Shown here piece by piece: positions 1 to 64,000 of a DNA stretch of 64,000 bases. The first letter of the stretch is position 1. Each line of letters begins with the position of its first letter. The position numbers and the translations under genes are program-made. The stretch lies in the IMG/VR virus record IMGVR_UViG_3300010938_000022; one strand, 5' to 3'. Below the pieces are notes generated by a model. It made no database searches, was not told where the DNA came from, and saw nothing but the letters and a program-made list of their open reading frames with translations. The stretch comes from an uncultured virus (IMG/VR IMGVR_UViG_3300010938_000022). Taxonomy: Duplodnaviria; Heunggongvirae; Uroviricota; Caudoviricetes.

Positions 1-130
1 AAGATGAAGAAGCCGAAGATGAAGAAGCCGAAGATGAAGAAGCCGAAGATGAAGAAGCCGAAGATGAAGAAGCCGAAGATGAAGAAGCCGAAGATGAAGA
101 AGCCGAAGATGAAGAAGCCGAAGATGAAGA
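1..130 (+). repeat. 15-bp coding tandem repeat AAGATGAAGAAGCCG x8+ (EDEEA)
   Basis: Read directly from the sequence. Confidence 0.95.
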
Positions 131-1040
131 GGGTGGTGATAAGCCTGACTTCTTAAAAGGTAAAGAAACTGATGAAGAAGAAATAGATGAAGCTGACGAA
201 AAAGAAGAAATGGACGAAGACCAATATAAGTGGCCAACTCATCGCCACGGACAGGGTAAACGTTCTGGCTTAAATCGTTCTAGCGTAAATCCAGTAAAAG
301 AATCTATAGCAAGAGGTTCTAAGTATCATGCTGCCCTTTGCAATGATGGAAATTATTGGCTATATAATTCATCATTAAACGAAGCTGTATGCCTTGGTGA
401 TGGCATGGCAGAATTCGAATTTGATATGAGTGATCCAAATGGTTATAGAACTGGTGCAAACGAATGGCTTTCTGGAATTGTAAAGAATAATGTAGTTGCA
501 GAACAATTATGGAGTAAGGCAACACTAGTAGAAAGTGAATTGCCTGACTTTATTAAAGATAAAAAGGCAGAAGGTAAAGAAGATAAAGAAAAGAAAGACG
601 ATTCAAAAGAAGTAGAAGAAACACATGAAACTGGTATGTATGGGAAATCTAGTTCAGCAGTCAAAATGGTCGGCGGTGATAAAAAGCCAGCTAAACCAAA
701 CGTTAAACTAGAAAATGCGAAGTGCCCAAACTGTGGTTCTAATGATGTAACTGTTAACGAATCAAGTGAAGCAACTTGCGGTGGATGTAAAGTTAAGGGT
801 AAGCCAGCTCAATTTGCATTAACTGAAAATATGGTTGATCCAAAAGCAGCTGCATACGACTCAAAAACTGATGCCGAAAAGTGGGGAGATGGTAAAAAAC
901 GTAATAAAGACCCAAAAGTTGTTGAAGGTGATGAAGATGGTACAAAAGGTGTAAAATCTGCACCAAAAAGTAAAGAGCCTGATGTTGGTAAAGTAGATGG
1001 GCAAAAAGAAATCGGTGGCGAAGGCTACATGGTGAAATAA
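1..1040 (+). CDS. Acidic head-associated/core protein, 5'-truncated by the window; EDEEA repeats and a CxxC...CxxC motif
   Basis: The frame of ORF 210..1040 is open back to position 3 (GAT GAA GAA GCC GAA...); it directly precedes the prohead protease. Confidence 0.7.
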   Translation, partial: DEEAEDEEAEDEEAEDEEAEDEEAEDEEAEDEEAEDEEAEDEEGGDKPDFLKGKETDEEEIDEADEKEEMDEDQYKWPTHRHGQGKRSGLNRSSVNPVKESIARGSKYHAALCNDGNYWLYNSSLNEAVCLGDGMAEFEFDMSDPNGYRTGANEWLSGIVKNNVVAEQLWSKATLVESELPDFIKDKKAEGKEDKEKKDDSKEVEETHETGMYGKSSSAVKMVGGDKKPAKPNVKLENAKCPNCGSNDVTVNESSEATCGGCKVKGKPAQFALTENMVDPKAAAYDSKTDAEKWGDGKKRNKDPKVVEGDEDGTKGVKSAPKSKEPDVGKVDGQKEIGGEGYMVK

Positions 1041-1711
1041 TGTCAAATTTACTAACTAACAGTGTCTCAAATTCATCATTGATTCAAGATGTACGTCCTC
1101 TAATAGTAGAAGACGTAGAAAAAGTCTTGACAGAAATGATAGATCCAAAAGATGGTAGGAAGAAAACCATTACGGCTATGCGCGTAACTGGTATATTCCA
1201 AGAAGCAGACTCATTAAATGCTAATTCTAGGGTGTATCCGCTTGATATATTAAGTGAGGCGGTAATTAGAATTAGACCAATGGTTGAAGCTAGAAAAATC
1301 ATGGGTGAATTTGACCATCCACCTGATGCAAAGATTCATCTTGATAGAGTTTCGCATTTAATTACTAAATTATGGATGGATGGTAAGAGATGCTTTGGGC
1401 AAGCTGAAATACTTGAAAATGTTCCATATGGTCAACAGCTAAAAGGTTTAATTGAACAAGGTGTTGTAATTGGTGTTTCAAGTCGTGGTGTTGGAGACAT
1501 GGAAACATTTGTGACAGAAGGCAGGAGTTGCTTTAAAGTTTTACCAGGATATGGTATTGTTACATTTGATGCTGTTGCAGAACCAAGTGTACAAGCATCT
1601 GAATTATCAGTGATGGAAAGTATTAATAGAAAGATAAATAAAGACGCACTATTTAGAAAGCATTTAAATTATAAGCTTCTAGAAGAATTTAAACGTTTCT
1701 TAAAAAGTTAA
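1040..1711 (+). CDS. gp21: Prohead maturation protease (T4 gp21-like)
   Basis: Motifs GIFQ..D..N.N.RVYP, GEFDHP, VSHLI, GVSSRG.G, FDAVAEPS; position upstream of scaffold and capsid genes. Confidence 0.93.
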   Translation: MSNLLTNSVSNSSLIQDVRPLIVEDVEKVLTEMIDPKDGRKKTITAMRVTGIFQEADSLNANSRVYPLDILSEAVIRIRPMVEARKIMGEFDHPPDAKIHLDRVSHLITKLWMDGKRCFGQAEILENVPYGQQLKGLIEQGVVIGVSSRGVGDMETFVTEGRSCFKVLPGYGIVTFDAVAEPSVQASELSVMESINRKINKDALFRKHLNYKLLEEFKRFLKS

Positions 1712-1726
1712 TCAAAAGTCATAAAC

Positions 1727-1764
1727 TACTAATAATGCGGCCTAGATGGGCCGCATTATTAGTA
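1727..1764. terminator. Long hairpin after the protease gene (probable terminator)
   Basis: TACTAATAATGCGGCC / GGCCGCATTATTAGTA inverted repeat. Confidence 0.7.
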
Positions 1765-1775
1765 AATATATGTAT

Positions 1776-2126
1776 ATGGAAATTAAAACAACTAAGTATA
1801 ATTCATGGATAGATGTTATAGACTATACTTTAATAGAATATGGTCGTAATCTTAATGATTTAAATCCAAGTAAAGAAACATTAGCATCAGCTATTGATTT
1901 AGCAAAAGCCTTGCAATCTGGTAATTTACCACCACCAACACATGTTACTATAGGTGAGGATTGTAGTATAATTTTTGAATCGATTGAGCAGGATAATGTT
2001 TATGAAGCTATTGAGATATACGGATCTGATATAGATACAGTTGTTTTTATTAATGATGAAATGGTAGAATATAATAGTTATGTTCTAAAAAATGGTAAAC
2101 CAATAATGAAAGAGAAGAGGATATAA
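1776..2126 (+). CDS. Hypothetical protein
   Basis: ORF; start moved downstream of the hairpin. Confidence 0.6.
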   Translation: MEIKTTKYNSWIDVIDYTLIEYGRNLNDLNPSKETLASAIDLAKALQSGNLPPPTHVTIGEDCSIIFESIEQDNVYEAIEIYGSDIDTVVFINDEMVEYNSYVLKNGKPIMKEKRI

Positions 2127-2127
2127 T

Positions 2128-2823
2128 ATGTTTTCTAAATTATTAAATTTTGTTAAATCTTTATTTAGAACTAAAATGTCTGTTTCTGAATTTATAGATC
2201 CAGAAACTCTTAATTTTTGTGATGATTCTACGGTACGTTCTCATAGATTGTTTTATGCAACCGATCAATCGGAAATTGATAAATTAGCTGATGGAATAAA
2301 ACCACTAAATGATCATGATAAAAAAGTTATTGAAATAAATCATACTCGTGGCAAAGAGTTAGTTGGCAAAACTTTTGAATTAGTTGGTAGTAGTGAGTTT
2401 ACAAGTAATCCATACAAATCTGTTTTTAATGTTATAGATCAAGAAGAAAAGTTGAAAGAGGCATTTAGACTAATTTCTAAATATGATACTTCTGCTGTTG
2501 AAATTCATGACTCAGTATTGCCGCATATAGATTATAGTAATTATGGCCCGTATCCTTGTGAAATTAAAGTTGCTAACAATAAAAATTTAAAAGATAAAAT
2601 TAATGATAGAATTGTTGCTAGCTTGGCTGGACCATATAAGGCTGAAGGAGCTAATTTAGAAGTACAAGGATTGGTTAAAGTTTCTGTTGGTAATGTATCA
2701 TCTAAAGAAATTCCTAATACAATTGAAAATGTTAAATTGTGTTTAACTAAAAAGAATTCAAAGGTTGACACTAGTACTGTAAAAATAACAGTTAAAAAGA
2801 AGAAAGTCAAAAAGAAGAAGTAA
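2128..2823 (+). CDS. Hypothetical protein with Lys-rich C-terminus
   Basis: 231-aa ORF. Confidence 0.6.
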   Translation: MFSKLLNFVKSLFRTKMSVSEFIDPETLNFCDDSTVRSHRLFYATDQSEIDKLADGIKPLNDHDKKVIEINHTRGKELVGKTFELVGSSEFTSNPYKSVFNVIDQEEKLKEAFRLISKYDTSAVEIHDSVLPHIDYSNYGPYPCEIKVANNKNLKDKINDRIVASLAGPYKAEGANLEVQGLVKVSVGNVSSKEIPNTIENVKLCLTKKNSKVDTSTVKITVKKKKVKKKK

Positions 2824-2919
2824 AGAAATACTATTGAAGTCAAAATTAAATTAATAGCGAATAGAAATAAATTGTTCGCAATTTTGGTCAAAAATACCAA
2901 GAACTTGTGGAGCCTAAAA

Positions 2920-3600
2920 ATGGATAAGATTAAAGCACTGTTTAGTAAGATCGGAGTCAGTGAAGAATTAAGCACTGGTTTAATGGAAGCTATTTCTGAT
3001 CATATCAAAGCAGAAAAAAAAGCTTTACAAGAAGAATTATCTGATAAATTAAAAAAGGCTAAAGATATATGCCTCAAAGCTGTAAAAGAAGAAAAGGCTA
3101 GGCTAGCTAAGGGTGTGGGGGTTTACTTAGAAAGCAAGTCTGGTCAAATAGATCGCGCACGTGCGCAGCAATTGGCCCTTGAGGAGTCCAAGTCAATCGA
3201 TCTCAACAAGAAGGTGAAAGCTCTTCTTGAAGGTGTGGATCTTTCCAAAGTCGATGACAAAGATGGACAACTACAGGCTGCGAGTAGGAAAATCTCGTTG
3301 CTGGAGCAAAAGTCTAAGCGTCTTGAAGATGAAGTACAGGACCTCCAATCAAAGTTGCATAATTCTAACGCAATAGCAACCAAAGCAGTTCGTAAAGCTA
3401 TGATGTTAGAAGAATCAGCCAAAAAACCAGCAGGTGAGAAGTCTGCGACACCAGCCGGTAAGACCATTGCCGAAGATAAAGATAAAGCACAGGATCGCTT
3501 AAAATCTTTAAATGAAGCAAAGAAGGCTAACGCTCCTGTACAATTTAAAGCTAAAGAAACAACAAACTACTCGCCAGACAGCATAGCTGATATGATATAA
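2920..3600 (+). CDS. gp22: Prohead core scaffolding protein (gp22-like)
   Basis: Coiled-coil, charged; immediately upstream of the MCP; GGAG RBS before ATG 2920. Confidence 0.75.
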   Translation: MDKIKALFSKIGVSEELSTGLMEAISDHIKAEKKALQEELSDKLKKAKDICLKAVKEEKARLAKGVGVYLESKSGQIDRARAQQLALEESKSIDLNKKVKALLEGVDLSKVDDKDGQLQAASRKISLLEQKSKRLEDEVQDLQSKLHNSNAIATKAVRKAMMLEESAKKPAGEKSATPAGKTIAEDKDKAQDRLKSLNEAKKANAPVQFKAKETTNYSPDSIADMI

Positions 3601-3651
3601 AATGGCTAATTTTAGTCAAATTTATAACAGATCAGATAAAGGAAAATAACA

Positions 3652-5191
3652 ATGTCACAAGAATCTCAAACCGCAGGACAACGCTTGATCCAAGATATGG
3701 GTCGTTCCAATAGTTTAGTTAAACGTTGGAGCAAAGTCCTTGGCAAATTTGGTGAACTCGGAGTAAACAAGGGTAAGTATGCTATGATGGCTCACTTACT
3801 AGAAAACCAGCATAAATGGTTTTCTGATAAGCAAGGTAGTGCACGTCTTCTAACAGAAGATGCAACCGCTACAGCCGACATTGCTGATTTTACTNNNNNN
3901 NNNNTTTACTCGTTTTGCACTACCTCTTATTCGTAAGAGCTACGCAAAATTAATAGCTGATAATTTGGTTGGTGTTCAGCCAATGAGTCAACCAGCTGCA
4001 TTGATCTTCTACATTCGTTATCGTTATGCTATTAGCAAGGGTCGTACACTTGCTGGTACGCAGATCATGCGTCAAAATACAAGCCAACAATTTGCTAAGC
4101 AGAACGGTTGGGCAATTGATCCATATTACTCAAGCCAGATGGTTAAGGGTGAAGAGTTAACAATCAATACTGCTGGCGATACTGCTTCTGGTACATTAGC
4201 ACAAAAGCCTGTATTAGCTGGAACAGTTACAGTTAATATCTATGAAGACGATGGAACTGATTGTGCTGACTCTGATCCAGTCATTCAAGTAACATTCTCA
4301 GCTGATGGTACTGTTGAATCAGCAACTGTGACAGCCGCAACTTCTGTTGCTGGTATGACAGTTGATACTGGTGCTTCAAGCTTTAATACCACAACTGGTG
4401 TAGTAACAGTTGTATTGAGTGCTGGTGATATTAGCGGATTCATTGCAAGAGTTGATTACGAATACGATTTAGAAGATAATCCATTCCAACCTGAAATTAC
4501 ACTTTCGATTGACAGTGACTCAGTTGCTGCAACAACCAGAAAGTTAAAGACAAGCTGGAGCATTGAAGCAGCACAAGATTTGAAGTCAGTTCACAACATC
4601 GATGCAGAGTCAACACTTTCTGACATCATGGCTGATGAAATGGTAGCAGAAATTGACCGTGAAATCATCAACGACTTAATCATCGCAGCAGCAATTAGAG
4701 CAACACATAACTTCGCAACAGCAGCTGGTGCATCAGTTAACTTCACTGATCGTAACATTGCATTGCTTTACAAGTGCTTGGAAGTAGCAAACATCATCCA
4801 CAGAACCACACTTCGTGGTCCAGCTAACTGGATGGTTACAAGTGCCGACATTGCAAGCAAGTTTGAGCAATTGAACGATTTCAAGGGAAGTGATGCTCTC
4901 ACAACTGACGGTATGGACATTGGTATCATGAAGGCCGGTACCGTTCAGGGCAAGTTGCAATTGTTTAAAGATCCATTATTCCCTAACTGCAAGATTTTGA
5001 TGGGCTTCAAGGGATCAAGTGTATTGGACGCAGGATACTTCTACGCACCATACATTCCACTCTTAAGCACACCAACAGTGATGGACCCAAACAGCTTCTC
5101 ACCAAATAAGGGCATCATGACTCGTTATGGTAAGAAGTTGATTGAAGATGGTGGCTTATATTATGCAACAGTTACCGTAAGCAGCCTCTAA
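3652..5191 (+). CDS. gp23: Major capsid protein (T4 gp23-like), split only by a scaffold gap
   Basis: LLENQ, VGVQPM..P..LIFY, RKLKTSWS.EAAQDL, EIDREII, DAGYFYAPYIPL, GIMTRYG. TTTACT is duplicated on both sides of the N-gap; removing gap plus overlap restores one frame of about 507 aa. Confidence 0.95.
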
Positions 5192-5208
5192 AATATAAGT
5201 TACAAAAT

Positions 5209-5252
5209 AATGATGAGAGCCAATTTAATTATTGGTTCTCATCATTTTTATT
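5209..5252 (+). terminator. Rho-independent terminator after the MCP gene
   Basis: AATGATGAGAGCCAAT / ATTGGTTCTCATCATT stem followed by a T-rich tract. Confidence 0.85.
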
Positions 5253-5302
5253 TATTTGGATAAAAGCAGAATTACTTTTATCCAAATAAGTATTTCATAT
5301 TT

Positions 5303-6826
5303 ATGAAAATATGTGTAAAATGTAACATTTCAAAAACTGCTGAAGAATTTCCAAAGTCTGGACGTATTTGTAAGAAATGCAAGGCTGAATATTTGTGTTT
5401 GTTGAGAAAACGACCAGACCAAAAAGAAAAGCGAAAAAAATATAAAGATACTAATAGAGAAAAGATTAATAAACAAAAACGAGAACATTATAAACGTAAT
5501 GCAGAATATTATAAGCATGTAAATCTAAATAATTATTACAATAATGTTGAATATTGCAGAGAAAGGCAAAGAAAATATCAAGTTGATAAAGAAACTGCTA
5601 ATATGGAATCATGGTTAGTAAAATGTTTAAAACATTGTAGATCAAAAGATAGTAATGTTGACTTTGATATTAATTATTTAATAGAATTGTATAAAAAGCA
5701 AAACGGAAGATGTGCAATATCTAATATTATGCTTACTTATAATAGAAACGATTTGCTGGCTGCATCTATTGACAGAATTCAATCTAACATTCCACATATA
5801 AAATCTAATGTACAACTTATATGTTCTGGCTTGAATCGTGCAAAGCGTGAATATTCTGATAATGATGTTTATAATATGTTACGCTTGTTTGCAGTTGAAT
5901 ACAATAATATCAGTATTAAAGGTTTTAATAACTTTGAATATCAAGAATCTATATCGAATTATAGTATGGCTCATAGAGAAAAGTTAAAACTTGAATTGGT
6001 AAAGCAATTTGATACATTTTACCCGCCAACATATTCTAATAACATATTACAGAACGATTATTCAGATATTAATAATATAAACGTAGATGATTATATAATA
6101 GATGGTAAGTGGCGCAGTTATAAACCAAGCAATACTACATGGGCTGGTAAGCGGATAATTTGGCATTTCCATCCACATTTGTGGGAAGTTAAAGTTCAGA
6201 ATAAGCCATTGATTAGTGATGTTTGGAAAGACCATAATTCTATAATTTTTAAAAAAACTATGGATAATTTAGTTAATGGCACAAGCATAAACTATGATAG
6301 GATAATAAGAGAATTTATTTTTTCTGGCGTTGGTGTTACATCACAAATGCATGTTGGGTTTGCTAAGGCAGTTATTGCTAAATTTAATACATTAAGACTA
6401 CCTGTATATGACCCATTTGCTGGATGGGGGGCCAGAATGCTAGCTAGTAATTCTATTGGTCTAGAGTATTTTGCAACTGAATTATCACAACAGACTCATA
6501 ATGGTTTATTAAATATAATAAGCCATTTTAATATAAAAAATAGTATAATTAACAATACAGATTACAGACTTCATATTCCTAGTAATATGTTTTTGTTTAC
6601 GTCACCACCATTTGGATCTGAAGGATATATTAATTCAAATAATTCAATAGATCATGAAGAATTTAATGAAAAAACAAAGCATCTTCAGATTAGAATTATA
6701 CATATTAATAAAGAATTATATGATGTATATAATAAATTTAATCCTACTGATATTATTACTGTAGCTACAAAAAGTTCGGCATCATCCAATACTAATGAAG
6801 ATTACTTAATGATATATAGATCATAA
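5303..6826 (+). CDS. Zn-finger/HNH-like endonuclease domain fused to an amino-DNA-methyltransferase-like domain
   Basis: N-terminal CxxC..CxxC; CAIS..SIDRI.S..H.KSNVQLIC...N; C-terminal YDPFAGWGAR and TSPPF. Confidence 0.7.
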   Translation: MKICVKCNISKTAEEFPKSGRICKKCKAEYLCLLRKRPDQKEKRKKYKDTNREKINKQKREHYKRNAEYYKHVNLNNYYNNVEYCRERQRKYQVDKETANMESWLVKCLKHCRSKDSNVDFDINYLIELYKKQNGRCAISNIMLTYNRNDLLAASIDRIQSNIPHIKSNVQLICSGLNRAKREYSDNDVYNMLRLFAVEYNNISIKGFNNFEYQESISNYSMAHREKLKLELVKQFDTFYPPTYSNNILQNDYSDINNINVDDYIIDGKWRSYKPSNTTWAGKRIIWHFHPHLWEVKVQNKPLISDVWKDHNSIIFKKTMDNLVNGTSINYDRIIREFIFSGVGVTSQMHVGFAKAVIAKFNTLRLPVYDPFAGWGARMLASNSIGLEYFATELSQQTHNGLLNIISHFNIKNSIINNTDYRLHIPSNMFLFTSPPFGSEGYINSNNSIDHEEFNEKTKHLQIRIIHINKELYDVYNKFNPTDIITVATKSSASSNTNEDYLMIYRS

Positions 6827-6911
6827 AATTTAGTTATTGTTTGAAAGAACCGTATGAAGCGACCATATTATAATAAACCAAAGACGTAATTATCATAAGC
6901 CTACTAAATTT

Positions 6912-7001
6912 ATGAATACGCTTGCTCGCTTTTTGCCAATTATTTTAACAGTAATTTGTATTGCTTTTTACTTTTGTCTTTTTTATGTATTGTTTGGATA
7001 A
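6912..7001 (+). CDS. Possible 29-aa membrane peptide (MNTLARFLPIILTVICIAFYFCLFYVLFG)
   Basis: Short hydrophobic ORF filling an intergenic gap, below the track cutoff. Confidence 0.35.
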   Translation: MNTLARFLPIILTVICIAFYFCLFYVLFG

Positions 7002-7004
7002 CAC

Positions 7005-7280
7005 ATGATTAATATAAGTAGTATGAAGTCTTGCGTGACATATTCTGTTTTTATTCATATAGCCGGTAAGATTGATATTATAGAAAAAGTATGTAGTGAA
7101 TATTGTAGTAGGATTGGATTATGTGTAACAGTGACTCCCACAAATTATATTTATAAAAATGGTCAAGAACTAGGGGCTAAAATTGGATTTATAAATTATC
7201 CTAGATTTCCAGATAAATGTGAAAATATAATAGATAAGGCTGAAGAATTAGCGGAGTTAATAGCTGCAGAATGTATTTAA
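7005..7280 (+). CDS. Conserved phage hypothetical protein
   Basis: GLCVTVTPT.YIY..G.E.G..IGFINYPRFP pattern. Confidence 0.65.
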   Translation: MINISSMKSCVTYSVFIHIAGKIDIIEKVCSEYCSRIGLCVTVTPTNYIYKNGQELGAKIGFINYPRFPDKCENIIDKAEELAELIAAECI

Positions 7281-7357
7281 ATTTCATACACTATTGAAAC
7301 GCCTGATAAAATGTACTATTATTATGATTCTAAATTAAAACCAATGCCGGAGAACCA

Positions 7358-10100
<2,743 letters not shown>

Positions 10101-10101
10101 C

Positions 10102-11137
10102 ATGCAATTTAAATTAATACCAGGTGTGGATGAAGATTCGAATAAGTTAGTGAACGTAATAATAACGTTCACTAACTTTACTAGAGAGTTAGAAGCTTCA
10201 GCCCAATCATTAGGCTTGATTAATATTAAAATAGATATAATGAAAAGAGCTATGTTTGGTGAAGTAGCTACAAAGAAAATACAAGATTTAAGAAATTTAC
10301 CAAATGTTGAAAATGTATCAACAACCTTAGATAATTATATGGTGTAATATGTGGAATGAAGAATTGCCAGAACTGCCATTATAAAAATTGGGTAAATCTT
10401 GGCGATCTTGATGATCTAACAGCACAAGATGCTGAAGGTGTTGAATGTTATAAATATAAACATAAATGGGTGCTTGGAGATGGTGAAGTGCTTGATACGT
10501 TAATAGATTATTACTTCTATAACAGGAAAGAAGAATTTTCTAACATGGAAAGAGAAGAAATAGTAAATGGTATTAATGTAGTTAAAGGTTTGAAAAAGCC
10601 AAATTAATATGCGAAAAGCTCTAAAAAATATTAAGACAATACTTGATCNNNNNNNNNNTAGCCCATATGAGCAAGATACTGTTTGTAGAACAAAAGATGG
10701 TTTAGAGCATCTTATTATTATAGAGTCATTAAAATTTAAATTTTTATGTAAAAATGATGGGTCTATTTGGTTTGGATGGGTAGATACTAGTACAGATACT
10801 AACTTGATGCTTAGGAAGTATACTGTCAATAATCTAACTGAAGTATTTAACCATATTGACTTTTTAATACAATCAATGAGGGAACTATGAGGGAGTTATG
10901 AAAGAATCTGATATGATTATAAAGCCATCTGAAAAGATGGGTAAAGTAACTGTTGAATTCTCAGATATTGAGAAAGATGGTGTAAGGCAAATTGGTATGA
11001 GTGTAAAGATGGATCCAGTTCCAACTTGTGAAGAGGACTATACTGCCGCTCAACGTGCTGGACTTTTAGTTATTGAAATGTTTCATCAGGTAATGGACCC
11101 AGCAAGTCAAGCAGAAGACAAGACAAGACAAGAATAA
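10102..11137 (+). CDS. Four small hypothetical ORFs (10102-10347, 10356-10607, 10609-10890, 10898-11137)
   Basis: Packed ORFs; one spans the N-gap. Confidence 0.55.
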
Positions 11138-11300
11138 ATTATGCATTATTTAACACCTGATGAGATTGCATTCTTTATATCCAATAATGGCATTACAGAA
11201 TCATAGAATGGATTCAAAAATAAATTATGCATTATTTCACACCTGATGAGATTGCATTTTTTATATCCAATAATGGCATTACAGAATCATATCATGGATT
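11133..11300 (+). repeat. 86-bp tandem duplication of the 5' end of gene 11227; first copy is a 21-codon mini-ORF ending in TAG (11141-11206)
   Basis: MHYLTPDEIAFFISNNGITES* versus MHYFTPDEIAFFISNNGITESY. Confidence 0.9.
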
Positions 11301-11841
11301 AAGAGTGGTTCCTGGTAATTCTCCGATTGATTATTTGCTATTTCATATCGATAGGAATTATTTAGATTTCGATCCGTCTGATAAAAAATTTTTAAAGGCT
11401 GCCTCTGAAATTCTTAAATATATTCCTAAAGATAATGACGAATGGATAAAATTAATAAATCAATCTTCTCAGTCTCAGCAGCTAAAACAGTTGTTAATAA
11501 CGAATCTTGGTGGGCAATCTGTACAGCAAAGTCAGCCAAATTCACAGACTTATAGAATAACCTTAAAAAGTGGTAGAGTATTTGAGGCTGAAATTGGTGA
11601 TATAGGAAAAGATTGGATTTACCTTGGTTTAGGACCTGCTGGAAAGTACCAGTCACCTTGTCATAAAGTTTCGGTCATGAAGCAACTTGGATGGTTCTTG
11701 GGATATGATCCTAAAGGTAGGGTTCCTAATAATAAACACAATCCAGGTTCAACATCTACACGCAATACAATAATGTTTAGAAAGTATAGTAGATTGATAA
11801 CAGTTAAGAAAAGTAACATAGTATCAAAAGTTCCAATTTAA
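11227..11841 (+). CDS. RT-system paralog P1 (helical domain plus Sm/Hfq-like C-terminal domain)
   Basis: Aligns by eye along its full length with 43882..44463 and at both termini with 44630..45025. Confidence 0.8.
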   Translation: MHYFTPDEIAFFISNNGITESYHGLRVVPGNSPIDYLLFHIDRNYLDFDPSDKKFLKAASEILKYIPKDNDEWIKLINQSSQSQQLKQLLITNLGGQSVQQSQPNSQTYRITLKSGRVFEAEIGDIGKDWIYLGLGPAGKYQSPCHKVSVMKQLGWFLGYDPKGRVPNNKHNPGSTSTRNTIMFRKYSRLITVKKSNIVSKVPI

Positions 11842-11992
11842 GAGGCTGTGACTTCTCCTTATGTCTAAAAGCTATACGGTTGTTGTTACTTTGGGAGAGT
11901 AAGTATAGTATATAGACTTTATGTAGCCACTCACGCTCCGAGGCATGAGTAGCGTTTTTTCCAATCGTTATGATTGTCAAGTTACAGCCTCT
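11841..11992 (+). ncRNA. Structured ncRNA copy 1 (circular permutation of the RT-adjacent ncRNA)
   Basis: 14-bp terminal inverted repeat 11841-11854/11979-11992; internal stems covary with 44452-44617; shared GATTGTCAAG, ATGTAGC and CGTTT. Confidence 0.8.
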
Positions 11993-12056
11993 AATAATAT
12001 AATTGCAGCAAAAATAAAATGTAGTATTTCATTAGTACATAAAATTGGAGAGTAAA

Positions 12057-12440
12057 ATGCTGTAGAACGATCAAAAACTTTATATTGTAACTAGAAGTGA
12101 TTTATCGGCTGGACTTCAGGCAGCTCAAAGTTGCCACGCACTATCAAAATTCTACGAAGAGCATCGCATTATAGCAAGTAAATGGTATAATGAATCTAAT
12201 TATATCTGTTTACTTGCCTGTAAAGATGTTGATCATCTAACATTAGTCAAAGTAATTTTAGAAAATAACAATCTTAATATATCAGTATTCTATGAACCTG
12301 ACTTAAATAATTCTATAACAGCTATTGCAGTAGAGCCTTCCGATACATCTAGAAGGCTTCTTGCTAACCTTCCGTTGGCATTACGAGATAATAAATCTAA
12401 CAACATATCTAACAAAGAGAAAGAATTAGTGGGTCTGTAG
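12057..12440 (+). CDS. pth2: Peptidyl-tRNA hydrolase Pth2-like protein with an in-frame amber codon at codon 3 (missing from the ORF track)
   Basis: GGAG RBS, then ATG CTG TAG AAC GAT CAA; KLYIVTRSDLSAGLQAAQSCHAL...VFYEPDLNNSITAIA...LANLPLAL. Confidence 0.8.
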
Positions 12441-12509
12441 CATAGTGGCAGTGCGGTATTACCTGCAAAGGCGAAAGAGATGGAGGTTCGATTCCTTCCA
12501 GACCCGCCA
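12431..12509 (+). tRNA. Atypical tRNA (Cys-like CU-GCA-AA loop, poorly paired anticodon stem)
   Basis: Acceptor GGGTCTG/CAGACCC, GGTTCGATTCC T arm, encoded CCA. Confidence 0.55.
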
Positions 12510-12513
12510 CAAA

Positions 12514-12601
12514 GGGTGAGTAGTTTAAGCGGAGCAGTTGATAGAGAACATCAGATGTAAAAGTCTGAAGAACGGAGGTTTGAATCCTTCCTCACCCACC
12601 A
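12514..12601 (+). tRNA. Atypical tRNA with enlarged D loop and 8-nt anticodon loop
   Basis: Acceptor GGGTGAG/CTCACCC, anticodon stem TCAGA/TCTGA, CCA end. Confidence 0.55.
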
Positions 12602-12608
12602 TTTTTAC

Positions 12609-12685
12609 GCGCTTGTAGCTCAATTGGTTAGAGCAGCTACCTCTAAATTAGAAGGTTGTGGGTTCGAGTCCCACCAAGCGCACCA
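12609..12685 (+). tRNA. tRNA with CUA anticodon (amber suppressor candidate)
   Basis: GCGCTTG/CAAGCGC, canonical D and T arms, loop CT-CTA-AA, only 3 bp in the anticodon stem, CCA. Confidence 0.7.
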
Positions 12686-12691
12686 GTTGTA

Positions 12692-12767
12692 GGCTCGGTA
12701 GTTTATTTGGTAAAACACATTAAGAGTATCTAATGGAAGGTGGGTTCGAATCCCACCCCTTGCTCCA
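12692..12767 (+). tRNA. Degenerate tRNA-like element
   Basis: Good T arm GTGGG-TTCGAAT-CCCAC and CCA; mismatched acceptor stem. Confidence 0.4.
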
Positions 12768-12768
12768 G

Positions 12769-12840
12769 GCTCTCATAATTCAATTAGAACACCGGTCTCT
12801 AAAACTGGTAATGTAGGTTAAAATCCTACTGAGAGCGCCA
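12769..12840 (+). tRNA. tRNA with CUA anticodon on a Trp-like anticodon arm (amber suppressor candidate)
   Basis: GCTCTCA/TGAGAGC, anticodon arm CCGGT-CTCTAAA-ACTGG, discriminator G, CCA; non-canonical T loop TTAAAAT. Confidence 0.7.
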
Positions 12841-12841
12841 C

Positions 12842-12908
12842 GCGAAGATAGTTTAATGAAAACTCTGTCTAACAGAATGTAGGTGTTCTACCCCTACTCT
12901 TCGCTCCA
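12842..12908 (+). tRNA. Shortened tRNA-like element with CUA at the anticodon hairpin tip
   Basis: GCGAAGA/TCTTCGC, TCTGT-CTA-ACAGA, CCA. Confidence 0.45.
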
Positions 12909-12966
12909 TTTAAATTGTATTAATTATGGTTCTAATCGTGTGCTATAGTATATAATATGGTGCCAA

Positions 12967-13368
12967 ATGAAAATCTACTATACAGATCATATAAATTTCA
13001 AATCTTGGAATTATCAAAACATTAGAGACGAAATTTCTGATGACAATTTAAAAATCAGTATTGACTTATTTGGACCAAATGCCAAGATTCTTGAAGAATA
13101 TAAATTCAATTATCCATTAACAGCATTAGAAGTATCTGATAATTATAGTAACCTGCTATTCCTAGTAGTATTTGGTGAAAAGGCTGACGAGTTTAGAGAT
13201 GTGTATGATGCATATGTATATGCTGGCATAGGATTCAACTACGCTTTAAAAGAAACAGTAAGGTTATTTAAAAACAAAAAAGAAGAGCCACAAAGCAAGC
13301 AAGCCATTTCAGATAGATTATTTGATATTGTTATCAAGAAAATGCCGGTATCTGATGATAAAGAATAA
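12967..13368 (+). CDS. Hypothetical protein
   Basis: 133-aa ORF. Confidence 0.55.
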   Translation: MKIYYTDHINFKSWNYQNIRDEISDDNLKISIDLFGPNAKILEEYKFNYPLTALEVSDNYSNLLFLVVFGEKADEFRDVYDAYVYAGIGFNYALKETVRLFKNKKEEPQSKQAISDRLFDIVIKKMPVSDDKE

Positions 13369-13589
13369 GCTAATCTATTAATCAGATGGAAGAATTTAAC
13401 AGGCAAAGAGAAACCAGGGTTCATGGCATGATTAAAATATATAAAGTTGGTGGCACGATGCAATTTTGCTGGAATCATACTAAATGAAAATTAGATAGAT
13501 GCTAGTAATATGCAACATCTCATTGTAAGACAGAGACTAGATAAATTAAAAGCACTTATAAATAAATTACAATCTAAGTAAATATTTAT

Positions 13590-13997
13590 ATGCATAAATC
13601 TGGCAAAGTATGGGGATGGACTTATCCAATTTTTAATATTTTAGGCGTTGAAATTGATAGAATCCATGTTATAAAAGGTGGATATTGTTCTGTTCATAAA
13701 CATGAATATAGATTTAATGCTTTTTTCGTATTTAATGGATCATTAGAAATTGATACATGGAAGAATGATTATGATTTGTGCGATAAAACAATTTTAGAGA
13801 AAGATCAATTTACTATAGTTAAGCCTGGTGAATATCATAGATTTTTTGCAAAATCTGATGTTGATGCGCTAGAAATTTATTGGACAAATCCAGCGTCATC
13901 TTCTGATATAATTAGGCAATTAAGTGGTGGAATAACTAACCTAGTTCCTCCAGATTGGGATAAAAATGCGCTTAGAGAAAGCAATAAAGATAAGTGA
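13590..13997 (+). CDS. Cupin-domain protein
   Basis: KVWG, CSVHKH, F.V..G.L, PGEYHRF, ALEIY. Confidence 0.8.
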   Translation: MHKSGKVWGWTYPIFNILGVEIDRIHVIKGGYCSVHKHEYRFNAFFVFNGSLEIDTWKNDYDLCDKTILEKDQFTIVKPGEYHRFFAKSDVDALEIYWTNPASSSDIIRQLSGGITNLVPPDWDKNALRESNKDK

Positions 13998-14408
13998 TAA
14001 GACTAAACAGGTATTAAACTCTGTTGATACAGAAGTTTTAGCCGAATTATCACAAAAATAGCTCCAGGTATTGCAGACCTTTATGGCAAGATTAATGATG
14101 ATCTTAGAGAATGGGTAGAATATGCTGAAGATCCACCTCCACCACGTAATTTAGAAGATATTCTGAAAGAAGAATTAGTAAAGCCTCGTGAACCTAATGA
14201 ATGGAAGCCAAGCGTTTGGTATCAAGCTTATCCAACCAATATGAATATTGCATTAGAGGATACTGGTTGCTGTTATTGGTATATTAAAAATGATGTTAGT
14301 ATTGGTATTAGATGTGATTCTAAATTATCAGATGAAGCATATAATTTACTTAAGAAGGACTTGGTAGGCATTAATGTAATGGGCATACCACTACATGTAT
14401 CTGAATAG
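13966..14408 (+). pseudogene. Frameshifted hypothetical gene (A5 run at 14054-14058)
   Basis: MRLEK...LSQK continues as IAPGIADLYGK...LHVSE* in the -1 frame. Confidence 0.55.
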
Positions 14409-14409
14409 T

Positions 14410-15474
14410 ATGAATACAGAATATGAGTTATCACTTGTGTTTGATCTTTCTGACACATATTTATTACAAGATTACGCATTGACTCTTTTTAATCCTGGTA
14501 CTAGCATAACTGATTATTATTTAGATCAGAATAATAGATTTAGATATGATGGTTCAACTTTTACTGCATGTACAAAATCTGGTAATAAAGCATCTGGTGC
14601 TAGGTTGGAGTATGAAACTAAGATTAATGCATCTAATGATGAAGATTTCAAATTATTCTTAAAAAATTCTTCTAAATTAATCATTGAAAAAGAGAGATAT
14701 AATTTAGATATAAATCCAAATTATAGAATGACTGCTGATATTGTTAAATCACCATTAAAAATTGGTATAATTGAACTAGAATTTGATAAAAGAGAACTTT
14801 TAGATAAGGCTATTAAAAAGACTGAATCTCTAAATCTAAAAGTATGTCCATTAAATGCTTGGAAATTTAACAAAAGAAGAATTGGTATCGCAGGTGGCCC
14901 TAGTAGTGGCAAAACATCAGTCGCTAAAGAATTATCTTTAAAATTGAATAATCAATATGGTGCTAACTCTTCTGATGTAGTAGAATACGCAACATCATTC
15001 ATACAAAAGATGAAGAGATATCCAAATTTTCAAGATCAATCTTGGATTTGTATGAAGCAATTTGAAAGAGAAGACACAATTTCTAGAACTGCTAATATTG
15101 TGTTAAGTGACTGCCCAGTATTCATATCGTACATCTATGCACAACGTTCTATGAGGGGGAATACTTCGACTTCATTTACTGATTATGCTTTACAGGCATT
15201 ATATAAGAGATCAATACACTCTTTAGATTTATATGATAAATTTTATCTTCTTGATACTATAAATTACCGTGAAAATGGTGTTAGGTATCACAATTTTGAA
15301 GAATCAAAGCAAGTATTTAGCGAAATTAAACAATTTTTAGAAAATTCTGGTAGATGTAATAAATTAAATATTTGTGATTATACAAAAGTTGATGAAATAC
15401 TAAAAGATATATTATATCTGAATAATATTAGAAAACTTAATGAATTTATAAATTGGTGCAAATATAATATATAA
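14410..15474 (+). CDS. CYTH-like triphosphatase domain fused to a NadR/AAA-type P-loop kinase
   Basis: EYE, DYYLD, RFR, EKER, IELEF; GGPSSGKT, VEYA, ENGVR. Confidence 0.75.
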   Translation: MNTEYELSLVFDLSDTYLLQDYALTLFNPGTSITDYYLDQNNRFRYDGSTFTACTKSGNKASGARLEYETKINASNDEDFKLFLKNSSKLIIEKERYNLDINPNYRMTADIVKSPLKIGIIELEFDKRELLDKAIKKTESLNLKVCPLNAWKFNKRRIGIAGGPSSGKTSVAKELSLKLNNQYGANSSDVVEYATSFIQKMKRYPNFQDQSWICMKQFEREDTISRTANIVLSDCPVFISYIYAQRSMRGNTSTSFTDYALQALYKRSIHSLDLYDKFYLLDTINYRENGVRYHNFEESKQVFSEIKQFLENSGRCNKLNICDYTKVDEILKDILYLNNIRKLNEFINWCKYNI

Positions 15475-15483
15475 CCTATAAGG

Positions 15484-15753
15484 ATGAATAATATGGAAAG
15501 TTTTGAAAAACGCTTAGCTGATTCTATTAATAAAATTTTATATGAAGACAATGATGTTGTTGAGATGAGTTCTTCAGAATATGCTAATAAGGCTGACAAG
15601 GCATCACAGGAGCCAAGTGCTGGTACTGTTAGATCGCCCAAGAAGGATTGGTTTGGAAATAAACCATCTAGCAAGTCAGCTGAAAAATTAGAAAAAATTG
15701 CCTCTAAGCATACAAAAGGTGGTGTAGATCCAAGTAAAGCAAAAGGCTGCTAA
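15484..15753 (+). CDS. Small charged hypothetical protein
   Basis: ORF with AAGG RBS. Confidence 0.55.
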   Translation: MNNMESFEKRLADSINKILYEDNDVVEMSSSEYANKADKASQEPSAGTVRSPKKDWFGNKPSSKSAEKLEKIASKHTKGGVDPSKAKGC

Positions 15754-15838
15754 TTTGCCATAGCGAGTGAGGATAGTTGATCTCATATTAGGCCACCATT
15801 TTGTGGCCTATTGCGTATTTTATAATATAGGAGAAAAT

Positions 15839-16144
15839 ATGCCATATATAAAGCAAGAAGATAGAGTAAATTTGTCTACTATAGCCATGAATTTGCATTC
15901 TGAACTAAGAAGATTAAGTGGTGGGCCAGAACCTCATTTTAGACATGTAGCTGGTAATTTAAATTTTTTCATTAGTACTGTTATTAATGAATTATTGAAA
16001 GATGATAGATCATATGCTAGAATAAATGAATTAATTGGCGCTTTAGAATGCGCCAAGCTTGAAGTATATCGAAAATTGGTTGCGCCATATGAAGATACAA
16101 AAGCCGTACTCAATGGTGAAGTTTTTGAAAGCATACATTCATAA
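15839..16144 (+). CDS. Conserved phage protein (MPYI...G.LNF...GALECAKLE.YR...PYED.K...NG)
   Basis: Recognisable conserved motif; AGGAG RBS before ATG 15839. Confidence 0.75.
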   Translation: MPYIKQEDRVNLSTIAMNLHSELRRLSGGPEPHFRHVAGNLNFFISTVINELLKDDRSYARINELIGALECAKLEVYRKLVAPYEDTKAVLNGEVFESIHS

Positions 16145-16157
16145 CCAAATATAATTT

Positions 16158-17100
16158 ATGGAAAAAGATAATTTCGATATTAAATTAGATAATGCTCTAT
16201 CTAAAGTAAATCGTAGTGAGATTGACTTACTTGGTAATAGGCCATTACTTACTATTGTCAAAATATTATTGAAAAATACTGACGCCGGATCTTATTTAAA
16301 TACCGCTTTAGAAGGCGATTTCTCAAGATCATTTTCTGATGAAGCAGAAGAAGAATTGGAATTTGATGCTGAAGAATTTGTTTCAAAGCAATTTAATACT
16401 ATCCCTATTGGTAAAGACTTAATTATAGATTATGAATTTGAAGATAAAATAGATATAAATATGCATGTTGGGCCATATGCTAAAGAGCCTAGTTATAAAA
16501 CTGGTTATATTCAAAAGTCAGTTTACTTTAAACTCTATGTTATTAATACTTATATGTCAGATGGTAAAGTTATAATAAAATATAATTATCAGATTGAAAC
16601 AAAAGTATCAGATTAATATGACAATAGGTATAAATACAGGAGTTGTTGTAACTTTAACTACTTTAAATAGCGATGGTACTATTAGTAGAAAAATAGAAAA
16701 GGTATCACATGAAGTTGTTCAAACCATAGCTCAAGCTATTGGAGTAGTTGCTGCGAAGGAGTCAGATAATTATATTTTTAAAAACTATAATTATGAAAAT
16801 AAGTTACATAGATTAGTATCAGTGAATGATAATGATGTAATAGAAATAATAGACAGGAAAATAATAGACACAAGAAGACCTGATCTATTTGAGCCAATTA
16901 AAATTTTAGCAGACTGTTTAAAAATACAAAAATTTATTAAAGAATTAAAAGAAGAAAAGACAAACGCTACTGAAGATAGATCAAAAGAAATAGATGATGA
17001 ATTACTATATTTATCAGGATTATGTTCCATTAAAGAGCAATTATTATCAAATAATGGTATAAACTTTGTAAATGATATTGATTCCAGTGGCTCTGCTTAG
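16158..17100 (+). CDS. Two hypothetical proteins (16158-16616, about 16618-17100)
   Basis: ORF track. Confidence 0.55.
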
Positions 17101-17141
17101 TAAATATACTACTTATTATTTCAAAAATATTTGGAGGGATT

Positions 17142-17420
17142 ATGAAGAAATTTTTACTATTTACTGGTGCTTCAATACTATTATTTTGCTCTGTAGGATG
17201 TGCGTCCCTAGAGAAGCAGGCAACATTAGTTAATTGGAAAAATGTTGAGAAAGTTACTGCAGAAAATGATGCTTTTTGGGATGCTTCAGATAAGCCTGAC
17301 TCTGTTAAAAATGTAAAGAAAGAAAGAAATGACAGAGCAAGAAAGCTAGCAAAGCAAATGGCTGAATCTGCCGGTAATAAACAAGAAACATTTATTCCAG
17401 ACCCAGCGGACGGTGAATAA
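17142..17420 (+). CDS. Putative lipoprotein
   Basis: MKK plus hydrophobic stretch plus lipobox-like SVGC; GGAGG RBS. Confidence 0.7.
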   Translation: MKKFLLFTGASILLFCSVGCASLEKQATLVNWKNVEKVTAENDAFWDASDKPDSVKNVKKERNDRARKLAKQMAESAGNKQETFIPDPADGE

Positions 17421-18168
17421 TGGCTGATACAAATGAAAAATTAGAGGCTGCTAAAAATGCTATCCTAGAAGAAGGTAAGAAGCAGCTCGATATCTTCCTT
17501 GAATTATTAAAGGATGATGGGCAAGAAGCTTTAGTTGAAGGCCAAAAATTCGTAGCCCTTGGTAAGAATCTTTTACAAGATGTTGCTACTAGTAAAATTA
17601 CACAGGCTGAATTCGTTGATGGGATAGAAGATATAAAGCTTGCATTAAGCTCTTATTTATTAGCAGAGGGATTGAAGAAAGCTGATATCTATTTAAAAGC
17701 CCTTGTTTCTGCTTTAAAGAGTATAGCTAGTGTAGCTATTACTATACTTTTGGCATTAGTATGAAGATAGATGAAGAAATAGATCCTAAACTTGTAGAGT
17801 CATGGAAACTCTTTGATGAGAAGGCTCGTAGCCTTAATTTAGACTATGGTATTGAGTCTGACGAGCCTTCTAGACAAGTTTACTCTATTAATTCAGAGAA
17901 AAATACTAATTGGAAAACTATTGTTGACTATATGTTCGAAACAGACAACATTAAAAATAACGTTGTCTTTATGAAAATCGATCCAAGCTATAAAAAAGGC
18001 CATGTTTTTTTAGAATTTACTATTGCTGCAATAAATGATGATACAATATTAAAGTATGTACCTCATTTGACGATAAATCAAAAAATTGCTAATTCTAATG
18101 TTTCAGAATCTGAAAAGAAGTTAGAAATATTATTGGATAATGTTTTAAATGAAGATAATCAAATTTAA
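17420..18168 (+). CDS. Two hypothetical proteins (17420-17764 with hydrophobic C-terminus; 17761-18168)
   Basis: Overlapping stop/start codons. Confidence 0.6.
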
Positions 18169-18180
18169 ATGGGGAATTAG

Positions 18181-19263
18181 ATGGCCAAGCAAAAGCTATC
18201 AGAAGTAATAAATATTAATAAACCTAACGCACATGGTGAGTTAGAGTTTATATTTAAAGATAGAAATGGCAAAGAATTATATAGATATAGAGAGCCAAAT
18301 TTAGTCAAAGTCTTTGCAAAAGAAATATTACCACACAGAATGCATTATTCTAAAATTTGGAATCCAAATGCAGGTAGCGGAGCCGGTGCTTGGGAAAGTT
18401 CTGGTATAGATGAAAGTGAAGAATTCGCCGCAAAATACATATTACTAGGTGCGTCATATGATGAAAATGGCGTACCATTAGAATTCAATGACACAAGATA
18501 TTATACTGAGGATACCGTATCTAGCTCCTTTATACCAGTTACATTAAATCCAGGCGCAGAATATGATGGTAGCTTAATTAACGGTATACCAATGATCGAA
18601 CCTGATAGACCATTAAAGAGAGTTGAATCAATAAGTTATGAATCATCTTACCAGCCATCTGGTACTCCATTATTGCAAGACGACGTTAGGGCAATGAATA
18701 ACGTTGTAGTATTAGAAACTACACTTAAAACTAATGAGTATAATGGGTTTGGTGTAACTGACAGCGATTATTTCACATTAACAGAAGTAGCTTTAGCTGG
18801 TGGTAGAATATTTGATACAATTGGGGCATGTAATTGTACACCAAGGAAGTTATTTTTACAAGGTACTTTAGACGGGTCAACAGATACATCAGAAAGACCA
18901 TTAGTATGTGTGGCAAATGGTGGAAGTGTTATAACAATTGATATGGCAGAAACCGATGTTGATTTAATAAAAGAAGGCGACCAGATTAGAATAGGTGCAA
19001 CATCTGATGTACTTGATGGTAGTTCAGAACTTAGTGATTTAAGCCAAACTTCCCCATATTATTTGGTTATCAGTAAATCTGTTGGTGGTAGGGATATAAC
19101 ACTAGATAGAGCAGTAGTTGATAGCAGCAGTAACCAAATTACTGGTAGTGTAGGAGTTTTTAGAGACACTTTGAAGATATTTTCACACAGAATATTATCA
19201 ACACCTATTAGGAAAAGTAATAACATCGAATTAGTTATTAGGTGGAGAATTATATTTAATTAA
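18181..19263 (+). CDS. Probable baseplate/tail structural protein
   Basis: TEVAL...FSHRI...IRK....LVIRWRI.F C-terminus typical of myophage baseplate/fibre-attachment proteins. Confidence 0.6.
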   Translation: MAKQKLSEVININKPNAHGELEFIFKDRNGKELYRYREPNLVKVFAKEILPHRMHYSKIWNPNAGSGAGAWESSGIDESEEFAAKYILLGASYDENGVPLEFNDTRYYTEDTVSSSFIPVTLNPGAEYDGSLINGIPMIEPDRPLKRVESISYESSYQPSGTPLLQDDVRAMNNVVVLETTLKTNEYNGFGVTDSDYFTLTEVALAGGRIFDTIGACNCTPRKLFLQGTLDGSTDTSERPLVCVANGGSVITIDMAETDVDLIKEGDQIRIGATSDVLDGSSELSDLSQTSPYYLVISKSVGGRDITLDRAVVDSSSNQITGSVGVFRDTLKIFSHRILSTPIRKSNNIELVIRWRIIFN

Positions 19264-19277
19264 GCTTAAGGATAATT

Positions 19278-21056
19278 ATGCCAACGATTGATCCATCATT
19301 AGTCCCAACTGTAACCCCAGGTTCTTTGTTCAGTAAATTTACTGAACAGGATTTGCTAAATATTAGGTGGCTAGTAGCCGGTGATGCTGGTTACTTTGAA
19401 GCTTTAAACAGACCTATCGCTGATTTAGCAGTAAGACAATTGATTATAGCAAAGGCTGTTGATGCCCTCCAAATAAGATTAGGTCATCAAAATATGTTTC
19501 CATTTATTGTGCAACCACAATTAGACCTTGGCGGCACAATGAGATTTGATGTACCATTATCGTTAATATGGGATTCACATGTTTCACTGCCAAAAAAATG
19601 GAAAAATATAAGATTAGCTAAAATTAAAAGAATCAGTGGTCATAATGCAACTGGGTCAACTGGATCTGGTAATTCAGATTACACCGGAAAATTAAGATTA
19701 ATATTCACTGGTCAAGAAACTTTAGTCTCGGCAGAAACAGCTATATTTATGGCTGATTATACCATAGATAGTACTCTTGACTTCCAGTTAGTTGATGTTT
19801 CAGTTGTTACATCATCTGAAGAATCTATTGCAATAGGATCTGGTGAATCAGAGACAATAGCTGGGCAAATCATTTTTAAAACAATGGATCTAACAGAAGC
19901 AGATGTACAAGCTTTCTTAGATACCGTAGCTCCTCCAATGCCTGGAACAGAAGATAGTGAAGGTATATTCTTGTCTCCAGCTACTTATGAATTAGCAGAT
20001 AATGATGCTGGTGGCGCATCTGTTGATAATGATTTATCATTTACTGTGTTTACACACGGCTCTGGTATGTTAACATCTAGCGCCCTTTGTAACATTCCAT
20101 CATTAGATTCAGATTTGAATACTTGGATTAATACATTTAACTTTCCATTTAGAAGCGATGCTACTTTAACAGCTTCTACCCCCGCAGCGATTGAAATACC
20201 AAAGGGGTTATTTGAAGAATTCACATTAATTGTACCAAATAATGATAGGCCAACTGGTAACACTACTGGAAATTATTTTCCAGTATGGGTTAGTAAGATT
20301 GTAAGAAACGATGTAAGCGCTAACCAAATTACTTTATATTTTGCAACATTTAATGTTAGCAGCGTTGCATCTACTGAAGCAATTGACTTTGCAACATTAG
20401 TATTAACAAGAGATGCTATTGGTGGTACTATATTAGCTATAGAACCATTAGATGACTTATTCCCATTAATCACTGATCCTACTTTATCAGCACAATTTAG
20501 ACAAGGATTTGGACACGGCCATGTTAGATTAAGCTCTAAGTGGGGAGTAACTGATGGTGAAGTTAATGACTTTTTTGATTCATTAGTTCCATTCGTTGGC
20601 GATGATCTCGAATTTACATTTACAGCATCAGCAACTGCATTAAGCTCGTTTGGATTATCAAGAATTCCAAAAAGTATTCCAACAATTGGTGAATCAGAAG
20701 CATTATCTGGTTCTACAAGTAGTTTAGATAATCCTAAATATCCAAGTTCAAATAATAGATATGTTGTTGAAGAAGATCAAGGAGTTGGAGATACACTTGA
20801 CTTTAGTGACCCAGACACAGGCTTAGATGCTAGCATAAGAGAGCATCCATCAATTGCACAATATGGGCAAACTGGTGCATTAGTTCATAGAACCGTATCA
20901 CTTGTAGTAGACCTATCTAAAGGTGATATTAACTATAATACTCATATTTTACCAAGATTGAATCTACTACTAGGTAGAAATCCAAAATTTGGTGATTATT
21001 GGTGGGATGGAACTAATTTAAAGTTCTTTACTGGCGATTCTTGGGTAGCATTATAA
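19278..21056 (+). CDS. Probable virion structural protein
   Basis: 592 aa, S/T/G/D-rich, in the structural cluster. Confidence 0.6.
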   Translation: MPTIDPSLVPTVTPGSLFSKFTEQDLLNIRWLVAGDAGYFEALNRPIADLAVRQLIIAKAVDALQIRLGHQNMFPFIVQPQLDLGGTMRFDVPLSLIWDSHVSLPKKWKNIRLAKIKRISGHNATGSTGSGNSDYTGKLRLIFTGQETLVSAETAIFMADYTIDSTLDFQLVDVSVVTSSEESIAIGSGESETIAGQIIFKTMDLTEADVQAFLDTVAPPMPGTEDSEGIFLSPATYELADNDAGGASVDNDLSFTVFTHGSGMLTSSALCNIPSLDSDLNTWINTFNFPFRSDATLTASTPAAIEIPKGLFEEFTLIVPNNDRPTGNTTGNYFPVWVSKIVRNDVSANQITLYFATFNVSSVASTEAIDFATLVLTRDAIGGTILAIEPLDDLFPLITDPTLSAQFRQGFGHGHVRLSSKWGVTDGEVNDFFDSLVPFVGDDLEFTFTASATALSSFGLSRIPKSIPTIGESEALSGSTSSLDNPKYPSSNNRYVVEEDQGVGDTLDFSDPDTGLDASIREHPSIAQYGQTGALVHRTVSLVVDLSKGDINYNTHILPRLNLLLGRNPKFGDYWWDGTNLKFFTGDSWVAL

Positions 21057-21267
21057 TTCAGGAAGTGTATCATATAACAGCCAATATGTTGGATGTGATT
21101 TGATAACTTTTTCTGCTGGCTTCCATTTATGCTTTAATATATGAGTATACCATCTTTAAATCTGTACTAATGATTTCTTCTGCTTCTGGCCATCTTCTTT
21201 CCAAAATTTTAATGACATAATCAGACAATCTTTTGGTTATGTCTTCAAATATATTATATAGCTTCAT
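21051..21267 (-). pseudogene. Frameshifted remnant paralogous to the RWPEAE repeats of 55632..56549
   Basis: MKLYNIFED...RLSDY...RWPEAEEII..., then KWKPAEKVI in another frame. Confidence 0.6.
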
Positions 21268-21294
21268 AAAATAATTTTGCGTGGTATATAATAT

Positions 21295-23664
21295 ATGTCA
21301 GATCCTATAATTAATGAAACAATTGATCCATCGTTGTTGCCAAATAGACCATTCGATGGGCAAATTTTTATTGACGCACATGGAGTATCGTGGATCTACA
21401 CCGCATCAAAAGATTGTTGGATAGATAATGGTAAGTCACCAAATTTGCCATTAGCTGATGAGAATACAGTTGGATTATTAAGCAAAGATCTCAAGAAATT
21501 ATTAAATAGTATTCCACAAAAAGGTGGGCACTTTGGAATTATAGTAAATCCTTTATTATCTGTTAGGCCGTTTAATACTACTCCTATATTTAATGATAAA
21601 GTTTTAAGAAAAGTTATTGATAAATATGGATCTACAATTTATGGTGAAAAGCCATTTATACTTGATAATAATGGTAAGTATAATTCATATATTAAAAGTA
21701 GTATGGCAGGGCTAGTACTAGAATTTACATCTGGAAAATTAAAAGGTAAACAATTTCAAATATTCGACAATGATGATGGCAGAATATATGTTAATGGTGA
21801 TTTAACTAGCGCTATTGTTGGAGACTCATTTAGCTTGTATGATTCTGTTGAAGCTAATCCAAATGGTGTTTTGTCTGGAAAATTAGAATTGGTATCTGAC
21901 TCTATTGATATTACTTGTGTTAAAGGTAAAGATTTAACTGTAACTACTGATGTTTGCAACCCTAAATTACAAGATAATACACCATCAGATGGATTAGGAT
22001 TTGCATTAAAAGAAAAGTTTTTAAAAGCATTATGTTTAGAATTGCCAGGATGTAAAGGACCAAAGGGCGATCCTGGTAAAGATGGTATTGATGGTAAGCC
22101 AGGAACTGGAGATGGTCCAATCGGTGATCAGGGCGATGCCGGTAAAGACTATACTACTAGTAAAAAATTTGCTGGTATCAAAATAGAAGATATAGACGAT
22201 ATTTATGACACTGCTGTTGTAGCATTAGAACCCGACTCTGATAATGGGAAATTATACGTTGTAAAAGCTAAAGTGAAAACACCAGATAGTAGTACCCCAG
22301 CGGATCAGGTTATTGCATCATCTGTATTTAGAACTATAGAATTTTCTGAAGAATTTTTCTTCAATATAATTAGACCAGCATTAGATCCTATTAATGTTAG
22401 TAGTAAAACTGGTATTCCTGTTGGAAATGGCTGCTTTATTAAGAGTAATTATGATAACGATATATTAATAGCTGCCATTCCTAGTGGAACCTCTAGCGAT
22501 GGATCTTCTGAAATAACTTTAAGATGGCTTAGCGATTTATTAAATAGTATTGCATCATATTACAGAGAAAAATTATATGACGCAGCAGATAAATATGATA
22601 AGCAAATTAAAGATTTTATAACATTGAAAGATCAAGAATCAAGACAAGTAATATGTAGTTTAGCTCAAGAACTTGCTGAATGCGAGTGGGAACTTCCATT
22701 AGAGTTTTGTGTTGGCTTAACTAAAGCTGACTGTGAAGCAGAGTCAGAAACTAAGACATCATTCCCATTAGCTAATTCGTTGTTTGGTACTAAATATGGT
22801 GCAAATTCTAATCCAAAGGCGCAATTAGTGTCACAGCCATTCGTACTTGGTGGAGAAGGTTCTCATTATCCAGCTAATCCAGTTGTTGTTAGAACAGATG
22901 GTAAAAATGCTTCAGGTAGAGAAGTTAATAACTATGGTGAAATAATCGATGGCAATGCAACTGATAACATACCACCTGGAGATTACTTATTAATGTGGGA
23001 TTATGGTGCATTAACTGACTATGAGTACCCACAATTTGGATACTTTGTTGGTGGCTTTTTGAGTGGATCACAAGCTGGTCAAAGTCCTCCATATGGTGTT
23101 AAAGTTAAAATCGAATATCCAGATGGAACTATTGAAATACAAGACTTCCCAGTTCCAGATATTCTTACAAAACAAAAGATCAATAAAACATCACCTCTTG
23201 GAGCTTATTGTACACCTATAGGTCCTGGTAATGGTCCACCAGAAAATCCAGATGCTGAATACTTCTGTGATATCGTACCGTTTGCTGCCACGCCAACTCC
23301 AAAGTGGATTGATGGAGCATTTGCTGGTTACTGGACACCTGGCGATAGAGGTGAATTTAATACTATCAATCAAGTGCCTCCTCCAGGCACTCAAGGACCT
23401 GGGTATACTTTGCAGAGTAGGGTACCATTCGATTCAGCTGAAGTTATAGACGCGTACAGAAATGCTACATTTAGCCAAAAATCATTGACGTGGACATTTG
23501 ATACTGCTGGTGGTAAAGTTTCTTTGTTGTGCCCTATATTAGGTGGTGGAAAGCATCCACAATTTTCAAATCGTGAAACAACATTAGACAAATGTATAGT
23601 TGATAATAAAGTAATAAGATTTAAATTGTATAGAATTACTGACAACTTCATAGCTTTCTACTAA
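21295..23664 (+). CDS. Tail fibre/structural protein with a short collagen-like segment
   Basis: GPKGDPGKDGIDGKPG; A....GLLS repeat; architecture parallels the next gene. Confidence 0.65.
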   Translation: MSDPIINETIDPSLLPNRPFDGQIFIDAHGVSWIYTASKDCWIDNGKSPNLPLADENTVGLLSKDLKKLLNSIPQKGGHFGIIVNPLLSVRPFNTTPIFNDKVLRKVIDKYGSTIYGEKPFILDNNGKYNSYIKSSMAGLVLEFTSGKLKGKQFQIFDNDDGRIYVNGDLTSAIVGDSFSLYDSVEANPNGVLSGKLELVSDSIDITCVKGKDLTVTTDVCNPKLQDNTPSDGLGFALKEKFLKALCLELPGCKGPKGDPGKDGIDGKPGTGDGPIGDQGDAGKDYTTSKKFAGIKIEDIDDIYDTAVVALEPDSDNGKLYVVKAKVKTPDSSTPADQVIASSVFRTIEFSEEFFFNIIRPALDPINVSSKTGIPVGNGCFIKSNYDNDILIAAIPSGTSSDGSSEITLRWLSDLLNSIASYYREKLYDAADKYDKQIKDFITLKDQESRQVICSLAQELAECEWELPLEFCVGLTKADCEAESETKTSFPLANSLFGTKYGANSNPKAQLVSQPFVLGGEGSHYPANPVVVRTDGKNASGREVNNYGEIIDGNATDNIPPGDYLLMWDYGALTDYEYPQFGYFVGGFLSGSQAGQSPPYGVKVKIEYPDGTIEIQDFPVPDILTKQKINKTSPLGAYCTPIGPGNGPPENPDAEYFCDIVPFAATPTPKWIDGAFAGYWTPGDRGEFNTINQVPPPGTQGPGYTLQSRVPFDSAEVIDAYRNATFSQKSLTWTFDTAGGKVSLLCPILGGGKHPQFSNRETTLDKCIVDNKVIRFKLYRITDNFIAFY

Positions 23665-23669
23665 AATAT

Positions 23670-26600
23670 ATGTCAAGCTTATTTCCAAAAAATCCAGCAG
23701 ATAAAACAATTGTAGAAATTACAAGTGGTAATTTCTACATGTATAATGCATCTGATAATAGTTGGAATAGATTGCCTGGAGTTAGTCAATTAGGTATTGC
23801 TACAGAATTAAAAGACGGATTGATGTCTAGTAGTGATTTTAAAAAACTTAATGAACTAATTGTTCCTCCACCACAATCTTCAGTTAAAGGTGAACTTTGT
23901 GATGTAGTTTATAATAAAAATCAAGTAGGATTATATTCATTAGATGATTTTTTAAAAATTGAAGATACATTATCAACATTTATAAATAGTCAAAAAACTG
24001 AAAATGGATGGAATTTACATCTTAATACGTACGGTATCAATTGGACACTAGATATAAATAAATTATTTAATGAAATTGAAAAACGTGGTAATTTAAGAAA
24101 AAGAGCTATTCAAGGAGATCGTGGTAACACTGGTAAAAAAGGAGCAAATGGGCAAGATAAATTAGATACAGGGCCAGTAGGATTAGATGGTGAATCTGGA
24201 TTAAATGCCCCATGGGTTGGAACAGTAATACCAGAAGCTATAAAATTTGAAGCTATAAAACCAAATAGTAACAGAGCTGTTGTTGATATTAGAGTTGAAG
24301 AGAATAAAGATACTAATGAAAATTATTTGGTAGTAACTCGTGCTAATATCGGAAATGTTAGTGCTTCACCAAATAAGATTAAACCAATAGTGAGCGGTGA
24401 TAGCTCACCATGGTTGTTAGGTATAGATATAGTACAATCATCCTCTCAAAAAGTTATTGAGAGTGCCACTTGTAGTGACAGAATAGTATGTAGGTCTACA
24501 ACTTCTTCATTATATTATATTGATATGGAGAATATTTTAGATTTATATGAAGCTAGATTTTATGAACTATTAAATCAAATTAAGCAGGCAAAAGAAAGAC
24601 TAGCTACTGATTGGTTACAAGTAATGGTAACAATGTTTACGCAACAAAAGGCTGCTATATGTTGTGCCCTAGAAAATTGTAGATCAAGGAAGAGGAATTC
24701 TACTGATAGAAGATATATTGAGCAGATGAGAGTACAAGCTGCACAGTCTGGGCATAACATAACACTAGATAACAAAGAAAAAGTATTGATTGATATGAAT
24801 ACTGACAGAAATTGTCAGGAGCCTTCAACACCAGGCGCAGGATCTGTTTATCTTGGTGACGCAGATGATTGTAATGACTGTGCAGCATTAGTAACGGTAG
24901 ATGGTATTTCAAATAGTGGTAAGATAGACAATGCTATAGCTTTAGACTTACCAGAAGGTGAATATATAGTAACTGTAGAAGACTGCTGTATAAATAACAG
25001 TGTATTGAAAGCTAAGTGGAATGGCAGAGTTAACATACAATTCAATCATAAAACACTTACAGCTGGTGCAAATGGTGCAATAAGAGAAAAAGAAATAAGT
25101 TTACCTGATTGCGGTGACTTTGAGGATCATGAAGAGGCTAAAACAGCTTATATTGGTTTAACAACTCAAATAAGCCATGCTGGCGGTAGGATATACATAT
25201 GGTCAACCGATAAATATCCTCAAGATAATGAAGGTAAAATTATATTGTGCTTCAGAAAGCAAGAATGCTACAACTTTTCGCTAGGCACAACATCACCAGA
25301 AACCGATGAGACAATATTTGTTTATAAAGATTCTATTTCTGATGGTAATTTCTTAGGCGCAATTGTACCTTATCTTGGACCAATTGATGCAGCTACAAAT
25401 TATGGTTATGGTGCAGCAACTGATCCAGCAGGTCCTGGTATACAATATGGCTGTGATCCACAATCAAATCAGACTGGATTATTTTTCTATGATGGCTCTG
25501 ATGGGTTATCATTCTTTACTATAAATGGTGATCAAACTATTAGCAACAACATTGTGAGTTATAATTACGAAGTTATAAATAACTCTCAAGATATGCAAGT
25601 TTTAGTTTCTGACGATACTGGAGAATTAGTACAATCAGGAACTATTAATGCATTTGATGGAAATTGGACTCAGAATGGGGACGGTGATGGTGGAGTAATT
25701 GGATACTTTGATAGGCAAGATGCAGCCCCATGGATATTCTACTTCGATTTAAATAACTCTGGATCTATTGACACAATAAGAATTTGTAGCAGAGACGGAA
25801 ATGACTTATACGTACCAGCACCATCTAATGTTATCTCCAATGCTGTATCGGTAACTGGTAACAACTATTATACAAATCCTGTTAATGCTACAACATTTAA
25901 TGCCGGAGATGGTCTAAAATTGTCTATAAATGGAGCTGTTGGATTCGGAAGAGTTCTAAGGGGACCTAGTGGCGACACTGTTTACTCTAATCGTTCAACC
26001 TTTGGTCCTGATGGTAAGCGTATAAATTTATCACCATTAGATTCATCTACGACGACACAATTTTATTTAAATCAATTCTTTTTATCTCTTTCTACACCTG
26101 GCAATCCACTTTCAGAGCTACATCATGATGGGCCATTAGGTTTAGTATTAAGATTTGAATATGATGACAATACAGTAGAAGAAATAATGCCATTAACCAA
26201 TGAATCATTTAGAGGGGCAAGTAGTTGGGGTTATTCTGACTACGTTGCATTTGTTGATAGAAGTCAGAAGTTAGTCAATAAGCATAATTCATTATTTCCA
26301 AATTCTCCAATTTGTAATGCCGATGCTTACAATAATAAAAATGGTACTGGTGGTTGGGCAACAAGTACACCATCATATTTTTATGGTGCTCCAATTTATA
26401 ATGAATATTGCCAACGATTTGTTGTAACTTACTTAAGAGTGAAAAAGTCTGGAAGATTAGTATTATACGTTAACGATAAAAATGGTGATACCGATAAAAA
26501 TGTTGGACAATATGATGTTATCATAGATACATGTCCAGCACAAAATTTTGATTCAGTATTAAATCCTATACCAGATTTTACTGTCAGAAGCCAACCTCTA

Positions 26601-27065
26601 AATGTCTCACCTACTACGGCATTTTGTGAATCTGGTGAAAGCGATACAGCAAGTAGATTAGTATTTACAAAAATTAGAGATGGTTGTACAATGTCATGGC
26701 AAAAGATAGAATGGTATGAACGTGGATGGCGTATTGGAGCTTGCTGTGGGGCATGGGTTGAATTAGATGGACAAAAATGGTTAGTAGTAAAACGCTCTAT
26801 CGGTGTTGATATATCGTGTGGTGGTGGTGAGAACGCTAATGAAGAGTGTATAGCGTTGTTTAAGAATACAATTGGTCATCCAGCAATAGCATGGCAATCA
26901 ATAGATGGTGATGAATTCTTTGGAAGACCAACAAGTGGTAGTACAACATTCATGTATGATAAAGACTTATCACAAAAAATAATAGATAAGTTAAGAGATA
27001 ATGATATATTAAATAGTAAGGGTGATATAAATTCAATTCCTATAGTACTTTTCCCAAGAGTTTAA
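23670..27065 (+). CDS. Large Cys-rich tail fibre/structural protein with a collagen-like segment
   Basis: AT...DGLMS..D.KKL; GDRGNTGKKGANG. Confidence 0.65.
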   Translation: MSSLFPKNPADKTIVEITSGNFYMYNASDNSWNRLPGVSQLGIATELKDGLMSSSDFKKLNELIVPPPQSSVKGELCDVVYNKNQVGLYSLDDFLKIEDTLSTFINSQKTENGWNLHLNTYGINWTLDINKLFNEIEKRGNLRKRAIQGDRGNTGKKGANGQDKLDTGPVGLDGESGLNAPWVGTVIPEAIKFEAIKPNSNRAVVDIRVEENKDTNENYLVVTRANIGNVSASPNKIKPIVSGDSSPWLLGIDIVQSSSQKVIESATCSDRIVCRSTTSSLYYIDMENILDLYEARFYELLNQIKQAKERLATDWLQVMVTMFTQQKAAICCALENCRSRKRNSTDRRYIEQMRVQAAQSGHNITLDNKEKVLIDMNTDRNCQEPSTPGAGSVYLGDADDCNDCAALVTVDGISNSGKIDNAIALDLPEGEYIVTVEDCCINNSVLKAKWNGRVNIQFNHKTLTAGANGAIREKEISLPDCGDFEDHEEAKTAYIGLTTQISHAGGRIYIWSTDKYPQDNEGKIILCFRKQECYNFSLGTTSPETDETIFVYKDSISDGNFLGAIVPYLGPIDAATNYGYGAATDPAGPGIQYGCDPQSNQTGLFFYDGSDGLSFFTINGDQTISNNIVSYNYEVINNSQDMQVLVSDDTGELVQSGTINAFDGNWTQNGDGDGGVIGYFDRQDAAPWIFYFDLNNSGSIDTIRICSRDGNDLYVPAPSNVISNAVSVTGNNYYTNPVNATTFNAGDGLKLSINGAVGFGRVLRGPSGDTVYSNRSTFGPDGKRINLSPLDSSTTTQFYLNQFFLSLSTPGNPLSELHHDGPLGLVLRFEYDDNTVEEIMPLTNESFRGASSWGYSDYVAFVDRSQKLVNKHNSLFPNSPICNADAYNNKNGTGGWATSTPSYFYGAPIYNEYCQRFVVTYLRVKKSGRLVLYVNDKNGDTDKNVGQYDVIIDTCPAQNFDSVLNPIPDFTVRSQPLNVSPTTAFCESGESDTASRLVFTKIRDGCTMSWQKIEWYERGWRIGACCGAWVELDGQKWLVVKRSIGVDISCGGGENANEECIALFKNTIGHPAIAWQSIDGDEFFGRPTSGSTTFMYDKDLSQKIIDKLRDNDILNSKGDINSIPIVLFPRV

Positions 27066-27082
27066 TATAACAAAAATATAAT

Positions 27083-27775
27083 ATGGCTGGATCATATAAT
27101 TTAGATTGTAGACCTATTAAAGCATATAGACTTGATTGCGGATGCTTAAGATATGAATGCAGTGCTGGGTCTTCTGGAACTGAAGTTAGTTCTGGATCTC
27201 AAGTAACAACTTCACAAGAAATTAATTCATGCTTAATAGATAGATTCAGAGATAATGATGGTAAATTTGATTTTAGGCAAGACAAGCTTGAAACAGAAGC
27301 TGACATTGTATTAAAAGAAGAGGTTGGTGCTTGTACTATATTATTAGATGGCACTATTCCTAACTTGTTCTGCTTACAAGGAAATGCAGATTGTTCTTTC
27401 CCAGCAACAGGACACTTTAGATATAAAGATAGTTATGGTATAATGTATGTTAATGATTGGGAAGCATATGGGAATAGGATTGATATAACATTTACAACAT
27501 ATGATCCTAGAGTTCCTGGAGAAGCACCATCTGGCTTCATGATTGGTCTACAAGTTTATAGAAAAGGTGTTATAACAACTATAAGGCAGGTAATTGAAAT
27601 TAATGATGGTGTTGCTACTATAGTACAAGAGAATTCTACACAAAAGGTTGATTATTTTAGAACAACTTTTGATTGTGGTGATGAGCAATTTACTGACCCA
27701 TTCACTTACCATTTGAATTGTGGTATAATTGATGAATTAGAAATAGATTCAATAGGTTCGAGCGGCTCGATTTAA
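27083..27775 (+). CDS. Cys-rich hypothetical protein, probably structural
   Basis: 230-aa ORF in the structural cluster. Confidence 0.55.
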   Translation: MAGSYNLDCRPIKAYRLDCGCLRYECSAGSSGTEVSSGSQVTTSQEINSCLIDRFRDNDGKFDFRQDKLETEADIVLKEEVGACTILLDGTIPNLFCLQGNADCSFPATGHFRYKDSYGIMYVNDWEAYGNRIDITFTTYDPRVPGEAPSGFMIGLQVYRKGVITTIRQVIEINDGVATIVQENSTQKVDYFRTTFDCGDEQFTDPFTYHLNCGIIDELEIDSIGSSGSI

Positions 27776-27786
27776 TAAGAGCATAT

Positions 27787-27966
27787 ATGAAATTAACAGA
27801 ATTATTAGAAGATGGTCACTGGGGGGTTTGGAAAGGGCATCCAGGTATGCTGGGGGGCAGTAATAAAGCTGGAGATAATAGCCATCCAGGTGTTCCAGAC
27901 AAATGGAAATCATCATTTAAAAAGAAGGTTAGAAAGATAAAGAAAATTAATCAAAGTGGAAAATGA
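27787..27966 (+). CDS. 59-aa basic protein with MKLTELLED leader (not in the track)
   Basis: Translated by hand; overlaps the next start (ATGA). Confidence 0.65.
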   Translation: MKLTELLEDGHWGVWKGHPGMLGGSNKAGDNSHPGVPDKWKSSFKKKVRKIKKINQSGK

Positions 27967-28145
27967 TAAAAATAGATAGATCTGTTAGAGAATATTGGCA
28001 ATTGCCGTTGAAGGCTAGACATATGTTTTATAGACGATATAAGAGTATGATTAGAAAATTTGACAGTAATAGGGCATCGTCTAGCGCTTTAAATTTTGTG
28101 AAAACAAGATGGAAAAAAGTTAAGGGTAAGTGGATCGAGAAATGA
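27963..28145 (+). CDS. ChaB-like small protein
   Basis: LP.KA..MFY..Y.S......A...A...VK..WKK..GKW pattern. Confidence 0.6.
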   Translation: MIKIDRSVREYWQLPLKARHMFYRRYKSMIRKFDSNRASSSALNFVKTRWKKVKGKWIEK

Positions 28146-31100
28146 CAATTCCTACAGAATTAGGTCTGAATAATACGCCTGATAGATTTCAGCCATCTTT
28201 CCATATGTTTCCTATTCAGAACAACAGATCTGGATATAAACCATGGGCTATGCCTATAGTGTTGGTTGTACCATTTAGTACAGAAGGTGGTAGTACTTTA
28301 CCATTCGATATAAAATATTCTATAGAAGATGCTCCGTCTCAAGCTTTAGTAGCTGGTGTAGAGCATAAAGGCATTTTAGTACCACAGTATGAAAGATATA
28401 ATTTAACTTTAAGTACAGTTGAACTTTTGAATTTGCAAATAGACACTACTGGTGTATTGTATTATAGATTATCAAATGGTGTCTTCACTGAGATAGACAG
28501 GCAAGATGCTATAAGTGGTGATTATATTGAAATTACATTGGAGAATAATACCAAAAGTAAATTAATATATTATTCAGATGCTACATATTATGATTTATCT
28601 GGCATCAGTATAACAACTCTTGATTTACCAAGTAATAGATATAGATTCACTTGGTCCGCAAGATATTATAAAAGAAGTTCATTAAATGACCAATTTGTTT
28701 GTATGACAGAAGAAGTAGCAGCAACTGCTACTAGTATGATTGTTGCCTGCCCTGGTGAAGTTCACTTATCTATGGCTAGTAATACACCAGCTGTATATTT
28801 TGAAAATGGTGTACAACCAGATAATAAAGTAGCATACGATGATCAAAGTGTTATAAAGATGTATAGGCCGTTAGCCGATGCTCTTCAGGACATTTTTGAT
28901 GAACAACAATTTATTAGAGCAGTCAACTGGATTGATGTTGTACCAGCTCAATTATTACCATATTTATCATACTTAATAGGATTAGATTTACCAAATTTCC
29001 CAGGTGTTTCAGACACAGTAAGGAAGGCTATAGTTAAAAATGGTGTAAAATTACAAAGGCTTAAAGGTACAAAAAGGGCTATTAGAGAGTTATTTGAAAT
29101 ATTTGGATTCACAGTAAATCTAATTAACACTTGGTATCTCTCTGATGGCAGTGGATTTGTGGCACCAGGGGAGCAGTTACCACCACAGCATGCAGCTGAT
29201 GAAATAGGCTTACAAACAATATGTCAATATGATATTCTATTAAATGATTATAATATAGAAGGATTTGGCCAAATTGAAGTACCTTTACTTTATAGGCCGA
29301 ATTCTGAAAATGTTACGTTACATGCGTATTTAGTTAGAGATGGCTCTGCTTCGCATACTGCTTTATTGTCAATAGTCGATAGCATGTCTTCAGATTTAAA
29401 TGCACTTAATACTGAGTCATGTAGCACTGATGTAGATGGCTTTTATACTCCAGTTTCTATAACAGCTCGGATGCCAAATGAAGTCATAAATGGATTTGGC
29501 CAAGTATTGGTTAATAGACGCTTAGGAGCTATATCAGACACATTAATTAATTCTAATACAATATCAAAAAATTCTATCAAATTTGATTTTGATACAAGTG
29601 TAGTAAATTTAAATTTTGATGGTTATCAAGACTTTGTTGCAGCCGATGGCTCTGCTCTAAAAATGTTCGTTTTTGCTCAATACAGTAGGGAGCAAATTAC
29701 ATTACCAAGCCATTTATCTAATTTGAGAAGTAATAGATTTGATATAGATATAACTTTCAAAGATGGTGAAATTATATCTTCTAATTTGTTTGACTTTTTA
29801 ATTAATTATGTAATTAAATTTAAAGCTTTCCACTCGTTAATTAGGAAAATTAGATTTAATGCTGATTTCTCTGAAATCTACAACGTATTAGACTTTTGTG
29901 TTGGAGGAGAGTATCAACAAGAACCATCTACTGATGCTGGTGAATTGCAAGTACCACCAGCAGTAATACCAACTAGTATTAATACGTGTGGTGATTTAGT
30001 TGATAGGGGATTTAAAGATGAAGACCTTGAATTCAGGAAGAAAGTATTAGATGGTTTGGAAGCAGAATTTGAGCGCTGGAAAGCTATTGATAAAAATATT
30101 CCAGATGAACAAAGACCTTTATTACAAAGTTTGTCAAATATTGTCTTAAATAGTAATTCAGAATCATGTGGAGAAGTTAAACACGGTCAGGATAGAGTAT
30201 TATTCAATCAATTTGATAAAGATCACGACGAAGATGCTAGAGAAACTTTATGTGATTTAAATAACAATACTAAAAATTATTGTTATAAAGGTCGTGTTGA
30301 AGATGTTTTGATCAACGATAAAATAATAAGTTTAATAGATTATGTTTCATCTAAACCATGCCATCTAGCATTTGGATCTGGTAGATATTATGAGTTAAAA
30401 GGTATTGGTAATATTAGTAGAATAGATTTAACAATAGCTGGTAAATTACAAAAAGCATTAAAAGATTGGAAAACAAATTCGCTATTCCAATTATATTTTA
30501 GTAATCGTGAAGTAATAGGTGATATTTTAGAAGCATATTTAACACCAGCAATTACCAATAGATATTCATTAGAAATAACGCTACCTTACTTGCATTTCCC
30601 TGGACATAGATTTCCATCGATAGGTAATTTAAAAACCGATGTTACTCATAGTGTTTATAATGCTCGTCCGTGGGATGATGCTTATTCTGAAACAGTCGCA
30701 AGTTGTAAAGGTGATTCAATATTAAAACAGAATTTATTAAATGCTAGATTAGTTGATGATGGCTACGGCAATGAGGACTTAGTATATGATACAGCTCCTT
30801 TGATATATTATGGAAATGGTATAGATGCTGATATATCAAGTTTAGGTGCGCATGAATCAAGACCATATCAGGTTACACATTCTTTATATTCAACTGCTGG
30901 TGAAGGTATATTATCAGATGATGGCTACCCAGTATGCACATTAGATTGCACTACATTGACTAATTTTACTGCTATAAGGGCCGAGAAATTATATGATTCA
31001 TGGAATGAAAATTGTGGAATAGATTATATTGATGGTTATCCTGCTGAAATAAACTACTTCTCATATAATCCAGATGATCATAATTACCATTCTGATGGTA

Positions 31101-31234
31101 AAGATATAGATGTTGAAACAATACTTGGGTTACCTACTAGGGAACCTGGAAGTACTGGTGAAATTTCGTTGCTTTTCAAATTATGTTCAGGTATAATTTG
31201 TAATAGAGATGATTCTACAGCAGAGCCATTATGA
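28142..31234 (+). CDS. Baseplate wedge/tail protein with a P2 gpI-like domain
   Basis: LPYLSYLIG...R..I...V.L...KGT.RAI..L..IFG. Confidence 0.7.
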   Translation: MTIPTELGLNNTPDRFQPSFHMFPIQNNRSGYKPWAMPIVLVVPFSTEGGSTLPFDIKYSIEDAPSQALVAGVEHKGILVPQYERYNLTLSTVELLNLQIDTTGVLYYRLSNGVFTEIDRQDAISGDYIEITLENNTKSKLIYYSDATYYDLSGISITTLDLPSNRYRFTWSARYYKRSSLNDQFVCMTEEVAATATSMIVACPGEVHLSMASNTPAVYFENGVQPDNKVAYDDQSVIKMYRPLADALQDIFDEQQFIRAVNWIDVVPAQLLPYLSYLIGLDLPNFPGVSDTVRKAIVKNGVKLQRLKGTKRAIRELFEIFGFTVNLINTWYLSDGSGFVAPGEQLPPQHAADEIGLQTICQYDILLNDYNIEGFGQIEVPLLYRPNSENVTLHAYLVRDGSASHTALLSIVDSMSSDLNALNTESCSTDVDGFYTPVSITARMPNEVINGFGQVLVNRRLGAISDTLINSNTISKNSIKFDFDTSVVNLNFDGYQDFVAADGSALKMFVFAQYSREQITLPSHLSNLRSNRFDIDITFKDGEIISSNLFDFLINYVIKFKAFHSLIRKIRFNADFSEIYNVLDFCVGGEYQQEPSTDAGELQVPPAVIPTSINTCGDLVDRGFKDEDLEFRKKVLDGLEAEFERWKAIDKNIPDEQRPLLQSLSNIVLNSNSESCGEVKHGQDRVLFNQFDKDHDEDARETLCDLNNNTKNYCYKGRVEDVLINDKIISLIDYVSSKPCHLAFGSGRYYELKGIGNISRIDLTIAGKLQKALKDWKTNSLFQLYFSNREVIGDILEAYLTPAITNRYSLEITLPYLHFPGHRFPSIGNLKTDVTHSVYNARPWDDAYSETVASCKGDSILKQNLLNARLVDDGYGNEDLVYDTAPLIYYGNGIDADISSLGAHESRPYQVTHSLYSTAGEGILSDDGYPVCTLDCTTLTNFTAIRAEKLYDSWNENCGIDYIDGYPAEINYFSYNPDDHNYHSDGKDIDVETILGLPTREPGSTGEISLLFKLCSGIICNRDDSTAEPL

Positions 31235-31932
31235 TAAATGCTATTATATTAGCTGGTGGTAAAGCTACTAGAATGGGTGACTTGTGTAAAACTACACCGA
31301 AGTTATTAATGAAGTTATATAATGGTGAAACAATATTAGAAACACAAATTAAGATGTTAAAGAAAGCCGGTATAACAAAATGTGTGTTGGCAGTTGGCCA
31401 CTTAAAAGATGTTATAAAAAGTAGTATTGGTAATAATTGCCTTGGTGTTAACATAGAATATAGTGAAGAGCAAGAGCCTCTTGGAACTGGCGGCGCTTTT
31501 AAGAAAGCGTTTGAACATATTGATCAAAATGATTATTGTATCGGTTTAAATGGCGATATTTATATACCAAATTTTAATCCTAATAGCTTATTTGGAATTT
31601 ACACGCCATTTACTAATATGGTAATAACTACTATAAAGTATACGCCACCATATGGATTTGTAAATTGTGCAAATATTGAAGATAATTTTGGAGATGTAAT
31701 TTCATTCAGTGAGAAGCGTCCTGTTATGGTAAATGCTGGAATCTATCTATTTAAACCAAAAAGTATGTATTATCCATCGGCATATAGCTTATTTCCAAAT
31801 ATTGGATCGATTGAAAAAGATGTATTCGAAAAGAATACAAAGTGCTCGTACTACTTGTATGATGGTACTTGGTATGATGTTGGTACACCAGAAAATTTAA
31901 ATTCTGTTAATAAGTTTCTAGGAGCTTTATGA
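31231..31932 (+). CDS. Sugar-phosphate nucleotidyltransferase (NTP_transferase family)
   Basis: AIILAGGKATRM..PK, E.EPLGTGGA, NGD, EK, NAGIY, WYDVGT. Confidence 0.9.
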   Translation: MINAIILAGGKATRMGDLCKTTPKLLMKLYNGETILETQIKMLKKAGITKCVLAVGHLKDVIKSSIGNNCLGVNIEYSEEQEPLGTGGAFKKAFEHIDQNDYCIGLNGDIYIPNFNPNSLFGIYTPFTNMVITTIKYTPPYGFVNCANIEDNFGDVISFSEKRPVMVNAGIYLFKPKSMYYPSAYSLFPNIGSIEKDVFEKNTKCSYYLYDGTWYDVGTPENLNSVNKFLGAL

Positions 31933-32708
31933 AATATTTGATATTAATAGTATGTTTAATATTTTCATCGTCTATATATGCTCAAGAGCAAAAAGAACCA
32001 CAAGAAGAATCAACAGAAGAATTGCTAAAAAAGCTTCATAAAAGTATGAAAGAAGCTTCAAAAAGCATGGAAGATTCTGAAAAAGAATTAGCCCGTGCTT
32101 CTCTACCACCAGCTAGGCCAGATGTAATCTTTGAACGTGTAAATGATATAGTCAAAAAGTTGAAGGACGGTAAAGTAGATGAATTTCCAGAAAGTGTTAA
32201 ACAATATCTAAAAAATCATCCAGAATTAAAGGATAAAGATTTAAAGGAAATAGCTAAATCAAAAGATTTTCTTGATGAATTATTTAAAATAGAATCTGAA
32301 TTAGAGAACAAATTAGAAGAGTCTAGTAAAGCTGCTGATAGTGCAGAAAATGTTGATAAGGCTGTTGATATTATGAATAAACTTCGTCAAAATGCACAAA
32401 GTCAAGATAATAAAATTAAAAATAATAATCAGTCAATCGCTAAAGAAAAAGAAAAATCTGAATCAAAGTCAGAATCTGATCAGAAGTCAGGAAGTCAACC
32501 AGCAGATGGCCAAGGCAAAGATGGTCTTGGAAATGATGATCTTCAAGTTGGTAGATCAGAAGTTAAAGATTCATTCAAAGCTGATGGCAAGAAAAAAGAG
32601 GTAAGTGATGGCTCTAGTAGTGATGAAAAACCAGAGCCATCAAAGTATAAGGGATTTTGGAAATTATGGTGCGAAAAAGTTAGACGTTCAAACCATCATC
32701 AACGTTAA
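31929..32708 (+). CDS. Secreted coiled-coil protein
   Basis: Signal-peptide-like N-terminus ending IYA-Q. Confidence 0.6.
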   Translation: MKYLILIVCLIFSSSIYAQEQKEPQEESTEELLKKLHKSMKEASKSMEDSEKELARASLPPARPDVIFERVNDIVKKLKDGKVDEFPESVKQYLKNHPELKDKDLKEIAKSKDFLDELFKIESELENKLEESSKAADSAENVDKAVDIMNKLRQNAQSQDNKIKNNNQSIAKEKEKSESKSESDQKSGSQPADGQGKDGLGNDDLQVGRSEVKDSFKADGKKKEVSDGSSSDEKPEPSKYKGFWKLWCEKVRRSNHHQR

Positions 32709-33744
32709 GATTATGATCCCACTTTTTATATTCACCAATTTTCATTAGAGCGTATTCTACTGAATTTTCTTTAATTTCTTCTATTGTGTTGTCAATTTCA
32801 AATTTTGTTAACTTTGAATGATCATGTAATAATAGTTCTAATGCTTTATACTCGTCATTTAAATTTATATTGAATATAGCTGGATCATCTGTTCCCAATG
32901 TTACTTTACAACCTTTCATGATCATCTTTACTACTGGATGATACGCTGTACCTTGAGCGGTTTGCGGAACTTGTATAACTCCGGTATAGAAATTTGAATT
33001 TATTGCAACATCGAACGCAACATCATTATACTTGGCCATTGATAATATATATTCACTTTCTTCTGTAGCCGCTGTTATACCATGAGCTATTCTATCAACA
33101 CCTAGATCTTCTATAGCTATCTTAACATTCTCTGCTGATTGAGTTTCACCAGCATGTATTAATAGGCCCTTATCACATAATCTCCAATGTCTAAAGCAGT
33201 CTCTTAAGAAATTTTTATCGAAATGGCTTTCAGCACCAACGAAGTCAATGCCAACAACATCTTCTGCTACTTTCCAATGATGTATTAATTTGGATATTCT
33301 CTTGGAATTTACTTTAGCAGTTTCATACTGTAATGATAATATTGGTCCGATGATTACATTATACTTTGATGACCAATACTTTATTCTATTTAGAACAAAT
33401 AAACATGCAGTAGCCTCATCCCATGGTAGATGATTTAGATATTTTGTTATAGAGAATCTTAACTCGCAATATTCTATACCTTCTTCTGCTATGTCTTTAA
33501 TAGTGTGATTTATTACAGTATCTATATTGGCTTCATTCCATCTAATATAATTTAACATATTAAATTTTTGTAAAAATTTATGGAAAGTTAAATTTTTACA
33601 ATCATCATACTTATATGTAGTTGATTCCTCAACTGCTTTTAACGAATTAGCAAGTGATGATAATTGTGGTTGTGACTTAATAATGTCCCAAATTACTTTA
33701 GGTTTGATTGAGCCGCCAAGATGGCGATGAAGATCTATACGAAT
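32680..33744 (-). CDS. add: Adenosine/adenine deaminase; start extended to a probable ATT codon
   Basis: IDLHRHLGGS (upstream of the track start), GIDFVG.E, HAGET, DRIAHG, SN..TG, GTDDP. Confidence 0.88.
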   Translation of the reverse strand: MRIDLHRHLGGSIKPKVIWDIIKSQPQLSSLANSLKAVEESTTYKYDDCKNLTFHKFLQKFNMLNYIRWNEANIDTVINHTIKDIAEEGIEYCELRFSITKYLNHLPWDEATACLFVLNRIKYWSSKYNVIIGPILSLQYETAKVNSKRISKLIHHWKVAEDVVGIDFVGAESHFDKNFLRDCFRHWRLCDKGLLIHAGETQSAENVKIAIEDLGVDRIAHGITAATEESEYILSMAKYNDVAFDVAINSNFYTGVIQVPQTAQGTAYHPVVKMIMKGCKVTLGTDDPAIFNINLNDEYKALELLLHDHSKLTKFEIDNTIEEIKENSVEYALMKIGEYKKWDHNLNVDDGLNV

Positions 33745-33819
33745 AGTAATCCTTTCTAAATAGTTACGTAGTATATACTAATATAACATACTATGTAACT
33801 GCACATCAAATATATAAAT

Positions 33820-36363
33820 ATGAGTGAGTATATGAATAAAAATGATATCTATAATAAACTCAATGACATATTTTCAAAAGAAGATCTTGGACTATCTGAA
33901 GAATTAAAAAGCTATGAACATTATGTCACCATATCTGAAGCTCAAAGAGAAATGTTTGGTGGTAGAGATGCTCAAGGTCGTCCAGAAGGATTTAAGGACA
34001 ACAATATACCTGAGTTAAAACCAGAACCAACATTACCAGAGCCAAGAGTTAGCGATACTAAGAAAAAAATTAAAGCTACGCAAGAAGAATATACAAATCG
34101 TAGTGAATATGAAAAAGCATATAAAGCCCATTATGGAACTTGGCCACAAACTTATATTGATATTAAGCAAGAACCTGATAAACTTACAAAGTGGTTTAAA
34201 GATAAACTAGTGCCTTGGACAGCAAAAGCTAGTAAGGATAATGTTAAGGGAGTTTGGAATATAGTAAAAGGTGCTTTAGCCGATATGTCAGACCCAAAGT
34301 ATGGGTTTAGTAAAAAAACACTTGATAAATGGAGATTGCAGTTAGCAGATCGTTTAAGAAAAGTTAAGGAAGAGCCTAAAGGCGCAGAACCAGCAAAAGA
34401 CGCAGAACCAGCAAAAGACGCAGAACCAGCAAAAAGCGCAGAGTCAACTAAAGATCCATCAAGAACCAGTGGTGGCTATAGTGGCTATGAACATAAGATG
34501 AATAAGATTTTTGCTAGCTCTATTGCTAAGATACTTGGGAAAAATTTGAATTTTAAAACTCTAAATTTTAAACCGATCAACGCTATTAATGAAGATGAAG
34601 ATTGTGTTATTGACTATGGTATAATATGCGAGTATGTTTCACATAATTATACTATAGAAGATAATTTGATTTTATCAGAAGCAAATGAACTTGACGATTG
34701 GAGATATGTTGCCACATTAAAAGATGACAACAGAGAATTGATGTTGATGATTGGAGATAGATTCATAAAGGCTAAATGGATTAAACCAGAAGTAGAAAAA
34801 GAAGAGATTATTAGATGGAATATTGGAAAGGTCCAAGGTAAATCGAAAGAAGAAGCTATTACAAAGTATAAAAAACTAGTAATGGCCGAATTAAAAGATC
34901 TTGTTAGTAAATTAACTTCATCACAAGAATCTACAAAAGCTTCTGAAGGATTATATGATTTTAAAAAGAAAGTTGAACAAATACTTAAGAGAGATTCTGC
35001 TAGAATTAACATAGATAAATTTATTAAGAAGCACGAAGAGGCTATCAATAACAATAAAGATGCCATTGACTTTTTATTAATTAGAAAGCATGCCGTTAAA
35101 AAAGATGGTAAGCTTAATCACTCTGATGTTTCACAACCTTTAAGTGAAGTATGGGATGTTGAAATATCTAATTCAGATCCAGCACATATTTATTTATATC
35201 CTATTGGTGGCCTTGATTTTGCTAAAGTTAGGATTTATTTAAAAGGCAATAATATTATTGTTAAGAGCTTTTTCGATGGCAGAGAAACTGATACTAAAGA
35301 ATTAGATTCGGCTGAATTTAGTAGTTCTTTACCAAAGATGCTTGGTAGCTTGGATATTGCATATTTACAGAGACTGATAAGAAAAAGTGCTAACGCAGAT
35401 AAAAGAGCTGCTAAAAGAGCTGCTAAAGATGCTCCTCCAGCCGCTATTGCTAAAAAAGGGATTAGGAGAGGTAAAAAGCAAGAAGCTGCAGAATCTATTA
35501 AAGCTGCTAAAGATGCTCCTCCAGCCGCTATTGCTAAAAAAGGGGTTAGGAGAGGTAAAAAGCAAGAAGCTGCAGAGCCTATTAAAGCAGAGTCGAAAGA
35601 ATTATCAGATTTGATTTCTGAAAGTCTTGGACTTTCAGAAAGTTCAGTAGATGAGCCTTCAGATGAGCCTTCAGATGAGCCTTCAGATGAGCCTTCAGAT
35701 GAGACAGAAATAATGTTTGATGTTTGGTACCCAGGTTCTGGTAATTACAAAGTAACTTTAAACAATTTATTAACACCAGGATCTATTCCAGAAAAAGTTG
35801 TAAGAGATGCTTTAGCTAAAAAGGCAACCGAACTCAAAGACTTTATCTCTAGTGGTGACCAATTTTATGAATACTTAGTTGCAAATAGTGGTCCAATGAC
35901 AGGATCTGTATCATTTGCAAAAGACAAAGAAGGTACAGCTTTTGGCATAAAAGATGTTTCAAGTAATAAGCTTAGTAGATTAAAACATATTATTAAACAT
36001 TGGGAAAGTGCTTGGTTTGGTACTGGAGAGCCTGATCCAGTAGCACGTAGAAGTTTTTCAGATAGAGATTTGATTTCTTGGTATGCTGATGAAGGTGATG
36101 AACCACCAGAAGAAAGTGAACCATTTGAAGGCCCAACACCTAAGCCAAAGCCAAGAACAGCCGCAGAATTAAGATCACTTGATTGGATCGATGCTGCTGA
36201 TGTTAAAATAGGAGCATCTGTTCCTGGTGTACAAAAGTCTGAAACACCAGAGGATAAGCCAGTTGAACCTACTGTACCAGTTGAGCCTAAACAACCAGCA
36301 AAATCAGCGGCTGAAATGGCAAGGGAAAGATTAGCAGAGTTAATGAAAAAGAAACAATCTTAA
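33820..36363 (+). CDS. Large charged protein with internal repeats, possibly an internal head protein
   Basis: 847 aa; several (I/L)xE sites; tandem repeats. Confidence 0.6.
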   Translation: MSEYMNKNDIYNKLNDIFSKEDLGLSEELKSYEHYVTISEAQREMFGGRDAQGRPEGFKDNNIPELKPEPTLPEPRVSDTKKKIKATQEEYTNRSEYEKAYKAHYGTWPQTYIDIKQEPDKLTKWFKDKLVPWTAKASKDNVKGVWNIVKGALADMSDPKYGFSKKTLDKWRLQLADRLRKVKEEPKGAEPAKDAEPAKDAEPAKSAESTKDPSRTSGGYSGYEHKMNKIFASSIAKILGKNLNFKTLNFKPINAINEDEDCVIDYGIICEYVSHNYTIEDNLILSEANELDDWRYVATLKDDNRELMLMIGDRFIKAKWIKPEVEKEEIIRWNIGKVQGKSKEEAITKYKKLVMAELKDLVSKLTSSQESTKASEGLYDFKKKVEQILKRDSARINIDKFIKKHEEAINNNKDAIDFLLIRKHAVKKDGKLNHSDVSQPLSEVWDVEISNSDPAHIYLYPIGGLDFAKVRIYLKGNNIIVKSFFDGRETDTKELDSAEFSSSLPKMLGSLDIAYLQRLIRKSANADKRAAKRAAKDAPPAAIAKKGIRRGKKQEAAESIKAAKDAPPAAIAKKGVRRGKKQEAAEPIKAESKELSDLISESLGLSESSVDEPSDEPSDEPSDEPSDETEIMFDVWYPGSGNYKVTLNNLLTPGSIPEKVVRDALAKKATELKDFISSGDQFYEYLVANSGPMTGSVSFAKDKEGTAFGIKDVSSNKLSRLKHIIKHWESAWFGTGEPDPVARRSFSDRDLISWYADEGDEPPEESEPFEGPTPKPKPRTAAELRSLDWIDAADVKIGASVPGVQKSETPEDKPVEPTVPVEPKQPAKSAAEMARERLAELMKKKQS
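34384..34437 (+). repeat. 18-bp coding repeat x3 (AEPAKD)
   Basis: GCAGAACCAGCAAAAGAC. Confidence 0.9.
35419..35588 (+). repeat. 84-bp coding duplication (AAKDAPPAAIAKKG.RRGKKQEAAE.IK)
   Basis: Read directly from the sequence. Confidence 0.9.
35649..35703 (+). repeat. 12-bp coding repeat x4+ (DEPS)
   Basis: AGATGAGCCTTC. Confidence 0.9.
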
Positions 36364-37226
36364 TGAATTTAAATACTTTACATGAAAGTATTATCAAAGA
36401 ATCTTGCTTAATCTTAGAAGCTGGATATGGTAGAGTATTAAATTTTAACTATGATAAATTTAATACCGATCCAAATCCAAAAATTTTATATTTAGGAAGA
36501 TATAAAAACAAAAAAACTGGTAAAACATTAATTGGTGGTATCAACTTGAATTATTTAGATGATACACAAATTGAAAAATTACGTAACAATTTGAGATCTA
36601 TATTAAGGTCTGGTAGAACTTTAAAAGCTAGATGGCAAGCAGGAAATAAGTTACTACCTGATATATTTCCAAATACTGGTGGTAGAACTAACAGGGGTGG
36701 ATACAGAACATATGATTCTAGTATGATACATATTAGATCACAGTCAACGATTACACCACAAGATTTGGCTAAAGTTAAAACAAAAACTAAAAAGGATAAA
36801 ACAGTATCAAAGCCAGTTAGAGCTACTGATAAAGCCGCAGCACCAGTATCAAAACCAGTTAGAGCTACTGATAAAGCCGCAGCACCAGTGCCAAAGCCAG
36901 TTAGAGCTACTGATAAAGCTAAATCAGAATCACCAAAATTAGAACCAAAGGTTGAACCTGAAATAGACTTTGGAATAGAGCCTACTAAAGAGCCATTAAA
37001 ATCTGAAAAGCCTGAAATAGAACCCGAAGTAGAACCTGATGCTAAGCTACGTAATGTTGAAGCTCCATATCGTGGCCACGATGGTCGTGTTGTATATGAG
37101 CCAGAACAAGATATAGAACCTGAAGTAGAAATTGAACCAAGTGGATTTCCACAAGATCAAAGTCAAGATAAGCCACAAAAACCTCCTAAGCCAATTAGAA
37201 CAAGTAAGCTTAAGAAGAAGAAGTAA
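36363..37226 (+). CDS. Possible DNA end-protector (T4 gp2-like) domain with a Pro/Lys/Glu tail
   Basis: F.Y.....DP.P......GINLNYL...YRTY; MNLNTLHES leader. Confidence 0.45.
   Translation: MNLNTLHESIIKESCLILEAGYGRVLNFNYDKFNTDPNPKILYLGRYKNKKTGKTLIGGINLNYLDDTQIEKLRNNLRSILRSGRTLKARWQAGNKLLPDIFPNTGGRTNRGGYRTYDSSMIHIRSQSTITPQDLAKVKTKTKKDKTVSKPVRATDKAAAPVSKPVRATDKAAAPVPKPVRATDKAKSESPKLEPKVEPEIDFGIEPTKEPLKSEKPEIEPEVEPDAKLRNVEAPYRGHDGRVVYEPEQDIEPEVEIEPSGFPQDQSQDKPQKPPKPIRTSKLKKKK
36802..36919 (+). repeat. 42-bp coding repeat about x3 (VSKPVRATDKAAAP)
   Basis: Read directly from the sequence. Confidence 0.9.
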
Positions 37227-37233
37227 ATAATAT

Positions 37234-38829
37234 ATGATAGATGTAAGTAATAAAGAAAGTTTATTAAATTTCTTTAATAAATATAACCATTTAAATAATC
37301 ACGATTTGGCCATTATAGCTGGCAGATCATTAACCACAATACGCGAATGGAAACGTAGATGTGGATTATCTGTAGGCAAAAAGCCAATTGCCCCTTATAC
37401 TGTTTTTAAGAAAAAACTACCAACTCCGCCAGAAAATTGGGACTGCAAAGAGTGGTTTTATGACATGTATATAAATAAGAAGTATGGTGTTGGTATTATA
37501 GCACAATCTCTTCAACGTTCTATAACATTAGTTAAAAATAGATTAAAGAAATATGGTATTAAGTTAAGAACAGTTGCTGAAAGTAAAAAATCTAAGAATA
37601 AATATTGTAATGAAATATGGCTCCGTAAATATTATGAAGAACTAGGTTGGAGTGCTAAAAAGTGTTCTGAAGCTGCTGGAGTATGTATTACGACAATATA
37701 TGATTGGCTTGTATTATTTAAAATTAAGAAAAGAGATACAGTGTCATACGGTAACGACATTACTAAATCTTTAATAAATAAGCAGAAGTTTCTTTCTGAT
37801 ATTTCATTATTGAAAAACTGCGAAATTGTACAAGATGTCAAGTTATCTCACTCCAAATTTCTAAATGTTAAATTCAAATCTGGATTATCTGAATATTATA
37901 ATAGAAGTAAATTAGCAGTTCAAGACAGATTTAAAAAAGAGATTGTTGTTGGTACTCAATTTCCTACTTATCCTAACTCAGATGATGAGTTGAAAAAATT
38001 ATTTAGAATAGACAAAAAAGATTTCAAAAAAGCAGGCAGATTGGATGTTGATATTTGCATACATAAATTAGTGAAAACATTGTGCGATGAAAAATTTGTA
38101 TTACCAAAATATCCATTAAATATTTTAAAAGATGAATATGATAATATTTCGGCTACACCATATTTAGATAACAACCAACTTTTATTATATCCTAGTAAAA
38201 ATTCAAGATTTGTTGGAAGATATCTACAAGAACATTTTTATGATTTTTCTAATGATAAAAATAGATATGGCAGATCAATAGCAGATGGCTGGAATAATCC
38301 TAAGCATCTATGCTTTTGTATTAAGACACTAGCAAAACTAAATAGCGATGTTACAAGAACATCTATAATAAGAAGGTTTCCTAAATTACATATAAGGCAT
38401 GCAAGCGGGAAATTTTTTAGAAGTCCTGGCTTGTATTGTGCTTTGTTTAAACTTCTAAATCTAGAATATAAATGGATTCATGATAAGACACCATTTGGAT
38501 GGTCAAAAGCTATTGCATCGTCAAAATGTAATAATCAATATACTTATTCAGATGCCAATTTAAAAGTCAATGCAGACAATTATAATAATTTTTTAAATAG
38601 TATAAATAAAATTGGTAATACTGAATTGGCCTCAGATGACGATGTAAAAGCTGATATTTTAATGTTAGATTCTAATTTAGATGATAAACTTGATGTAACA
38701 CCATATTTAGATAAATTAGGGAAGAACTGGAAATCGATTATAGTAGTTTCAGACAACCTTAACTATGATATTAAAGTCTCCGCTGGCTTATATATAAGAG
38801 AAGATATATTCTTGAAAATATATAAGTAA
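37234..38829 (+). CDS. Multi-HTH protein fused to a degenerate methyltransferase-like domain (paralog of the 5303 C-terminus)
   Basis: Repeated W....Y....S...IA.....TI..WL HTH units; C-terminal similarity to 5303..6826. Confidence 0.6.
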   Translation: MIDVSNKESLLNFFNKYNHLNNHDLAIIAGRSLTTIREWKRRCGLSVGKKPIAPYTVFKKKLPTPPENWDCKEWFYDMYINKKYGVGIIAQSLQRSITLVKNRLKKYGIKLRTVAESKKSKNKYCNEIWLRKYYEELGWSAKKCSEAAGVCITTIYDWLVLFKIKKRDTVSYGNDITKSLINKQKFLSDISLLKNCEIVQDVKLSHSKFLNVKFKSGLSEYYNRSKLAVQDRFKKEIVVGTQFPTYPNSDDELKKLFRIDKKDFKKAGRLDVDICIHKLVKTLCDEKFVLPKYPLNILKDEYDNISATPYLDNNQLLLYPSKNSRFVGRYLQEHFYDFSNDKNRYGRSIADGWNNPKHLCFCIKTLAKLNSDVTRTSIIRRFPKLHIRHASGKFFRSPGLYCALFKLLNLEYKWIHDKTPFGWSKAIASSKCNNQYTYSDANLKVNADNYNNFLNSINKIGNTELASDDDVKADILMLDSNLDDKLDVTPYLDKLGKNWKSIIVVSDNLNYDIKVSAGLYIREDIFLKIYK

Positions 38830-38839
38830 GGAGCTTCTT

Positions 38840-39175
38840 ATGCCATTCATACCAGATGGGACAAACGAAAATTCTCATGAGAATATTACTGTTCGTTTTC
38901 AATTACCAATTATAAATGGGTTTGTACAACCAGCAGATAAACAAAAAACAATGAGTTCAAGAGTAACTCCAGCTGAAGTTATGACTGCAATACCTGGGGC
39001 AAGAGTTATTGACTATAGAAATGGTAGAATATACACAGAGGTTGATCAAGTAGACGGGCTTGAATATAGTAGTTCAAATGACAAGTTAGTGCTTGAATTA
39101 CCTGCAATCCAAGCTGATGCAGCATATGGCGTAGGTGAAGATTACCATCAAATTATAAGAGCTTTGGGGCTTTAA
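38840..39175 (+). CDS. Hypothetical protein
   Basis: AGGAG RBS. Confidence 0.6.
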   Translation: MPFIPDGTNENSHENITVRFQLPIINGFVQPADKQKTMSSRVTPAEVMTAIPGARVIDYRNGRIYTEVDQVDGLEYSSSNDKLVLELPAIQADAAYGVGEDYHQIIRALGL

Positions 39176-39828
39176 TGCGACTTCAAGAATTATTGTTAGA
39201 GGGTGTATTTCCAATTACTCCTAGCATGCGTTTATATGCTAAAGAAGCAGCAGAAATTATATATAATAAATTCAAAGAAGAAGAATTAGCCAGAAATGGG
39301 TGGAAGAAAAGTGTTTGGGTAACTGGCGATCATGTTCATACTGCAATGGTTGACGGTGGGAAATACGGCACCGCATTAGTAAGAACAGAGATTGATAATT
39401 CAATGAATTCTTCAGGATTAGCAGTAATTGATAAAAATCTTATTATTGTGAAGCCAAGAGATTACTTACCAATAGATTCTTATAGAGAAATAATCGAGCA
39501 CGAATTAGTACATTTGTTTGATCCTAAATTAAAGTCGAAATTTGATAATAAACCATGGGCATACCAAAAGCAGAATGCACATTTTAGATCTGATGAATAC
39601 TATAATTTGCCATGGGAAGTAGATGCTTATATAGCATCTCAGGCTAGATCTATGGTAAATTGGTATCTTCCAAGGCAACTAAATAAAGAGCAAATAAAAG
39701 ATAGAATACAAGCTCCAATAGCTAGGTCTGAATTTGAAAAGGCAATAGTAAATAATAAGAAGATTTGGAGAAAATATAAACGAGCATTAGCACAAGCTTA
39801 TTACGAAAAATATCAAGAGTATCCATAA
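39175..39828 (+). CDS. Zincin-like metallopeptidase with MRLQELLLE leader
   Basis: HELVH; Y...PWEVDA. Confidence 0.7.
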   Translation: MRLQELLLEGVFPITPSMRLYAKEAAEIIYNKFKEEELARNGWKKSVWVTGDHVHTAMVDGGKYGTALVRTEIDNSMNSSGLAVIDKNLIIVKPRDYLPIDSYREIIEHELVHLFDPKLKSKFDNKPWAYQKQNAHFRSDEYYNLPWEVDAYIASQARSMVNWYLPRQLNKEQIKDRIQAPIARSEFEKAIVNNKKIWRKYKRALAQAYYEKYQEYP

Positions 39829-40077
39829 TGGCTTTCCTAGGTTTAGAAGATATTATAAATAAAAGAAATCAACTAGCAAGTTATGCTGGTGGGAATTCTT
39901 ATTGGTTGATAGAAAGATTATACGGTAAAATGGTAGAAGTAACAGCATTTGAACCAAGTCCAAATACTTGTAGGAATGAATACTATTACAATTCAGCAAT
40001 GAATATATTATATAAAAAATTTAAAATANNNNNNNNNNATAGATGGCGCATATGTATGGAAGAAAATTAGCGTATAA
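39828..40077 (+). CDS. Hypothetical protein spanning an N-gap
   Basis: After the gap the frame IDGAYVWKKISV-TAA fits better than the track's frame. Confidence 0.5.
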
Positions 40078-40108
40078 GAAAATATACTTAAGAAGCATAG
40101 GATAAATA

Positions 40109-43100
40109 ATGGCAATATTCAAATTACCACCTGGAAGTGATCTTGTCGATGCTCAATTGGTTCAGGTAACTGGACCAGATGGCTTAGTACATGGCTTCCT
40201 ATATGACAGCAATACTAAAACTTTTTATGCAAAAGAAAGTCAAATAATAATACCATCGTCACATGGTAATACCCATATAGCTGCCGATCCTGTACCAAAT
40301 GCTACCCAAGTATTACCAGGATTGATGAGTGCTGATGATAAAGTTAAACTTGATGCAATGATGCAGATGCGCCTTGGTGTCTTGGGGTATCAAGGTAGTG
40401 GATTCCCAGATGATGGTGGTTGGATGCAAGGTGATATTATCTTTGCAGCTGGTTCAGAATTCATATCATTAGAAAGATTTGGAAATACAATTAGATTCAC
40501 AGTTGATAGTCCAATTCCGCTTAACTGTGCTTGCTTTGAACCTGGATGTAAAGTATTATTAGAAAATGGCACAGAAAAACCAATTGAAAATATTAGAATT
40601 GGTGATAAAGTTATCACACATACAGGAAGCGTAAAAACTGTAACAAAAACATTTATACGTGAATATGATGATGACATTATTGATATAAATACATATGGGC
40701 ATAATGGTAAATTTTCAGTAACAAAGGGCCATCCATTATATGCATATTCTGCTAAAGTTAATAGCAGAAGAACGTCTAAAATAAGAAATGCTACTGGATT
40801 AATATTAGATGATAAAGGTGAAAATTGGGTATTATCTCATGAAATTGAAAAAGACGATTTTTTAGTTAAAAGATATAGTCACAATAATGTTGTGGATATT
40901 AAGTATTTGGTATTATCAGAAATTTATAGCAAACAATATATTATATTAAATAATAAAATTTATAAGGCGTCAAGGCATAAGTCAGGCAAATTGTTTAAAA
41001 ATGGTATGGCTGTTGGCATACCAAATTCGTTATTAATAGATAATGATCTAATAAAATTTTTTGGATATTACCTTGCAGAAGGTTGTGCCAGTTATAAAAA
41101 TGGCATTAGATTTACAGTTCACAAAAATGAACTAGCTATAGGCGATATTGGATGTGAATTGATAAGAATTATACGTACAAAATTTGGTATAGAGCCAAAA
41201 GTTCGTGCGCATCCTACTTGCGATAATGCAGTAGAAATTCAGTTCTTTTCAAGCATCCTAGTAGATTTACTAAATGAATGGTTTGGAATTACGTCAAAAA
41301 CTAAGACTATTCCAACTTGGATATTAAATTTAGATCCACAATTACAATATAATTTAATTGTTGGAATACTTCAAGGAGATAGTAGTACACGTTTTTCTAA
41401 TAAAGGTACTATAAGAATAGAAATTCCAAACGAGCAATTGATTTCACAATTAAAGTTTATCTCTGAAAGATCTGGCTTAGAATTCAGAAGTTTTAAACCA
41501 AGAATTTGTACAACAGGATATAAATCAAGCAACTTAAATTATAATATTGAGTATACTGCAACACACAACAGACAACTATTTTACGATTTAACTGGTGTTA
41601 TGCCAGAAGAGTCAAAGGCTTACAATTATTTAAAAACAGAACGAGAAACTTTACATAAGGTAAGATCGGTATTGTATAGGAAGTATACTGGTAAAGTTTA
41701 TAATTTAGAGGTAGAGGACGATCATTCTTATGTTGTTGACGGGTTAGTAGTCCATAATTGTGAGGAGTGTGCTGAAATATTCTGGATTCAAGATGAAACT
41801 GACACCGCTTCAATACGCCCACCAAGTTGTGCTGGTAAATTACCAGGTGTTAATTCTTATGGGGAGCTAAAAGTTTACTTGATGCCAGAGAGCACGATAG
41901 TAGATCCAGCAAATCCAGTACCATCACTAAATTTAAAAGTCAATCAACCATCATTTATTTTTAAAAGATATGATGATGCAATAGCACCAGGAACTGCAGA
42001 AATTGATGTTGTTTTGAAACGTCGTAGTTCAGGTGTTACTAAAATTGGTTGGGCTATGACACCTGGTGCTCTTGGTGTTCCAGAATGTGTATGGATGATG
42101 GGCGATGATAATGGCGGTAATGAAATAAGATTTGAACTAGGCCCAGAATCAGAGCCAGGATTGCTTGGAATGCTCTTATATAAGGGGCATACTCTAACAA
42201 GGCAGATGGCTACAGTAACAGGCTACGATTCAACTATATTATCAACTAACTTGTATAAAGTTAGAAAATGGTCTGTACTAAATGAAGCTCCAGTAGGAGA
42301 AACATTAGATGCTAAAAATATCTGGAGATATGAAAATCCAGAAAATTCAGCAAGTTCAGCTACAAATCCAAAGAAATTAATATTAGATGCTACAATTGAC
42401 CTACTAGAAGTAGGAACCTTAGTTCAACTTTGGGGCTTCCAAATAGGTGAGGTAAACGGTGTTAGATTGTACCGTTGGTACTTTAATCTAAGACCAAGAT
42501 TTAATGAAAAGAACGCATACTCTTTATCTGGAATAATTAAATTTGGTGAATTACTTGAATCAAGAAACGAAGTAACTGGCCCAGGAATAACAGAATTAAC
42601 AGCGTATGATTCTAATGTATCAGATATAAGGTTATTTGAACGCACCCTATGGGGTATTACTGGATTTGAAGATAGACTGTTATTATCTGATGACGGTTTA
42701 GAGGTTAGTAGCAGCGCTACTGACGCAATTGCAACTAACGAACCATCAGGTGAAGCTATAAATAACGAATATGTAGCAGACATAGACCCATCATTACCTG
42801 GATTGAGAGTATTCAAAACAGATCCTGATACATATGCAGAGCGTCCTGTTTATATTTGGCATAGAGGAAACCATAACAATCTATATGCTAGAATGTTAAT
42901 TGGAAGACCAGATTCATCTGTTTTCCCTCCATATGATATCCTTTTAGGTGCACCAATTGATAGTCTTGATGACCTATACTTAAAAGTGATAAGAAGGGGA
43001 CAATTTACAAAGGGTCCATTTGCTGGTCAATACTATGTTGTAGTGAAAGGTGCTAACTTTAGAGATATTCCTCAAAGTGGTGATTTAAGAATATTAACAA

Positions 43101-43867
43101 ACGTATTTAGAAATAATGTTTGGAAATATTATTACAAAGCAGCCTTCTCTAATTGGGATGACAATGCTACAGTGTTAATCGGCCTTGATAAGCAATTCCC
43201 ATTTGATGACGATTTAAATTCTACTACATTTGATATACCATCACTAACAACAGTAGTTCAAGTATTACATGCTGATTACACTGCACCAGCGTTGAGAATA
43301 GAATTCTCTGTAAATCAAACTTCAGGTGAAGAAGTTGTTCAAGCTCAATTCAAAGTTGGACAACTTGATATGTCAACAACATATGAATTAGATGAAGAAA
43401 TTACACCACAAACTGTTGAAGACAATTTGGTTAGAGGATTAGAACCTGGTTATACTACAAGCCAAGTTTACACACAAGTTGGATTTATAGACTCACAAGG
43501 TGAACAAGTAGAAGCAGAGCCAGATAACTTCATGGTTTATGAAGGCGGAACAACAATAGGTAGCGATGCACAATCTATTGAATTGTGGAACGAATTAGAA
43601 TTATTATATAGAGATGGTCAACTATGGGTATGGTGGAATAAACTATTGGTTCCACCAAGTACAACTGATAGTGCTAATTTGCCTACACCAGTAGCAGTAA
43701 ATACACCTTATTTCCCAATCGCATCACAAACTGGTAAGTTTGGTATGAGATTGTGGCCAGGAGCTACTGTTAGATTGATTGAGGTTCGTGACCAATTATT
43801 AGGATTCTCAGAATATAATTATGGTCAATTAGAAATTTCTAGTGGCTCTAGTGGTTCTAGCGCATGA
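40109..43867 (+). CDS. Virion structural/tail-associated protein containing an intein (about 843 aa after splicing)
   Basis: AT...PGLMSADDK.KLD repeat as in 21295 and 23670; intein at aa 142-550. Confidence 0.75.
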   Translation: MAIFKLPPGSDLVDAQLVQVTGPDGLVHGFLYDSNTKTFYAKESQIIIPSSHGNTHIAADPVPNATQVLPGLMSADDKVKLDAMMQMRLGVLGYQGSGFPDDGGWMQGDIIFAAGSEFISLERFGNTIRFTVDSPIPLNCACFEPGCKVLLENGTEKPIENIRIGDKVITHTGSVKTVTKTFIREYDDDIIDINTYGHNGKFSVTKGHPLYAYSAKVNSRRTSKIRNATGLILDDKGENWVLSHEIEKDDFLVKRYSHNNVVDIKYLVLSEIYSKQYIILNNKIYKASRHKSGKLFKNGMAVGIPNSLLIDNDLIKFFGYYLAEGCASYKNGIRFTVHKNELAIGDIGCELIRIIRTKFGIEPKVRAHPTCDNAVEIQFFSSILVDLLNEWFGITSKTKTIPTWILNLDPQLQYNLIVGILQGDSSTRFSNKGTIRIEIPNEQLISQLKFISERSGLEFRSFKPRICTTGYKSSNLNYNIEYTATHNRQLFYDLTGVMPEESKAYNYLKTERETLHKVRSVLYRKYTGKVYNLEVEDDHSYVVDGLVVHNCEECAEIFWIQDETDTASIRPPSCAGKLPGVNSYGELKVYLMPESTIVDPANPVPSLNLKVNQPSFIFKRYDDAIAPGTAEIDVVLKRRSSGVTKIGWAMTPGALGVPECVWMMGDDNGGNEIRFELGPESEPGLLGMLLYKGHTLTRQMATVTGYDSTILSTNLYKVRKWSVLNEAPVGETLDAKNIWRYENPENSASSATNPKKLILDATIDLLEVGTLVQLWGFQIGEVNGVRLYRWYFNLRPRFNEKNAYSLSGIIKFGELLESRNEVTGPGITELTAYDSNVSDIRLFERTLWGITGFEDRLLLSDDGLEVSSSATDAIATNEPSGEAINNEYVADIDPSLPGLRVFKTDPDTYAERPVYIWHRGNHNNLYARMLIGRPDSSVFPPYDILLGAPIDSLDDLYLKVIRRGQFTKGPFAGQYYVVVKGANFRDIPQSGDLRILTNVFRNNVWKYYYKAAFSNWDDNATVLIGLDKQFPFDDDLNSTTFDIPSLTTVVQVLHADYTAPALRIEFSVNQTSGEEVVQAQFKVGQLDMSTTYELDEEITPQTVEDNLVRGLEPGYTTSQVYTQVGFIDSQGEQVEAEPDNFMVYEGGTTIGSDAQSIELWNELELLYRDGQLWVWWNKLLVPPSTTDSANLPTPVAVNTPYFPIASQTGKFGMRLWPGATVRLIEVRDQLLGFSEYNYGQLEISSGSSGSSA
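40532..41758 (+). mobile_element. 409-aa intein with LAGLIDADG homing endonuclease
   Basis: CFEPG..V...G..K.IE.I..GD.V.TH; T.GHP; FGYYLAEG and VGILQGDS; VYNLEV...HSY...G.VVHN followed by Cys. Confidence 0.93.
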
Positions 43868-43881
43868 TTGAGGTCTCAACA

Positions 43882-44463
43882 ATGGATCCAAATGATATAG
43901 CAGAATGGGTTTCTAATGATAGATCTAAAAATCTAATAGTAGAATCATTATTCGGATATCGTGTTAATGCTGGAAGTTCACAAATAGATAGATTTATATT
44001 AATGATTGATCAGGCATTTGTTGACTGGGATTTAAAAAATAAAAAATTTATAGACTTGGCTAATAAATTTTTTGGTAAAATACCATCAGTACAAGAATGG
44101 GAAAAATTAATAGAAAATTCAAATCAGTCTCCTGAATTAAAAGAGAAATTGATAGCATTATTATCAAGTAAAGATGTAACTACACAAGGCCCTAGAGATA
44201 TTATAATACATCATAAAGATCCTAATATAGGTCAGATAAGAGTATCTGATATACGAGACAGTGGGAAAGATTATTTTTATTGTGCTGTAGGTAAACCAGG
44301 TTCATATATAAGATGGGTTAGAGGCGGTTGGGGTAAATGGAGATCAGTAGCCAAAGATTGGTTTTTTGGCTATATTAGCAATAATACAACAAAGTACCTG
44401 CAAAAATATAGTAAGATAATAACCGTTAAAAAGGCAAATATAATAAAAATAGATAATTTATAA
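43882..44463 (+). CDS. RT-system paralog P2 (helical domain plus Sm/Hfq-like C-terminal domain)
   Basis: GAGGT RBS before ATG 43882; homologous to 11227..11841. Confidence 0.8.
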   Translation: MDPNDIAEWVSNDRSKNLIVESLFGYRVNAGSSQIDRFILMIDQAFVDWDLKNKKFIDLANKFFGKIPSVQEWEKLIENSNQSPELKEKLIALLSSKDVTTQGPRDIIIHHKDPNIGQIRVSDIRDSGKDYFYCAVGKPGSYIRWVRGGWGKWRSVAKDWFFGYISNNTTKYLQKYSKIITVKKANIIKIDNL

Positions 44464-44617
44464 TTCAGGATTGTCAAGCTTAACTGCTTCTCTCTTGCGC
44501 TTAAAAGTTATGATTAGATAAAACATTTGAGAGTGTTAATCATAATAAATAAGCATAATGTAGCTGCATATCTCTAAATTATGCAACCGTTTCTTTAATC
44601 CTGAATTATAAATTATC
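44452..44617 (+). ncRNA. Structured ncRNA copy 2, upstream of the RT; retron-like terminal stem
   Basis: Perfect 21-bp inverted repeat GATAATTTATAATTCAGGATT (44452-44472 / 44597-44617), unpaired G at 44473, four internal stems covarying with copy 1. Confidence 0.85.
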
Positions 44618-44629
44618 ATTGGAGATAAA

Positions 44630-45025
44630 ATGGAGCCAGATCAAATGGAGCCAGATCAAATCGCAGAGTTTGTTTCAAATGACAAGCATAAACTTATATC
44701 TGAAAATGTTGCAGGCCAATACATAAAAGGTGGTTACAAAATAACTATGAAGCGTGGTACTGTGATATTCGCAACAGAAATACAAGTATCTAAGTATAAT
44801 CCTGATATAGTGTGTGTTGGACAAGGACCAACTGGTACATATTTTAGTAAGACGAAAAGAGTTGGAAAATGGCCAGATGGTTGGATACAGTCGAAGCAGC
44901 CTGTAAAAGTTGATGTTGGACAAGGTGGCTATCCAGCATTCTTTAAAAAAGGTTCTGGTGGTGTTACGAAGAAATATGAGAAATTTCTAATTATCCAACC
45001 GAATGGTTGGATAATTAGTATATAG
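44630..45025 (+). CDS. RT-system paralog P3 (Sm/Hfq-like domain only), in frame with the RT through TAG
   Basis: GGAG RBS; PDQIAEFVSND leader; G.GP.G.Y and KY....I motifs shared with P1 and P2. Confidence 0.8.
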   Translation: MEPDQMEPDQIAEFVSNDKHKLISENVAGQYIKGGYKITMKRGTVIFATEIQVSKYNPDIVCVGQGPTGTYFSKTKRVGKWPDGWIQSKQPVKVDVGQGGYPAFFKKGSGGVTKKYEKFLIIQPNGWIISI

Positions 45026-45028
45026 AAT

Positions 45029-46447
45029 ATGATAACACTAAAAGATTGCTTACTAGCTTATCCAATATCAAATGCTGCTTTAGATGTTATAAACAAAATT
45101 ATATTCAATCCAAGAAAAGCATATACAGTATCTTGTGATAACAAATCATATTTTGATTTTGGCTCATCAATAACAAAAGAAATAAAAAAGATTACAAATA
45201 AGATTAGTAATCGTACATTCAAGTTTAAGCCAGCCCGTAAAATAACAAAGAAGGCTAAATTAAATAAAATCAGAGATATTTATCTAAGTACATGGGATGA
45301 TAAAATAGTAGAAACTTGGCTTAATAAATCGTTGAATATTTTACTAAAAGATTGGTTTACAAAAAATTCTTATGCATATAGAACTGAAGAACTCGGTCTT
45401 GATTCATGCCAGAATCATATATCGCAGAATGCATCTAAAAACACGTTCTTTATTAAAAGAGATATATCAAAATACTTCTATAGTATTGATAAAAACACTC
45501 TATTGGATCAATTAGCACTACTTATAGATAAAAATGACTTTTTATATAAATTAATTGAACAGAGAGTCAACTTTGAATATGTAGACAAAGATGGAATACA
45601 TAAATCTGAAATAGGTATACCATTTGGATCTCCATTAGCATGTACTTTAAGTAATATTCATATTACACATATAGATAAAGGAATGAGTCAATTTGGTATT
45701 AAATACTTTAGATATGCAGATGATGTTTTGATAATGAGTAAAAGTAGAGAAGAAGCATTAAAAGCCGCAGAATTTTTTGATAATGAAATTGAAAAGTTAA
45801 AATTAAAATTAAAACCATCTCATAAATTAAGCTTTTCATGGATTGACTGTGAAGGATTTACAAAGGTAACACAATTTAGTCATTTAGGATTGATGTATAA
45901 ATCAGACGGGCAAATCAGATTGGCTGTCGAAAAACAAAGAAAGTTAATAAACTTTGTCTGTAGAGAATTAAAAAAGAATCAAGCTAAAGTTAGAAAAATT
46001 TCATCAATAGATGATAGATTGAGACTGATAATAGGTAGTGTAGATAACGTTTTAAATAAACGTATTAGAAGCGCTGCTATTATAGATTATTATTTAAAGC
46101 ATGTTAATGATGAATTACAGTTAAAAAACATGGATAGAATAATAGCAGAAAGGATTATATCAACTGTGCTTGATAAACCTTTTAGAAAGAAATTGTTTAG
46201 AGAAATATCATATAAAAAATTGAGGGACTTTGGATTACAAAGTTTGGTTCATAGAAATAGGTTATTTAGACATGGCCATCTACATGTAGCATTCTTATCA
46301 TTACATAATAAAACTCTGATTGATAGATATAATAACTCTATGGATCGTAGAAAAGAGAAAATAGACCAAATCAAATTAACAAAGAAGCTCAAACAGATAA
46401 AAAATAGTTCAGAAATTAACAAAGAAGCTCAAACAGATAAAAAATAA
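45029..46447 (+). CDS. Reverse transcriptase (group-II-like RT domain plus thumb/X-like domain; no endonuclease domain)
   Basis: K.RDI....WDDKIV, SYAYR, KRDISKYFYSID, GIPFGSPL...LSNI, YFRYADD, F.HLG, YY.....QL..MD..I, GLQSL. Confidence 0.93.
   Translation: MITLKDCLLAYPISNAALDVINKIIFNPRKAYTVSCDNKSYFDFGSSITKEIKKITNKISNRTFKFKPARKITKKAKLNKIRDIYLSTWDDKIVETWLNKSLNILLKDWFTKNSYAYRTEELGLDSCQNHISQNASKNTFFIKRDISKYFYSIDKNTLLDQLALLIDKNDFLYKLIEQRVNFEYVDKDGIHKSEIGIPFGSPLACTLSNIHITHIDKGMSQFGIKYFRYADDVLIMSKSREEALKAAEFFDNEIEKLKLKLKPSHKLSFSWIDCEGFTKVTQFSHLGLMYKSDGQIRLAVEKQRKLINFVCRELKKNQAKVRKISSIDDRLRLIIGSVDNVLNKRIRSAAIIDYYLKHVNDELQLKNMDRIIAERIISTVLDKPFRKKLFREISYKKLRDFGLQSLVHRNRLFRHGHLHVAFLSLHNKTLIDRYNNSMDRRKEKIDQIKLTKKLKQIKNSSEINKEAQTDKK
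46373..46446 (+). repeat. 34-bp direct repeat (period 40) at the RT 3' end
   Basis: AAATTAACAAAGAAGCTCAAACAGATAAAAAATA x2. Confidence 0.9.
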
Positions 46448-46450
46448 TGT

Positions 46451-47029
46451 ATGAAATTAACCTTATTAGAAGGTATAGTTCCAAATAAAGTATACCTATT
46501 CCTAAAAAATTTAGTAAACAAAAAGAATGTATCATTAAATGAAGTAGTAATGTTATATGAGTACATGTATGGCCATATAGCAGGTGATGACTTATGGAAA
46601 GACGCTAATGGGATATTAGATTTATATGAGCATTTCTCTAGAAAAGTAGATGATAAAGAGGGCCTAGCTGATTACATTATAGGACTTAGTGTACATCCAA
46701 GTTGGATTGCTAGCTTGGTATTAGTTGGTAAAGACCTTGGTGATGATTTTGCAGATAGATCATATAAATTTAAAAGTGAAGATACCTTTAGACAGGTGCT
46801 ACAATCTTTGATAAACAAAGAATGGGGAGCTATGTCAATATTAATTCAAGATATGTTGAATGCTAATATTGATTACTTTGATAATATAGGAAATTCAAAT
46901 CCAGAATTGATGTTAAAGTTAGCAGATATCATGGATAATGAATTGGATGATATTTACTTTAATAAGCAAAAGTCAACCAATCAATATAGTTTTGAAGCTT
47001 TACAAAAATACGGACCTATTAAATTATAA
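46451..47029 (+). CDS. Helical hypothetical protein with MKLTLLEG leader, directly downstream of the RT
   Basis: Starts 3 nt after the RT stop. Confidence 0.65.
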   Translation: MKLTLLEGIVPNKVYLFLKNLVNKKNVSLNEVVMLYEYMYGHIAGDDLWKDANGILDLYEHFSRKVDDKEGLADYIIGLSVHPSWIASLVLVGKDLGDDFADRSYKFKSEDTFRQVLQSLINKEWGAMSILIQDMLNANIDYFDNIGNSNPELMLKLADIMDNELDDIYFNKQKSTNQYSFEALQKYGPIKL

Positions 47030-47300
47030 TTGGAACACCGATTATATAGGATAATGCTAGTCGAAGCCCAGACGAAAATCTATATGGGAGTTAGCACATG
47101 AATTAGTATATTGGAAGAATTTGAAGCAACTTCTAAAAAAGTATCAATATCTTTAGGATTTTTCTTTGGAGGTAAAGTTCCTGAAGATTCACCACTAGTA
47201 ACTGATATAATAAAATGGAATGATAAGTTATTTGACTTGGAATTTGATCATATTGAAGAGGATGAGGAATTTCTGAATTCGTCTCTTGTTAAAAGAATAC

Positions 47301-47954
47301 TCATTTTCCTGTATTTAACCCATTTCTTATTTTATTGAAATATGATTTTGAAGACTGCATTATTTCTCCGTCTGATCTGTTATTTCTTTGATGGATTTTA
47401 ATTAAAAATGCACTACTTTGTTGCCTATCCATTAATTGTTTTGCTTTTAACTCAATATTTTCAAGCGAGTCAGCTTGCTCACCGAAGTATGGTCCTTCTA
47501 TTCTTTGTTCTTTTGTTGACTTATCTTCAATTAACTTAGCATAAATAATGATATATTTATGGCGTTGCTGGATTTTCTTTAATACTGAAATTTCTTCTTT
47601 TAACTCACTAATTGTAAATTTTCTACTTAACATAGAATATGGAATTTTTAATTTAAATTCCTTTTCATAATATTCTAAAATGTCTACTAACTCATCTTGT
47701 GTTAATACCTGTGAAGAATTTATATTTTGATTTTCATCATCTATAAATTTTATAATTTTAGTATACTTTGACTGCGATGCCTCAACTAACTTGGTAAGAT
47801 TTGGTATTAATTCATCTAAACTCTTGATATAACATATAGTATCTGGAATTTTCAATTTTAATTCCTTTTCAACATATTCCAATAAAAATATAATGTTATC
47901 TTCATCTGATAAAGTTTTATCTAGTGATTGTAAAATTTTAGTTAAATTATTCAT
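47301..47954 (-). CDS. Hypothetical protein with two ACP-like repeats
   Basis: LLEYVEKELKLKIPD and ILEYYEKEFKLKIPY. Confidence 0.55.
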   Translation of the reverse strand: MNNLTKILQSLDKTLSDEDNIIFLLEYVEKELKLKIPDTICYIKSLDELIPNLTKLVEASQSKYTKIIKFIDDENQNINSSQVLTQDELVDILEYYEKEFKLKIPYSMLSRKFTISELKEEISVLKKIQQRHKYIIIYAKLIEDKSTKEQRIEGPYFGEQADSLENIELKAKQLMDRQQSSAFLIKIHQRNNRSDGEIMQSSKSYFNKIRNGLNTGK

Positions 47955-48529
47955 TATTTTCCTGTCGAGCCAAAGCCAGATGTTCCTCTTTTACTTGGGC
48001 GTAATTCACTTGACTCTTCTATAAAGAATGAGCAAGTATGGCATAATATTAATTGCGCAAGCTTTTGACCGTGCTCTATGTCTAGTGGGTATGTATTCAT
48101 ATTGTGACATTGTACTAAAATCTCACCACGGTAATCATCTATAGTTCCCTCTATAATTCTTAATCTACTTCTATTTTCTGTTGAACTTCTATGTGTTATT
48201 CTTCCCCAATATCCAGTAGGAAATTCCATTATCATCCCTGTGTGGATCATACATCTTTCACCTGGGAAAATTCTTAAGCCATGTTTTTGTTCACTTTTTA
48301 ATAATACAACTGGCAAGTCAAATCCAGCATCTCCAGAAAATGCGTATTTTGGTAAGCCTAATTTCTTAGCTTCTTTACCGTATTCATCTTCTGTGAACTT
48401 TATTTTGATTTTTCTGTTTAAATTTTTTAAATTTTCATAGGAATCTACTATGGCTATTACTTTATCAATTTCGCTTGGATCTATATGAACTAGAGTTTCA
48501 TTAAGCATTTGTGATATACTTTTTGACAT
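47954..48529 (-). CDS. dut: Trimeric dUTPase
   Basis: GDAGFDL, RSS, GTID.YRGEI, KLAQL, RGTSGFGSTG. Confidence 0.93.
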   Translation of the reverse strand: MSKSISQMLNETLVHIDPSEIDKVIAIVDSYENLKNLNRKIKIKFTEDEYGKEAKKLGLPKYAFSGDAGFDLPVVLLKSEQKHGLRIFPGERCMIHTGMIMEFPTGYWGRITHRSSTENRSRLRIIEGTIDDYRGEILVQCHNMNTYPLDIEHGQKLAQLILCHTCSFFIEESSELRPSKRGTSGFGSTGK

Positions 48530-49230
48530 TATTTATCCCAATTCTTTTTTATTGTTTCTTTTATTAGATATTCTCGCTCGCCTGGGAGCAATCTAAATTG
48601 ATGGTCTTTGAAATACATTGCATACCCATTATATGTTATAATATTAGTTGAGATATTTAGAACATTTATTATTCTATGTTTAGGTATTATACCTACACAA
48701 TATGTTTCTATCCATTCTTTTAAAACTTTCCAATGCACTGCTTTACCTTTTCTAGCCTGTAGATATGCTTCAATATCTAAAGTTAATTGCTGGAATATTG
48801 TTCTCCTAGATGGACCACCAAAATTAAAACTTGACACCCCACCTAGTTGTTTTTTGTAATATGGATGTAATATTAGGTATTTTTTAGGTTCAAATAAACT
48901 AGGGCGTAGTAACACTTCTATAGCTGTTTTGCCTGTATATTTAATATATATAAATCCTATACCATATTGCTTTAACTTTTCAAGAAATTTTGTACCTGGT
49001 CTTGCTGATGTTGCTACGAATGTATAATGGCAATACCTCCTAGTCCTAAACCCCTGTCTTATGAGCTTTTTGGAATTTGTTTTCTTGAGTTCTATCCCTA
49101 TAATATGCCCATTCTTAACTGCAACACAGTCTATGGCCTTCCCGAAGCTCAGAGATACCTCTCCGTATACATCGAGACCTAGGCTGTTTAGACCGTTTTT
49201 TAGAATTTGGAATAGTTCAGATTCTCTCAT
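48529..49230 (-). CDS. PD-(D/E)xK nuclease-like protein
   Basis: EV.....IDCVA......IELK.....QG. Confidence 0.6.
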   Translation of the reverse strand: MRESELFQILKNGLNSLGLDVYGEVSLSFGKAIDCVAVKNGHIIGIELKKTNSKKLIRQGFRTRRYCHYTFVATSARPGTKFLEKLKQYGIGFIYIKYTGKTAIEVLLRPSLFEPKKYLILHPYYKKQLGGVSSFNFGGPSRRTIFQQLTLDIEAYLQARKGKAVHWKVLKEWIETYCVGIIPKHRIINVLNISTNIITYNGYAMYFKDHQFRLLPGEREYLIKETIKKNWDK

Positions 49231-49247
49231 ATGTATTTCATATATAT

Positions 49248-49923
49248 GAATTTATTTAAATACAAGGCTATACCAATAGAATTAGCAGAGAAATTCGGAC
49301 TTTGTAAAAAGTACGAAACTATATGGCAACGTATTGTAAATTTTTTGCTAAATAAAAGGATTAAGCCAGTAAAACTTTCAAGAGTAGAATTAATTGAAAA
49401 GCTTAGTGAAGTTACCCTAGAAGGATATATAGAGGCTACATCACATGAATTAGCTATAATTAAATTAACAAACGAATTGAAGATATATCCACTATTTATT
49501 GAAAGCATAAATAGTAAAGAAATATACAATTCATCAAGATTATATAATTTACAGAAATTTAATAAATATCTTAATATGCTAGATAGAGATGTGTATCAAA
49601 ATTAAATTATGAAAATTATTAATAGTTGGAAATCTCTAAATAAGCAATTCGATAAACTAGAAGTATGTTCGGAGGCCGTAGCGAACCAGATCAACCAGTG
49701 GCTTGTGGCGCTAGCCGACAAGTTCCCTGACCTGCCCGAACCAGAGTTCACAAGCACTCCAGACGGCGAAATCCAATTGAGCTGGTCTAATGCCAGTGCG
49801 CATTTCGTCGTTACTAGTCAGTCCTGGAAAGCGAAGGCTCGTTACGAAGACTTGTCAACTCGCAATGTGGAACGCGCCGTGCTCGAATGGGGGGGGCTGT
49901 GGTTCGGCTTTTCCGCTGGTTGA
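49248..49923 (+). CDS. Two hypothetical proteins (about 49248-49605; 49609-49923)
   Basis: ORF track; the second is GC-richer. Confidence 0.5.
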
Positions 49924-50014
49924 AAAGCTGGTTCGCGGGTTCGCATAGCGCGACTGGTTCAAGATCTGCGCAAGTATTAAGAGTTAGTTTCTTAACATAT
50001 TCGAATTAAAAGAG

Positions 50015-50689
50015 TTAGTTTCTTAACAATGTTCGAACTAAAAATAGATAAATCTGCTCCCTAATATTTTCTTGATCTTGATTTGCATCTATAATAGAGA
50101 TGTTTAAATTACCATTTGTACTTTTAATATATGGTGTTAATACAGACTTACAATCTATTGGCATTTTAAGATAGGCATTCTTTAATTTTAAGAAATGCTC
50201 TTTATCCCTTTCAAAGTAATCTTTAACTTTACCTTCGGCTTCTTGTCTTTTTCTGAGTCTTTCGACTCGTGTTTCCCAAGATATATCAAATATCAGTACG
50301 TGATCAATTTGCCTTGGATTGATAAGTGAACTATGTAATTGTGAAATTTGATCTACTGGGATGCCATCTGCTATCTGGTAAGCTAATGCTGAAGTTATAT
50401 TATTTCTATCAGCAAATAACCATTCATCAGACTCAATCATTGGCTTGGCAATTTCTTCATGGAAAGCCATATTATCGACTGCTAGTAACATTGCTCTTGT
50501 TACTGGAAGTACTTTAGCATCTGGATCTTTTACAATTGATCTAATTTTTTGTCCTATCCAAGTTGCCCCTGGGTGTTTAGTAAGTTTACTTTTTATACCT
50601 GCTTCATTTAATAATTTTACTACTGCTTCTAAAGCTGTTGACTTACCAGACAAGTCAACACCATCAAACACTATGTATTTCCCGCTCAT
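50015..50689 (-). CDS. tmk: Thymidylate kinase
   Basis: FDGVDLSGKST, HPG, DR...S.LAYQ. Confidence 0.9.
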   Translation of the reverse strand: MSGKYIVFDGVDLSGKSTALEAVVKLLNEAGIKSKLTKHPGATWIGQKIRSIVKDPDAKVLPVTRAMLLAVDNMAFHEEIAKPMIESDEWLFADRNNITSALAYQIADGIPVDQISQLHSSLINPRQIDHVLIFDISWETRVERLRKRQEAEGKVKDYFERDKEHFLKLKNAYLKMPIDCKSVLTPYIKSTNGNLNISIIDANQDQENIREQIYLFLVRTLLRN

Positions 50690-51328
50690 TTAGACCTCGA
50701 ATTCTATTGGCTTATTTATTGGATTATATGCTTCATTACATGATGCAGCATTTATAAAATGTATACCATTAACACATTTTTCTCCATAACTGTCATGGAT
50801 ATGTCCAAATATGTGCGCGATTTTGGTTTTCATCATCGTGGCTTTATACAATTCTTCACACCCTATTAGCTGACTTGGATTATCTTTTACAATATCTAAA
50901 ATACCATGTGGTGGTCCATGTGTAATTAGTATATCTATACCAGTAGGTATTAAATCCCACTTTCTTTTGATATCTTCACCACGTTCTAAATTAAATGCCC
51001 AGTTGTAGAATTGTGGTTGCCATGGTGAGCCATATATTCTAAGACCATTTATATCTACTTCGCTATCTTGTAAATATATCACATCTGGGCAAGCTTCTTT
51101 CAATGTTTCTCTGGCAAGTGGACCCATGCTTTCGAATGTTAAATCATGATTGCCAGCAATTACAACTTTATGCTTAGCTGGCTGACTATGAAGCCACTTA
51201 CCAAAATTTGATATTTCATGAAATTTTCCAACAGATGTAAAATCGCCAGCATGTATTAAGATGTCACATTGGTTAATTTTAATTTTACTGTGGTGATTAT
51301 GAGTATCTGATATACAAGCTACCTTCAT
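50690..51328 (-). CDS. Calcineurin-like metallophosphoesterase
   Basis: ISDTH, HAGD, GNHD, GSPW, THGPP, FGHIH. Confidence 0.92.
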   Translation of the reverse strand: MKVACISDTHNHHSKIKINQCDILIHAGDFTSVGKFHEISNFGKWLHSQPAKHKVVIAGNHDLTFESMGPLARETLKEACPDVIYLQDSEVDINGLRIYGSPWQPQFYNWAFNLERGEDIKRKWDLIPTGIDILITHGPPHGILDIVKDNPSQLIGCEELYKATMMKTKIAHIFGHIHDSYGEKCVNGIHFINAASCNEAYNPINKPIEFEV

Positions 51329-52202
51329 TATTTTAAACCTTTCAGCTTCTTTTGCTGAATTAACTTCTTAGCTAATTCTCCTGTGAACACTTTTGGTTTT
51401 TGCTCTTGTGTTTGAACACCAGATACACCAGATTTTTTAGCCTCTTCGATAAACTTTTCTTTTTCTATTTCTTTCTTTTTACTGGCTAATAATTCTAGCT
51501 TGGTCCAAAAATCAAAGATTCTTGTAAATTCTTTTTTCATTTTTGGAACAATTATTTCCTCATCCTTAGTTAAGGCATGCCCATCTATAAGTTTAAGTAT
51601 AGTTGAAGCTTCAGTTTTGTTGAACGGAAGCCATGCTTCCTCTTTTTGTTGTTCTTTTTTATTAATCATGTTAACACTCTGTTATATCCTTTTTTGGCAA
51701 GTTCTGCTAGAAATACATCCATTCCAATAGCTATCTTTTTAAACCCATCTTGCTGCTTGATTATTTTCCCAGATGTTTTGTAGTAATTAAAGTAACAAAA
51801 TACTTCATCGTCTGGATTTATAACACAATACGATGTTTCATTCTTTTTGAAAAGAATGTCACCTTTATTAATTATTTCAGGTGAATCTGGATTTTTGTGT
51901 TTTCTTGGTACTTGTTCCGACGATCTTGGATTTTTAATTCTAATTGTTACTAAACCATTATCAAATTCTGTTTCTAAATATTTATTGTCACCTCTTAATG
52001 CAATAAGTTCTGCATGTAACTTTTTTGCATTTCTTAGTAATTCTTGCATATCTTCTATCAATTTTTCAGTTTTACAAATTGCATCTCCACTTGTGTAAAA
52101 GTACTTTGATGGATCTATTGCCTTTGCATACTTTGAGATATCTAGCTTATGAATATTGCCAGTTGTTTCTATTTCATCAGTCTGTAAATCTTTATCGCTC
52201 AT
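51328..52202 (-). CDS. Two hypothetical proteins (51328-51669, 51666-52202)
   Basis: Overlapping co-directional ORFs. Confidence 0.55.
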
Positions 52203-52239
52203 AATTACTCCCTTATTATTTACACTTCAAATATACTGT

Positions 52240-52872
52240 ATGCCAAAACATGTAACAATTACAAATACTACTAATTTTCCTATTAGTATAGATGTTAAGC
52301 AAGTAGATTTTAGCGAATTATTTACTAAATTTGGCAGAGTAACTATAAATCCACAAAATACATTTACTATAGAATATACTAGAATCAATGAAGGCCATTT
52401 ACAAAATCTACAAAAGTTAGGACTTTTAAAATACTTAGTCCAGAGAGTACAGGAAATTCCTCCAGCTCCTCCAGAAGCTCCAGCAGGTCAAACTGTTACT
52501 TTAGGATTCCAAAGTGGATCATCATTAAAAGATGGTGATAAAGTTGCTTCAGCAAATATTATTGTTTTCATAACCACAAGTGATGGCCTAGAACTAGATC
52601 ATGAAGTTACTGTCGATGTGTCTAGAACTGGTGGAACAGCAATAGATGGTGTTGATTTTAACTTTACAAGTCCAACAACATTGACATTCATTGCTGGCTC
52701 ATTAAACGGCGAAACTTTATCTGCCGATGTTAGTATTTTAGGTGCTAATAATCCTGACTGTACGGTAATTTTAGGACTAAGCAATCCAACTGGCTCTGGC
52801 ACTACAATCTCTGGAATTACATCACATACACTTACAATAGCATTTGTTGGTGGTGGTGGAGGAGAAGCATAG
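52240..52872 (+). CDS. Calx-beta/Ig-like domain protein (possible virion surface protein)
   Basis: VTVDV..TGGTA..GVDF....TLTF.AG......V.I.....V.L.LSNP. Confidence 0.7.
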   Translation: MPKHVTITNTTNFPISIDVKQVDFSELFTKFGRVTINPQNTFTIEYTRINEGHLQNLQKLGLLKYLVQRVQEIPPAPPEAPAGQTVTLGFQSGSSLKDGDKVASANIIVFITTSDGLELDHEVTVDVSRTGGTAIDGVDFNFTSPTTLTFIAGSLNGETLSADVSILGANNPDCTVILGLSNPTGSGTTISGITSHTLTIAFVGGGGGEA

Positions 52873-53318
52873 TGAAGCTTAATGTGTTATCTGAAGATAA
52901 GTCAAAATTAATCTATTTAGATTTAGATGAAACTCTTATATATACATCACATAAGAAAAGTAAAGATGCTGTTATGGGATCGGCTGGTTATACTTTACCT
53001 AGGCCACATTTGAATCATTTTTTGAAAAATCTAAAAAGTAAAGGGTATGTTATAAATCTATTGACATATGGAACTAGAAATTATGCCAAAGAAATATTGA
53101 CAGCATTTAAAATAAATAATTTCTTTAACAAAGTAATAGCAAGAGAAGATATTGCAGAAATATTAGAAAAAAATGAAAAGTTAGAACCTGGAACTCTAAT
53201 TGATAATGAAATGCCAGAACACAAAGTAAAAATAGTGGCTGGTGAAAAAATTAAGATAAGATCTTGGAATGGTGACAATAGTGATTCTGAATTGCTTTTA
53301 GTGCTTGGCAAAGTTTAA
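52872..53318 (+). CDS. HAD-family (NIF/FCP1-like) phosphatase
   Basis: LDLDETLI, RP.L..FL, T.G...YA, LIDN. Confidence 0.8.
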   Translation: MKLNVLSEDKSKLIYLDLDETLIYTSHKKSKDAVMGSAGYTLPRPHLNHFLKNLKSKGYVINLLTYGTRNYAKEILTAFKINNFFNKVIAREDIAEILEKNEKLEPGTLIDNEMPEHKVKIVAGEKIKIRSWNGDNSDSELLLVLGKV

Positions 53319-55065
53319 TGCATATTGTCTAAAGAATTTTCTAAACCAGTTTTAAATTGAGATAACGGATTTTGATAATTCTGGATACTAGTATTTTCAT
53401 AATTAGAATCGGATTGCTCTAATTTTTCTGATTCTGTCTTTTCTGCCTTAGCTTCACTAGCTACAAATACTCCTATAGCTTCATCATGTGATAACTTTTC
53501 AACTTTTTTAGAATCCATAGCGAATGCTGGTATTACACCTCTTTTAGTGACTGAATATGTGCCATCTTTTGATGATTGTAATACCCAGAATTTTTCTCCA
53601 ACTCTTTTTGGAAGAAAGCCAGCTATATTTTGCTTATTTACATTAGTATCAAAATATTGTGATGCTAGTCTTCTACCCTTTTCTAATCCAGGTTCGTCAT
53701 TTTTAAATACACCTAATATATAATTCTGATTTTGTTTCAAAAATTCTAATTGTTTTAGTCCAACATATGCACTATTGTCAGGATCTTTGAATTTTAACCC
53801 TTCTTGGGCTATAATATATAATTTATCAGTTTTAATATCAGTGATGGCCCAAATTGGTGGCTCTATTTGTCTTCCGGCATTAGACTGATCTATAATTTCT
53901 ACAACCCTAAATCTGTAATTTTTACCTTTTTTATCTAATTTAATTTTAAAGTCTTCCTTACTTAAATTTTCAGGATTCTTAGAAGTTTCTTTGTTAGTGT
54001 TATTCTTTAAATCATCGTAATTTTTGAAATCATTAGCATGTACTTTGTCATCAATATTTTTAATATATGATGCTAGCTCTTCACCAGAATGATAATCTTC
54101 ATTCAATCTACTCCAAGATTCTTCTGGTTCATTATTTGCTGGTGCCATTGGTGTTAACTCCGATTTCACTTCATCTAAGTCTAATAATCCAATTGTTACT
54201 AAGGAATCTGCTTTTTGCCTATCTAAGGTATATGATTGTGTGCCAACTTTTAGTAAAAATCTGTGATCGACTAATATTGAAGCGTACGAAGTGGCTTCTG
54301 TCTGATTTTTGCCTATTAGGCTTGATAATGATTTAATATTATACTTATATAAATCTCTATTAGTGTAGGCACTAACTAATTTAAATAAAGCTTGCCTTAC
54401 CTCTTTTGGCAATGCGTTAAAACGTCTAGATGTATCTAATTTGATAGCCATTAGTATAAATCCTTAATAACATCCTTAATAGCCGATAAGTCATATTCTC
54501 TTGATAATTCTTTAATTACTTCATCAGCAGCTAATCCTTTATCTATTAGTTGTTTAGCTTTTATAGAAATATCTTGTACAATTGCTGTATAATCATTTTC
54601 ACAAAAAATCTTTTTACTTTTTTTTAAATTTTTACGTTGTTGGTTTAGTGACGAATTTTTAGATCCAAGTGTCGTAGTTGGTGAAGATGCTATGCATCCA
54701 GTAGTAACTGTTTCTAATAATTTCTCAAAAATTTTACTCTTCATATTGTATATTTGTCATAATATTTGTCTAAAACCTTCAACTTTATTTATTACACTAA
54801 TACCTTCTATGTATGGTAAATTCATATCAAGGCAGAAATGTATATGTTTTAATTTATCCTTCATATTAAATAATATTCTACGAATAAGTATTCTTTCTTC
54901 TTCTGTTGGTAATTTCATATTGAATATATATGCATCTTCAAATTGCACAGTTGTTATTTTTTGAATGGCTTCTACTATATTTTTAGCCCTAAGATATTTA
55001 TAATCTTTTAGGCGTTCAATTGGAGTTGGTGATAAATATATTAACATGTAAATACTTTTATGCAA
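53315..55065 (-). CDS. Three hypothetical proteins (53315-54451, 54451-54744, 54757-55065)
   Basis: Packed minus-strand ORFs. Confidence 0.55.
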
Positions 55066-55635
55066 ATAAGAGTTTCTGAATTCTGTGGACTAAGTAGAGC
55101 CAAAATTTGGCAAGATTGGCTACTAGCTTCAGCCCCTGACTTATATACTAATTTGATGAAAATATTAAATGATCCAAAAGGTGGTTGTAAGAAAAATACT
55201 CAAGGTATGATAGACGTATACTCTGAATTATTGAAAAGAAAATTAGGTGACAAACTTAACCTATTCTTAAAAAAAGAATTTCCAAATGTGATAGATAATT
55301 CTCCTAAGTCTGTATTTATGAAGTCAAAACGTTTAAATACAGATGTTGAAAAGTATAAAAACATAAAAGAAGCTAATAAACATAAAGTTTTCAAAAATTA
55401 TAATCCTGCTATATTAACATTTCCACAAAAATTAATTATCATAGATCCAGATTTAAATGAATTGCAAAAGAAAGTAAATATATTCGTTAAAGATAAGGTT
55501 GGTGCTGACTACATTATAATAGAGGATAGAGCATATATAGAATATTTTTTGCCAAAATATAGAGCAGAGTCAGCAAAATATCCAAAAGAATTGAACGAAA
55601 TTAGCATATGGCGTAAAAATAACCTTTTACATTAG
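55060..55635 (+). CDS. Hypothetical protein
   Basis: 191-aa ORF. Confidence 0.55.
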   Translation: MQIRVSEFCGLSRAKIWQDWLLASAPDLYTNLMKILNDPKGGCKKNTQGMIDVYSELLKRKLGDKLNLFLKKEFPNVIDNSPKSVFMKSKRLNTDVEKYKNIKEANKHKVFKNYNPAILTFPQKLIIIDPDLNELQKKVNIFVKDKVGADYIIIEDRAYIEYFLPKYRAESAKYPKELNEISIWRKNNLLH

Positions 55636-56549
55636 TGGGTACTCTGGCCACGGGAATCATGCATATAATAATGAGCAATATCAGTATCTTGCATTATAAT
55701 TGGTTCTGCTTCTGGCCACCTTCCCTTGATAACAAATCTAGCATAATTATAAGCAGCTTCAGCATTTTTCATTATAATTGGTTCTGCTTTTTTCCATCTT
55801 CCATTGATAACGATAGCAGCATAGTCAGATAATCTCTGGGCAAAATAGTCAGATCCATCATCATATTTTTCAAATCTTTGGAAAAAATCTTCATGAAGTG
55901 GCTCTAATAAAGATCTATAATTTGATAGACTAGTATCTTCATCATTTATATCTTTTATCTGCATAAAGTCTAGGCGTATATCTGGTTTAGTAAACTGAAT
56001 GTGAGGTTTACTGTCTTTTGATATAATATAAATCTTTTGATAATTTTCAATATATTGCATAGCTTGGCAGTCTTTGTAGCTTTTGCGGGTACACCATTTC
56101 GTACCCTCTCCCATAATTGAGAGAGATTCTGGGTTACTTACTTCCCATAATTTATAATCACCATCTTGGTTAATTAGTTTTACGCCTGGAAGTTTCTCAG
56201 GGTTTACTTGGAAGGCCCCTTCTCTTTTGCTTCCTGTTTCTGTGAATTTTTCTAGTTCTGCTTCTACATCATGAATAGTCTTGTATTGATTTAGATCTTT
56301 TTGTTGTAATCTTGATTGGTGCTGTTTGAATTGGCTTATTACTTCTTTTATACGGTGGTTGTCTTCTGGTACTCTTATGTTCTTAAATTTAATTTGTTTT
56401 AAGACCCATTCTGCGTATTTGTTGGATGGATCTATATCATTTATAATATTGATTAGCTTTTCTTCTGATATATCTAGGCTTGAGGCAACTATTTTTAATT
56501 GCTTCATTACATTAATATTCAACGATTCAGATAAATAAGATAATTTCAC
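55632..56549 (-). CDS. Protein with a GTKWCT (PcfJ-like) domain and RW.EAEPII repeats; MKLSYLSES leader
   Basis: Motifs read from the translation. Confidence 0.6.
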   Translation of the reverse strand: MKLSYLSESLNINVMKQLKIVASSLDISEEKLINIINDIDPSNKYAEWVLKQIKFKNIRVPEDNHRIKEVISQFKQHQSRLQQKDLNQYKTIHDVEAELEKFTETGSKREGAFQVNPEKLPGVKLINQDGDYKLWEVSNPESLSIMGEGTKWCTRKSYKDCQAMQYIENYQKIYIISKDSKPHIQFTKPDIRLDFMQIKDINDEDTSLSNYRSLLEPLHEDFFQRFEKYDDGSDYFAQRLSDYAAIVINGRWKKAEPIIMKNAEAAYNYARFVIKGRWPEAEPIIMQDTDIAHYYMHDSRGQSTH

Positions 56550-56957
56550 TTGACTCTTCTGAATATTTTGTTTAAGCGGCTTTCAAAAGTTTCTGTAATG
56601 TCATCTCCAGCCAAAATACCATGATGATCTGCAAACCACTGTTGAAGTTTATTTATATCTACTTTACGATGATTTACAACAGCATGCAATTTCTTATTAA
56701 GTAATGCAAGTACAGTTGCAACATCTGGTGATAAAGTTTCTTTACTGAACCAGCTTTCATATGGTAATTCATTTACCAATAAATGATATAGCAACTGCTT
56801 GGAATACAGCCATTTCAGGACTTGAAGCATTAATCCAGTAAGTTTCGCTATCGTGCATAGTTGGATAATCTATACTAACTTTATAGTTATTCATGTTTAA
56901 CTTCTCTTTTCGTAATCATATATTATTTTTGTATGGCGTAACTAAAAATAATTTTGT

Positions 56958-57479
56958 TTAACTTCTCTTTTCGTAATCATATATTATATTGTATAATGGT
57001 TTAATTGGTACTATATCTTTCAACCCATCTATTGTCTGCTTTAAGCAACTTGACTCATATCCACCACCTATTTCTATTTTAATTGCTTTATGTAATATAA
57101 TATCTATTAATCTTTCGTCATTACATAATGGTTTTGCTGGAGTATCAGCTACAAATATGTAGTTCCTGTTTCTTTTAAAACTATTTAGATTGCGAATGAA
57201 TTCCTGGTATACTTCATGTTTTGAAGCATGATCTTTTGATACTTCATGCCTTTGTTCTGATTTGCCTAATACAGCTTCTGATTCACCCCATAAAGGCATA
57301 TACGATACAATCACGATCCATCCTTCTGACAATCTTTTTTCAATTAAATTTATTATTTTTTGAAAATAAATAAATTGGGTATCTGGTTGATTTGGTAGAA
57401 GATCGGCAAAGAGATTCGGATGTACTAATATTAGTACATTCTTTTTGTAATTATCTTCAAGTAAAACTGAAAGTTTCAT
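56958..57479 (-). CDS. Cysteine-hydrolase/isochorismatase-like fold protein; MKLSVLLED leader
   Basis: VLILVHP, IEIGGGY..SCL. Confidence 0.45.
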   Translation of the reverse strand: MKLSVLLEDNYKKNVLILVHPNLFADLLPNQPDTQFIYFQKIINLIEKRLSEGWIVIVSYMPLWGESEAVLGKSEQRHEVSKDHASKHEVYQEFIRNLNSFKRNRNYIFVADTPAKPLCNDERLIDIILHKAIKIEIGGGYESSCLKQTIDGLKDIVPIKPLYNIIYDYEKRS

Positions 57480-57482
57480 TAA

Positions 57483-58019
57483 TTATTTTTGTATTGCATA
57501 ACTCAATCTTGGCTCTGCGCATCCTGTGGCATATATCCAAGTTCCTATATCTGGATGACTTCTAATACCATATGATCCTAATTCAATACCTTTCTTTGAT
57601 TCAATATCATATGTGCCATCCTGCATTTTAACACTATTACAATCTAAATATTCATTAAAGAAGTAATGACATAGATCAATAATATGTAATAGTCTTTCTT
57701 CTGAGGTATCATCTGTCTGAATTAATTCGACTTTCATAAAATATTGCTTGTGTGTTTCTGTTAAATTTTGTTCATCTCTAAAACATGGTGTGACACACAT
57801 ATAAGCACCTTTTGGCAGTGCTTTATCTTTTATTAGTTGTAAGAATGACTGCTCACCAGATGCTACTAAAACTTTATCTTTAAATTGAAAATTGTTAGCA
57901 TGTGGCGGCTTTGTAATGTTTGAAATCAACTCATCTACAGCCCATGGCACATCTATATATTGAAATCCTGCTTTTGTGTAAAATCTAATAGCATCTGCTA
58001 TATAATGATAATTAATCAT
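57483..58019 (-). CDS. Stand-alone class II aminoacyl-tRNA-synthetase-like catalytic domain
   Basis: ASGEQSFL, TPCFRDE (motif 2), FMKVEL, ELGSYG, ATG.AEPR (motif 3). Confidence 0.8.
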   Translation of the reverse strand: MINYHYIADAIRFYTKAGFQYIDVPWAVDELISNITKPPHANNFQFKDKVLVASGEQSFLQLIKDKALPKGAYMCVTPCFRDEQNLTETHKQYFMKVELIQTDDTSEERLLHIIDLCHYFFNEYLDCNSVKMQDGTYDIESKKGIELGSYGIRSHPDIGTWIYATGCAEPRLSYAIQK

Positions 58020-58093
58020 AAAAATGTCTGTCTAATTTATGTTTCTTTGCTAAAGCATTTTCTAATATATCTCTTAAATTTTCTAGCTGATTA

Positions 58094-59475
58094 TTAGATA
58101 ATTCTAAAGCTAAGATCAGTTATAATATCGTTGAATTTTTTCTTGCTTAATATATCATCTGATTCAGTGCCACAGTAACAGGCATCGGCAATAAGAACAG
58201 CAGAATTTATTACATCATTATATGCTGTTTTATTTTCATCCAATTTCTTATGAGAAACAAATCCAAGTAGGTTAGTAGCTCCGTAATATTTAAAAGCCTT
58301 TATATCAACTTTTGCAACTAAAGCAGATTCTGGTTCTAAATGACCAGCTTCATGCACTAAAATTCGTTCTAATTTTGAATCATTGTCTACCATTTTGAAA
58401 TGCTCTCTTAGTAATAAAATGCATATCTGCTAAATCATTCATTGAAATACCTGGAAATTTGTTTAAAAATGCTTCTATTGCCCCATACAAATCAGATAAT
58501 TCTACAAGCATCATTAACTTACAATGCTGTGATTCTGCGTCTTTCAATTCATCTAATTCTTCCTGAATCTTTGAAATTTCACCAAGTTTACCTTTTTGAA
58601 TTTTAGTTAGATGATAACCTGGATTTTCTATGCCTGCCTCTAAATTATCCATATATTCCTTGGCTTTTATTTTCTTTTATAAGATCATTAACTTGCTCTT
58701 CTAGTGATTTACTAAAATCACAATTTGCTACACATGAACTAGTAGCGGTAACAGCTTTTAACTCTATTATATGTCCAGATTTTAATTTCACTTTCACAAT
58801 TTCTACATGTGATACTGTTCCACCTATCTTATCGTCAGATGAAGATGTTTTTGTTTTACTAATAATTTCTGTTGGTAGTGGGTCAACACCTAGTGTAGCA
58901 GCGATTCTGATAATTTGATGTAAAGCGTCCATTATTTATTCCTTTTGCTTATCATGGTATTCTGGTGGTGGGCCAAATTTTAATCTCATTAATACACCCC
59001 ATGATATCAGTGATTGTGCTTTAAGAAGATCTTCGTCGGTCATGTCTTCATATTTCATACCCATTACATCTGAATCTTCTAATATAGCATAAACATAACT
59101 TTCTAATGTTTCTTCAGAGCCTTCTTTAAGTCCATTTTCAAAATTTTTCATTACTTTATCAACAGCTCTCTCATATTCATTTATAGCAACTGCTCTGCAA
59201 GTATGTGTACCAACACCAACTATTTTAAGGATATCTCCAAATCCTGGTGTCCTGCCAATTATAAATGCTATAATTCCAGTTGTGCATCCTGGATTGCAAA
59301 CAGCTGTATGTTTAATACCATCCCATAATATTCTTACAAATTTACCCTGTGGTTTTTCTTGTTTATCCCATGATACTATAATACCACCTTCGTTTGGGTA
59401 AATTACATCATCAACTTTTGGCATTGGTGCTGCTTGGTGTTCTTTTCTATTTTTTGAGCGTATTGTATTTTCCAT
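58094..59475 (-). CDS. Hypothetical proteins (58094-58393, 58645-58932, 58936-59475)
   Basis: ORF track. Confidence 0.5.
58380..58652 (-). CDS. All-alpha NTP pyrophosphatase (MazG/HisE-like)
   Basis: SKI.EE..E..DA......VELSDL. Confidence 0.7.
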   Translation of the reverse strand: MDNLEAGIENPGYHLTKIQKGKLGEISKIQEELDELKDAESQHCKLMMLVELSDLYGAIEAFLNKFPGISMNDLADMHFITKRAFQNGRQ

Positions 59476-59504
59476 ACTTTGACCTTCGATACTATCACCT
59501 TAAA

Positions 59505-60443
59505 TTATACTGGAATATCTTTAATAATATAAACTATTTCTGTCTTCATATCAGATACTTTAACTGTATAAACTATATGAAATTTATCATTATGTATAAT
59601 AGCATTTGGGTATGATCCTGGCCCAAAATTATATACTTCATGAGGTCTTAGACATACATCTAATTTAGCTAAAGTAAGATTATTTCTACCACGTTCATCA
59701 TTATTATATATTATATATTTATGCTCATTTCCAAATACGTAGCATGAATTGTTACAGTTAGTTAGACTTCTAATCAATATCGGATTTGACCATTTAATTA
59801 AATCAGTTGACTTGCAATACCATGCCCATGGGCCATACTTTCTTGGGTTAAAATTCCTGCTAAGACAATTATATGTACCATACTTATCTTTCCATATTGT
59901 AGGTTGTATCATTACTGGATCTGGCTTATTAGCCTTAGTTGATAAGATTTCTAATTTGTTGTCAGATTCTGGTTTAAAAAGTCCAAATACTAAATTTCCA
60001 GACCTATCTCCTTCTTGATATAATGGGAGAATTGTTCTATCTTTTTCAATTAGCGGATTGCATCTAGGTAGTAGTCTAGTATTCGATAGCGCAAATCTAC
60101 TTGACAATTTTAATTTCTTTGGACTAAATAATCCAGCTAATTTTACCTCTTTATAGAGTAGTATTGTATTTTGCCATCTATCTATTGCATTAAATTTATT
60201 AAAGGGTGTCCTGAATCTTGAATATAAGATATATGGTTTATCATTATGGCAAAATACAATACTATTTCCTACTTTTTTATCAACTACTGTTGAATCAACT
60301 ACTGTTTCGTCTTTTAACAATAATAAGTTAACTTGCTCATCGTCAGCACATTCTTTAGATGCAGAGTAAAATGTTATTAGTATATTATTTTTAGCTGCAC
60401 ATATTGATGCAGAATGATTGAATCTATCAATGCTAAATTGCAT
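59505..60443 (-). CDS. BNR/sialidase-like beta-propeller protein
   Basis: HSAS, ILPLY.E, IQPT, STD...WS (Asp-box-like), R..L.L, SYP. Confidence 0.7.
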   Translation of the reverse strand: MQFSIDRFNHSASICAAKNNILITFYSASKECADDEQVNLLLLKDETVVDSTVVDKKVGNSIVFCHNDKPYILYSRFRTPFNKFNAIDRWQNTILLYKEVKLAGLFSPKKLKLSSRFALSNTRLLPRCNPLIEKDRTILPLYQEGDRSGNLVFGLFKPESDNKLEILSTKANKPDPVMIQPTIWKDKYGTYNCLSRNFNPRKYGPWAWYCKSTDLIKWSNPILIRSLTNCNNSCYVFGNEHKYIIYNNDERGRNNLTLAKLDVCLRPHEVYNFGPGSYPNAIIHNDKFHIVYTVKVSDMKTEIVYIIKDIPV

Positions 60444-60991
60444 TAGTATTTCTTTCCACCATGTTTAACTGGCCTAGTAGTATTATATGCATGTTTAGCT
60501 AGAATAGCTCCTAAATTGATCTGCTAAATCTAGGCAACGAATTATAACATCTGCTATCTCTTCTTCGATACCTGTAAATTCTGGAATATGCTCTGATACT
60601 TCTATATGATTCCTGTCAGCTTCCAATGCCTCACTTAATTCTGAATGTATTAATGCTATTGCTTCTCCAAAATTACATTCACGAGGCTTACCAGAGCGCC
60701 AACCTTTTTCTATGTTATTTTTCCTAATATCACTTTGCAATGCTGTTAAAACATCCCTAAAACGGCATGGATTTGTTAATGAATTTGCTAAAGCGTATTG
60801 CCTAATATCCTTACCATTTAAAAAGCCTTCAATTTTATCAACAAGATCAGCAACTTCTGAACATCCAGGACTAAAGGTACCACCATAAGTATCATCTAAA
60901 CCTTTAGACTTTAGAACTCTAACAGTTTCACGTAATAATTGACGCCCATTGTCGTTATCAGGTTGTAGACGGACTGCTTTTTATCAGCCAT
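60443..60991 (-). pseudogene. MazG-like NTP pyrophosphohydrolase, apparently broken by two frameshifts
   Basis: Core IALIHSELSEALEA...EEIADVIIR..D; N-terminal part shifts at an A5 run near 60980; the typical C-terminus AILAKHAYN..R..KHGGKKY lies in another frame. Confidence 0.7.
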
Positions 60992-60992
60992 A

Positions 60993-61175
60993 TTATTTCT
61001 CACAGAATTTTTTAACTCGTAAATCATCAGTCCAATCTAATAGCACCATTAGACCGACTAATGGTAATGCGCCTACTGCTAGTATCGCAGCCGGAAACAT
61101 CAATGCGAAAATAAACCATTGAAATAATGTATTCCAGCATTTAGTACCGTTTTTGTAAAATTCAGGTCTTGACAT
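60993..61175 (-). CDS. Small membrane protein
   Basis: Hydrophobic stretch. Confidence 0.55.
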   Translation of the reverse strand: MSRPEFYKNGTKCWNTLFQWFIFALMFPAAILAVGALPLVGLMVLLDWTDDLRVKKFCEK

Positions 61176-61468
61176 TATGCTAATGCATCCTTCAATGTTT
61201 TTGAAGCTGTTACCTTAACACTCTTACCAGCTGGCTTTGTCCATTGAGTGCCATTTGGTGCTGTTCCTGACTTAGCCTTTGTGGCCTTAACTGAGAAATT
61301 AGCAACTCCCTGTAGATTAACAGAATCTCCATTCTTTAAAGCCTTAGTGATAAAATCAGCCACTAAATCAAGTACTTCACTAACAGTGGCCTTACTTAAA
61401 TCCTTACCACTTGCAGTAAGAGTTTGAACTAAACTATCAATCATGTCAGACTTCGTTAACTTATTCAT
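61175..61468 (-). CDS. hup: HU/IHF-like DNA-binding protein
   Basis: TKSDMI......SK.....LD.....I..AL..G.SV.L.G...F.V......G..P. Confidence 0.85.
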   Translation of the reverse strand: MNKLTKSDMIDSLVQTLTASGKDLSKATVSEVLDLVADFITKALKNGDSVNLQGVANFSVKATKAKSGTAPNGTQWTKPAGKSVKVTASKTLKDALA

Positions 61469-61490
61469 ATTTATCCTTTTGTTATTGAAA

Positions 61491-62087
61491 TTAGCCTATA
61501 AATTTATTATATCCCTTTTTAATTAATTCATTTACAAATTTAGTGTATCCACCATCGCGTTCTTTGATATCATATCTCTTTTTTGGAACTGATTTGCCAC
61601 TCTTCTTTCCTAGTGAGCCATTATAAGTATTAAAGCATCTGTATGATTTATGATCAGCAGCAATTAAGCAATATCCAACAACCTTAATTTCTTTATGGTC
61701 AAATCCGCTTATATTTCTACTATAAAGTTCACTACCATCAGACATTAGATCATTTAAATTTAATGATACCAATTCTAACTTCTTATCCGTTTTGGCCGGT
61801 TTTTGTTTTAAGTGCTTGGCCATTTTTGCTGTTTCCTTCGTTGGTTTAAATTTATCTGTAATGCTGGATTGTTTATCTGCCATACTGATAGAATTAGTAG
61901 CATTATCATTACATTCTAAAACTCTACTCTTATGAAATACTTGCTTGTCTTTAGTATTATTCTCTGGATGTACTGTCAATTTATTACTGTCTATAGATGA
62001 AACTATCCAATGAGTGCCGCCTTCGTGTGAAATTGGCTTTCCAAATTGGTTTGCTAATACAACTCTATCATTCTTTCTAATATTCAT
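61491..62087 (-). CDS. Hypothetical protein
   Basis: 198-aa ORF. Confidence 0.55.
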   Translation of the reverse strand: MNIRKNDRVVLANQFGKPISHEGGTHWIVSSIDSNKLTVHPENNTKDKQVFHKSRVLECNDNATNSISMADKQSSITDKFKPTKETAKMAKHLKQKPAKTDKKLELVSLNLNDLMSDGSELYSRNISGFDHKEIKVVGYCLIAADHKSYRCFNTYNGSLGKKSGKSVPKKRYDIKERDGGYTKFVNELIKKGYNKFIG

Positions 62088-62089
62088 AT

Positions 62090-62626
62090 TTATTCCAATT
62101 TATTAAAAATATTTAATAACTGATTGTACATATCTTGATTAGTATCATAAAAACTAAGGTCTTTATCCTCAGAATTTGACAAATTTCTACCACCAATTAT
62201 GTAATGATTTGGTGAAACCAATATTAATTTTATATGACTATTATCGACAACTGAAAACTTTATTCGATTCCATCTAGTCTTGATATGCTCAAATCTAGAA
62301 TCCCATTTAGCACTTTTAGATACTGAAGAACAGTGACTAGCATCAAAAGTATTATTCACATCAGATTCGATTATTTCTTCGTAAAGTTGGCATTTAAATG
62401 GTCTTGGAATTCCTATTTTAATATGTGTATGACAATCTTTTAATGAAAGATTGTCAAATAAAGCTCCAACTTCATTGAAGAATTTACCACCCCAATCGTT
62501 AGTATATCTTCCATCATCTAAAATACCAGTAAATATATTATATGTTGCTATATTAACTTCTGCATTTCTCTTTACAATAGTTCTTATTTTAGAGAAGAAT
62601 AGCGACTTAGACTGCAGTATTTCCAT
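62090..62626 (-). CDS. PLD-like (HxK) nuclease-fold protein
   Basis: SHIKLILV....IIGGRNLS. Confidence 0.65.
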   Translation of the reverse strand: MEILQSKSLFFSKIRTIVKRNAEVNIATYNIFTGILDDGRYTNDWGGKFFNEVGALFDNLSLKDCHTHIKIGIPRPFKCQLYEEIIESDVNNTFDASHCSSVSKSAKWDSRFEHIKTRWNRIKFSVVDNSHIKLILVSPNHYIIGGRNLSNSEDKDLSFYDTNQDMYNQLLNIFNKLE

Positions 62627-62693
62627 ATAATTATTATACTACTGTCGTACTGCAGACACAATAATTATTACAACTTTTGCTCAAATATACTAT

Positions 62694-63239
62694 ATGGATA
62701 AAGGTCTAGAACGAGTTAAGCAACTTCTTACTGATTTAGGGCTATTAGACATAAATGGTAATGCTAGCGGTGTAAGTACTACAGCAATACAAGCCTTATA
62801 CGATGCAATTGTTAATACTGGAAGAACGCCAGCCGCTGCTGTGACTGATAATGAAGCTTTTAGTATTTTATTAAATCAATTTTTAAATTTAGCCAATAGA
62901 GATATTAGAACAGATGATTCCACTAACAATGGTGCCGCATCAATTACCTTAAATCCAGCATCACTTGGAAAGTATGCATATCTAGATATAGATTCTAATT
63001 TAGAAATTAGTTTGGACACAACTGGCTCAGAATTTGGTGACGAATTCCATTTAGAATGCCATTTAACAGGTTCTGGTGGTTGGACTGTAACTTGGGGGGC
63101 AGGATTATCAGCAACTAGTGTTGCAGCAGTAGCCCCATCATTTACTGGTGACAGAACATTAATAACCTTTTTAAGAATGCATAGTAATGGTAGCGATAAC
63201 AAATGGACTATGGTTGCAGCTAAAGAGGTCACAATTTAA
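62694..63239 (+). CDS. Probable structural/fibre-associated protein
   Basis: T/S/G-rich; GG.TVTWG pattern. Confidence 0.55.
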   Translation: MDKGLERVKQLLTDLGLLDINGNASGVSTTAIQALYDAIVNTGRTPAAAVTDNEAFSILLNQFLNLANRDIRTDDSTNNGAASITLNPASLGKYAYLDIDSNLEISLDTTGSEFGDEFHLECHLTGSGGWTVTWGAGLSATSVAAVAPSFTGDRTLITFLRMHSNGSDNKWTMVAAKEVTI

Positions 63240-64000
63240 TGCTATTGCTTGGCCAAATTTTTGTTGATCCACCCACAATTACCTCACCACCAGCCGGAGC
63301 TTTAACCCCTGGTACTGAAGATCAAGCATATTCAGTAATTATTACTGCAACCGGAACTGGAACACTAACATTCAGTATTAATGCTGGTACCTTACCAGCA
63401 GGAATCACTCTTGATTCTAATACTGGCATTATATCTGGCACTACTTCAGACCCAGCTAATTATTATTTTACTGTTAGGGTAACAGATACTTATAACCAGC
63501 ATCATGATAGAGATTATTCATTAACAATAAATGCAGTATCTCGCCCTGCTAGTACAACGATGTTATTGATCGCTGATTCTGATGATACGCTTGACTTGAC
63601 TGGCTCAGCTATTAATGCATTTCATGAACAAATTCAAGGGCTTGTAGATTTCACCAACGAATTTGGCGGTACAAAGTGGTCGCGCCAGACAGCCGTGCTT
63701 GACGGTAAGAATGTGGCTCGCACAGGCGGCGATTTCATTGAGTACTCAAGCCCAAACACCGCCGATGGAAAACTGGACGCATGGATTGCTTCATCTGGCG
63801 ATGTTGCGCCAGAAGGCTGTCTTGTGTTGGTGTTCTACCCGACAGCTGTTGATAATGGCAAAGCATGGCTCAGCAGCCGTGTCAACTTGAACATTGAGGG
63901 CGGGATGATCAACGACGGCGAGGATAAGTTCCGTTTCAGAATCCGTAACACGGGCGGTGGTATGGAAGGGCCATCGGTTGCCTGTGCGCTGAACACGTGG
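63239..64000 (+). CDS. Ig-like (putative Ig/He_PIG) domain protein, runs off the window end (not in the track)
   Basis: MLLLGQ...PTITS...YS..I.ATG...TFS...G.LP.G.TLD..TG.ISGT...FTVRVTD; frame open to 64000. Confidence 0.75.
   Translation, partial: MLLLGQIFVDPPTITSPPAGALTPGTEDQAYSVIITATGTGTLTFSINAGTLPAGITLDSNTGIISGTTSDPANYYFTVRVTDTYNQHHDRDYSLTINAVSRPASTTMLLIADSDDTLDLTGSAINAFHEQIQGLVDFTNEFGGTKWSRQTAVLDGKNVARTGGDFIEYSSPNTADGKLDAWIASSGDVAPEGCLVLVFYPTAVDNGKAWLSSRVNLNIEGGMINDGEDKFRFRIRNTGGGMEGPSVACALNTW

What the first reader, a model, noticed from the sequence alone, without database searches (positions are those of the whole stretch)
11227..11841. Three-member paralog family with an Sm/Hfq-like fold and a variable inserted loop
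Seen: shared N-terminus (PDEIAFFISNN / PNDIAEWVSND / PDQIAEFVSND, followed by I-x-E); a helical domain in P1 and P2 only (KKF...IP...EW.KLI..S.QS..LK..LI); and a C-terminal domain YRITLKSGRVFEAEIGDIGKDWIYLGLGPAGKY ... KYSRLITVKKSNIVS (P2 KYSKIITVKKANIIK; P3 YKITMKRGTVIFA...GQGPTGTY...KYEKFLIIQ). Established: Sm1 (V.LK.G..F.G.....D...I.L) and Sm2 (I.I...NI..I) motifs are separated by variable loop L4, and Sm/Hfq rings bind U-rich RNA. Inference: RNA-binding ring subunits for the CGUUU(U/C)UU tract. The unrelated basic/aromatic loops could give specificity. An RT plus pseudoknotted RNA plus Sm-type ring would parallel yeast telomerase.
Basis: partly seen in the sequence, partly recalled or inferred. 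Interest (0 to 1): 0.78.

Follow-up and report, generated by a model that had tools for sequence, protein, structure and literature searches.

The report
Sm-like proteins beside a phage reverse transcriptase
Three related genes in a large phage encode proteins with a predicted Hfq/Sm-type barrel carrying a variable basic loop, and relatives of these genes always sit beside a reverse transcriptase and a structured RNA, so they are probably that enzyme's nucleic-acid-binding partners.

Summary
P1 (11227-11841), P2 (43864-44463) and P3 (44630-45025) are the only 3 of 432 window ORFs that match a family profile built without them (E 1e-52, 2e-54, 4e-13). The family has no Pfam, PHROG, NCBIfam or PADLOC match.

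The AlphaFold2 model of P1 has mean pLDDT 89.6. It shows an N-terminal helix, a four-helix domain and a five-stranded C-terminal barrel. Hfq proteins are the best structural matches (Z 6.1-6.4, rmsd 1.9 A). These scores are modest, and sequence searches find no Sm or Hfq family.

The variable segment lies between strands 3 and 4, the Sm loop L4. It is 5-76 residues long and has net positive charge in 45 of 48 members.

Barrel-bearing relatives lie directly upstream of the orthologous reverse transcriptase (RT) in 5 of 5 huge-phage loci, and in 0 of 75 loci with other RTs. A structured RNA of about 150 nt accompanies them. I found 12 copies, and 11 of 13 pairs in one helix show compensatory changes.

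The RT resembles class-2 UG enzymes (UG26, UG17/DRT10). RNA binding, ring assembly and specificity for the U-rich tract are not shown. I read the proteins as nucleic-acid-binding subunits of a phage RT-RNA particle.

The parts
11227..11841 (+). P1, 204 aa: N-terminal helix (res 6-15), four-helix domain (res 33-93), linker, C-terminal barrel (res 103-204)
   Evidence: ORF; AF2 model with mean pLDDT 89.6; family profile E 1.2e-52
11533..11838 (+). P1 C-terminal Sm/Hfq-like barrel (res 103-204): strands 108-113, 118-125, 130-135, 189-194, 198-203
11632..11790 (+). P1 insertion in the strand 3-strand 4 loop (L4), res 136-188, net charge +8, 6 aromatic residues
11841..11992 (+). Structured RNA copy 1. 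Its closing stem starts at the last base of the P1 stop codon. Inside are helix P2, a pseudoknot candidate, stem-loop 3, a U-rich tract and a small hairpin.
   Evidence: nhmmer E 1.2e-14
43864..44463 (+). P2, 199 aa, same architecture as P1; its start overlaps the stop of the upstream 1252-aa gene
   Evidence: E 1.9e-54
44455..44614 (+). Structured RNA copy 2; its closing stem includes the last codons and the stop codon of P2
   Evidence: nhmmer E 2e-9
44630..45025 (+). P3, 131 aa: N-terminal peptide joined directly to the barrel, with no helical domain. It ends in TAG, in the same frame as the RT.
   Evidence: E 3.6e-13
45029..46447 (+). Reverse transcriptase, 472 aa, class-2 UG-like / group-II-intron-like
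   Evidence: Pfam RVT_1 1.7e-22; PADLOC UG26 4e-37, UG17 3e-33, UG4 8e-31, Drt9 1.5e-25; NCBIfam group II RT 6e-38, below its cut-off
11129..11214 (+). 86-nt tandem duplicate of the P1 ribosome-binding site and first 24 codons, 94% identical, closed by TAG

Best explanation
P1, P2 and P3 belong to an undescribed protein family that travels with a reverse transcriptase and a structured non-coding RNA of about 150 nt in large T4-like and huge phages. Each protein starts with a short conserved helix. P1 and P2 then have an acidic four-helix domain. All three end in a five-stranded Sm/Hfq-like barrel whose strand 3-strand 4 loop (L4) carries a long, strongly basic and aromatic insertion that differs between paralogues. 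I think they are the nucleic-acid-binding subunits of the RT-RNA particle. In this reading the barrel and its insertion hold the structured RNA, roughly one protein species per RNA cassette, and the N-terminal parts dock to the RT or to each other. Shown here: paralogy, predicted fold, position and composition of the insertion, and tight, specific linkage to the RT and the RNA. Inferred: binding to RNA, cognate pairing of protein and RNA, any ring, and what the particle does. By analogy with DRT9 and DRT10, it would synthesise repetitive or homopolymeric DNA from a short template.
For: Paralogy.

Fold: the AF2 model has mean pLDDT 89.6. VIA-align against 48,161 chains puts Hfq first (3hfo_A Z 6.4, rmsd 1.9 A, 52 residues aligned; 1kq1, 6gwk and 4y91 Z 6.1). 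The top Foldseek rows are Sm, LSm and Hfq, including an Hfq engineered with a long L4 loop, although at E 0.05-0.4. ESM Atlas structure neighbours carry Hfq families in 5 of 10 rows and the RimP C-domain in 2.

Insertion: it is 5-76 residues long (median 47), has median net charge +8 and is positive in 45 of 48 members. Two members have almost no insertion. A strain 90-95% identical carries an 18+3 nt insertion inside the P3 loop.

Linkage to the RT: barrel-bearing ORFs lie directly upstream of the RT in 5 of 5 orthologous IMG/VR loci and in 0 of 75 loci with other RTs. Of 10 homologues looked up, 7 share their contig length with an RT homologue.

Linkage to the RNA: 12 copies were found, and only in these loci, among 82 sources totalling 1.13 Mb. 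RNA-to-protein counts near the RT are 2:3, 1:2, 2:2, 2:2, 1:1 and 3:3. In P1, P2 and the first gene of L001 the RNA closing stem starts within a few bases of the stop codon or overlaps it.

Precedent: class-2 UG RTs work with structured template RNAs (PMC12632851, Results read; PMC9226505, passages read).
Against: No sequence profile links the domain to LSM or Hfq. There are no Pfam hits at E <= 0.01 for P1-P3 or for 69 homologues, and no PDB sequence hit. The structural scores are middling: no chain reaches Z >= 8 and no Foldseek match reaches E <= 0.001. Designed SH3 barrels, the BirA C-terminus, a cytochrome domain and WYL domains score within about 2 Z units. The N-terminal helix that completes a canonical Sm fold is not matched, because the alignments start at residue 103. 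The Arg-Gly of the Sm2 motif (recalled, not from a call) is absent. The pairing of one protein with one RNA is not strict: the window and L002 have one more protein than RNA, and a remote copy in L088 has no RNA beside it. Nothing distinguishes RNA binding from binding of a single-stranded DNA product.
Confidence: 0.5

Rival explanations
1. The barrels bind the single-stranded DNA made by the RT rather than the RNA. They would act like telomere end-binding proteins or WYL sensors, and each variable basic loop would be tuned to the repeat written by its neighbouring template RNA.
For: WYL domains that bind ssDNA (DriD 7tzv Z 4.4; CapW 9c5g Z 4.0) are among the structural matches. The basic, aromatic insertion would suit ssDNA as well as RNA. 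The tract after stem-loop 3 differs between RNA copies, as the loops differ between proteins. DRT10 products are long ssDNA repeats (PMC12632851, Results read).
Against: Hfq scores higher than WYL domains. No cDNA product is known for this system. An automated test for template-resetting repeats after stem-loop 3 was not significant.
Confidence: 0.2
2. The proteins are effectors or adaptors of the system and do not bind nucleic acid. They would take the place of the SLATT protein of DRT10, with the conserved N-terminal domain doing the work and the barrel serving as a protein-protein module.
For: The N-terminal domain is the most widely conserved part. It also occurs with unrelated C-termini in many of the 74 profile hits. 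SH3-type barrels often mediate protein contacts. No SLATT or other effector is found beside the RT.
Against: The copies beside the RT in L003-L006, and P3 itself, lack the N-terminal domain but keep the barrel. The part tied to the RT is therefore the barrel. The loop composition points to nucleic acid.
Confidence: 0.12
3. They are targets of a diversity-generating retroelement: the RT would rewrite the variable loop from a template repeat.
For: An RT lies next to paralogues that have a hypervariable C-terminal segment between conserved flanks.
Against: No 45-nt window of the three candidate intergenic regions matches anywhere in the window with 13 or fewer mismatches on either strand. No long imperfect repeat links the loops to any region. 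The loops differ in length and at all bases, not only at adenines.
Confidence: 0.02
4. The neighbourhood is incidental: these are ordinary small phage proteins of Sm-like fold, as found in cyanophages, with no functional tie to the RT.
For: Weak BFVD matches (E 0.008-0.1) to uncharacterised cyanophage proteins, two of them named Sm-like domain proteins. P1 lies 32 kb from the RT.
Against: Adjacency in 5 of 5 orthologous loci against 0 of 75 others, across RTs only 43-47% identical to the window's and in both gene orientations. P1 carries its own copy of the RT-associated RNA.
Confidence: 0.05

Closest known systems
Hfq / Sm / LSm RNA-binding barrels
   Same: Predicted five-stranded bent barrel. 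Hfq chains are the best structural matches (Z 6.1-6.4, rmsd 1.9 A over 50-52 residues). The variable segment sits in loop L4, where Sm proteins also vary. The sequence pattern loosely resembles the Sm1 and Sm2 motifs.
   Different: No profile match to LSM or Hfq. The N-terminal Sm helix is not matched. The L4 insertion is far longer (median 47 residues) and strongly basic. The barrel is fused to an N-terminal helix and often to a helical domain. Ring assembly is unknown.
DRT10 (UG17) and DRT9 (UG28) class-2 UG reverse-transcriptase systems
   Same: An RT that scores on the UG26, UG17, UG4 and Drt9 profiles. It is accompanied by an RNA of about 150 nt with a long closing stem, a multi-branched core and a short single-stranded tract just after a stable stem-loop. 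That is the published position of the DRT10 template (PMC12632851, Results read).
   Different: The system is encoded by lytic-type huge phages, not by bacterial defence islands. There is no SLATT protein. It has one to three RNA copies and one to three Sm-like proteins. No cDNA product is known.
UG27 systems of gut phages (Mestre et al. 2022, PMC9226505)
   Same: A phage-encoded class-2 UG RT with two accessory proteins of unknown fold and a predicted structured RNA in the adjoining intergenic region (passages read).
   Different: The window RT scores much lower on the UG27 profile (2.4e-14) than on UG26, UG17 or UG4. The UG27 accessory clusters were not available to compare. The phage lineages differ: T4-like capsid and freshwater sources here.
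Yeast telomerase RNP (TERT, TLC1 RNA, Sm7 ring)
   Same: An RT plus a structured RNA with a pseudoknot candidate plus Sm-fold proteins. Class-2 UG RTs have been proposed as relatives of TERT (PMC12632851). The yeast details are recalled, not from a call.
   Different: No evidence here for repeat synthesis, chromosome ends or a heptameric ring. Here the Sm-like genes are dedicated to the module and physically linked to the RNA genes.

Membership tests
Sm/LSm/Hfq superfamily | Five-stranded, strongly bent antiparallel beta-barrel | tested here: met
   AF2 model strands 108-113, 118-125, 130-135, 189-194, 198-203, with pLDDT mostly above 90. Hfq tops VIA-align at Z 6.1-6.4. Sm, LSm and Hfq top Foldseek at E 0.05-0.4. 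Hfq clusters appear in 5 of 10 ESM Atlas rows. This rests on a predicted model only.
Sm/LSm/Hfq superfamily | N-terminal alpha-helix packed on the barrel | tested here: inconclusive
   Helix 84-93 is separated from the barrel by a low-confidence linker. Structural alignments begin at model residue 103 and Hfq residue 14-16.
Sm/LSm/Hfq superfamily | Match to the LSM or Hfq sequence profiles (Sm1/Sm2 motifs) | tested here: not met
   No Pfam family at E <= 0.01 for P1-P3 or for 69 homologues. The profile of 48 sequences finds no Sm or Hfq chain in the PDB at E <= 10.
Sm/LSm/Hfq superfamily | Hexameric or heptameric ring | not testable with these tools
   No usable result; see Tried and rejected.
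Sm/LSm/Hfq superfamily | Uridine-binding pocket residues (Sm: Asn of loop L3 and Arg-Gly of loop L5; recalled, not from a call) | tested here: inconclusive
   By eye in the alignment. Loop L5 has a nearly invariant Asn but no Arg-Gly. The position of the Sm1 Asn is aromatic. No residue-level superposition was available.
DRT10 (UG17) system | RT of the UG17 group | tested here: inconclusive
   PADLOC RT_UG17 3.3e-33, but RT_UG26 4.1e-37 and a generic RT model 9e-39 score higher. No curated cut-off and no tree.
DRT10 (UG17) system | Adjacent SLATT effector | tested here: not met
   No SLATT family in the Pfam scans of 80 window ORFs or of 11 neighbouring ORFs in L002-L006.
DRT10 (UG17) system | [quoted passage not shown] | tested here: met
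   All 12 copies fold into a closing stem, helix P2, stem-loop 3 and a single-stranded tract. In P2, 11 of 13 pairs show compensatory changes. Only the architecture is met; the templating itself is untested.
DRT10 (UG17) system | A-B-A' template-resetting repeat and tandem-repeat cDNA | tested here: inconclusive
   Direct repeats of at least 4 nt occur in the 20 nt after stem-loop 3 in 5 of 12 copies, against 2.9 expected from shuffles (P 0.125). The automatic boundaries were unreliable in about half the copies. The cDNA cannot be tested here.
UG27 phage systems | UG27 RT with accessory clusters 337 and 346 | tested here: inconclusive
   RT_UG27 2.4e-14, weaker than other UG groups. The accessory cluster sequences were not at hand.
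Diversity-generating retroelement | Template repeat / variable repeat pair that differs at adenines | tested here: not met
   No 45-nt match with 13 or fewer mismatches for the three candidate regions, on either strand.
Retron | Retron-type RT | tested here: not met
   NCBIfam retron_St85_RT scores 59 bits against a cut-off of 235.

The most novel reading that the evidence does not exclude
The locus encodes a phage-borne, telomerase-like ribonucleoprotein. In it, dedicated Sm-fold proteins load in cis onto the template RNA that starts at their own stop codon. P3 would be made both free and as a P3-RT fusion, by suppression of the in-frame TAG by the phage's own tRNA(CUA), a Gag-Pol-like arrangement. 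Sm-type proteins partnering a TERT-related RT would then predate or parallel the Sm7-telomerase RNA partnership of yeasts.
Probability: 0.12. Interest if true: 0.9.

Novelty: new variant of a known kind. Interest (0 to 1): 0.68.

Why it matters
Class-2 UG reverse transcriptases have recently been shown to write repetitive DNA from short RNA templates, and have been proposed as relatives of telomerase. All characterised examples are bacterial defence systems built from an RT, an RNA and sometimes a SLATT protein.

This module differs in three ways. It is carried by huge lytic-type phages. It holds several template-like RNAs. It has its own family of Sm/Hfq-like proteins, roughly one per RNA.

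If the proteins do bind the RNA, this would be the first prokaryotic-type RT particle with dedicated Sm-fold subunits. It would be a tractable system for asking how such RNPs assemble and what a phage gains from one. It would also give names to two currently unannotated families: at least 74 protein clusters and at least 225 RT clusters in metagenomes.

Tried and rejected
- **Oligomer prediction.** Four copies of the P1 barrel (res 103-204, alignment A4) gave no answer (score 0.00 in both runs, controls not run). This says nothing either way about a ring.
- **RNA evidence.** No RNA holder was listed for 43800-46500, so expression and RNA ends could not be examined.
- **DGR reading.** Rejected.
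- **N-terminal domain fold.** The separate model (pLDDT 80.6) has no convincing structural match (VIA best Z 3.6; Foldseek best E 2.1).
- **Relatives of the P family in collections.** The sequence search of the phages collection with P1 found nothing at E <= 1. IMG/VR scans with P-family queries found nothing. Two alignments were too diverse for the pattern scan. IMG/VR relatives were reached through the RT instead.
- **Whole genome.** None is held for the window.
- **Earlier findings.** All three look-ups returned nothing.
- **Upstream protein family.** The 530-627-aa proteins upstream of the P genes in L002-L004 and L006 are related to one another. They are not related to the window's intein-bearing neighbour. 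Their window homologue lies 10 kb away at 55632-56549, so I did not count them as part of the module.
- **Telomere-like repeats.** None were found at the contig end near the RT in L003 or in the window.
- **A-B-A' enrichment test.** Not significant and technically weak.
- **Literature.** Full-text searches for Sm-like with reverse transcriptase, ncRNA and phage-encoded, and for huge or jumbo phage with reverse transcriptase, telomerase-like and DRT10, listed no paper describing this module. The jumbo-phage survey PMC7824862 mentions no Sm-like or Hfq protein.

Full report
**Setting**

The window is part of a large, AT-rich (about 32% G+C) tailed-phage genome.
- It has a T4-type major capsid protein and prohead protease, a GroEL homologue, tail and baseplate genes, nucleotide-metabolism genes and a tRNA array.
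- The nearest capsid protein in the phage collection is only 38% identical and comes from a 595-kb uncultured phage.
- No whole genome is held for the window.

**The observation**

The ORF at 11227-11841 encodes the 204-residue protein P1.
- P2 (43864-44463): BLASTP of P1 against all 432 stop-to-stop ORFs of the window gives E 1.4e-25, 34% identity over 199 residues.
- P3 (44630-45025): the same search gives E 0.004 for the C-terminal part, plus an 11-residue N-terminal match.
- A profile built from 43 outside homologues, leaving out all window members and the two P3-like proteins, hits exactly these three ORFs: 1.9e-54, 1.2e-52 and 3.6e-13. P3 matches through its N-terminal peptide and its C-domain separately.

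**The family**

None of the three proteins matches Pfam, PHROGs, NCBIfam or PADLOC.
- A word-based search found two relatives.
- A full HMMER profile search of 1.84 billion cluster representatives found 74 proteins at E <= 0.001, of which 49 are at E <= 1e-10.
- I scanned 69 of the 74 against Pfam. I left out the two window proteins, two long repetitive proteins that look spurious (P0058, P0070) and an 86-residue fragment (P0072). No shared family appeared.
- All members looked up come from metagenome assemblies.
- Many hits share only the N-terminal 100 residues or so and carry other C-termini. Others, like P3, have only the short N-terminal peptide and the C-domain. A few have a 200-residue N-terminal extension.

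**Structure**

P1 was folded with a 48-sequence alignment and gives a confident model (mean pLDDT 89.6). The pTM of 0.54 fits two domains on a flexible linker.
- N-terminal part: residues 6-15 form a helix, and 33-93 form four helices.
- Barrel: five strands at 108-113, 118-125, 130-135, 189-194 and 198-203.
- Residues 136-188, between strands 3 and 4, form an excursion with short strands and one helix.

Three separate comparisons point to Hfq/Sm-type barrels.
- VIA-align against 48,161 PDB representatives ranks Hfq proteins first: 3hfo_A at Z 6.4, rmsd 1.9 A, 52 residues; 1kq1, 6gwk and 4y91 at Z 6.1. LSm and Sm chains score Z 4.0-4.6.
- Foldseek finds nothing at E <= 0.001. Its top rows are nevertheless Sm, LSm and Hfq chains, including an Hfq engineered with a long L4 loop.
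- The ESM Atlas's own model of the protein has Hfq-family clusters in 5 of its 10 listed neighbours and the Sm-like RimP C-domain in 2.
- BFVD gives only weak matches to small cyanophage proteins, two of them named Sm-like.

The limits of the fold call are real.
- Z stays below 8.
- Designed SH3 barrels, the BirA C-terminus, a cytochrome domain and WYL domains are close behind.
- The N-terminal Sm helix is not matched.
- Sequence profiles do not connect the domain to LSM or Hfq.

I therefore call it an Sm/Hfq-like small barrel, not a member of the LSM or Hfq families. The N-terminal domain modelled alone (pLDDT 80.6) has no convincing structural neighbour.

**The variable loop**

The insertion lies between strands 3 and 4, which is loop L4 in Sm nomenclature.
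- Across 48 members it is 5-76 residues long (median 47).
- Its median net charge is +8, it is positive in 45 of 48 members, and it is rich in aromatic residues. The N-terminal domain is acidic, with a median charge of -4.
- Two members have almost no insertion, so the barrel is complete without it.
- Contigs of a strain 90-95% identical carry an 18+3 nt insertion inside the P3 loop, so the loop changes quickly.

**Linkage to a reverse transcriptase**

P3 is followed three bases later by a 472-residue RT.
- It scores best on PADLOC profiles of class-2 UG groups: UG26 4e-37, UG17 3e-33, UG4 8e-31 and Drt9 1.5e-25. A generic RT model scores 9e-39.
- It also scores on the group II intron RT model, far below that model's cut-off.
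- It has at least 225 homologues at E <= 1e-10, on contigs up to 364 kb.
- Of 10 P-family proteins looked up, 7 share their longest-contig length with one of these RT homologues. This is an indirect sign of co-residence.
- An IMG/VR scan with an RT alignment returned 80 loci. Five of them (L002-L006, 43-47% identical over the full length, in records of 125-364 kb) are orthologues.
- The P-family profile hits one to three ORFs directly upstream of the RT in all 5 of these loci, and nothing in the other 75.
- In L003-L006 these genes are divergent from the RT; in L002 and the window they are co-directional. The adjacency therefore survives rearrangement.
- In the two records rated 98-100% complete, the only copies in the whole record are those beside the RT.

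**Linkage to a structured RNA**

P1 and P2 are each followed by a region of about 150 nt that folds far better than shuffles (z -4.4 and -3.3).
- A metagenome fragment (L001) shows the same layout: gene, RNA, second paralogue.
- The intergenic regions beside the P-like genes of L002-L006 hold the same element, giving 12 copies in all.
- An nhmmer profile finds those 12 copies and nothing else in 82 sources totalling 1.13 Mb.
- Rfam has no match.
- Each copy folds into a long closing stem, a bipartite helix (P2), a second stem-loop and a single-stranded tract that starts with (C)GU, usually followed by a small hairpin.
- On a plain MAFFT alignment, RNAalifold recovers P2 with 13 pairs, 11 of which show compensatory changes.
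- A pyrimidine run 5' of P2 can pair with the purine run in the P2 loop, and the two change together between loci. I read this by eye and did not test it statistically. The purine run can also pair locally.
- RNA-to-protein counts near the RT are 2:3 (window), 1:2 (L002), 2:2 (L003), 2:2 (L004), 1:1 (L005) and 3:3 (L006). A remote third copy in the L002 record has no RNA beside it.
- In P1, P2 and the first L001 gene, the closing stem begins at or within a few bases of the stop codon.

**Comparison with what is known**

- DRT10 (UG17) and DRT9 (UG28). The Results of PMC12632851 describe DRT10 as an RT, a SLATT protein and a 137-nt RNA with a central stem decorated by stem-loops. A 9-nt template sits just downstream of an essential stem-loop and is copied repeatedly, in a telomerase-like way. 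DRT9 uses a conserved poly-U template. The window's RNA has the same general layout, and a short U-rich or repeat-containing tract sits in the corresponding place.
- My automated test for template-resetting repeats was not significant: 5 of 12 copies against 2.9 expected, P 0.125. It also suffered from unreliable boundaries.
- No SLATT gene is present.
- A second DRT10 preprint (10.64898/2026.04.29.721553, passages read) likewise describes all three UG17 subtypes as tripartite SLATT, RT and ncRNA modules.
- Passages of PMC9226505 describe UG27, a class-2 RT of gut phages with two accessory proteins of unknown fold and a predicted RNA. This is the closest published analogue in kind. However, the window RT scores poorly on the UG27 profile (2.4e-14), and I could not compare the accessory proteins.
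- Two full-text searches listed no description of this module.

**Mechanism**

- Shown: paralogy, predicted fold, loop position and composition, and specific linkage to the RT and the RNA.
- Inferred: the barrel and its basic loop bind nucleic acid. That nucleic acid is most likely the neighbouring RNA, because gene and RNA are interleaved and roughly equal in number. The N-terminal helix, common to all forms, would dock the protein to the RT or to other subunits.
- A close rival is binding of the DNA product.
- The ring and the specificity for the U-rich tract remain untested (see Tried and rejected).
- The DGR reading is rejected.

**A related point worth following**

P3 ends in TAG, and the RT start codon lies one codon later in the same frame.
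- Read-through would give a 605-residue P3-RT fusion. The other six TAG-ending ORFs extend by only 0-10 residues.
- The phage carries two tRNAs with a CUA anticodon.
- It also has a PTH2-like gene whose only in-frame ATG is followed by TAG at codon 3. The Pfam PTH2 match (2.3e-9) starts at residue 7.
- A contig of a related strain spans the junction without gaps.
- The in-frame arrangement alone has a one-in-three chance, so this is a lead and not a finding.

Noticed in passing
window 45023-45031, 12609-12685, 12769-12840, 12057-12440: P3 ends in TAG and the RT ATG follows one codon later in the same frame, so read-through would give a P3-RT fusion. The phage encodes two tRNAs with anticodon CUA. 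It also has a PTH2-like gene (Pfam 2.3e-9) whose only in-frame ATG is followed by TAG at codon 3. TAG ends 7 of 79 ORFs, and the other six extend by 0-10 residues if read through.
   Followed up: partly
window 11129-11300, 43870, 44623-44661, 46373-46461: Recent tandem duplications sit at the edges of the module's genes. There is an 86-nt duplication of the P1 start, and 15-nt duplications at the starts of P2 and P3 that related strains lack. A 40-nt duplication at the RT 3' end is also skipped in related strains. The window holds several further in-frame tandem duplications elsewhere (periods of 84 and 42 nt; 78 nt).
   Followed up: partly
window 11841-11992 and 44455-44614; L001 1015-1190; L002 7858-8003; L003 7230-7384 and 7833-7983; L004 7237-7390 and 7829-8000; L005 6822-7009; L006 7086-7234, 7237-7390 and 7844-7984: A structured RNA family that is not in Rfam, with 12 copies. 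It has a long closing stem and helix P2, where 11 of 13 pairs show compensatory changes. It also has a candidate pseudoknot whose two strands change together between loci, and a (C)GU-initiated single-stranded tract after stem-loop 3 that differs between copies.
   Followed up: partly
window 40109-43867: A 1252-aa protein with an intein (Hint and intein-splicing profiles, about residues 141-553) lies directly upstream of P2 and overlaps its start. The host protein was not identified.
   Followed up: no
window 55632-56549 (-): A 305-aa protein with internal 78-nt repeats. It is homologous (E 1e-27 to 1e-33) to the N-terminal part of the 530-627-aa proteins that sit directly upstream of the P-like genes in L002, L003 and L004. 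The related L006 protein did not match it directly. In the window it lies 10 kb from the RT.
   Followed up: partly
window 12431-12840: Rfam finds five tRNA-like genes in the array, but ARAGORN finds three. The two extra ones (12514-12598 and 12697-12758) were not typed.
   Followed up: no
window 8481-10100: A phage-encoded GroEL-type chaperonin (Cpn60_TCP1, 5.5e-76) lies among the head genes.
   Followed up: no
window 46451-47029: The 192-aa ORF after the RT has a weak PADLOC match to a type II restriction enzyme model (4.6e-5). UG26 RTs are reported to sit beside a Vsr-like PD-(D/E)XK nuclease in 9 of 35 cases (PMC9226505, passage read). I did not check whether this ORF is conserved in the related loci.
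   Followed up: no
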